64,000 nucleotides of DNA from the human T2T-CHM13v2.0 reference genome, Homo sapiens. Location: assembly GCF_009914755.1 (NCBI RefSeq), contig NC_060937.1; one strand, given 5' to 3'. The position numbers and the translations under genes were made by a program. Each line of letters opens with the position of its first letter. Positions within the stretch are counted from its first letter, which is position 1. Below are positions 1 through 64,000 of the stretch, one piece after another. The notes below the pieces were generated by a model. It was not told where the DNA came from, ran no database searches, and saw only the letters and a program-made list of their open reading frames with translations.

Positions 1-294
1 TGCTTTAGTGGGCTTGGCAAGAGTGAGTAAAGAGGTAAGCTGGAGGATAGATCATATGCAATCTATGCCTCTAACCCAGAAATTGTGTTCCTAGGAATTT
101 GTTCTAAGGAAATATTACAGATATGCACAAAAGTGTAAATACAAGGGTATTTGTCATTATAGTATTTAAAAGAGAAAATATATAAATGATCAAAATATTC
201 AACAGTAGGGGATTGTGATACATATATATATAAAATGGGATACTGATGCAAGCATTCAGTGAAAAAAAGTAGATTACCAAACCATACGATCCTC

Positions 295-626
295 ATTTAT
301 TTTATTTTATTTTTTATTTTTATTTTTTTATTTTTTTTACTTTTTGAGACGGAGTCTCACTCTGTCACCCAGACTGGAGTGCAGTGGCACGATCTCGGCT
401 CACTGCGAGCCCTGCCTCCCAGGTTCACGCCATTCTCCTGCCTCAGCCTCCTGAGTAGCTGGGACTACAGGCACCCGCCACCATGCCTGGCTAATTTTTC
501 GTGTTTTTAGTAGAGACCAGGTTTCACTGCGTTAGCCAGGATGGTCTTGATCTTCTGACCTCGTGATCCACCAGCCTCGGCCTCCCAAAGTGCTGGGATT
601 ACAGGCGTGAGCCACCACGCCCGGCC
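295..626 (-). mobile_element. Alu (AluY/Sc-like) with A-rich tail
   Basis: Reverse-complement Alu consensus (gagacggagtctcactctgtcacccag...gagccaccacgcccggcc). Flanked by atcctcattt on both sides (about 289 and 628), which looks like a TSD. Confidence 0.93.
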
Positions 627-759
627 AATCCTCATTTGTTTTAAAAAGCAAGATCACACATAAAAAAATAAGAAAGATAAAAAATGTTGGTAAAAGTAAC
701 TAAAGAATAAAAATATAGGGAAAAAGGTAGCCAAGGGATAGATATTGTTATTCACTTTC

Positions 760-920
760 TTTTTACAACTTTATTAAGGTATAATTTGTGTGCAATAAAC
801 TGCACATATTTAAAGTATATAACTTGACTAGTTTTGACAAATATATACACCCATGAAACTGCCAGTTATAATTTTGAACATTTTTCATGACCCTCCAAAG
901 TTTCCTTGTGTCCATTTGCA

Positions 921-957
<37 letters not shown>

Positions 958-1420
958 GCAGGCAACCATTGATCTACTGTTACAATAGACTACTTTGCAT
1001 CTTTTAGAATTGTACGTAACTGAAATCACACAGTATGTACTCCTTTGCATCTGGCTTCTTTCACTCAGCATAATGATTTGAGATTCATCCATGCTGTTAC
1101 ATGTACCAGTAACACATTTTATTACTGAGTAGTATACCATTGTATGAATGTATCACATTTTTGTACTTATTCACCTGTTAGTGGACATTTGGGTTGTTTC
1201 CCAGATTACAACCCACATTTGGCTATTACAAAGAAAGCTGCCATTAACTTTTGTGTACAAATCTTTGTGTGGACATGTATTATCTCTTGGGTGAATATCC
1301 AGGAATCAAATGGCTATGTTGAATAATAGATATATTTTTAACTTTTTAAGAAGCCATCAAACTGTTTTCCAAGGTGATTGTACCATTTTACGTTCCCAGC
1401 AGCAGTAACTGGTGGGAATA
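760..1420 (-). mobile_element. Old L1 (L1M-type) 3' end fragment containing a (CA)n microsatellite at 923-953
   Basis: Typical old L1 3'UTR reverse text: ctttattaaggtataattt...tttcactcagcataatg...ggacatttgggttgtttcc...aaactgttttccaa. Confidence 0.7.
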
Positions 1421-1933
1421 TGGCTCATTCTCAAAAGATGATCTGAAGTTTCAAAAGTAAATAAGTTATTGAAACATGTAATATGATGGTGGTAATTAGC
1501 CAACATGATAATACGTTACTCATAGGGTTGGTTGTGAGGATGACGTGCACTAATGCATAAAAAGCATTTAAGCACAGAGGAAGTACTCAGTATTCATTGG
1601 CAGTTTTATCATCATTCTGTTAATTTAACTTCTTTGGTTGTTAACAGTAGTACATTAGTGACTAATTTTGATAGACTAAAAATAAAGATAAACAGGCTAG
1701 ACTTTAAAAACCAGACTCACATATTGTACAAAAAACATTCACGTTCATAAAAATACCCTTAAACAAAATTTATTTTTTTCTTTCCAGTAGAGGGGGCAGT
1801 GATTACCTGGCATTGTTGTAAAACAAAAGTTAAGCTTGCCATTATTGTAGTTATAATTTTTAATATAATTTTTGCAGTTATCTCTCAGTAACTTTTTATT
1901 ATATACTATTTAATTATGAGTGTCAAGGTCTGA

Positions 1934-2176
<243 letters not shown>

Positions 2177-3136
2177 TAATTTCAGGGGGTTATAAAATTT
2201 ATTGACTGAAATTATTTCTGCCAGATATTCACTTTCAGAGTGTAGATACTTACATGAATTTCAAAACACTTTGTAGATATCTTCATGGTGTCCTAAAAGA
2301 AATCTGACAAGGTTTTTTTAAAACGACGTTAGAATTTCACTTATTTTTAGATGCTTGATAAGGAAAATGAAGAAGTAAAACTAGATGGCAAAAATGCATC
2401 ATGAATTTCTATGACATAAAAGGACTGAGAACTGCAAATGATTGCAGTTTTCTAATCGCTCAACAGGATATTACTTGATGAATCTTCTATATATTAAATA
2501 AGGGGTATGAGATTATACTTCAATTTTGGAGAACATTACAACTCTTAAAGTCTCATGCTGGTGTCCTTTAGTCATAAAACCATTGCATTAATGAGGTGCA
2601 GGGAATTTGTATGAGCAACTCAAAGCAAAAACATCGTAGGCTTTGGAAATCTTTGCCTGCATAATATAGATGCTTTGAACTGGCAACAGAATATCATCTA
2701 CTTCACTGGGTAGTTTTTGGAGATGTTACCTCTTCCTAAATCAAAAGGAAAACAGTATTACTATGCTATTTATTTTTTATGATACCCATGTTGTCATCAG
2801 TTAAACATTTTAATTGAATTTATAGAAGTATTTTGAATTAGAAAAGATTGATTTACTTTTAGGGTAAGATTAGCTAGAAGTTGGAAGAGCCTGAATAAGT
2901 CTTAGGAAAATGTAGTCCATATTTTAACCTTCATAATGTTGTGGTATCATTGTAATATCTTAATTTTTGATAATCTTTAATTTGTTGGATTAATAGGTGG
3001 AACGGAAGCTTAAATATCAGAAATATTTAGTCTTATATGTAAATAATATAATTAATATAAAGTGTTGCTTTTTATACGAAAACTTTAGAGACTTACAGAT
3101 TCTTTTAGCAAATTATTAATATTTTGTATATTCATA

Positions 3137-3432
3137 TTTTTGTTTTTGTTTTTTGAGATAGATTCTCTCTCTGTCGCCCAGGCTGGAGTGCAGTGGTGCG
3201 ATCTCGGCTCACTGCAACCTCCGCCTCCCGGGTTCAAGCAATTCTCATCCCCCAGCCGAGTAGCTGGGATCACAGGCGTGCATCACCACACCCAGCTAAT
3301 TTTTGTATTTTTGGTAGAGATAGGGTTTCGCAGTGTTGGCCAGGCTGGTCTCAAATTCCTGACCTCAGGTAATCTGCCCGCCTTGGCCTCCCAAAGTGCT
3401 GGGATTACAGGCGTGAACCACCATAGCCAGCC
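3137..3432 (-). mobile_element. AluS
   Basis: Full dimeric Alu in reverse orientation. Confidence 0.92.
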
Positions 3433-3786
3433 TGTATATTCATATTGTACTTGCAATAATACAGCATACTGTGTTTCATGTATTACATAATGTATGTATT
3501 GCTTAAAGTATGGTTCTGTGTTCCGGAAGATATCAGGGTAAGGTAAAAAGACCAACGCCTTTTTAAGTTGTACCAACCTGAGTACCAGCTCTGTCCATTA
3601 TTGGCCATTTGCCTTTGAGGAAATTATTTAAGCACCTGGGCCTTAGTTTCCTCTTCTGTAAAATAATATCTGATATTAAGGAAAGATTTGGTCTACTCTT
3701 ACAACATGTTTGGATTTCATTATTTGAAGAAACTTGGGTGTTCCAAGTCCTTATGTTTAAAAACCTAATTTGAAAACCCAGTATTA

Positions 3787-3960
3787 GGCCAGGCACGGTG
3801 GCTCATGCCTGTAATCCTAGTTACTTGGGAGGCTGAGGCAGGAGAATTGCTTGAACCCGGGAGGCAGAGGTTGCAGCCAAGATTGTGCCACTGCACTCCA
3901 GCCAGGGTGACAGAGTGAAACTCTGTCTCAAGAAATAAATAAATAAATACATACATACAT
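3787..3960 (+). mobile_element. Monomer-length Alu (left-arm start fused to right arm)
   Basis: ggccaggcacggtggctcatgcctgtaatcctagttacttgggaggctgaggcaggagaattg followed by an A-rich tail. Confidence 0.8.
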
Positions 3961-5414
3961 AAGGAAGAAAGAAAAAATAACAGTATTGAGGTATAATAAT
4001 GTGACTTTATTCAGGAGAGTCAGTGAAGCATAGTGGTTAGAAGTTCAAGATCCTGAGTGAGTTACAGAATTGATCTCTCCAAGCCTCACTTCCTTCATCT
4101 CTAAAGTGATGGGAATAATAATAATAGTGGTCATTATATGAGATTGGCATGAGGAGTAAGTGAGGTTAACCAGTAAAGCATCATCACCATCATCGTCCCT
4201 GTTTCTACAGCAACAACATTGTGAGGGGGTTTGCTTCTGTAACTGTTTTCCGTTGTATACAGTAACATTTTATTTTTCAAAATTTTACTTTATACTGGAA
4301 CATTTTAAATCTTAGAATATTAACAAGGATAGTATGTATTATCTGGGAACCACCAAACAGGGTGCTAGGAAAGCACGAACTGGTAGTATGTTGTCATCAG
4401 CAGTGAAACACTGCATCAAAATCATGAGTGATCAAACTCCAATGGAATTTATCTTAAATTTGACCTGGTTTCTGAGAAAATTTAATTTCTAAAAAAGGAG
4501 AGAAACATGGTTTTTTTGGTCAGGTTGAGGAGATAAATGTGACAATTGTCCACATGTCACTGTGCATATTATCGATATTTCAGGGTTGGAAAAGGAGGTG
4601 GTGGGTAACTCATTTCCAGCTCCCTAAGGCAATTGTTATCTGAAGTAAAAACAGGAAAGGACTGTGGAAACTCTCACTTTGATCACTGCCCTGGGTACAC
4701 ACTTAGAAACTTGTACTTTGAGAAACTGGCATTGTAACCTGGAGCCTCAACAATTCAATAACTTTCTTTGATATTTCTTATATTTAAATGTTGAGATTAC
4801 TGAAATACATTTCTTTCCCTACTAATATTTAGCTTTATGAAGATTTACTTGGATGTTTTTGGGGAAAGATGTTTTGTTTTGTTTTTAGTAGCTCACTGGG
4901 TCAGTGTTGGAACATAATATTGAAAATGACAAAATGACATGTCATGTATTTACAATTTAATGCGCACTATGTTGTTTTTCCATTATATAAAAATTAAGGT
5001 TGTTTTGCCACTTAATGCGTATAAATTATTTTTCCAATTTAGAATAGCTTTCTGTTTCTGTTTTAAGAACTTGTTAGTCCCTTCTCTTGTGCTTTGCCTG
5101 CATAAAGATTTACAAGAACTATTAGGTGGAATTGTTCTCACTTAGATTTGGTACTAGTTTTATATGTTAGATTGTTAATGACATCGTTTTTATTTTAGCT
5201 TCTACTTTGATTTTAACTAAATTTAATCACATTTATGCCTACCCAGTAACAGAGTGTTTCTAAGGCTGGTTTTTATGGGGGAGGGGAGATTTGTGGGGGG
5301 GCTTCTTTAATACAACATAAAAGCATGATCCATGAAAGAAGAAAGTGGTAAGTTGAACTATATTTAAAATAAGACGTCCGCACTGTAAAAGATACTGTTA
5401 AAAAATAAAAAGAC

Positions 5415-6830
<1,416 letters not shown>

Positions 6831-7009
6831 GGTAAAATATCTGTTCAGATACCTTACCAAAGAACATATAAGGATGGCATATGAAAACATCATGTGTTGT
6901 TAGGGAATTGGAAATTATTTTTTTCAAATAGCTAAATTTTCACTTTTTAATTTATGTCTTCTTTTTAAAACTCTCATTTATTTGTGTCTCTAATTTTTGT
7001 TTTCCTCCT

Positions 7010-8548
7010 ATTTTTTTTTATTTCCAACTTTTAGGTTCAGGGGTACATGTGCAAGCTTGTTACATGGGTAACTTGAGTGTCATGGGGGTTTGGTGTACAG
7101 ATAATTTTGTCACCCAGGTAATCAGCATAATACCTGTAGGTAGTTTCCCAATATTCATTCTCCTCCCACCCTCCCCCCTCGAATAGGCCCCAGTGCCTGT
7201 TGCTCCCTTCTTTGTGCCTATATGTGCTTGGTGTTTAGCTCCCACTTGTAAATGAGGAATGCAGTATTTGGTTTTCTGTTTCTGCATTAATTCACTTAGG
7301 ATAATGGCCTCCAGCTCCATCCATGTTGCAGCAAAGGCCATGATCTCATTATCTTTGTAGCTGCATAGTATTCCATGGTGTATATGTCCCCCATTTTCTT
7401 TATCCAGTCCACCACTCATGGGCACCTAGATTGATTCCATTCCATGTCTTTGTTATTGTGAATGGTGCTGCAATGAACATACATATGCATGTGTCTTTAT
7501 GATAGAATAATTTACATTCATGTGGGCATATACCCAGTAATGGGATTGCTGGGTCGAATGGTAGTCCTGTTTTAAGTTCTTTGAGAAATCTCCAGACTGC
7601 TTTCCACAGTGGCTGAACTAATTTACATTTCCACCAACAGTGTATAAGCATTCCCCTTCCTCTGCAACCTCACCAGCATCTGTTGTTTTTGATTTTTTAA
7701 TAATAGTCATTCAGACTGGTGTGCAGTGGTATCTCGTGGTTTTGATTTGCATTTCCCGGATGATTCATGACATTGAGCATTTTTTCAAATGTTTGCTGGC
7801 CATGTGTATGTCTTCTTTTGAGAAGCGTCTGGTCATGTCCTTTGCCCATTTTTTAATAGTGTTGATTGTTTTTTGCTTCTTCAATTGTTTGAGTTATAGA
7901 TTCTGGATATTAGACCTTTGTTGGATGCATAGTTTGCAGATATTTTCTCTCATTCTGCAGGTTGTCTGTTTATTGAAATTTCTTTTGTTGTGCAGAAGCT
8001 CATTAGTTTTATTAGATCATTATTAGATCACACTTGTCAATTTTTATTTCTGTTACAGCTGCTTTTGTTTTTTTTTGAGACAGAGTTTTTGCTCTTGTTG
8101 TGGAGGGGAGTGCAGTGGGGCGATCTCAGCTCACTGCAACCTCTGCCTCCCAGCCTGAAGTGATTCTCCTGCCTCAGCCTCCCAAGTAGCTGGGATACAG
8201 GGGCCCGCCACCATGCCCAGCTAATTTTTTTTGTATTTTTCATAGAGACGGGGTTTTGCCATGTTGGCCAGGCTGCTCTTGAACTCCTGATCGCAGGTGA
8301 TTTGCCCGCCTCAGCCTCCCAAAGTGCTGGGATTACAGGAGTAAGTAACCGCACCTGGCCTACAGTTGCTTTTTGACTTTGTCATGAAGTCCTTGCCTGG
8401 GCTGTTGTCTAGAATGGTATTTCCTAGATCTTCTTCAGGGTTTTTATAGTTTTAGGTTTCACATTTAAGCCTTTAATCCATCTTGAGTTGATTTTTGTAT
8501 ATGGTCAAAGGTGGGGGTCCAATTTCAGTCTTCTGCATATGGCTAGTC
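7010..8548 (-). mobile_element. L1PB/late L1PA 3' portion interrupted by an AluS (about 8064-8360)
   Basis: ORF2 C-terminal peptides ([20 protein letters not shown]) and L1 3'UTR. The Alu is flanked by the TSD tacag(c/t)tgctttt. Confidence 0.9.
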
Positions 8549-10419
8549 TAAGGCTATTTTTGATATGCTTTCCTAGAGTAACTCTCAATTTAGAGGCTTC
8601 AGTGGCGAAAGAAGGTCAGGATGGATGTTAATCACACTTTTGTTTGTATTCTTTAGTTGGTTTAAACCTTTTCAATTCTTACATATCCTCTATGGTATCT
8701 GAAATATATGCTGTAATATGAGCCAAGAAGAACATTGAGATAAGTTCAAATTACCATAAAACCCTAAAGAAGGGCTCTGTTATTTGGGCAAGTATAGTGT
8801 GGAGAAAATTAGGGAAAGTGTAAAGATTATTAGGTAGGTGCTAACTGAAAGGTAGCAGGATCTGTTTGTTGTTTTAGATGAGATTATGGCCTGGGAACAA
8901 GAGCCTTAAAGTACTGACAGAAAAAGAAATAATAGTTTTGATAGTACATAGAAGTGGAAAACAACAATTCAAAGTGAAAATGACTGAATTTGGTTCAGTG
9001 CTCTACTATGCCCTTCTCAAAAAGAATTGGTCATTGCTACTAACTGCAATTCACCCTTTATTTGTTGTACCATATTTTTAAAGTCTATTCAATACTTAAA
9101 GCAGAATTAGACACAATTAACCTATCACCTTATTTGATTGTGCATCATATAGAATTTCCTTCTTATGTTTAATGTTTCACTATCTCTTATGTTTTCTTTA
9201 CTGTATTGTGCTTCTTTGGTTTATTAAAAATATTTTAAATTACATAAATAATGATGAAAGTTTACCTGCAAAAAAGTCAAATGGTGTAAAAAAATTATAC
9301 TTTACCTGTCATTTCTCTTTTTTTCTGAAATAAGCATTTTCGATAGTTTGATATGTGTTCTCTCAATCCACATTAAATGGCAGTTACACATTTATCTGCT
9401 GTTTTATTTGACTTGTATGGGAACATACTATACATATATTGTCCTGCAGTGTGCATATATATATATATATTTATTTATTTATTTATTACTTAGCAGTATG
9501 TCTTGAAAGCATTTCCTTGTCAGTACATACAGATAGACCTTATTCATTTCATAGTTCTATATGTCCCATTGTTCTGAACGCAGACCATAATTTCTTTTAC
9601 CATTTTCCTTTTGAATAATGGAGCTATAGTAGATCCTTTTACACATGTTCTTGTGTACATGTTTGAATACTTTCAATTCCTAGAAGGGTCAAAGAATAGG
9701 TGTATTTTAAATTGCAATAAATACTTACAAATTCTCTTCTGAAATGATAGCCAGTTGACCCACTCCAACCAACTATGTAAAAATCCTATTTTTCCACAGT
9801 CTAACTAATACTGGATATTGTTAATCTTGCAAATGTTCTGGGTAAAAACTGATATCAATGGTGTTTTCATTTGCATTTCGCTGATTGATAACCAGATTAC
9901 ACGTCTTTTCATATGTTTATTGGCTATTTGTACTTCCTCTGTGACTTACCTTTTTACATCCTTTGACTGTTTCTGTTGGGCTCTTTGTTAATTGTGTTTG
10001 TAGGAACTCAATATATTATGGGCTTTAATTCTTAAACTCTTACATGTGTTGGAAATATGTTTCCCAGTCTGTCTCTTTGCCTTCTTTTAAAATAATTTGA
10101 TTTTAAAAATCATAGTAAGCATTTGGTTTAATATAAAAGGTGACAATATAAAGCACAAGGCTTATGAAGCAGTTCTTTTTATCACCTATTAGGCCTGTTC
10201 TCAGAGTCAACGTCTTTTAATCTTTTAGATGTATTTTACTTTTTATATTTCTAAATTATATGCTTCTATCTATTTTAGATGTCATCTAGTGTATATATCT
10301 TCTCCTCATCCTTCCAATATAGATACATCACAATTTTTTGTTAGATCTGTATTCATTGTTTACACTAATATGACTATGGAGAAATGTGTGGGTGTTTTTT
10401 TGTTTTGTTTTTTGGTGTT

Positions 10420-10723
<304 letters not shown>

Positions 10724-11340
10724 TGAGTATATTTTATTTTATCTTTTCTTTTCTGTGACTCTCTGTGGAAATTGCATGTGTGTCTGTTTGTTTTTCAGGT
10801 TGTAGCATGCAATTGTTGAGGGGTGGACTGTATCATCTTCATCTTGTAATTCCAGTGCTAGTCCTTGTCCCTGAGCATATGGTTGTTGAATAAATGAATG
10901 AAAAATGAGAAAACCAGAAGCTCTGATACTTAACCACAATGACAATTAATTCAATCTGTGACTATCATCCAATTATATATCACAGTAATTTTGTGTTGTA
11001 ATTTTACATATGTATTTTTTATTTTTATTAACACTGATAAAGTTCTCAACTCTTATTACTAACTTAAACTTACTTTAAATATGGAATATTTTAGATAAAA
11101 ATATAATTATTTCTTTTTTCTTTCCAGACGTTGCTGAATTTGAATTGGGATCACATGTGTTTCCTCATCTAGGACCTGGTGGTAAGTCAAACATAAATTA
11201 AGATATAATTTGGAAATACTATAGAAATACGTACTGATTTTAACCAGATACATATGAGTGGAAAGACAGTAAAATGTGATTACTGGGCTGTTTACGTGAC
11301 ATTTTATTTCTCATTATGTATATGACACGGATAACTCTTT

Positions 11341-13500
<2,160 letters not shown>

Positions 13501-15519
13501 TCAAGCAGATCTTGCAAATGAAAACTAGTATTTTTGAGTTTTGCATACTCAAACTGCCAAAATGTCAGCTGTTTAAACAGTCAAATAACTAAGTTGTCAC
13601 TAATACTTTAGTGAAGTGATGATTTATTCTTATTTTATAATTTTTATCACTATATATATAGTGATAGATTCTGATTTAGACAGACATCATTTTGGTATAC
13701 TGATACTGTGGCCATTGCAATGTTTCAATGTATTTCAATAGTTACAGTGCCATCAAACTTAGATAATTTCAGCTTTAAGCACTGATTTATACACATCTTT
13801 TCTTCAGGAAAAATAAAGTTTCCCTAAGGCTTTTCACTCTATCTATCTATCTATCTATCTTTATATTTATGAACTTTTTGGAAGTACTGTTGAAATTATA
13901 GAAAAGTTCCAAGTTTTAATACAAGTAACTCTTTCCCCTGAAGCATGTGAGAGTAAATTGCTGACATTAGGCCAGCACTCCTGATTACTTTAGTAGGTAT
14001 TCCCACAAGTCAGGACACTCTATATAACTACAATGCAACCTTGATAATCAGAAAGTTAACATCAAAGCATCATATCATCCAATCCTCAGCTTCTGTTGAG
14101 CTTTTATTAATTGTCTGCCATGTCTTTTATAGCACAAGGATCCCATTTAGATCCATGGGTTACATTTAGTTGTTGTGTCACTTACACTCCTTCTGTCTGA
14201 ACAGTTCCTCAGGTTTCCTTGACTTTCATGACTCTGAATCTTTTGAAGAGTAAAGTTCAAAATAAAGAATGTCTCTCAGCTGGTTTTTTCTGATGTTTCA
14301 TTATGAATAGGCTTAGATTGTATTATTTTTGGCAAGAGTATCTCAGAGGCGATCCTCTGATCTTCTCATTGCATCCTGTCATTTGACCTTGATTTTGATT
14401 TGTCTTATTACTAGTGATATTAGCATTGATCATTAATGGTGGTATCTGCTGGGTTTCTTTTCTGCAGTGTTGCTTTTTAATCTTGTAATCAGTTAGTATA
14501 TTGTGGGGAGGTAGTTTAAGACTAGGTAAATATCTCTGTTCCTCTTGAAATCTTCAATTTATTCATTTACTTAGATCAACATGGATGCATGGTTTATTTC
14601 ATACAATGGGATATAATTTGTTAATATTTCTAAAAATTTGTTTTTCTTTTTAGACATGTTCTGTTTTGGCAATTTCAGACTTAAAGAAAAATTAAAAGAA
14701 TAGGACCAAAAAGTCTTGAGTTCCATATCCCAAATTTTAATATTTTACTGCATTTGCTTTACTCTTTCTCCTTCTTTTCCTCTTCTCTTTCTAGACAAAT
14801 ATAAATATAGGTACATAATATAGATTTTTCTTCCTGAATTATTTGTGAGTCACAGACATGATGCCTCTTTATTTCTAAATACTTTACTATATATTTCCTA
14901 AAAAGAAGGAATTTTCTTACATAACTATGGTGATCATTATCAAAAGCAAGAAATTGAAATTGATTCAATGTTAATATATAATCGACAGATCTTATTAAGA
15001 TTTTGCCAATTTTCCCCATAATATCCTTTATAGCCAAAGAAAATCCAAGATGGGAGATTTTTACAATTCATGATGTGTTGAGTCCAATTGTCCTCTTTCT
15101 TTATTCTCCTTTAATCTGGGACAGTTTTGTACTCTTTCTTTGATTTTCATAACATCCATGTTTTTGAAGAGTATGGGTCACTTATTTTACTGATTTTTCT
15201 CTCAGTTTGGGTTCATATGATGTTTCCTCATGATTAGATTCAGATTATGTCACTGAGGCAGGAATGTCACACAGGTAATGCTGACTTCTTCCGAATGCAG
15301 CATGTCTGTAGGCTGTCACTTGGTTTCATTGCTGGCCAGTGTTGACTTTGATTCTTTGGTTAAGGAGTTTCGTCAGTCAGATTTGTCCATAGTAAAGTTA
15401 CTGTTTACCTTTTGTATTTCACCAATATCCTGTGTGGCAATACTTTGTGGCTGTATAAATCTCCAGTTACTCCTCAAAATTTCACCCACTAGATTTAGCA
15501 TTGCATTGATTTTTTCCTT

Positions 15520-15838
15520 TTATTTTATTTATTTATTTATGTATGTATTTTTGGAGATCATGGTCTTGCTCTATTGCCTTGGCTGGAGTGCACTTGCACA
15601 ATCTTGTCTCACTGCAGCCTCAATCTTCCAGGCTCAAGCAATCCTCCCACCTCAGCCTCCCAAGTAGCTAGGACTATAGGCATGCACCATCATGCCTGGC
15701 TAATTTTTGTATTTTTTGTAGAGATGGGGTTTTGCCATGTAGCCCAGGCTTGTATCTCTAACTCCTGGGCTCAAGGGATCAGCTCCCTTCAGTCTCCCAA
15801 AGTGCCAGAATTATAGGCATGAGCCACTGGGCCTGGCT
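15520..15838 (-). mobile_element. AluJ
   Basis: Diverged dimeric Alu in reverse orientation. Confidence 0.85.
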
Positions 15839-16426
15839 GCTTTATGATTCTTACTTGAATTAATTATGATGATGGTGGCCACATGATGATTTTCTTATTC
15901 TGTCATGCCTTCTACATGGATTAAAAAATGAAACAAAACAAAAGCAATAAACAGGGGAGAAGGGAAAATATTCTTTTGGTGCTCAAATACTCCCAGACTC
16001 AGCCAGTGGTCACCATTTCAAGCTGATTTCATGTCTTTTGGACATCAATTCATTGCCATCGTTTAAATATTTCTTTATTTTATGGCACACAATGTTCCAA
16101 GCTTATCATCTATTTCTCGGCCCCAGATCTGAAATCAGCTATTTTCCTAGAAGACTAGATTTCTTCTGGGGGAGAATGGTATTTAGAAACCAAATTCTGG
16201 CCACTAGTTGAGGTAGGTGTGGATATTTGCATTGGGATTGTCATTGCTCAGAGACCTACTCCATGAACAAAGCAGAGAAATATATGGATATACATAAATA
16301 CGCAGGCATACATGCTTACATTAATCCACATTTCAGTGTCAAAATATATTCAAAACCATGAGTTTTTGCTGATACTTTCTATTTCAATTCAATCCCACAT
16401 GGTTCATTCTAATTTTTTTTAAGTAC

Positions 16427-16900
16427 AGTTGACCCTTGGACAATCTGGGGAGTAGGGACATCATAGAAATTCACATATAACTTTTGACTGCCCAAAACTT
16501 AACTACTAATAGCTTACTATGGATGAGAAGCCTTACCCATAACATAAACAGTCAATGAACACATATTTTGTATGTTTTATGTATTATATACCATATTTGT
16601 ACAAAAGTAAGCTAGAGAAAAGGAAATGTTAAGAAAATTATAAGGAAGATAAAGTATATTTACAGTACTGTACTGAATTTATCAATACCATAAGTTTACT
16701 TCATGTGTTTCTGAGATGAATCATCTTTCTAAAAATGCAGACAAAGCTACAGACCTCAAACCGTGGTACATATCAAGCAAATCAGCTTTTTCTTATATTG
16801 TTATGTTATTTCTCTGCTTCTTGGAAGCACTTTATGCATCACTAGTGGTACTTTCTTTGGGTTCTATGATTTACACTATTAAATTAAACATGATGAAAAA
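16427..16900. mobile_element. Tigger-family DNA transposon fragment (Tigger2-like)
   Basis: Starts TA-cagttgacccttg, followed by aaattcacatataacttttgact...aaaacttaactactaatagc, typical of Tigger2 ends. Confidence 0.7.
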
Positions 16901-16905
16901 AACAA

Positions 16906-19288
16906 GAAGTCCTAGCTAGAGCATTGAGACAAGAGAAAGAAACAAAGGGGATCTATTTGGAAAGGAAAAAGTAAAATTACCCTTGTTTGAAGATGATATA
17001 ATCTTATATTTGGGAAACCTAAAGACTCTCCCTAAGAACTGATAAACAAATTCAGTAAAGTTGCAGGATAAAAAATAAACATACAAAATCAGTAGCCCTT
17101 GTATATACCAACATTGAACAATCTGAAAAAGAAATCAGAAACTAATGCCATTTACAATAGCTCAAACAAAATAAGATATGTAGGAATACACTTCACCTAA
17201 GAAGTGAAAGACCTCTACAGTAAGAACTATAAAACATTGATTCAAGAAATGGAAGAGGAGACAAAATTGAAAAAAATATTCCATTTTCATGGATTGGAAG
17301 AATCCATATCGTTAAAATGTCCATCCTATGCAAAGCAATCTACAGAATCAATGAAGTCCCTATCAACATACCAGTGATATTCTTCACAGAAATAGAAACA
17401 ATAATCCTAAAACTTTCTGATGGAATCAGAAAACACCCAGAATAGCCAAAGCCATTCTGAGCAGAATAAAACTGAAGGAATTACATAACCTGACTTAAAA
17501 TTATACTACAGAGCTATGGTAACCAAAGCAGCATGGTAACTGGCATAAAAAAAAGACACATGGACCAGTGCAACAGAATAGAGAGGACAGAAATAAATGC
17601 ATACCTCTACAGGGAACTCACTTCAACAAAAATACCAAGAACATGCATTGGTGAAAAGACAGTGTCTTCAATTAATGGTGCTGTGAAAATTGGATATCCA
17701 TATTTAGAAGAATGAAACTAGACCCCTGTCTCTCATCACACACAAAAAATCAAATGCATTAAAGACCTAAATCTAAGATGTCAAACTATGAATCTACTGA
17801 AAGAGAACATTTGGGAAACTTCAGAACATTGGTCTGGGCAAAGATTTATTGAGTAATACCCCTGAAGCACAAACCAGAGCAAAAATAGACAAATAGAATC
17901 ATGTCAAACTCCAAAGCTTCTACACAGCAAAGGAGACAATCAACAAAGTGAGGAGATAACCCACAGAATGGGAGAAAATATTTGCAAACTATCCATCTGA
18001 CAAGAGATTAATAACCAGAATATATAAGGAGATCAAACCACTCAATAGGAAAAAAAATCTAATAATCTGATTTTAAAATGGGCAAAATATCTCAATAGAC
18101 ATTTCTCAAAAGAAGAAATGGCAAACAGGCACACAGTGGCACACAAATGGCAAATAGGTATATAGAAAGGTGCTCAACATCATTGATCATGAAGGAAATG
18201 CAAATCAAAACTACAATGAGATAACATCTCACCCCACTAGAAAGCGCTTTGATACAAAAGACAAGCAACAACAAATGCTGGCAAGGATATAGAGAAAAGG
18301 GAACCCTCATACACTGTTGTTGGGAATGTAAATAAGTACAACCACTATGGAGAACAGCATGGAGCTTCCTCAGAAAACTAAAAAAGAACTGCCGTATGAT
18401 CCAGCAATCCCCCTTTAACAGTCTTTGCTCCTGTACCCCATCAGGAGAGGCAGATGCTATAGCCAAGTATCATGAAGAGGTGGCTGAGCAGTTTGAGAAA
18501 AGCAGCATATTTCTCTATATCCTGTCAGTTCCAGCTGCTATTATGCACAATTATATGATGGATCTAGTGTGGAAAGATGTTAAAGAGAGCATTTGGGTAT
18601 TTATCCAAAGGAATGGAAATCAGTATGTCCAAGAGAGATTGGTACTTCCAAGTTTACTGCGGCACTATTCACAATAACCAATATTTGGAAGCAAGCTATG
18701 TGACCATCAACAGGCAAACAGATAAAGAAGATGTGAGATATACACACACACATATATATACACACACACACCCCCACAATGGAGCACTATTCAACCATAG
18801 AAAAGAATGAGATACTGTCATTTGCAACAACATTGAAGGAACTAGAGGTCATTATGTCAAGGGAAATAAGCCAGGCACAGAAAGACTTCTCATTCATTTG
18901 TGGGAGCTAAAAATTAAAACAATGAAACTCATGAACATAGAGAATTGAATGAAGGTTACCAGAGGTTGGGAAGGGTAATGGGGGTTGGGGATAAGTGAGG
19001 ATGGTTAATGGGTAAAAAATATATCGTTAGATAAAATGAATAAGATCTACTACTTGATAGCAGAACAGTGTGACTACAGTCAACAATATTTTATTGTACA
19101 TTTAAAAATAAAACAGTGTAATCGGAATGTTTGTAACTCAAAGAAATGATAAATGTTTGAGGTGATGAATACCCATTTACCCTGATATAATTATTATGCA
19201 TTGATTGTATGCCTCTGTCAAAATATCTCATGTATTTTATAAATATATACCTACTATGCCTCATACAAATAATTTTAAAAAGAAAACT
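16906..19288 (+). mobile_element. L1MA-type element, ORF2 3' half plus 3'UTR, carrying a foreign insert at 18412-18597
   Basis: Decayed ORF2 text (gaagatgatataatcttatat, gatccagcaatccc...tgggtatttatcc) and an L1MA-like 3'UTR ending in an A-rich tail. Confidence 0.88.
18412..18597 (+). pseudogene. Second, partial copy of the PKS acyltransferase fragment inserted into the L1
   Basis: Translates FNSLCSCTPSGEADAIAKYHEEVAEQFEKSSIFLYILSVPAAIMHNYMMDLVWKDVKESI. About 90% identical by eye to 19609-19789. Confidence 0.85.
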
Positions 19289-19547
19289 ACATGAGTACCA
19301 CAAGAGGTCACTTTCACTATGAAACATGATTTGCTGGCAAGACGAACTGCATCTGTGGAGATGATGAGCATCATTTGGCGTTTTAAGTGGATACCTGCAA
19401 CACTTGAGTTCACTGCAATAGCAACAGGAGGTGGCTATGAGATCATTACAATAGTGCAGTATGTACTAGATCTAATTGTATGCAGTTATGATTTATTTAT
19501 TTTTTATTTTTAAAAGATATATACTTCATTTTTTAGAGCCTTTATAG

Positions 19548-20480
19548 ATTCCGAGAACAGAAATCTCGAAGGCTGTAGTGTCCTTCTCCAGAAGAATGTG
19601 CATGGCAGCCTTTAACAGTCCTTGCTCCTATATCCTGTCAGGAGAGGCAGAAGCTACAGCCAAGTGTCATGAAAGGTGGCTCAGCAGTTTGAGAAAAGCA
19701 GGATATTTTCATATATTCTGTCAGTTCCAGCTGCTAATCACAATTATATGATGGATCCAGTGTGCAAAGACATTAAAGAGAGCATTGGGAATTTGGGGAG
19801 GATGGAGCCAGAAATGGAGCTGATTTCAATAACAACAGGAAAAACAGCTTGTGAAGATTTGACTACTGGCAAATATTGATACAGGAACATTCCAGAGCCA
19901 GTTGGTTTCATCCAGGCTCTCACAACCGCAGCCAAAGGAAGGGAAAATGTCATATTTGTTGAAATAGTCTCTAAGAGAGCCCTCCAGAGAAACATGAGAG
20001 AAGTCATAGGTAAAGAAACTTAATTTTCTCTTCTCTACAACCAAATAAAGAGTACGAGACTCTTTTTGACCTGGTACAAACTCTATTTGAATCTGGACAC
20101 AACCTTAACTGGCCATGCTTTTATGAAGGTTTGAAAATAACTCCAACAGTTTACCTAAGGTATCAGTTTGATCACAAGAGTCTTCTGCTGCAGAACAAAA
20201 TAGCTTACTCCAGTCATCCTCTCACTAGTATTGCAAGTGACAACATAGATTTCAGTTGCTTCAGAACTCGGGATACAGCACCCCATGTTTTTGAGCACAA
20301 AACAATGGAACTACTTAGGTTCCTTGTTCCTGTTTTGTGGAGCCTGGTTTGGCTTGTGTGATGGACAGTTTAAAACCCAGAGCACCTCTGAGTACATATC
20401 AGGTAAGAGTTGCTTTTTTAGCTCCCCGTGTGGTAAGCCAAAAATTTTTAGATATAAAGATGCAGTTGGAATCAGGAGAA
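19548..20480 (+). pseudogene. Decayed animal type I polyketide synthase fragment (C-terminal half of AT, post-AT linker, N-terminus of DH)
   Basis: Manual translation across 3 frameshifts and 2 stops gives these motifs in the correct order: MAAFNSPCSYILSG, VPAANHNYMMDP, GKY*YRNIPEPVGF, VIFVEI, NW, YLRYQFDH, HPL, FEHK-NGTT*VP, VEPGLA. These correspond to the AT (NSP..SG, A[F/Y]HS, YW.RN.R.PV.F, FVEI.P), linker (P.YQF) and DH (HPL, HxxxGxxxxP) signatures. Confidence 0.85.
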
Positions 20481-20713
20481 AGAGGGAAATCAGGAGAAAT
20501 AGGGAAATCACGGCTGCGTGTGGTTTTCGTTTTGGGGGCTCATGAAGCGGCCTGGGCCCTGTGACTCCTCCAGGGATTCCACATCCCAGGTGCTGCGGGA
20601 CCTGCGGGGGCGAGAAAGCTGGGCCGGTGACAGGAGGGCGCAACCCACCCCATCCCCCAGGGAAAGGGCTTCTCCCAGTTCCCCACCCTCCCAGCCCCCG
20701 CCCGGCCCATTAC

Positions 20714-20907
20714 CTCTTCTTCTTGTCTCTCTTGTCCAAGCCAGGGTCCCTGAGCATGAGAATGAGCTCCACTCTGGGGACTATGCCCCTCCAGGCAGCT
20801 CTGTGGAGATCGCCAAGATCTTCCAGGCAGACGTCGTACCCAGGCTCCAGGAAGGCGCTGTCATTGTGCTCGGCTCCACAGCCCACGCCGTCCTCGCTGC
20901 TCCTCCT
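20714..20907 (-). pseudogene. POTE/ANKRD26/CCDC144-family exon 1 fragment with an intact splice donor
   Basis: The minus strand translates [65 protein letters not shown]|gtaatg, matching POTE [37 protein letters not shown]...KRDK.KR. A GC-rich intron-1-like sequence follows (20510-20713). The 5' part is cut by an L1 fragment. Confidence 0.85.
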
Positions 20908-20909
20908 TA

Positions 20910-22310
<1,401 letters not shown>

Positions 22311-22359
22311 CTTTCATTATACAATGTTTAAAAATTCTAAAATTTTTGCCATGAATTAC

Positions 22360-22465
22360 TGTGATAGTTAAGTCTAGGTGTCAACATGACTGGATTAAGG
22401 GATACACAGAGAGCTGCTAAAGCACTATGTCTAGGTATGTCTGTGAGGGTGTTTTCGGAAGAGGT
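22360..22465 (+). mobile_element. MLT2 (ERVL) LTR 5' fragment
   Basis: tgtgatagttaagtctaggtgtcaacatgactggattaagggatac...ggtatgtctgtgagggtgtttt matches the MLT2 start. Confidence 0.75.
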
Positions 22466-23965
22466 GTCATACTGGTGTGACATATCATGACATATTGTAA
22501 TACTGATATGACACCCGTAAGACCGATATGATGCCCACAATACTGACATGACAGCCATAGACTCATATAACACCTGCAATACACATGTGACACCCCAATA
22601 CAAATGTGATACCGCAATACAGATGTGACACCAACAAGACTACTGTGACACCAATAAGACTGCTGTGACACCCATAAGACTGATGTGACACCCACAATAC
22701 TGATGTGACGATGTGATGCCCACAATACAGATGACACCTGCAAGAGGGCTATGATGCCCATAAGACTCATGTGACGCCCGCAATACAGATATGACACCCA
22801 TAAGACTCATGTGACACCCACAAGATTCATATGACACTCCTAAGACTCATATGACACCCATAATACTGATATGATGCCCGTAAGACTGATGTGATGCCTG
22901 CAATACTGATGACACCTGTAAGACTGATATGACACCCCCAATACTGATATGACACCCGCAATACTGATATGACACCCGCAATACAGATATGACACCCCCA
23001 ATACAGATATGACACCGACAATACAGATATGACACCCACAATACTGATATGACACCCGCAATACAGATGTGACACCCGCAATACAGATGTGACACCCGCA
23101 ATACAGATGTGACACCCGCAATACTGATATGACACCGCAATACACATATGACACCCGCAATACAGATATGACACCCGCAATACAGATATGACACCCGCAA
23201 TACTGATATGACACCCGCAATACAGATATGACACCCACAATACAGATATGACACCCGCAATACAGATATGACACCCTCAATACTGCTATGACCCCCGCAA
23301 TACAGATATGACCCCCGCAATACTGCTATGACACCCGCAATACTGATATGACACCCGCAATACAGATATGACACCCACAATACTGATATGACACCCGCAA
23401 TACAGATATGACATGCACAATACTGATATGACATCTACAATACAGATATGACACCCACAATACTCATATGACACCCGCAATACTGATATGACATCTACAA
23501 TATAGATATGACACCCACAATACTGATATGACACCCGCAATACAGATATGACATCTACAATACTGATATGACACCTGCAATACTGACATGACACCCGCAA
23601 TACAGATATGACATCTACAATACTGATATGACACCTGCAATACTGACATGACACCCGCAATACAGATATGACATCTACAGTACTGATATGACATCTGCAA
23701 TACTGATATGACACCCACAATACAGATATGACATGCACAATACTGATATGACACCTGCAATACAGATATGACACCCGCAATACTGATATGACACCCGCAA
23801 TACAGATATGACACCCGCAATACAGATATGACACCCGCAATACTGATATGACACCCGCAATACTTCTATGACACTTGCAAGACTGCTGTGACGTCCCTAA
23901 GACTCATATGACACCCGTAATACTGACACCCCCAAGACTGACATGACACTTGCAATACTAGTATG
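22466..23965. repeat. Minisatellite/VNTR, 20-bp unit gacacccgcaatac(a/t)gatat, roughly 75 units
   Basis: Directly visible tandem array. The core is homogeneous (about 22940-23860) and the flanks are degenerate taagac-type variants. Confidence 0.97.
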
Positions 23966-24119
23966 TCAGCCGATACAGCATCCAGACTCTCACCAGGGTG
24001 CTTGGTACACAGCTTCCAATGACCTTGATTTGGGTCGGGCTTGGCTTCTGTAATGAAGTTTGATGTTGTCTCTGCTTTACGGACATGGTATTGATGTGGT
24101 TGTTTATAATTTACTTTCC

Positions 24120-24600
24120 AGTCATTTCAGTTTAGGGAGGGTCAGAATCCTGTAGCCTCCAGCTACATGACTCCTAAAGCACAATTTCTAATCTTGTGGC
24201 TAATGTTAGTCCTAGAAAGGCAATCTAGTTCCCAGGCAAGAAAGAGGTCTGCTTTGGGAAAGGGCTGTTACCGTCTTTGTTTAAACTATAAGTTAAGTTT
24301 CTCCCAACATTAGTTCAGCCTACACCCAGGAATGAACAAGGAGGTTACAAGCAAGGCGGAGTCAGGTTAGATCTCTTTCACTGTCTCAGTCATAATTTTG
24401 CAAAGGCAGTTTCAATCCCTCCCTTTGAGTTTTATAACACCTTAATCTTAAGGTGCAGGCTATGAAGATGGGAAAAGGCCGTTGATCACTCTGGCTTCTT
24501 CCTGCTGACAGCGGACATAGTGGGAATGGGAGTGAACCCCAAGGTGAGAGAGTGGAACCACTTTGCAACTGTCTGAGCGTACTCATGCAGCCCTGGCTTT
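24120..24600 (-). mobile_element. LTR8-like ERV1 LTR fragment (to 24414) with adjacent polypurine tract and internal sequence
   Basis: The minus strand starts tgaaactgcctttgcaaaattatgactgagacagtgaaagagatctaac (LTR8 5' end), preceded by the PPT aaagggagggat. Confidence 0.8.
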
Positions 24601-24601
24601 T

Positions 24602-25305
24602 CAGTAGGCCTACACAGAAAATGTGAGTATCTAGCCCTGAAAGGTAAACACGAGCTTTGTGCCAAAATCCTACATGCCGTGGTCTTTTCTTTCGCTGAAT
24701 TCAACATATTTTGATATTGATCGCTTTTTAAAAACACATTTTGCACAAGCTCAGAATAAAGTATTTCAAACCTCAGTTAGTGCTTTCAGGAATATATGCA
24801 CATAAAGCCCTAAATGCTAAAAGAAAGATATGGCACAAAAATAATTTATTATTTGCCGTGATCTTTCACTGAATTCAACATGTATTAACTAAGGGCAGTT
24901 TTCAAAGACACATCCTGTCAAACCTCAGAAAACACAATTCTGAGCATAGTAGGCCTATACAGAAAATGTATCTAGTCTTAAAAAGTAAATGCAAGCTTTG
25001 TGCCAAAAACCCAGATGGTGTCCTGTTTTCTTTCACTGAATTCAAGATGTTGACATTGATCACTTTTCAAAAACGCATTTTGTACAGGCTCGGGGAAAAT
25101 TTTTTTGAAGCCACGTTAGCGCTTCCAAGAAGATATGCATATGCAGCCCTAAAGGCTATAAGCAACACATGGCACACAAAGAATGTACGACATGCGGCTT
25201 TCTTTCACTGAATCACACATGTATTAACTAAGAGCAGTTTTTAAAGACACACCTTGTCAAATCTCCAAAGACACAATTCGGAGCACAGTAGGCCCACACA
25301 GAAAA
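24602..25305 (+). repeat. Ancient dimeric alpha satellite, about 4 monomers (about 171 bp, dimer about 340 bp)
   Basis: The anchor tctttc(a/g)ctgaat recurs at 24688, 24862, 25029 and 25201. Blocks align to the alphoid consensus: gagcagtttt..aaa.acac, aggcctat...gaaaa...tatct, taaaaa.ta....aagc. Confidence 0.8.
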
Positions 25306-26784
25306 CACTGTGCTGGGAATTAAACGTAAGGCAGGGTTCTTGGTGCAATGATTTGTCTACTAAGTCAAAAGTTAATAATACTAGAAACTAGTACTGAGGT
25401 CAAATTAACAATGACCAACCAGTGCAAGGCTACTAATCTTGCTTTCTGAATGTAATGCTAGAAATTCATAAACAAAATTGGCATTTGCTTTTTTCCCCTT
25501 ATTTTCTAAGATGAGCAGCAGAGCTTAAAGATAGATATTAAATAAATTCCCCATACAAATAAGGGCTGGTCATTGCACATATTCAAACATTTGTTCACTT
25601 ATTCAGCAAATACCTATTGAAGGTTTATTACATGCCAAACTCTATTTCTTCCAGTGATACGGAAGGAAAAATCAACATCCTTGCCCTAACGGTGCTCACA
25701 TTCTAGTTGTAGGTATATCCCCATGGGATGTGACTGACCTGCTGACGTTATTCTTCCAGGTGAGACTGAAAACCCCTGCATCCTTGAGCTCATGGACGAT
25801 GTGCTCTATGAGGCAGTAGAGGAGCTCCGCCTGGTACTCGACACTCCACAAAGCAACTCTCCCTTTGGGGCTGCAGTTGGTGAACAAAAAGAAACTCTCA
25901 AGGATCCAAGATGATGCTGATAGTAAGAAGTCATTTTTTGTGCTTCAGCTGTAAGTTGGGAAGTGAAATCCATCCAAATCCAGGTTTTAAGGGGTTCAGA
26001 AACCCGCCACCCCTCCCCTGCTTTCTGACTAGGGTTTTTAAGCAATTGAGAAATACGAAAAAGACAAAGCAAATGGGAAACAGAATAAACCATTAAAACT
26101 GATAAAGCTGATGTTGGAGAATATGGCTTATATCTGAACACTGAATCCCAAACATCCATACCTGCCCTCTCCTCTATACACACCCTTGGGTATAGGGGTA
26201 CCAACAGTTTCCTCCCTCCCCACCCACCTTCATGGCCTGTTCACATGTACTTTATGGCACATAGGGACAGCTGGGAGCACATGCTCTCTGGGGGCTGGTT
26301 AAGTCCCAGGAAGGAGCTGGGCAACACATGCCAGCTTTTCCTTCCACACATACCCTAATTTTGAGGGAGGAGACAGAAGCCAGGAGTGTAATAGTTATTA
26401 AGCCCCTCCCACATGGAAACAAACATAGAAAAGGAGGAAAAGCATTCCCCTTACTAGCAATTTCATTTGTCTGTGTTTTCCACAATTTTAGAGACTTATT
26501 AAATTTGGAGAAACCAAATTTAACGTCACTGAACCCAAAGAACCCGGAGAGTCAGTGGTTATAAGAATTCCAGTGATTCACCAAGGAGACACTTCCAAGG
26601 TTTCCATCGTGAGTCCACACCAAGGATAGCTCGGCCACCTGTGGAGAAGACTACCACCTGTGTCAGAAGCTGTGGGGCTCCCAGGACGTGTCTCCCGATG
26701 GATCATGCCAACTCTGTGTGCTAGTGCCAGTGCCCTTGAGGAAAAGAAGAGAAACATCCAATTGAAAAAAAATAGGCACACTCT

Positions 26785-27060
26785 TTGTTGGGGGGTATAA
26801 GTTTAAGGGGTACAAGTGCAATTTTGTTACATGGTTATATTGTGTAGTGGTGAAGTCTAGTCTTTTAGTACATCCATCAATCGAATAATGTACATTGTAC
26901 CCATTAAGAAATTTCTCAGTACCCACCCCCTGCCACTCTCCCAGCCTCCCAAGTCTTCAGTGTTTATCATTCCACACTCGAAGTTCATGTGTACACATTA
27001 TTTAGCTATCACTTGTAAGTGAGAACAAGCAGGATTTGACTTTCTGTTCCTGAGAAGTTT
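26785..27060 (-). mobile_element. L1 (L1MA/PB) 3'UTR fragment
   Basis: ggggtacaagtgcaattttgttacatgg...tttagctatcacttgtaagtgagaaca. Confidence 0.8.
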
Positions 27061-27504
27061 CAATTAAAATACAGACATATTCTTTTAAATTTATTTTCTT
27101 TAGTAAAACAAAAACAATGCAATTTATTTCCAAGAATTTTTTTCTTTTTGACTTACAGGGTATATGTGTTAGGACTTAGAGAAATTGTGAGTAAATGTGC
27201 TAGATGACCTTCTGTTTCGAGTTGACTTTCTATTGGTTTTATCTTCATTGTAGTTGTCAGATTAAATAATTTCCTATATTTTTCTATGTCATTGCAATAT
27301 GCATGATAACTGAGATAACAATCTATTTTAGTTTAGAGAACACCAGCAATCTAAATCTACACCTAGGAAATGTGGTAACAAAGGACAGTAAAAGTATGGC
27401 AAAATATTAATCGCAGAGACCATGAATTCTCTGGGATTTGGGAGCCACTTATAGATGTCCTTCATCCCTCTCTTTTTGCAAATGTTGGGCCATTTCACCA
27501 TTTC

Positions 27505-27832
27505 CTTTTTTCTTTTTTTTCTTTCTTTTCTTTTTTTTTTTTTTTTTTTTTGAGATATTCTTGCTCTGTTGGCCAGGCTAGAGTGCAGTGGTACAACCTC
27601 AGCTCACTGTAATCTCCGCGTCCTGGGTTCAAGCAATCTTTCCACCTCAGCCTCCCAAGAAGCTGGGACTACAGGCATGTGCCATCATGCCCAGCTAATT
27701 TTTTGTATTTTTGTTAGAGACAGGATTTCACCATGTTGGCCAGGCTGGTCTGAAACTCCTGGCCTCAAGTGATCTGCCTACCTTGGCCACCCAAAGTGCT
27801 GGGATTACAGGCATGAACCACCAAACTTGGCC
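27505..27832 (-). mobile_element. Alu (J/S)
   Basis: Poly-T followed by the reverse Alu consensus. Confidence 0.88.
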
Positions 27833-30079
27833 TACCATTTACTGTTATCAGAAATTAAAACAAGTCAATTCTTCTCTCTCACTTGCTGTCACTCTGAATT
27901 ATTTGCTTACAGAATAAACATAACTTTGTGTCCAAAATTACATTTATGAATTATTTGGAGTCTAATTATTCACTCTGTTTCTACTTTCCTACCTCTCACT
28001 ATCAAGAGTCATTAGTTCTTGATGATCTTAGCACTTCAGGCATTCACTTTTATCTAATTTACAAACAAAGCTGAGAAAACAAGTGATAGGTATCACTGAA
28101 TCAGTAACAAAGTTAGTGAGGCAATATAAAAAATAGCATCTTCTACAAAGGAGCTTGTATTTTCTTCCATATAATGGTTATAATTTAATGAACTACTCTA
28201 GAGCTTCAAAGTTGTCCCCAGATTATTCTCTATGTAAAGCACAATATATATTTGAAATAAATCACATATAATCCAAGAGAAGAGAAAACAAAACTGATTA
28301 GCTACTTAATTGTAAAATATTAAATGTCTTTCTATAATGAGCAGATTTTACATGAAACAAGAATCTTCTAAATATTTTAACATGACTTTTAGCAAAAAAA
28401 TGTTTTTCTTGGAAGTAAAATGATTCCTTTTGCTAAAACAGAAACAAAATTATAACTATGTAGTAAACTGAAAAATAAAGTCAGAAAAAACTTAAAATGT
28501 TAAATAAACCTGTTGGTCTCTTTTATCCCATAAATGTCAACATGCTTTTTATAATGTTTACACTAAAAAAATTAAAATTTTTTCTAAAACATTTCCTAAT
28601 TTCTCCTTTTAAGGTTCAAACTGAATTTAGTTCTTTGAAAAAAAAAACAAAAAAATTAAATATATTAAAAAGTTGAATTTTTTTGCATGCTAAGAAAGTC
28701 TAAAGTGACAGGAAAAGATAAATGTGAATGAGAAAACTTGACCACCGTCCAGCGAGTATACTATGAGAAAACAGTAACTAAAATATTTAAGATAAATGTT
28801 GAATTTTTTAAATTCTAAGAAATTTGGTTTGTATAACTCAAGGCATTACAAAACCTTGAATATTTACAGGTCTAAGACAAGCAATGAAAACGAGTGAAGC
28901 AAGGACAATATGAAAGAAAATGGAGTGATTGTAATGTCATTAAGCCAGCAAGCCCATTCCTCGCTGAGAAAAGCCTGTATTATCATAGCCTAGTGCCACA
29001 GACTACTGCCATGCAGGAAGGTGCAAAAGAACTAAAAAATCTGTATTTTTCTATGAAATTCCAAGACTTTTAAGTGTTAGTAACCAATTTTTCAATATCA
29101 CATCATACAGGTCAAATCAAACAAATGATTAGCTATTTTCTTCTACTGGAACAAGAACCGTAAGTTCTCTCAGGGTCCGAGAAGTCTGGGACTGATGGGC
29201 TCAACTAACATGCGAAGGCTAACAGGAAAAACTGCTGCACCTGGAAACACAGAGAACAAATTTTGAAAAGAAAAAGAAAACATCTTTAAAGATAAAGAGA
29301 AAAAAAAATCCTCTTTGTACTTCATAATTTAAAAATTGAAGCAGAAAAAGGAAAATGCGCTGGCAATTCATTTTCTTCTGCCAGACTTGAAAGGGTTTGT
29401 AATTTAGAATTATAATGATTGAACTGCCCTGCATCAGAAAGCAGCACCTGTTGACTCTTCTAATTGGGATTATGCTTATATTCTTTATATTTTCTCTTTT
29501 GAAACAGTATCTCAAAAGGTATAGTAAAACTAGCAAAATAGTTTATCCAAAGTTTACCAAATGATCAGCTGCTTAATTATGAGTTCAATAAAATCTGATA
29601 ATTTTAATGTTTTTAGTAATTTTGAAATGAGTGGTTAAAAAAGAATTCTGATTTTTTTTTTAGGATTCTAGATTTAATTTTCATGACAATGAAGCAATCC
29701 TTTTTTAGTGAGAAGGGAGTGGGTGAAGAGAAAAAAATCATTAGGATTTTTCTAAAATAACTTGTCTAAGTTTCCAAGAAACACAAAAATAAGTATCTCT
29801 GAAATATAATTTGGTATTATATAAAAAACTAAACAACTATATATCCAGCTCTTCTACGTATATACATAATGTAAATTCCATTCACACTCTAACCTAGGAT
29901 CACATTCATTTGTCTTGAGTCCTATTGGTTTAGAAATTCTGGGGAATAAGAGGTTAATTTTTCTGATTATATCCCAACATTAGAACTACTGATTGTCCCT
30001 CCCGTAATTCAGCATCTTTTCAAACTGTGGGCCAACAAATCAATATCTTATTATTAAAATAATAAGACTTGAATCTCTA

Positions 30080-30830
30080 CTTGTTTTCTAGGATCGCCCT
30101 AATAAAGTACACAAACTGGGAGGCTTTAAACAACAGAAATGGACTTTCTCACAGTTCTGTAGGCTGGAAGTTTGAGATCACCGCAGCAGCTGGGCCGTGC
30201 TCCCTCCAAAGGGGCTAAGGGAGGATCCGGCCTTGCTGCTTCCAGCTTCTGGCAGCTGGTGGCAGCATCACTCCAGTCCCCGCCTCCATCTTCAGGTGGC
30301 TGTCCTCCTCCTGTATCAGCCAAATTTTCCTCTTACAAGGACAGCTTCCCTAATCTAGTATGACCCATCTTAATCATATCTGCAAACTCCCTATTTTCAA
30401 ATAAGGTCACATTTACAGGTACCAAGGGTTAGGATTTCATCACCTTTTTGGGGAGACACAGCTCAACCCGTAACAATCCGCCCTCTGGTTCCCAAAGTTG
30501 ATTTCCTTCACCTGTGCAAAATACATTTTCGCCCCATGTCAACATTTCCAAAAGTCTTAACACTTTCCACATCAACTCTTCTCACCATCTACATCATTTA
30601 AGTTACAGAGGAGACCTACTGTGATTCATCCTGTGGCAAAATTTCTCTCCATCTGTGATCCTGTGAAACCAGACAAGTTAATTGGCTTTTAAAAGACAGT
30701 GGGGGCCAGGGGCAGGCATAGGACAGACAGTCCATTCCAAAAGAGAGAAAGGGGAAGGAAAAAAGGGATCATGGGTCCCAAGTAAGTCTGAAAGCCTGCA
30801 GGGAAAATCCCATTAGACTGCTTTCACTAT
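30080..30830 (-). mobile_element. MLT1 (MaLR) LTR (about 30080-30476) plus MLT1-internal fragment
   Basis: ggctttaaacaacagaaat..tttctcacagttctg..ggctggaagt...caaataaggtcacatt...ggagacacagctcaacccgtaaca, followed by MaLR-int-like sequence. Confidence 0.8.
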
Positions 30831-31049
30831 TTTCCATCTAAAATTTTTAAATGAGCTATGCAAGAGTAAAAACAAGTTATCCGACAGAGAAACTAGAGTT
30901 AGAAGTGCAGGATGAATTTACCAAGAGAGTAGGTTAAAAGGGAAACTTCTCCTTCAGGCCTATGGTGGGCATTTCTTGTTTACTCAAGAACCTACCATCT
31001 CTCACAAAATAATGTCCACTGGAATTCGATTATGTCATGATTTTGCCTG

Positions 31050-31930
<881 letters not shown>

Positions 31931-34000
31931 GGCATCACATGGTCTTTTTCCAAGGACAAGGCTGCCTGCAGTCAAGTAATAGTAATTTAATTGATACCTG
32001 AAATTCCATCACCTATTAATTTATTTCAAAGCTTTGGGCTTTCTTGTTTTAAGACACAAAACTCTGTTGAGACGAGTCTGACTTCATATAGTGCCATGGA
32101 ATTGGCCACTTTGATTTCTTACCCCAGGAAGTCACTAGACTGCATTGTTTGCTTCTTATTTATATGTACCATGCCTAGTGTCGTACCTGGCATTCAGTAG
32201 GCACTCAGTAATTGTTCAGTGAGCGAATGAAAGGTGAGAGGAAGGCAAAGTTGGAAAGGACTTACCTGATGCCTGTTCTACTTGGAGTTTGTACATTTTG
32301 TCCATTTTAGTTAAGGATTACTTTTATTTTTGCCTTTTAAAATTTCATTATACTGTATTGCCTTATAAAGAGGAGTCTGGGGTATTGTTGCACTGAGCTA
32401 AAGGGTGTATAATTCTTGTTTTATCTCCGTTATCAGCTTTGTCGATTTTAAAATTATTTTGTGTGAAATTCGCTACACCACCTTCCTTAAGGGTATGTAG
32501 TGTTGGTATTAACATAGTTGGTGTGAGAACTACTTGTAGGCGCTGAGCAGAAAGACGTGAGGGGAAGCCTGATTTTGGGTAGATGAGATATAACTAATTT
32601 TAGCTTTATTTTTCTCTTTTGTATCATGATATTCGGCACTAATAGCAGATTTTCAAATTTTAGAGTTGGTTTTTGCCTTGAAAAAAAAAGGTTTATTCAG
32701 TTTTTTAGCATTACGGTCACTGGTAATCCGAGAGTTAGAATTCCTGAGGACAATATGGGCAGGTTGTACTGGGAAGTGGAAGTAGTCTGTGCTTGAATCA
32801 AATTAAATCACTATAAAGATGACATTTGTGTTTGGTTCTGATTCTGCTTTGTCCCCCACTGACTTTCTTTTTTTTTTTTTTAATTTGTAATATATTTTGA
32901 AGAGAGATTGCTAGCTTAACTTCATCCATCCCTTCTTGTAGAAACAGTAGGGCTTGTCAGGCCTGAAGGTTTACCTGTTGGTATTTCTGAAAATCTATGT
33001 GTTAAGCACCTACAAAGTGAATTAACAAAGCCTAGCATCTGCTCCGGTCACTTGTTTCTTTCATTGAGTTCCCCCATGTGTTAGACATTCTATTGGATAG
33101 CTGGTTAAAGAAATGAAGGGCAGGGCTCTTGGGTCTGGAAGCTCACCTTTTCAGGAGAGAAGACTTTCAAACAGATAAATTGTAATAGAGAAGTATGGAA
33201 AAGTGTGGGCTTTACAGATGTACAGAGCGGGTTCGAGTTCTGTCTTTCCCAATATTAATTTGTGACCTCAAACAAGTTTTTTCTAACCTCTTAAAGCATG
33301 TGTCCTGATCTGTGAAAGAATGATACTCTGTTCTGTAGGATTGTGTGATTTAAATGAGAACCTATGTAAAGTAGCAGGTACACTTCATGGTATGCGGTAG
33401 GTGCATATTAAATGCTTTCTTTCCCTGCCTTCCTGAGTGTGCTAACAAGTGGGATTGAATAGGTAACAAAAGAATGGTCATTCCCATTAGATCAGTGATT
33501 TTTGTTTTTATCAAGATATTGAAATGTCTTTGGAACGTATAAAATTTGCTCCCAGTTTCAGCCTATGATTTTAATATGTTCATTAAATTTTTCTAAAATA
33601 TTTATTGCTTCATAGTGAACTCATCCTCTCTGATAGTTGTAGAATAATTGGTACTATGTACTGAGATCTCACTTTGTCAGATGCTGCTGTTAGTACTTTA
33701 CATATACTTAGTACCTGTATCCATGCTGTAAGGTATGTATCGTCATTCCCATTGTACATGATGAAAAAAATATGAGGCCTAGGAGGAGAAATAACATGAC
33801 CAGGGTTATAAGCTAATAATAATTATGGCTAACATCTGTAAATGCTCTGTGCCAAACACTGCTTTATATATATATATATATTATTTCATTTAATCCTTGT
33901 GGCCACTCTTAGGTTCTGTAGAAGTGACAGAGCTGGATTTTGAACCCATACCATTCAGTTTTTGTTTTTCGGAAAAATAATTAAAAATTGAAAAAAAATT

Positions 34001-34401
<401 letters not shown>

Positions 34402-34498
34402 TCAAGATTTGCTTTGTGACAAAAGTAATTTTAGTAAATATTTAAAAAGCACAATTTTGAATTTTGGTTGTAAATTGGACGTATTCCTTGGTTCTAAG

Positions 34499-34752
<254 letters not shown>

Positions 34753-35439
34753 TAAGTGAAATTTATCCTTTGTTGTTTACTGTTAATATTAGATTATAAA
34801 GTTAAAAATGTCTGAAACTATTTGAGATCCATTGGGTATAATTTTTTGTGATGAAATACATCATTAGGAATGGGGAAAATGTTATAGGAAAAGGTGACAT
34901 TTAGAACTTGTACTTTAATATGTGTATTTAATAAAATATACCTGTAATATATAATGAATGAATGATTACTGATATGGCAAATATTTGCTATATTTGGGTA
35001 ATATATATTTACATATATATTCATTTGACAGAGATTGTTTATTTATGAAAGCTTCTCCCAAAATTCTAAGAACACTTTATGTGTGCATTTACAACAAAAT
35101 TCCTCTTTTTCTATCTTTTTTTTTTTTTTAATAGTGACAGGGTCTCCCTGTGTTACCTGGGCTGGTCTTGAACTCCTAGCCCCAAGTGACCTCCTGCCTT
35201 GGCCTCCCAAAGTGCTGGGATTATAAGTGTGAGCCACTTCTTTTTCATAAGAGGTGTGAAAACCAGTTTTCATAAACCTTTTCAGGAATGCTTTTTTTTT
35301 TTAATTAAAAACCAAGTTTTCACATCAAAATGATTGTAAAGACTTTTTTTTTTAACATTTTAAATTTGAAATAGAAGTGTATACCTAGATCTCTTCACCA
35401 ACTAGGAAATCCATTGCTGAGATAGCAAAATTTTCTTTT

Positions 35440-36360
35440 TCTTTTTTTATTTTTAATTTTTGTGTGTACATGTATATATTCATGAGGTACATGAGATGTT
35501 TTGATAGAGGCATACAATGTATAATAATTACATCAGGGAAAATGGGGTGTCCATCCCCTCAAGCATCCTTTGTGTTACAAACAATCCAATTATACTCTTC
35601 TGGTTATTTTAAAATCTACAATTAAATTATTATTGACTGTAGTCACCCTGTTGTGCTATCGAATAGTAGGTCTTAGTCATTCTTCCTGTTTTTTTGTACC
35701 CATTAACCATCCCCACCTCCCCCATACCACCCTGCTACCCTACCCATCTTCTGGTAACCATCCTTCTACTCTTTATTTCCATGATTCAATTGTGTGTATT
35801 TTTAGGTCCCACAAATGAGTGAGAACATGCGATGTTTGTCTTTCTGTGCCTGACTTATTTCACTTAATGACCATCCATGTTGTTGCAAATGACACAATCT
35901 CTTTTTTTTTTTTTTTTTTTTTTTTGAGATGGAGTTTTATTCTTGTTGCCCAGGCTAGAGTACAATGGTGCAGTCCCAGCTCAACCTCCATCTCCTGAGT
36001 TCCAAGCAGTTCCCCTGTCTCAGCCTCCCGAGTAGCTGGGATTACAGACATGCGCCACCATGCCCAACTAATTTTTTTGCATTTTTAGTAGAGACAGGGT
36101 TTCACCATGTTTTCCAGGATGGTCTCGATCTCTTGACCTCGTGATCCACCCGCCTCTGCCTCCCAAAGTGCTGGGATTACAGGTGTGAGCCACCATGCCT
36201 GGCCATAATCTCATTCTTTTTTTATAGCTGAATGGCACTCTATTGTAAGTACCACATTTTCTTTGTCCATTCATCTGTTCATGGACACTTGGGTTGCTTC
36301 CTAATCTTGGATGTTGTGAACAGAGCTGCAACAACCATGGAAATGCAGATATCTCTTCTA
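35440..36360 (-). mobile_element. L1MA 3' end interrupted by an AluS (about 35901-36204); a short Alu fragment lies at about 35115-35237
   Basis: L1MA 3'UTR reverse text and Alu consensus. Confidence 0.85.
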
Positions 36361-37594
36361 TTTGCTCATTTCCAGGAAGCAGGATTTTCTATCAGCCTGA
36401 AGGAGCCGACTCTTGGTTACTCATGTCAAGGAAAACACACACAATTTAAATAGTGATCATTTATGATCTTGTCTACATAGTATTGAACTACATAGGTTTT
36501 TCCCTCACATTCAGTCAATGTTGAGCACCTACTGTGTGCCAGACACTGTCTAGGCACCAGGGATACATGCAGGAATGAAACCGACACAATCTGTTACTTC
36601 ACGGAGTTTATATTCTGGCATTAACTTGTTTTTGAAAATTTAGGCTGTAGGCCCTTTCTACAGCCTAGTTAGCTGAAGAAGCTTTCTCTGGATGAGCTGA
36701 AGTAACCTTCTCAGCATATCTCCATTTTCACAAGAGGGAAGAAAGGCACTGGGTGATGAAGGGATGTGCCCGCTGTCAGCTGGCCAGCTTGTGGTGCAGC
36801 TAGCTGCCAGCCCAGGCAGGGTATCTGTCGAGCTCTTCTTCTTTCTCCTGTTCCAACCATTTCAGGGCTGGCTGGCTGCTCAGGTCTCATGAATCCTTAC
36901 CTGGAAAGGTTGCAAAGTTTGTTAGCCTCTCCATCTTTAAAAAAAATGTATACTTGTTTTTAAAATTATTATACAGTAAAATTGACTTCTTTTGGAGGAT
37001 GGTACAGTTCTATGAATTTTAACTCGTATAAATTTGTGCAGCCCTCACCACAATCAGGATACAAAGCTGTTCCATCCACCCCCAAAAATCTCCCTGTATA
37101 GCCACACCCCCCCCCCACTAACCTCTGGCAACCACTAATCTGTTCTCTCTCCCTATAGCTTTGCCTTTTCTAGAATGTCACATAGGTGGAATCCTGTATA
37201 CCTTTGACTGACTTCTTTCACCCAGCATAACTCATCCCCATCTTTATTTTTTTTCCTTTTTTGGAAAATTTCCTTCCACCCATACACCTGATTTGAGCAT
37301 TAACACCTTTCAGATGATTATATGTTCACCACAAGCCTCCCGCTCTTAAGGAAACTGATAAAGTATCTTATTGTAAAGGGTTTTTCTCTGGAGTGAAGTT
37401 GCAGGCTCTGGGTAGTTCTGTTGTGCTGGGTTTTTGTTCTGTGCCTCCCGTATGTGCATAGGAAATGTGTCTTTGAATGATGGGGGAGCTGTGGAAACGC
37501 ACTGCCAAAAGGAGGTTTCATACCCTGTTCACCTGATTGTGTCACAGAAATCAGAAAAGGAAAATCTGTGTCAGTGAATTTCACTATTCAAGTA

Positions 37595-37960
37595 CAGTCA
37601 ACCCCTCCAGATTCGGGCATCTGTAGAGTCAACCAACCTTGGATCAAAAATATCTGGAAAAAAAAATTGCATCGGTACTGAACACATACAGACTTTTTTC
37701 CTTGTCGCTGTTGCATGAAATAATACAGTGTAACAGCTATTTACATATTATTTACATTCATTAGGTATTACAAGTAATCTAGAGATGATTCAGTGTAAGG
37801 GTTGTGCTGTGTGTCAGTTATATGATTTGATGTATGGAGTGTGCTGTGCGTCAGTTATATGCAAGTACTACACCATTTTATATCAGAGACTTGAGCATCT
37901 GTGGATTTGGGTATCTGTAGGAAGATCTAACCATTGCCCACTGATACTGAGGGGTGACTG
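37595..37960. mobile_element. MER2/Tigger3-type DNA transposon
   Basis: Terminal inverted repeats cagtca(a)cccctc and gaggggtgactg, with TA on the left side. Confidence 0.75.
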
Positions 37961-39365
37961 TTGGCATGGCTGTCACAAATCCCAGAATTCACTGTGTATT
38001 TGTTGTCTTAGTCTTCATCTTAATCAGTATTCTAGGATTTTTTTCTACATTTTTGCTTGTGGTCTTCACTAAAATATTTTAACTTTTCTGCCCTGTATCT
38101 TATCTTATTTTGACATTTTTAATATTATGTATAATATCTCATTTTGAAAACTTAAAAAAAAAAAAAAACTATGTGATTTATATATGTAGTTCTCCGGGTA
38201 AAAAAGAACCTTTCTCCTTTTTGAATTTTTGAGATGTTACCTACCAGTAATGTTGGTACTATTATAAGGCAATCGTCTTATAAACTTTTTCACTAAATAG
38301 TCATTTTGTTTTCTTTGTTTTCAACACAGTTTTTACGTAACAGAACTGTTTTCCTCATCACTATTAGAAATCAGTTGTTAATGTGCATGCTAGTGTTTTG
38401 AATTTTAATATTGATTATAAATTCACATGTAGATTAGTAATTTGTAAAAAAAAAAATGTAAATTTATGTAACTCATTTTTCAGATACTTTGGTACTAATG
38501 TTATTTTATCGTTACCAATTCTTACAACAAATATACCAAACTATGGATTTAAATGTTTTGGCATTAAAAACTATTTGATAATAAAATCAGGAAATTTTAC
38601 CTTGTGGTGATTTTATTTCATGTTATAGTCACACATCTTCTTGGCAAATAAAATATGTAGTGTTTTGTAGTTTCTCTGCTTTTTGTTACAATTGACATGA
38701 AAACGAAAATTTAGTTTTACATCATTTTATCTTTTTAAAAAAATTGTTGCTCATTTTAATTTCTAATGACTTAAGTAGCAGCAGCAGTAGTAGTTGTACA
38801 CAGTATTACATGGAGACTGAACTCATATTTTATTAAAAGGACTAAAGAGACTGTGCCTTTGTTTTCTGCACAAAGACTAGAATGTAGTTAAAGACTAAAG
38901 TGTAGTTAAATGAGTTTTGAAACTATACTATGTGTCAGTTAAAGAAAACAAGCCTCTAAGAGTTGTTTTTTGGAGCTAGGTTAACCTGTGAGAACCATAC
39001 TGCAAAGAATTTTAGCCAGAAAGTTGTAGAATATTTGAAACCAGTGTCTGCTCTTTTGATTTAATAAAGGGTTAGGAAGAATTTGCTTGGTGTTTATATT
39101 TGAAGGAGAAAAACTTTTCTGAAACAAAGTTAATAAAATTATTTTTTTTGGAAAGAAACAAACTTGGTTTCAAGGAATAACAGAATTAAATAAATGTTCA
39201 GAAAGCAGCTGCTTTGCTTTACTCGCTTAGGAAAAAGTCAGTAATGGAAATGCATAGGCCAAGCCAATGGCACATCTTAAAACCCAGTTTTCATTTTCAC
39301 CCCCAGATCCTGGAAGAAAGCTTCCCATCAAATTCCCTTTTGGTTTCGTCTTTCCCCTTTATTAG

Positions 39366-39734
<369 letters not shown>

Positions 39735-42700
39735 TAAATGAGATCAATGTAAAGGTGTCACTTGATAATCTGAGATGACAGACACCCAGGATTCTTGTCA
39801 TCACCATTATCACTTACCTTAAATAAGGGCTTTTTAGTGTCCTAGTGGCAAGTTGGACTTACTAGATTATCGCTTGATTAAATTGCTGTTGCATCAATGG
39901 CTGTGGGCCACGGGGCGAGAAGCCAAAACGCTCTATAAACAGTGTCCTTGTGGTCCCTGTTGAGTTGGAATTAGGGGAGTCTAGGGAGGCTGTGAAAGTC
40001 TGTGGGAGAGCTGGAGCAGGCTCTGGCTGAGGCTGTGATGGAGTGAATTATTTTAAAGTGATTTTGGGGTAAATGTGAGTGTTTTTAAGCCACTTATAAG
40101 AGCTCCATAGTGCTTGTTAAAATAACTGAATGGTGGACAGCGCTGTATTCCAACACACTTAGCTGCATGGCACCATGCCAGGCAGTGTATAGAGCTAGGG
40201 AGAGCCCTGGGCTCGCCAGCGTGGATTTACAACAGGGAAAAGGGGGTAACACGATAAGACGATTTCATATGCCAGAAATTGTTGGAGGAGGAGAGTGATG
40301 GCTTCTCTGGTTAGACGAGGCTTCCTTGGAAGACCCAACGCTTCAGGATGTGCAGCTGCTGCTTTTCCCCAGGTCGCCAACATTTGTTCACTTTGGCACA
40401 ATCGTGTGTGACTTTCCCCATAGCCGCTGAAAACCAACTTGCGTAATGGGACAGAACGGGGCCCTGCAGAGTGCAGATACTGGGCATGCTGACAGGGCTG
40501 AAAGTGGGGACTCCCTGGGAGAAAGCTTTGCCTCTCGGGGAAAGGCCCCTGGAAAGGAGTCAGCAGTGGGCTGCCTGCTCGAGGCTCTCTGCATGCTGTG
40601 TCCTGCCGAATTAGACGTGGGCTGGTCTCATGGACAAGCACTCTTCATTTTGTGGGAGGACAAATACAGACTGAAGTATGGGCTTTATCTCAGGGTCTTC
40701 CAACATAAAACATACTACTGGGAGATTTCCTTAAACCTCTGCAGTGGGGGCAGTGCGGGCAGCCTCTGAGCTACTGTTCCTTTGCCATGGAGTGGCTCCG
40801 TGGGTGAGCAGGTTGGGAGGAGGTAGGCCTCCACACTCACTCTCTCCCTGACTTCTGGGATCCGTGTGTGGGAGTCTGGCCCTTCTTGGTGAGTGTTTTT
40901 TGATGGGTAATGACTACCTCCGTTTCACTAGCATTCGGGAAGGCCCATGTGAATGGTAACAGAAACCCTTCGATTGATGTAAATCTTCAGTGTTTTTATC
41001 GTGAACCAACTGAGGAACAGGAGTATCCTTGAGTCTCTGAGTAGGAACTGGTGGGTGGTTCTTACAAGAAAGAGATGAATCTGAACTATAAGGAAGCTTA
41101 TAATAGAGTTATTTTCTATTACTTTTTCCTCATCTAGTTTTCTTTTGACATTTTAGACCATTAGGACATCTTGACCAAGCTCTAGGGGAAAGGGGTAGAG
41201 AGGAAAAAGAAAAGAGTAAAGCCTCTTGGTACAGACTATGTTTGAAGTTTCGTTCCTCAAACGTGTGAACTTGTGCACGCAATACAGCAAGGGAGACACG
41301 GGAATGATAAAGAAGGATAAGACGTGAAAGATACAGTCTAACTGCTAATATTGTTTCGTGTATGTACCTTTTAATAAGAGTAAAGCTTCCCAGCTAAATT
41401 GGGTTGGGGCTCTCGGTGGAATTTCCGATATCAGCTAGTACAAGAGAAAGTGGAGCCAGGGGTGGGTGGGCTGGGAATGGCATTCAGCCAGGCTGGGGAC
41501 TTGCTGGAAAGGCAAATTCTCAGGCTGTATTCCAGGAGTACTCGGGACTGGTCCCAGTGCTGTTTTAACCAACGCTCCAGGTGATTCTGAGCACTCGCTA
41601 GTTGGAGAACCACTGGGTTAGGGAGCTAAGGTCTCTCAACGCTGCTTGAGAAGGGCTGCCACAACCGCCAGTGAAGGAGATGGGTTGAGTGATTGCCCAG
41701 GGGCACTGGCTGGTACCAGGAAGGGTGTGGATTTGAGGCCAAGCCTTCCAATTCTAAGTCCAGGGACTTTTATACTCTGCCAAATAATACTAGAAACAAA
41801 CAAAATCTCCTGTCTCACCCAACCTTTTAAATTTAACATGTGAATTAACTTAGCTCCATAAAAACAATAAACTACACTTGGGTCTTTAATATAGAAAACA
41901 GAACAAACTGTTTAACACCCTGAGAAGATTCAGCTTCCTCACTTGGGCTAATATTGTTAATTTAGTTTTGTTGGGGGAATTAGCCACCTCTTGCTTTGAT
42001 GGGTTCTATTCTTTCTACCCTGCCCTGCCCAGCATGAGGAATAATCTCTAGTCCCGCAGTGGTGTAGAGCTCTGTCTATTCTGGGATGAGACTGGACTTC
42101 CTTGTCTTTTGTTCAGGCAGGAGCAATGGCATTGAAAAGTTGAAAGAAAAATAAAGTCAGCAGGAGATAGACTTTTGAGATTCTAGCTTTTGAAGCCAAA
42201 CAGATTGATCTAAGGAATTCAGTCTTTTTCTGATTCTTTGTATTGTTAACATCATCTTTGCCTGCATGTGAGTGACTTCTGGCCACCGAGGGGCTGCACT
42301 TCAGCCTGTGGCCATGTGGGAGGCATTTTCTTCCTTTTGGCTGAAGCTTTGGGTAGGATGGGAGTTAGGGAAGGTGGGGAATGGGTGGCACAACCCTCTG
42401 CCTGTAGCATTTAACCCACACAGTGGGCTTGGTGACATCCTAGCGATTTGATGTATTCCACCCCTAGAATCCAACCTTTCCTGTCATTATGGCCAGACAT
42501 TATACACTCAGGGCATAAATATGCTGCACATAGAAGCTATAGGGAAGCAATTGATACTGGGGAGATCCATTCTGTAATAATTGTGACTTGACCAGTTAGA
42601 AATATTACCCAGGGGCAAGCATTCTTAGAAATGTTTGACCATTAAGTTTCTTAAACCATTAAGAACCACCACTTTTTCTTAAATTTCTTTCCCACCAGTA

Positions 42701-42924
42701 TATATTTTAACACCTTTTAAATTCTCATAGAAAGTGCTAATTCCCTTACTATAAATTGTAAGAGAGGTATACGTAGTGGGTGGGAATAGCTGAAATTTGC
42801 CAAATTTATCAAATTTGCTGACCCATTTGAAAGGTGTGGCTTAAAGATGTACTTTTCACTCATGACCAGCTCAGTTGAGTTGGGGAGGTTCTGCCTTTCA
42901 CCATGGACTCCAAGTTCTTCATTT

Positions 42925-43220
42925 GGGCTGGGCATGGTGGCTCATGCCTGTAATCCAGCACTTTGGGAGGCCAAGACAGGCAGATCACTCAAGCCCAGGA
43001 GTTCAAGGCCAGCTTAGGCAACATGGTGAAACCTCCTCTTTATAAAAAATACAAACATTAGCCGGGAGTGGTGGCATGCGACTGTAGTGTGAGCTACTTT
43101 GGCTGAGGTGGGAGGATAGCTTGAGCCTGGGAGGTCAAAGTTGCAGTGAGCTGTGATCACGCTACAGCATTCCAGCCTGGGTGACAAAGTGATACTTCGT
43201 CTCAAAAAATAAATAAATAA
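42925..43220 (+). mobile_element. AluJ
   Basis: Diverged Alu with an (AAAT) tail. Confidence 0.88.
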
Positions 43221-43599
43221 GTTAAAGTCCTTTTTTGATACTCTGCATCCTGACAGCTAATGATAACAGACATAGAGTGTGGATGATAATTCTGTAGGAC
43301 ACTTTAAGGGCATGATCTGGAAGTGGCTGACATCAATTTTGCCCACATTTTATTATGCAGAACTCCTTACATAGCCTCACTTAGATTAGAAAAAGTTAAA
43401 AAAAAAAAAAAAAGTTTTCCTGGTGCCCAGAGGGAAAATGAAATGTTTTGGTGAACACGTAGAATGGTTTCTGCCATAGGTTTTATGACTCATGAATGGT
43501 TAGGAAACATTGCCGTGGGCATTCATGTGTGAAAGGGTATGTTTTGCAGAGTATCATGATTTAGTTTGTCAGGCCAGCTGGGTCACAGAGGAGTTGTTA

Positions 43600-46500
43600 G
43601 AATGGAGTCAGAGTGGTAGCATATTTCTCTAAAACAATCTTGAAAGATTCTGATTTCTCTAGGAGATCTCTCCAGCAAGATTTGTGGGGCTTAGCATTCT
43701 GTGTTCTCCCAACATCTTTCATCACTAAAACTCTGGAGGAGAAAAAAATATCAGGAAGATTCCAAGTACTTGCCGCTCTCTGGGTGAGAATAACTACCTT
43801 GAGGAACATGAAGAAGACATCTTTCGCAGTATTTTTTCTACAGTTTTGGAGGGCAGGGCGTGGGTCTAGAGTTACCTCAAACTTGAAAGTGAGAATTGAA
43901 CCATGCTTCTGACAGCACCACCTAAAGGAAGTGAGGTGTTGTAACTTGGTTACTTGGCATTTGGTATTTGTCTCTGTTTGTTCCATAAAAAGTTTTGGAA
44001 GTGTTGGTAGATGTAGCTAACATTTGGTCTACTGCTATAAAGGATGTCGAGACCTCCAGTCAGATTTGTGGTTTTCCATTACCTGGGTACCACAGGAAGT
44101 CCTCACCTGAGGGGACTACTTACAGGATGACTTTTGTCCTTCACAAGATGCATCCTCACATCCCCTCATTGCCTTCAGCCCACTAGTTAAGGTCCATTAT
44201 CTGCAAAACCCCAGAGAAGGAAATGAAGTCCCATTGCAAAGGCAGTTGATGAAAGCTCTTCACCAAGTATTTGATGACTGGTTTACTCATCAGGAGTTGA
44301 AGGGCCTAATTCTTACCAGGAGAAGTCAGAGAAACACATAGGGGGCGGATCTTGAGAGTTTTGGGTCAGGAGGTTTGGGTATTATACATAAGATTGACTA
44401 GGGAAGGTCTACTGACTCTATCCTATAATTCACTGTCCTCAAAAGGACAATTGTGCCTATCCTAATAATGCTGGTCAGAGGTTTCTTGAAGCTTGGATAA
44501 GATGACAGCCTTATCATCTTTCCCTGGGGGAAAGATGCCATATTTGCCATGGCATGGTATTGAGGAAGGAGTCAGACAGTCCAGGGAGGTTTTATTATGC
44601 AAGACCAGAGACCCTGATCTTGTTCCCTGTGAGGCCAAGAGGACATGCCCTTTATACAAAAACAAGAAACTCACTGGTGAGGGGCCACCAGCATTGTTGG
44701 GAATCTCACTAGTGATTGTCTTCCGTGGTCTATGGTTCACAGTAGAAAATGCTGCCACAGAACTGACCTCTCTAATATTACTGAAGATGAAGATATTTTG
44801 GAGTAGCAGAGGCCAAGTCGCAGCATTTGCCATCAAAGTGAATATGACTACCACAAAGTGAATATGACTACCATATGGCAGCAAGGCCAACGTGCCAGCC
44901 AGGGTCCTGTACACGTAGGGCATTTCTAGAAGAAAGATGGGTGAGTACCCACTGTGAATATTTCTTGACTTGTGTAACCAGAAAAAATATTAAGAGAAGG
45001 TAAGCTGAAATCTGATGTCTGCTGCCAAAAAGAAAAATGATAATCCCTCACCTAGCTCCCAGATTTGAGTCAGTTCTCGGGCCCCTGGCCTAGTGATTGA
45101 AGGGGAGGCCGGGACCCCTTGAAAAAAAAACCCTGCAGTGCCACAAACCTTCCCCCAAAGGGACCTGTGTAACTTTACACTAAGAAAATGGAAATATACA
45201 GATTTTTCAGGGTATACAGGGTCTAACCTTACAATGACATCAGCAGAACCTGAAATGCCACGATGACAGCTAGTTAGAATGGGCTATTATGGAGGCAGGT
45301 GATAAATGGAGTTCTTGTCAAGGCAGGCTCAGCAGTGATGATGAGGGTGTTAGGGCTCACCCTGTCTTTGCTTCCTCAGTTCCAGTGTGCTCAATTGGAA
45401 AGGATAGACTGAGCAGCTGGTAGAGCCCTCACGTTTTGTTTCCTGACCTGTGAAATAAGAACCAGGAAGGAAGAAACAAATGGAAACCCAGAAAGTGCCC
45501 ATTCCCACCAAAGATAGAAAATCAAAGCGATACCCTATTCCAGTGGAATGGCTGAGATCGATGCCACTCCCAAGAACTTAGCAAATGCAGGGGTGGTCAT
45601 CCTCATCATATCCCCATTCAATCCATCTACATGGTCTCTGCAAAAAACAGATGGATTTTCGTGAATAACAGCAGACTACCGGAACGTTATCTAAGTTGCG
45701 TCCCAATTGTATGTAGCTACCTAATTGGATGTGGTATCTTTACTGGAACAGAGCAGCACAGCCTTTGGTTCCTGGGTTGTGGCTATCCATCTGGCAAACA
45801 AGTCAACTTCCAACCTCCTCAGGAAGGATGGTCAAGATCAGTTCTGTCTCATTAAGAAAGGATTTGAGTACACATTCACTGTCTTTCCCCAAGGCTATAT
45901 GTATTCTCTTTCTCTCTGTCACCTTGACATATTATGCTGGTATACTATGTTGTTGACATTATGCTAATTGGACTTGGTGAACAGAAAGTGGCCGGTACTC
46001 TGGATGTCATAGTAAAACACATGAAGGTGAAACATAAATCATTTACAGTATCAAAGTCCTGCCATATTGATGAAGATTTTAGGAGTCCCATGGTTTGCAG
46101 CATCCTAAGGTAAACAATTACCCCTATGAAAAGTTATATGGTTTGGTGGGTGACTTTGGATTTTAGGAGGCAGCCAATATTGCACTTGAGATTATTTCTT
46201 TGACTCATTTCTTGGGTCATTAGAAGTCTACCAGTTTTGAGTGGAACCCAAAGCATAAGAAAACTGAAGAAATTCTAGGCTTCAGGACAACATACTCTGC
46301 TGTTGAGGCCATATAATTCAACAGATCCAACAGTGCTCGGGGTATCCATGGTAGGAAAGGATGCTATAGGAAATCTTGGACAAACCCTAATAGATTTGCA
46401 GTACAGAATGGGTAGGGTTCTGGAGAAAGGCATGTCTACTCCATTCAAGAGACTATTTATTGTTTAATTACTCACTACTCAAAAAAACAGCTTCTGATGT

Positions 46501-47360
46501 GATAAGGGGTCAAGAGAGATCAAGCACCTGAAAGTGGGACATCAAGTGATTATATGATAGGAGTTTCCTATTACGAGCTGGACATTGTCAGATCCAACAA
46601 GGTGGTAAGGTATGATGGAAATGGTATATTCAGGACCAGATCTGAGCAAGTCCAGAGGGTATAGGGTGGCCCAGGGCTCCATGTCACCTACCTCTGCTGT
46701 CCTGACATGTCTCTCAGCTCACATCTATAAATATGGGGGCAGGAGTGAGGGAACTCTATGATTCACTGATGAAGGAGGAACAACACAGCTCATTCCTGGT
46801 TCATGGATAGATTGGTTCAGATACTCAATGCTGCCTGAGAATGGGCAGCTGTCAACACTACCACCCAACTCAGTGGTGGCCCTAAAGGACAGTGATGAGG
46901 GGAAACCCTCCTAGAGGGTAGAGCTGTGAGCAGTATTCTTGTTTGTCCACTTTGTATGCCAGAAGTGGTATGAGATAAGGATATATATGGACTTCCATGT
47001 AGTGGCAAATAACTTGGCTGGTCTTGGTCTGGGGTTTAGAAGGGGCAAGTTTAGATGATCAGAGACAAAGTGGTCTGGGAAGAAGCATGTAGATGAACTG
47101 TTGAAAGTGGCCACAAAATGTGCAGATCTTTGTGTCTCACATCATTGCCACTAGAGAAGATTTGGCACAGACAGGACACTCACTAAGCAGGTAGACGGAG
47201 GAACCGGCTAACTGGCTGGTAGATGTCAGTCATCTCTGTCCCCAGCCACCCCAATTCTTGTACAATAGATCCTTGAGTGGAGAGTGGCCATAGTGACAGG
47301 GAAGGCCATTATTCAAGGCCTCATCCGTCATCCAGCATGCACTCCTTTTCACCAAGACAG
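43600..47360 (+). mobile_element. Old ERVL-class internal region (decayed gag/pro/pol)
   Basis: Remnant RT motifs (SPFN, YTFTVFPQGY at about 45868-45900, Y..DIML) and RNase H-like text (tggacttccatgtagtggcaaataacttggctgg). Many stops. Confidence 0.7.
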
Positions 47361-47551
47361 TTGGTAAATTTATTATTTATTTATTACCAAATAAATAAAT
47401 GTATTAGATCTAAAAAATCTATTAGATAGATAAATGTATTAGATACAGGATTTTAGAGCTGACAATGTGAGGTATAATATATAAAAGCTTAGAAAAGCGT
47501 AGGGAGACATCTGTCTTTTTCCTTTGCATTGACAGCATGTGCTTGCATCAG

Positions 47552-47554
<3 letters not shown>

Positions 47555-47588
<34 letters not shown>
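47555..47588. repeat. (TG)n microsatellite
   Basis: Directly visible. Confidence 0.95.
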
Positions 47589-47589
<1 letters not shown>

Positions 47590-47639
47590 ACTGTAGAAAG
47601 AAATCACTACATCCAGACTGTGCTATAGTATTTTTTCTC

Positions 47640-48452
<813 letters not shown>

Positions 48453-48479
48453 TTTATATAAAATATTTCACACTATTCT

Positions 48480-50930
<2,451 letters not shown>

Positions 50931-51184
50931 TCACACTATTTTTTAATGTTCACCTCTGGTTCCCCTTTGTCACAGAACCTTCCCAAATGACCCATACAGC
51001 AGGCCCCTTTTTCTGAATGTCCATAAAATTCATCTTCTGTAACCTTCATTTGACACATCTTTTACGTCATCCTGTATTGTTCCTAAGTCAAATGTGAAGT
51101 CTGAAAGGTGTGAACCACATCTCGCCATCTGGGAGTAGACAGCATGAGCAGAGGAGAAAGACAGGGTCAGAAGCCAAAAGGCTG

Positions 51185-51320
51185 ATGAGTTAATGGGTGC
51201 AGCACACCAACATGGCACATGTATACATATGCCATACAAACCTGCACGTTGTGCACATGTACCCTAAAACTTAAAGTATAATAATAATAAAATAAAAGAA
51301 AAATACGGAAAAAAAAAAAA
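51185..51320 (+). mobile_element. Very short 5'-truncated young L1PA 3' end
   Basis: gagttaatgggtgcagcacaccaacatggcacatg...ccctaaaacttaaagtataataat plus poly-A. Perfect 16-bp TSD agaagccaaaaggctg (51169-51184 and 51321-51336). Confidence 0.93.
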
Positions 51321-52012
51321 AGAAGCCAAAAGGCTGCACTTCAGTCCCACCCAACTGGGAGACATCAGGCAAGTTCCTGAACTTCCATGACCTTCATTTT
51401 CTCCACAAAATGGGGTAAATCCACAACTCTAAACCTAGCCATTATAAAAATAAAAAGCAACATAACAGTAAAAACAACTCAATTAAAAATGGACAAAGAA
51501 CTTAAATAGACATCTCTCCAAAGATGATATACAAATGGCCGATAAGCACATGAAAAGATGCTCAACATCGCCAATCATTAGGGAAATGCAAATGAAAACT
51601 ACAATGAGATACCTTTTCACACCCATTAGAATGACTATTATGGAAAAAAAAAGAACCAGAAAGAAAACCCAGAAAATAACAAGTGTGGACAAGGACGTGG
51701 AGAAATTGGAACACTTTCACATTGCTGGTGGGTATGTAAAATAGTAAAATGATGAAGCTACTGTAGAAAAAAAGTTACAGCAATTCCTCAAAAAAATTAA
51801 ACATGGAATTACTGTATGATCCAGCAGTCCCACTTCTGGAAATTATCTCCCGAAATTGAAAGCAGGATCTCAGGCAGATCCTTTTACACTCATGTTCATA
51901 GTAGCAGTATTCACAATAGGCAAAAGATGGAAGCAACCCAAGTGTTCATCAACCGATGATGAATAAACAAAATGTGGCCTAGCCATAGAATGGAATATTA
52001 CTGAGCCTTTAA

Positions 52013-55064
<3,052 letters not shown>

Positions 55065-56536
55065 AAAAGGACAAATGCTTCGTGATTTCACTTATATGAG
55101 GCACCTAAAGTAGTGAAATTCATAGAGACAGAAAGTAGAATGTTGGTTGTCGGGAGCTGGGGGCAGTGGGGAATAGGGAGATATTGTTTAATGAGGGCAG
55201 AGTTTCAGTTGGGGAAGATAAAAATGTTCTAAAGATGGATGGTGTGGATGGTAGTGATGGCTGTGCCATACATAATGTGAAAGTACTTAATGTTCTTGAA
55301 CTGTGCACTTAAAATGGTTAAATGGTAAATTTTATGTTATGTATATTTTGCTGCAAAAACCCACTTATACAATATAAGGTGACATTATTCCTGATATTTT
55401 CTTACCTCTCCCCCTCATACACCCACCCCTACTGCTGTGCATATTCCAGATTTTGATAAACACTTGCTAAACCAATGCTGTCCTCACAGAACATACCCTC
55501 CTCTCCTCTTCCTCCCCTGCCCATCTGCATAGACATGTGTAGTTGGCCAGCTTACCTGAATAGATCTTTTAAATCAAACCAGTCTAAATATTTTTAATGT
55601 GACAAAACATAAAAAGGGATGGAGAAAGCAAGGGAGAGACAGGTGTGCCTCGTGCATTCATGGATTTGTATTTATACTCCAATGATCTTGTTATTTTTAA
55701 AGTCTGCTAAAGCTGTTTCCACCTGCAGGTTTCTTTTGGTGCCCTAAATCTGTGTGTGCATTCTCCATATGCTTGGAGTCAGCATACATGAGCTGTTTGT
55801 CCCCCAGCTGGCTTTTTGCAGTGGAAGAGGCGCAAACAGAATCCGCAGCACGTAGGACAGGGAGCCTGAAATCCCACGCCGCGCAGCACTCAGTGTGTGC
55901 AGGAGCTGAGGGAAGCAATAAGACCTAATAACCTCACCCATTCTCCTGATTGCTTTCTTCTCCTCACAAAGGAGCCACATCAGCAGCTCTGGTGACCCTC
56001 AGGGAAATCTCTGCTTGTTATGAGGTTGGTGGGCCATCCTTTCATCACTGTGAAATGCTGGCAGTTTGTGTCAACAAGTCGAATTTCAGTCAATCAATAG
56101 GCACCCTGCCTCTCAGCTCGGCAGAGCTGCACAGCTGGCCTTCCTTCCCTCCCATCCGCTGCCCATGCCCTGGAGCCCTGGCAGCAAGAGCCACTGCTGC
56201 TCGTGGGGTGGGAGAATGCCCAGGCAGCCAGGTCAGACTGGATGTGGCAGACAGCAATTGACAAGGCTGGTTCCACCACCAGAGAGTCACAGCCCACTGG
56301 AAACACACCATGTTGTACAGGGTGGAAGCGCCAGCTTTGTGCAGATGGACTTGGGTACAGGTCTGATTCTGCCACTTTGGGCTGTATGGCCTTGAACTTC
56401 AAGGCAAGTTCTTCACCTCTTTGAACTCTAGCTTCCTTAGTTATAAAGCAGGGATGCTACTGCTGCCTGCTACAGGATTGTTAGGAAAAGTGTTATAATG
56501 CATGCAGAGTGCTTTGTCCAGTCCCTGGCACACAGT

Positions 56537-56556
56537 AGAGAGAGAGAGAGAGAGAG

Positions 56557-56587
<31 letters not shown>
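56537..56587. repeat. Compound (AG)n(TG)n microsatellite
   Basis: Directly visible. Confidence 0.95.
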
Positions 56588-56591
<4 letters not shown>

Positions 56592-58818
56592 CACTGTGAT
56601 CTGCCAAGTCTTACAAGCCAAATAGGGCAATAAATGGCAACTACTGTGGATTTTACAATCATCATTAGCATCATCATCATTATTATTGTCATGTTGAGTG
56701 TTGCACAGAAAACAGCCTGGAACCAGCCTACATGGTTCTATCAATGCAGGATGAGAACATTTAGCCTCCAGTTCATGAAGGTTCACTAAGCAGAGATGTA
56801 CACTGGATAATCACCAGCATGTACAAAAAATAAATACTATAGTATCTTCATCAGAGGGCTGCCATCAGCCTCAGGAGGGCATTCCCAGGTAGAAGTACCT
56901 CAGGAGGTTTGTTCTGTTGCCTGGCCCAACATCCTATAGGGAAAGAGCCCAATAGTGGCTCCTTGAAATTTCTGCATTCCCTGGAAGCCAGAAAAAGCAA
57001 AGACCTCCTGGCAATTGAGTTCTCTTGCTTGTAGGGGAGATCACAGCTTCGTAGATAGACGGCTGTTTCCCTTTGGGTGATAGAGGTCCCTGCTGGGCAA
57101 CAAAGAATTAAACACAAATCTATTTCTTGCCAGTAGTTGTCACACCTAATAGATTGGGATGAGATACCACTGCATTAGTGTGTGAATTTCCCCAGATGAA
57201 GGCAGCAGCAAAGCCCTTTAGAACAAGCCACAGAAGGACAGAAACAAACTAATCAGGGAATGCACAGCTTCACACAAGATCCAGGGGCTTCTGACATGGG
57301 AGGAACAGAAAATTTTTTACTAACTAACCAAGGATGCAAGCGTTCCCCCAGCAAGAAATGGTTAGAAGTATCTTGGAGTGCATTTTGTGGTCGCTGTTAC
57401 TGCTGCTGCTGTTTTGTATAATTGGGAAGGAAAAGAGAATAATTAGAGGTGAAATTTTCAGACACAGAATGCCCTAGTATTTGACTTTCCGCTCTGAGGC
57501 AGGCACTGTGAGAAGCCCTTCCACATTTATTATTTCATTGCATTTGTCATAATAACCCTGCATGGCAGGAATATTTACCCTTTTTGTCCAATGTGGATAC
57601 TGAGGCCCAGATAGAACTCAAAAAGCTCTGGGACCTGGCATAGACCAGGTGCTAGGTAACAAGAGATTGGCAGAGCCTTGCCCAAGGTCACAAATCAAGA
57701 GGAGAGATTCAAATGCAGATCCTAAAACTCCAGACCACCCCTCTTTGCTCTCTTCCTACCTGCTTGCTCAGTGCAGGAGACTGGGTGGGCCCTGAGCCAG
57801 GATGGGTTTAGACTCATGGAAGAAAATTCCATGGGGGAAAAATGTTTTTTTCCATGAGAATCTGCTCTCAAATAGCAGCCACACTTCTCCATACAGCCCA
57901 GAGACAGATCCTTCTAACATTCAAGCTAGTCTTAGGTCTTTGGGGGAGAGATTCAAAGATTCTGAATTAAAAAAAAAAAAAATTAGACCCCCAGAACAGT
58001 AGAATACGATTCATGTCTGTTATGAATTACAGTTGGGTCTTTATCGTGCAGCAAGGGGTCCTCAATGGTGCCTACATCCTTTCTGAAATTGATCTTATTG
58101 GGATAACATGGCCAAAAAGGAAAACAAAAGCAAATAGTCATGCGTGTTTGGAAGATCTAGGACCGAGACATGCAAGTGTGATGGGAAGGTTCACTGCTCT
58201 TGGAAATTTAATTGCTGGATGGAAACAGACATAGAAATCTGGATTCCAACCAGACTTGAGCTCCATGCTAGCATATCAGACTGCCTGCTGGAATCCCTGT
58301 GTGGATGTCTCAAAGGCAGATAAAACTCAACATGCCTAAAAGCAAATGAATTGTTTCATGCTGCACCAGGCTCACCACCACAAAAGGGGAAATCAGCTGC
58401 ATTCTCGACTTTAGTTGGTGACATCATCATCCCCCTAAGCCTTTCAAATGAGACACTTGGGATTCTCCCTCGGTTTTCCCTCTTCCTTATTCCTCCTGCC
58501 AATGTGCTGTTCAGTTCTCCTCTTCCCACCATCACTGTCCCTTTGTATCTATCTTCTACCTATCTTTATACATCAATCCTTAACCAGACTCTCTGATTGC
58601 AATCTCACTCTCCTCTACCCATCACTGGTTTCAGAGAGATTTTTCTGAAATCCAAATTTGACCTTGGCACTCCTTGCTTACCACCTTCAATCACCCACCA
58701 ACATTGATGGTTTTAAAGCCCAAACTCTTTAGCATCATATGAAAACCACGTAATTTTCAGAGATGAATGCATTGTGCCTGCCTGGGAAGTACATGCAGTC
58801 TTGTTAACTAAGCACTGT

Positions 58819-59925
58819 TGTGATGGTTCATTTTACATGTCAACTTGGCAAGGTCATGTGTGTTCATTTGCTGTGGCTGCCACATAAAATACCACAGACT
58901 TGGTGGCTTAAACAACAGAAATTTATTTTCTCACAGTTCTGGAGGCTGGAAGTCCAAGATCAAGGTGCTGGCAGGGTTGGTGTCTCCAAAGGCCTCTCTC
59001 CTGGGCTTGCCACCTTCTTGCTTCCCCTTCCATCATATTGTCCTTTTGTGCACATGCATCCCAGTGCCTCTGTGTGTATCTTAATTGTTTTTTCTTTTTT
59101 TTTTTTTTTTTTGAGACAGAGTCTTGCTCTGTTGCCCAGGCTGGAGTGCAGTGGCGTGATGTCCGCTCACTGCAAGCTCCGCCTCCCAGGTTCACGCCAT
59201 TCTCCCACCTCAGCTTCCTGAGTAGCTGGGACTACAGGTGTCCACCACCAGGCCCAGCTAATTTTTTTGTATTTTTAGTAGAGACGGGGTTTCACCGTGT
59301 TAGCCAGGATGGTCTTGATCTCCTGACCTCGTGATCTGCCCGCCTCGGCCTCTCAAAGTGCTGGGATTACAGGCATGAGCCACTATAGCTGGCCCACTTA
59401 ATTCTTCTTTTACAACCCTATCTCCAAATGCAGTCGTATTCTGAGTTATTGGGGTTTCGGGCTTCAACATGTGAATTTGGGGGAGACAAAACTTAGTCCA
59501 TAACAGCCATGGCAACCAGATTTTGCTCAATCGTGAATCTAGATGTTGCTGTGAAGATTTTTTTTATGTGATTAACATTTAAATCAGTAAACTTTGAGTA
59601 AAGCAAATGACCCTTCATAATGTGGGTGGGCCTCATTCAATCAGTAAAAGGCTTTAAGAGAAAAGACTGAGGTCCCCTGAAGAAGTGGGAATTCTGCCTC
59701 CAAATTGCCTTCAGACTTGAGCTGCAACATCAGCTCTTCTGTGGGTCTGCAGATTTTGAACTTGCCAGCCCCACAATCACATGATCCACTTTCTTAACTC
59801 TCTCTCTCTCTGTGTGTGTATCTGTGTGTGTGTGTATGTGTATACATAGCATATACATAACATATACATACATAAACATATGTATTTCCTGTTGGTCCTG
59901 CTTCTTTGACTAGCCTTGACTAACA
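58819..59925. mobile_element. Nested repeats: MLT2 LTR (+) interrupted by an MLT1 LTR (-, about 58859-59505), itself interrupted by AluY (-, about 59088-59394)
   Basis: The MLT2 start tgtgatggttcattttacatgtcaacttgg resumes after the MLT1 (flanks gtcatg/gccatg). Alu consensus lies within the MLT1. Confidence 0.8.
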
Positions 59926-60329
59926 GAACCATCAGACCCAGGCTACTCCATCCTGTGGCTCCACAATCCATAATATGTTAACTCTGGGTCAGAGCTGGCT
60001 GCTTGGGCACCAGACAGGGTAGCTCCATTCCAGACAGCTGGAGAGAGGAAGGGACCTAAAAAGACATATTCCCTTATTTTAGGGACACTTCCTGGAAGTA
60101 GAACATGACCATCCCATTGGCCAGAACTTAGTCACATCTAGTTGCAAGGGAATTGCGAACATAGTCATGATTCCAGAAACATGCGCCCAGCTAAAAATCA
60201 GGAGGTTTTACATCATGGTAGAAAGGGGGAACAGACATGGCGCTACAGCAGGAGACAGTATCTGCTACAAATACCAAACGAAGGGCGCTGGCAATGAGCA
60301 TTTTAGAGGTTAAGGGGAGATTTAATGCG

Positions 60330-60760
60330 GGCAGGGTCCGGCAGAGAGGGCTGCACAGTGCAAGGGGACCGGGGCTGACTTTGAAGGAAGGGCTACTCCG
60401 CCCAATTACGAGAACACGTGAGCACCCTTGCCCCAGAGTGAGCATCAACACCGTGATCACGGTTATCACGTGGGAGGTCTGCCCAGGATCCCGGCAGTGA
60501 GGCTGCCCTGGAGGCAGGCTTGCTCCGCCACAGGCGCGCAGGCAACAGCAGCGGAGCCGAGAATGGCGAGGCCAGCGGGCGACCAGGCCTCCGGCCAAGG
60601 GCACGCGACCCCCCGCGCTTCCCGCGTGCTCCCCTGAAGCCTGGTACGCGTGGGCACCGGCGCACGGCGGTGCCCCGGAAACGCAGCCATCGCCTCAGGG
60701 CAGCCACTCACCGATGCGGTAATGCCCCAACGGGGCGTTTCATTGGCCAGCTCTCTTTCA
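60330..60760. promoter_or_regulatory. Small CpG island with promoter/enhancer-type motifs
   Basis: CpG-rich, with two CACGTG E-boxes (about 60415 and 60467), a GC/CCAAT motif (ccgcccaat), an ETS-like ccggaa and attgg. Confidence 0.6.
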
Positions 60761-63700
60761 GGCTCCAACTATTTCTTAGATTTTTTTTTTTTTTAAGGAA
60801 TTGCAAATAGGCCTAAACAAAATCCAGATGCGAGGGAAGGGATGCCTGAACACAGATGGGTGGGAGAACACGCCCCGAGGTGCTGCTTTGGCAGAGAAGC
60901 CCTGTCTGCGAGCCCCGAGGCGGAGATGGCTCCCCAAGCCTGATGCAGACAAGAGAGCCCGCCCCTCCCCTGTCCCGCACCTGCTGAACTTTGGGGTCAG
61001 CAGAGGAATGTCCCCCGCTGTTAATGTTTTGTTTTTACTGTTTTACAATTCACATTTCGTGCTGCAGGGTGTACCGTGAAGCTACAACAGGGACAGACAG
61101 GTTTGTAGGAAGCGGCATTTCCCAAAAGCAACCTCTGAACCTTTTATTCCCGGAGCACATCACAGGTCCAGCGTTCCATAGAACACACCCTAGAAAAACG
61201 CTCCTGTGGAGGATCCGTCCCGCCAGGATCCCCAGCTGGTCAGGAATGCTGGGAGGGCCTCCTCACTCGGGCTATTCTCCCTCCCACACATTCATCTGAG
61301 GGGACAGGCTCTGGTTAGTTAGAAAATTGTAACATAGCAAGGTAGGAGCAGCAGCCCCTTGTCACCTTAGGCTCCAACTGAGGGTGGGAGGTGGGAGGTG
61401 GGGTTGGGCGGTTTGGGGATGGGAAACCTGGCTCTGCCTCCCTTCCTCCCATTTGCACCACAGAGCTGGATCCCAGGTGGCCAGATCCCCTGCAACCGAC
61501 AATGATTGAGGACCTTCTCAGCGCCAGCTCTTTAGGTGCTGGAGACATATTCTGCACTGAAGGTGCTCCCTGAAAGGACTAAGAAACAGAGAAAGAAGCA
61601 GGTCATTGCAATACAGTGTGCTGGGTACAAGAGTCGAGGCGTAATGTCAGATATGAGAGTGACTCAAGGGAATGATCTTGTTTGGGGGAGGTGGGCAAGC
61701 AGGAGGAGCTGTGGCAGAAGGCGATCAGAGAGGATAAAGACAAAGGTATGTGTTCGAGATTGTCAAATGAAAGCCATGCACAGTCCAGGGGCTTCAGGAA
61801 TATTCTCATCTCAGGGAATCGGATCTGGAATCTGGGAATCAGGCTCTTGTTCTCCTGGGATAAGAGCGAGCCTGGGAGTAAAATGAATCACCAGTGCTCC
61901 TGGAGAGGCGTGGGAATCCTGGGCTGGTGCAGGCCCTCCCTGCTATTAATACTGCAGCTCCCAGATTCTGCTTGAAACCATAGAGAGAGCTTTGGTCAGA
62001 GGCCAGCAAGCCCCTCAGCCCCAAGCAGGAGTAGGCAAAATGCATGGTAGTGGCCCAGGAGCCTGGGGTGTCAGTGGTGCGGTAGTGTCTTTGTAGTGGT
62101 GGCACAGGGCTGAAGTGGTAAGAGGCTGGGAACAAGATGAAGCAGACAAGGTGAAAGGGGATGAAACAGGAGGAAAAGAGAGAGAAGGAGAGGGCAGTCT
62201 GCTGCAGTCCCAGTGCCCTGGGGATCAGTAACTTTGCATCCTGGCCCTAGCCCCGCTTATTACTGCCTGTGTGACGTTGGGCCAGTCATCTGTGCTCTGG
62301 GCCAGCTCCCTTAGCTATAGAATGAGGTGCGGAGAGAAGCTGTGATCTCTACAGCCCCCTCTTCCTCAAGTGGCATGAACACTCTCTTTTTCTGGAAGGT
62401 CCCTTACCAACTGCTGGCAACCACTGCGAAGAGCAGTGGGCAGGTGGGTGCAGATGGCAGTGGTGCTGATGAGGGGTTGGGGGTGCTGGCACCTCAGGAT
62501 AACTCAAAAGCGGTGCAGGCTGAAGCCCTTCCTCCCTCCTTCCTTCTACCTCCTGCCTGCTGAGCCCCCCAGGACCCAGCAGCTAATGTAATCGTCTCCT
62601 GGAATGCCCCATAATGGCCCTGCAGCAGTTTCTGCAGGCTCCGCCTCTCTGCAGGCAGCAGTCTGCGAGTTCAGAGGAAAATGAGCTCCCTGCTCTCGGG
62701 AAGGTGAAGTCAGCCTAGGACAGCGGCAGGACTGCAGCTCCCTCTGGACAAGGGGCCTGTGCAGCAGACCTCACCAGGTACCTTTCCCCACAGAACCTAC
62801 ACAGAAGCACAAGGTCCTTTGCTCCTTCTTTGATAAGGTGTCCTCTCTCGTGGTTGATTTCAAACTGTGTTGAGCTAAGAACCCTTTCTTTAAATGAAAG
62901 GTGTTATGGAAGCCTAAACAACACATTATTCAATAACGATTTCTTGAAATAAGTGTGTGTCAAATGCAGTGTCGAGAACTGGGTACCTGGTGGTAACCCA
63001 AACAGACTTTATCTCTGCCTTCATAGAGCTTGCTTTAGTGGGCAAATACAGCCATAAATGAGTAAATATTTACTAACTCTTCATTATGGTCAGTGTCGTG
63101 AAGGAAAAAAATGTGGGATGGCCTTTCGGTTGCATTATTAGGAACGATTTCCAGGTCAGGAAGTGATGCTTCTGCACCCAGCAGTACCTGTCAGTGTGAA
63201 ATCTGGGGTGGAGACCAGGTCAGAGCTTTGGATGGCTGATGACACCCAGGAGGAAGAGGCAGCCTCTACACGCAGGTGGGACAGTGAGCCCCTGCCTTGT
63301 GGTCTGTGCTGAGCTTCCCCACAATGCAAGCCAAGGCATCAGCTCCCACCCACACCCCAAGGGACCTGCAGGAAACCAGGCTGCATTTCAACAACAAGCA
63401 GAAAGCACAGAGCTTTACACACAATCTAAATACATCAACCATTTGAAGATGCTAAACTCCATACAAGAGCATCACCAGACTCCACAAAAGAAAAAACTTA
63501 TAACTGAGGAAACCGAGCTAATAGTCAAATCAGAACAGAAACTTATAATCTGTATACTTCGTATTTTGGAGAGATGTGGGTGGGTATCTATATGTCAAAT
63601 GAGAGGAGATCATTACAATCAAGAGCTGGCAATTATGAAAAGAAACAGTGAAATTCCTGGGAGTGAAAAATATCAGTATTCAAAAATCTTTCTGGCTATA

Positions 63701-64000
63701 GTGAGGAGAATGAATTGCAAGGAGGTAAGACACACTTTAGCCAGGTAAGAGATGGTCGTGGCTTTGGCTAGGGTGGAGGCAGAGGAAAGGGAGAAGAGTA
63801 GATGGATTCAGAATACAGTTTGAAGAGTCAGCAGGACTTGCTAACCTCTTCAGCATTTGAGTGTGAGGATGAGGGAGAAGGAGCCCTCAGGGACGATGTC
63901 TGGAATGAACACAGAGCTGCCCCGGTTAAAGATGCTCAGGGATTATAATGCAGGGCCCCTGCAGAGACTGCGAAGGCCTCTTTACCCCTTTCCCTGCATC

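What the first reader, a model, noticed from the sequence alone, without database searches (positions are those of the whole stretch)
19548..20480. Fossil of a vertebrate polyketide synthase (AT-linker-DH) in human DNA
Seen: joining ORF pieces across 3 frameshifts and 2 stops gives about 310 codons with collinear type I PKS motifs: AAFNSP.S..LSG, VPAA(N)H(N)YMMDP, GKY*YRNIPEPVGF, FVEI, YQFDH, HPL and the DH catalytic H-x3-G-x4-P (EHK-NGTT*VP). Known: the wording does not match human FASN (CHNSKDTVTISG, MAFHS, EYNVNNLVSPVLF). It resembles, from recall, the animal iterative PKS family: medaka/zebrafish pks1 (otolith nucleation) and budgerigar MuPKS (psittacofulvin pigment). That family is reported to lack an intact gene in placental mammals. 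Inference: this is a relic of the lost mammalian PKS. It was either carried here inside a segmental duplication or marks a paralogous site, and it could help date the loss and reconstruct the ancestral enzyme.
Basis: partly seen in the sequence, partly recalled or inferred. Interest (0 to 1): 0.9.

Follow-up and report, generated by a model that had tools for sequence, protein, structure and literature searches.

The report
Dead polyketide synthase fragment in human DNA
This stretch of human chromosome 13 is a broken leftover of a polyketide synthase gene that fish, birds and marsupials still use, and it is evidence that the ancestors of placental mammals once carried the gene.

Summary
Window 19548-20490 (+) reads, across 3 frameshifts and 2 in-frame stops, as about 311 codons. 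[quoted passage not shown]

- **Significance:** whole-genome E-values are 1e-32 to 1e-34.
- **Closest relative:** the closest named protein is manatee "probable polyketide synthase 1".
- **Phylogeny:** a tree places the relic in a eutherian clade, sister to the marsupial PKSs.
- **Not FASN:** there is no similarity to FASN.
- **Origin of this copy:** it is one arm of an old inverted duplication. The other arm, at chr13:18.45 Mb, is more complete. Flank K2P (Kimura two-parameter) distance is 0.13.
- **Other copies:** at least six further relic pieces lie on chr16, 22, 14 and 2. Together the pieces tile codons 463-1877 of a reference PKS. No KS part was found.
- **Decay:** differences between copies fall evenly on the three codon positions, so the copies diverged as dead DNA.
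- **Present state:** it does not work as an enzyme. It lies antisense inside an annotated lncRNA exon.
- **Novelty:** the papers I read say placental mammals have no PKS, and my searches found no report of this relic.

It is a new member of a known kind, a unitary pseudogene, and of moderate interest.

The parts
19548..19673 (+). Relic segment 1: AT domain, from about 'IPxxEIS' to 'AKCHE' (P0004 residues 463-504). It contains the AAFNSPxSxxLSG motif. It is the most 5' PKS-derived sequence found anywhere in this genome.
   Evidence: tblastn. The 1-nt deletion after 19673 is private to this copy (alignment).
19676..20019 (+). Relic segment 2: the rest of the AT domain (P0004 about 506-620). It contains VPAANHNYMMDP (the AT His motif), GKY[TGA]YRNIPEPVGF and FVEI. 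There is an in-frame TGA at 19877-19879.
   Evidence: Pfam Acyl_transf_1, profile positions 172-277 of 319, E 1.3e-7. tblastn. The TGA is shared with the chr13:18.45 Mb copy.
20020..20298 (+). Relic segment 3: post-AT linker (LQPNKEYETLF...NLNWPCFYEGLK...YLRYQFDHK) and the start of DH up to the catalytic His (HPL...VFEH). P0004 residues 622-721. There is a 1-nt deletion near 20022 and a deletion of about 24 nt after 20184, both private.
   Evidence: tblastn: 66-70% identity over 100-102 aa to P0004 and manatee P0003. Alignment. Open 115-aa frame 20014-20361.
20301..20490 (+). Relic segment 4: DH N-terminal part after the His (NNGTT[TAG]VPCSCFVEPGLACVMDSLKPRAPLSTYQVRVAFLAP...). P0004 residues 723 to about 785. 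The frameshift at 20299/300 and the TAG at 20316-20318 are both shared with the sister copy. Homology to the sister copy ends at 20490.
   Evidence: tblastn 72% identity over 60 aa. Read-through. It aligns to manatee residues 375-466, where Pfam places PKS_DH_N (369-465). End of homology.
18393..18611 (+). Partial second copy of the AT fragment (manatee residues 151-222) in a single frame. It is about 87% identical in DNA to 19609-19794 and about 87.5% identical to the chr13:18.45 Mb copy.
19103..19547 (+). Sequence directly 5' of the relic. It is also present 5' of the sister copy, so the 5' truncation of the gene is shared. Bases 19400-19496 are an interspersed repeat with many genomic copies.
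   Evidence: K2P 0.26 between the two copies, poorly aligned
10752..15534 (+). Non-PKS flank of the same duplicated block. Bases 10752-11326 and 13516-15534 are collinear with chr13:18459411-18456375 (inverted), interrupted by a repeat at 11352-13395. In the window, 15535-19102 is an extra insertion of about 3.5 kb.
   Evidence: K2P 0.134 and 0.129.
20491..21030 (-). Junction with a different duplicon. This GC-rich sequence and the annotated exon 20714-20905 match many loci on contigs 8, 15, 2, 22, 21, 14, 18, 17 and 16. By recall these are the POTE / ANKRD26 / CCDC144 gene-family sites.
   Evidence: Exon coordinates come from the hub's gene table.
16566..20601 (-). Annotated terminal exon of lncRNA LOC101928764 (NR_172129.1). 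The whole PKS relic lies inside it, antisense.

Best explanation
Window 19548-20490 is a non-functional fragment of the eutherian ortholog of the vertebrate iterative type I polyketide synthase (domain order KS-AT-DH-KR-ACP; the family of fish pks1 and budgerigar MuPKS). It is a unitary pseudogene, because the human genome has no working copy. The fragment covers only the second half of AT, the post-AT linker and the first part of DH. It lacks the KS domain, the AT active-site serine region, the rest of DH, KR and ACP. It carries 3 frameshifts and 2 stops, so it cannot make an enzyme. It reached this site as part of an old inverted intrachromosomal duplication of a block that already held a 5'-truncated dead gene. 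The partner at chr13:18.45 Mb keeps more of the gene. The window copy was then cut at 20490 by juxtaposition with an ANKRD26/POTE-type duplicon. It gained two private 1-nt deletions and a 24-nt deletion. It was probably partly homogenised with its partner by gene conversion. All human relic pieces seem to descend from one gene that had already lost coding constraint before the copies separated. Today the DNA is simply part, in antisense, of an annotated lncRNA exon. Shown: homology, lesions, duplication structure, absence of an intact gene. Inferred: dates, gene conversion, single-origin scenario.
For: Domain identity:
- Pfam AT hits are 31.8 bits for the window piece and 44.3 bits for the sister copy (cut-off 32.7).
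- The best solved-structure matches are bacterial PKS ATs (CurL, 1.6e-11). None of the 35 hits at E <= 0.01 is named a fatty acid synthase.

Family:
- The sister-copy read-through is 65% identical over 90% of its length to manatee 'probable polyketide synthase 1' and 62% to P0004. It is 42-46% identical to fish-type PKSs (5 hits among 300 candidates).
- Window tblastn identities are 48-72% to P0003/P0004 and 35-47% to a carp PKS.
- In the careful tree (36 rows x 322 columns, LG+C20+F+G4) mammals get 100/99, the eutherian clade (P0004, manatee, two human rows) 100/100, human+manatee 98/80, and the two chr13 copies 100/100.

Not FASN: 4 HSPs, all with E >= 4.9.

No intact gene in the genome:
- The AT profile scan finds only the contig-17, contig-22 and two chr13 sites.
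- KS_C finds only contigs 3 and 17.
- P0004 residues 56-462 find only those same loci weakly (4 matches, best 2.9e-7).
- The 28 genome-wide matches to P0004 include 25 with stop codons inside the match; the 3 without are short pieces (62-102 residues).

Duplication:
- Collinear inverted blocks.
- Flank K2P 0.134 and 0.129.

Neutral decay: differences between copies are even over codon positions in 7 of 7 pairs tested. For example, window vs sister 15/15/19 (p 0.73) and chr13 vs chr16 lineage 59/58/63 (p 0.88).

The region is contiguous without introns, as expected. In budgerigar MuPKS, exon 6 holds residues 428 to 1957 (passages of PMC11739604).
Against: - The DH part has no direct Pfam support. 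PKS_DH_N and PS-DH genome scans hit no relic, and hmmscan of the DH pieces gave nothing at E <= 10. The DH call rests on homology to the manatee and P0004 regions that carry those domains.
- The window AT piece is 0.9 bit under Pfam's cut-off.
- The three lesions shared with the sister copy all lie in tracts of unusually low divergence, which may be gene-conversion tracts. They therefore do not by themselves prove death before the duplication. That inference rests on the shared 5' truncation and on the codon-position test.
- The first codon-position attempt, which used protein-guided mapping, was visibly mis-registered, so I replaced it.
- The larger tree with all human pieces used the simpler LG+G4 model, because the mixture run did not finish. 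The grouping of all human rows has SH-aLRT of only 90.
- Whether the manatee and P0004 genes are functional is unknown.
Confidence: 0.93

Rival explanations
1. The low-divergence tracts inside the relic are kept by selection on a present-day non-coding function, for example in the antisense lncRNA exon or a regulatory element, rather than by gene conversion.
For: Between the two chr13 copies, 19648-19947 has 6 differences in 300 aligned bases and 20248-20447 has 7 in 200. By contrast 19948-20247 has 35 in 294, and the flanks show about 12%. The relic lies in an annotated lncRNA exon (hub table).
Against: The third, partial copy at 18393-18611 covers the first tract. It is about equally far from both full copies (87% and 87.5%), at the flank level of divergence. 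That fits homogenisation of the two full copies after the partial copy split off. No conservation or expression data were available. The tracts contain the shared stop codons, so any constraint could not be on coding.
Confidence: 0.1
2. The fragment is a decayed copy of human FASN (or of the mitochondrial malonyltransferase), not of a separate PKS gene.
For: FASN shares the same domain order, and the Pfam AT profile hits both.
Against: tblastn of the relic read-throughs against seven loci covering the FASN AT and DH exons and the contig-22 AT exon gave 4 HSPs, all E >= 4.9 and <= 16.9 bits. Identity to manatee PKS is 65%. No fatty acid synthase appears among 35 PDB hits.
Confidence: 0.01
3. 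The fragment is bacterial or other foreign DNA (assembly contamination or horizontal transfer).
For: The best solved-structure matches are bacterial PKS modules.
Against: The nearest sequences are mammalian, and the gene tree follows vertebrate phylogeny, with bacteria and a clam as distant outgroups. The fragment sits in human duplicated blocks with human interspersed repeats and has diverged paralogs on five chromosomes.
Confidence: 0.01
4. Part of the relic is still translated into a small protein (a domesticated AT- or DH-derived peptide).
For: An open 115-codon frame lies at 20014-20361.
Against: That frame has no Pfam or PDB hit on its own. It spans a linker and then runs out of the PKS frame. 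Differences between copies are even over codon positions. The annotated transcript runs on the opposite strand (hub table).
Confidence: 0.02

Closest known systems
Manatee 'probable polyketide synthase 1' (P0003, 1007 aa, NCBI predicted model) and the unnamed 1877-aa PKS P0004
   Same: Same gene lineage: 65% and 62% identity to the sister-copy read-through, and 48-72% per segment to the window. They form one clade with 100/100 support. Domains and motifs are collinear.
   Different: Both are long open frames that carry AT and DH domains per Pfam. The human sequence is a 311-codon fragment with frameshifts and stops. Whether the manatee model is a working gene is unknown; it lacks KS, KR and ACP.
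Marsupial PKS genes (e.g. opossum 'mycocerosic acid synthase-like' P0010; KS-AT-DH-KR-ACP)
   Same: Sister clade within mammals, with 54-56% identity to P0004 over residues 440-1120. Hojo et al. list them as the only mammalian PKSs (PMC4604110, Table 2 passage).
   Different: They are intact, about 2100 aa, and fall into two marsupial paralog groups. The human relic is dead and partial.
Fish pks1 (otolith nucleation) and budgerigar MuPKS (psittacofulvin pigment)
   Same: Same vertebrate PKS family. A croaker protein named pks1 and bird PKSs sit in the same tree. The relic corresponds to part of the giant last exon (PMC11739604 passages).
   Different: 35-47% identity to a carp PKS. These are functional enzymes with known phenotypes (PMC4604110 and PMC6531356 passages and abstracts; MuPKS function from the abstracts in the search listing and passages of PMC11739604).
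Human FASN
   Same: Same overall megasynthase architecture and AT fold family (Pfam Acyl_transf_1 hits both).
   Different: No detectable direct sequence similarity. FASN is intact and essential; the relic is from a separate gene.

Membership tests
Vertebrate iterative type I PKS (KS-AT-DH-KR-ACP; pks1 / MuPKS family) | Acyltransferase domain recognisable by profile | tested here: met
   The window piece scores 31.8 bits, E 1.3e-7, 0.9 bit under Pfam's cut-off. The sister copy scores 44.3 bits, above the cut-off. The genome scan gives 29.6 and 42.7 bits. Only profile positions about 151-277 of 319 are present.
Vertebrate iterative type I PKS (KS-AT-DH-KR-ACP; pks1 / MuPKS family) | Closest relatives and tree position inside the vertebrate PKS clade, apart from FAS | tested here: met
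   (eutherian clade 100/100; mammals 100/99); no similarity to FASN
Vertebrate iterative type I PKS (KS-AT-DH-KR-ACP; pks1 / MuPKS family) | Dehydratase domain with HxxxGxxxxP | tested here: inconclusive
   The motif reads EH-[broken codon]-NNGTT-[TAG]-VP, and the segment aligns to the manatee region where Pfam places PKS_DH_N. However, no Pfam DH hit was obtained on the human pieces or in genome scans.
Vertebrate iterative type I PKS (KS-AT-DH-KR-ACP; pks1 / MuPKS family) | AT active-site serine motif (GHSxG) and ketosynthase domain | tested here: not met
   The relic starts downstream of that motif. No KS or AT-N relic was found in the window or the genome. The sequence is therefore a fragment of a member, not a member able to act.
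Vertebrate iterative type I PKS (KS-AT-DH-KR-ACP; pks1 / MuPKS family) | Open reading frame over the full domain set | tested here: not met
   3 frameshifts, 2 stops, and truncation at both ends
Unitary pseudogene (dead gene with no working copy in the same genome) | No intact paralog in the genome; functional orthologs in other species | tested here: met
   Genome-wide, 25 of the 28 P0004 matches have stop codons inside the match; the 3 without are short pieces (62-102 residues). Intact genes exist in marsupials, reptiles, birds, amphibians and fish. Caveat: one search used a stricter first look, so weak pieces may have been missed.
Segmental-duplication copy | Collinear homology extending beyond the gene fragment into the flanks at a second locus | tested here: met
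   Window 10752-20490 vs chr13:18459411-18454659, inverted; flank K2P 0.13

The most novel reading that the evidence does not exclude
The human genome still holds about two thirds of a placental-mammal polyketide synthase, from the AT domain to the C-terminus (reference codons 463-1877). It is scattered as at least eight decayed pieces in pericentromeric-type duplicons on chr13, 16, 22, 14 and 2. All pieces descend from one gene that died tens of millions of years ago. Long open frames survive in the manatee and in the unnamed record P0004, which groups with it. If so, the PKS was not lost at the origin of placentals, as current papers suggest, but was lost independently and later in different placental lineages. 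The human relics then allow the loss to be dated and the ancestral locus to be found.
Probability: 0.55. Interest if true: 0.65.

Novelty: new member of a known kind. Interest (0 to 1): 0.55.

Why it matters
Two papers that surveyed animal PKSs say placental mammals have none (passages of PMC4604110 and PMC10764717). The second suggests the loss happened at the transition to eutherians.

A clearly recognisable relic in human DNA, nested with a manatee open frame in a eutherian clade, changes the question. "Absent" becomes "when, how often and why was it lost". That can be answered by tracing these relics and their lesions through primate and other mammalian genomes.

This bears on what the enzyme did in early mammals. 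In fish it is needed to start ear-stone mineralisation, and in parrots it makes feather pigment.

It has no practical or medical consequence that I can see. The sequence itself is inert.

Tried and rejected
- **Single ORF pieces were too short.** Pfam on six pieces gave one weak AT hit (E 0.2), and PDB gave nothing. The AT domain became significant only when frames were read through with X at the stops.
- **DH and KS profile scans missed the relics.** Pfam PKS_DH_N, PS-DH and Ketoacyl-synt_C scans of the whole genome found only the contig-17 locus, a contig-3 locus and two chance-level hits. hmmscan of the DH pieces gave 0 families.
- **No RNA family.** Rfam on 18000-21500 gave 0 matches.
- **Large mixture-model tree did not finish.** Two runs of 40 rows x 1432 columns failed to complete. 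I replaced them with LG+G4 and with a smaller careful mixture-model tree.
- **First codon-position test was unreliable.** Mapping through protein HSPs gave inflated differences, for example 24% per site for a pair that is 96% identical. I judged it mis-registered and redid it on direct DNA alignments.
- **Dating from the relic itself was rejected.** K2P 0.069-0.075 is uneven along the relic, so I used the flank divergence instead.
- **Literature.** Searches for a prior report found none. 'polyketide synthase' + 'ANKRD26' gave 0 papers, + 'eutherian' gave 1, and + 'unitary pseudogene' gave 1 unrelated fungal preprint.

Full report
**1. Observation**

The stretch exists as described.
- tblastn with three vertebrate PKS proteins gives four collinear segments in three frames:

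| Window segment | P0004 residues |
|---|---|
| 19548-19673 | 463-504 |
| 19676-20116 | 506-666 |
| 20020-20298 | 622-721 |
| 20301-20480 | 723-779 |

- That is 3 frameshifts and 2 in-frame stops (TGA 19877-19879, TAG 20316-20318) over about 311 codons.
- In a six-frame search of the whole 3.1-Gb assembly, the window pieces score E 1.8e-34 and 1.1e-32.

**2. What it is**

Read with X at its one stop, window 19673-20023 hits Pfam Acyl_transf_1 at E 1.3e-7 with 31.8 bits (cut-off 32.7). The better-preserved sister copy scores 44.3 bits.

A genome-wide scan with that profile returned 9 matches from 10 candidates:
- six exon-sized hits on contig 17 (the FASN locus, name by recall);
- one on contig 22;
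- two on chr13, namely this site and chr13:18455176-18455568.

Against solved structures, the sister-copy read-through matches 35 distinct sequences at E <= 0.01. CurL (1.6e-11) and other bacterial PKS acyltransferases lead, and none is named a fatty acid synthase.

Against 5.8 billion proteins, 5 hits passed among 300 candidates:
- manatee 'probable polyketide synthase 1' (P0003, 65% identity, 90% coverage);
- an unnamed 1877-aa PKS (P0004, 62%);
- three fish-type PKSs (42-46%).

P0004's own nearest named relatives are marsupial PKSs (54-56%), then turtle, crocodilian, bird, lizard, amphibian and fish proteins (207 hits, best 120 listed, no named placental mammal among them). A search with the manatee protein listed no other named placental mammal among its best 120 of 262.

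A careful tree of the AT-linker-DH part (36 rows x 322 columns, LG+C20+F+G4) follows the vertebrate species tree:

| Grouping | Support |
|---|---|
| Mammals | 100/99 |
| Eutherian clade (P0004, manatee, two chr13 human rows) | 100/100 |
| Human + manatee | 98/80 |

The relic has no detectable similarity to the FASN or contig-22 AT loci: 4 HSPs, all E >= 4.9.

The DH assignment is indirect.
- The motif reads EH, a broken codon, NNGTT, TAG, VP.
- The segment aligns at 53-72% identity to the manatee and P0004 regions that carry Pfam PKS_DH_N.
- However, no Pfam DH model hits the human pieces themselves.

**3. Lesions**

Aligned with the sister copy, the window copy has these private lesions:
- a 1-nt deletion after 19673;
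- a 1-nt deletion near 20022;
- a deletion of about 24 nt after 20184.

Shared by both copies:
- the TGA at 19877;
- the frameshift right after the DH histidine;
- the TAG at 20316;
- the point at which PKS homology begins, preceded in both by the same non-PKS sequence (19103-19547).

**4. How it got here**

Window 10752-11326, 13516-15534 and 19103-20490 are collinear, in inverted orientation, with chr13:18459411-18454659. The window carries an extra 3.5 kb at 15535-19102.

The sister locus keeps much more of the gene: P0004 residues 482-1110 and 1675-1875. The window copy is therefore the shorter arm of an old intrachromosomal duplication of an already 5'-truncated gene.

Flank divergence is K2P 0.134 and 0.129. 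With recalled neutral rates of 1.0-2.2e-9 per site per year, this is roughly 30-65 million years. This is an inference.

Inside the relic, divergence is lower and uneven:

| Window tract | Differences / aligned bases |
|---|---|
| 19648-19947 | 6 / 300 |
| 20248-20447 | 7 / 200 |
| 19948-20247 | 35 / 294 |

A third, partial copy at 18393-18611 is about equally distant from both full copies (87% and 87.5%). I read this as gene conversion between the two full copies. As a consequence, the three shared point lesions all sit in the low-divergence tracts and are not independent proof that the gene was dead before the duplication.

At 20490 homology ends. The next 540 bases match many loci on contigs 8, 15, 2, 22, 21, 14, 18, 17 and 16. 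By recall these are POTE / ANKRD26 / CCDC144 family sites, and the hub table calls the local lncRNA 'coiled-coil domain-containing protein 144B'.

**5. The wider set of relics**

P0004 finds 28 decayed matches in the genome. After fetching the loci, tblastn and blastn resolve them as follows:

| Locus | P0004 residues |
|---|---|
| chr13:18.45 Mb | 482-1110 and 1675-1875 |
| This window | 463 to about 790 |
| chr16:52.26 Mb | 814-1307 |
| chr16:39.16 Mb | 1319-1877 |
| chr22:16.37 Mb | 1131-1877 |
| chr14 (two sites) | 1131-1877 |
| chr2:132.13 Mb | 1131-1877 |

- The chr13 pair differs from the others by about 21% in substitutions, or 70-75% blastn identity.
- chr16 vs chr22/14/2 is about 82% identical; chr2 vs chr22 is 95.9%; chr22 vs chr14 is 99.7%.
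- In a 40-row tree (LG+G4 only, because the mixture model did not finish), all six human rows fall in the eutherian clade (100). They group together with SH-aLRT 90.
- Differences are spread evenly over codon positions in all 7 pairs tested (p 0.24-0.88). I see no sign that any two copies diverged under coding constraint. The simplest history is one dead gene, duplicated repeatedly.
- Nothing upstream of codon 463 was found. KS_C hits only contigs 3 and 17, and P0004 residues 56-462 hit only those loci weakly.

**6. Present role**

There is none as an enzyme. Per the hub's table, the relic lies antisense within the terminal exon (16566-20601, minus strand) of lncRNA LOC101928764. No RNA family matches.

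**7. Literature**

- Hojo et al. 2015 (PMC4604110; passages read, including Table 2) list no PKS for human, cattle, dog, dolphin and mouse. They list intact genes in opossum and Tasmanian devil and a pseudogene in platypus. They also call for a more intense search.
- Lin et al. [quoted passage not shown]
- PMC11739604 (passages read) gives six exons for MuPKS, with residues 428 to 1957 in exon six. This fits an intron-free relic.
- PMC6531356 (passages read) describes zebrafish pks1.
- Six searches found no report of a human or placental relic.
- The library lacks most subscription papers. I could not see GENCODE, so prior annotation cannot be excluded.

**8. Verdict**

This is a real, ordinary-in-kind but previously unreported (as far as I could search) unitary pseudogene fragment. 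Interest is moderate. It refines the story of PKS loss in placental mammals and makes that loss datable, but the sequence is inert.

Noticed in passing
L039 (chr16:52258001-52268000) 2532-5387 and relic end at 5376; L040 (chr16:39160001-39170000) relic start at 6218 and satellite from 6265 to at least 10000: The chr16 relic is split between reference codons about 1307 and 1319 into two pieces that lie 13.1 Mb apart on the same strand. Each piece abuts a GGAAT-type satellite (TRF units such as ATCGAATGGAATC) exactly at the break. It looks as if a satellite block (the 16q11.2 block, by recall) grew inside the dead gene.
   Followed up: partly
chr22:16264377 vs 16368804; chr14:13281061 vs 13385482 and 13744996 vs 13640813; chr2:132026632 vs 132127034; chr16:52365321 vs 52264929: At five loci the C-terminal PKS relic lies about 100 kb from a match to the ANKRD26/POTE-type sequence that directly abuts the relic in the window. 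This constant spacing suggests that the two travelled together in one large duplicon, or were ancestral neighbours.
   Followed up: no
window 19648-19947 and 20248-20447: Tracts with 2-3.5% divergence from the chr13:18.45 Mb copy, against about 12% in the flanks and in 19948-20247. Gene conversion is the likely cause, but selection is not excluded.
   Followed up: partly
window 19400-19496: A 96-base element with at least 37 further listed copies genome-wide at 82-89% identity. It lies directly upstream of the relic and is not in the hub's list of masked stretches. Its family was not identified.
   Followed up: no
P0003 and P0004: In both proteins of the eutherian clade, the AT active-site motif that reads GHSVG or GHSIG in the fish sequences reads GFSVG (manatee) and GSSVG (P0004). 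This was read by eye from the printed sequences. It might mean altered or relaxed AT function in placental lineages that keep an open frame.
   Followed up: no
window 20470-20505: A short tandem duplication (GGAGAAAGAGGGAAATCA / GGAGAAATAGGGAAATCA) sits exactly at the junction between the PKS relic and the GC-rich ANKRD26/POTE-type sequence.
   Followed up: no
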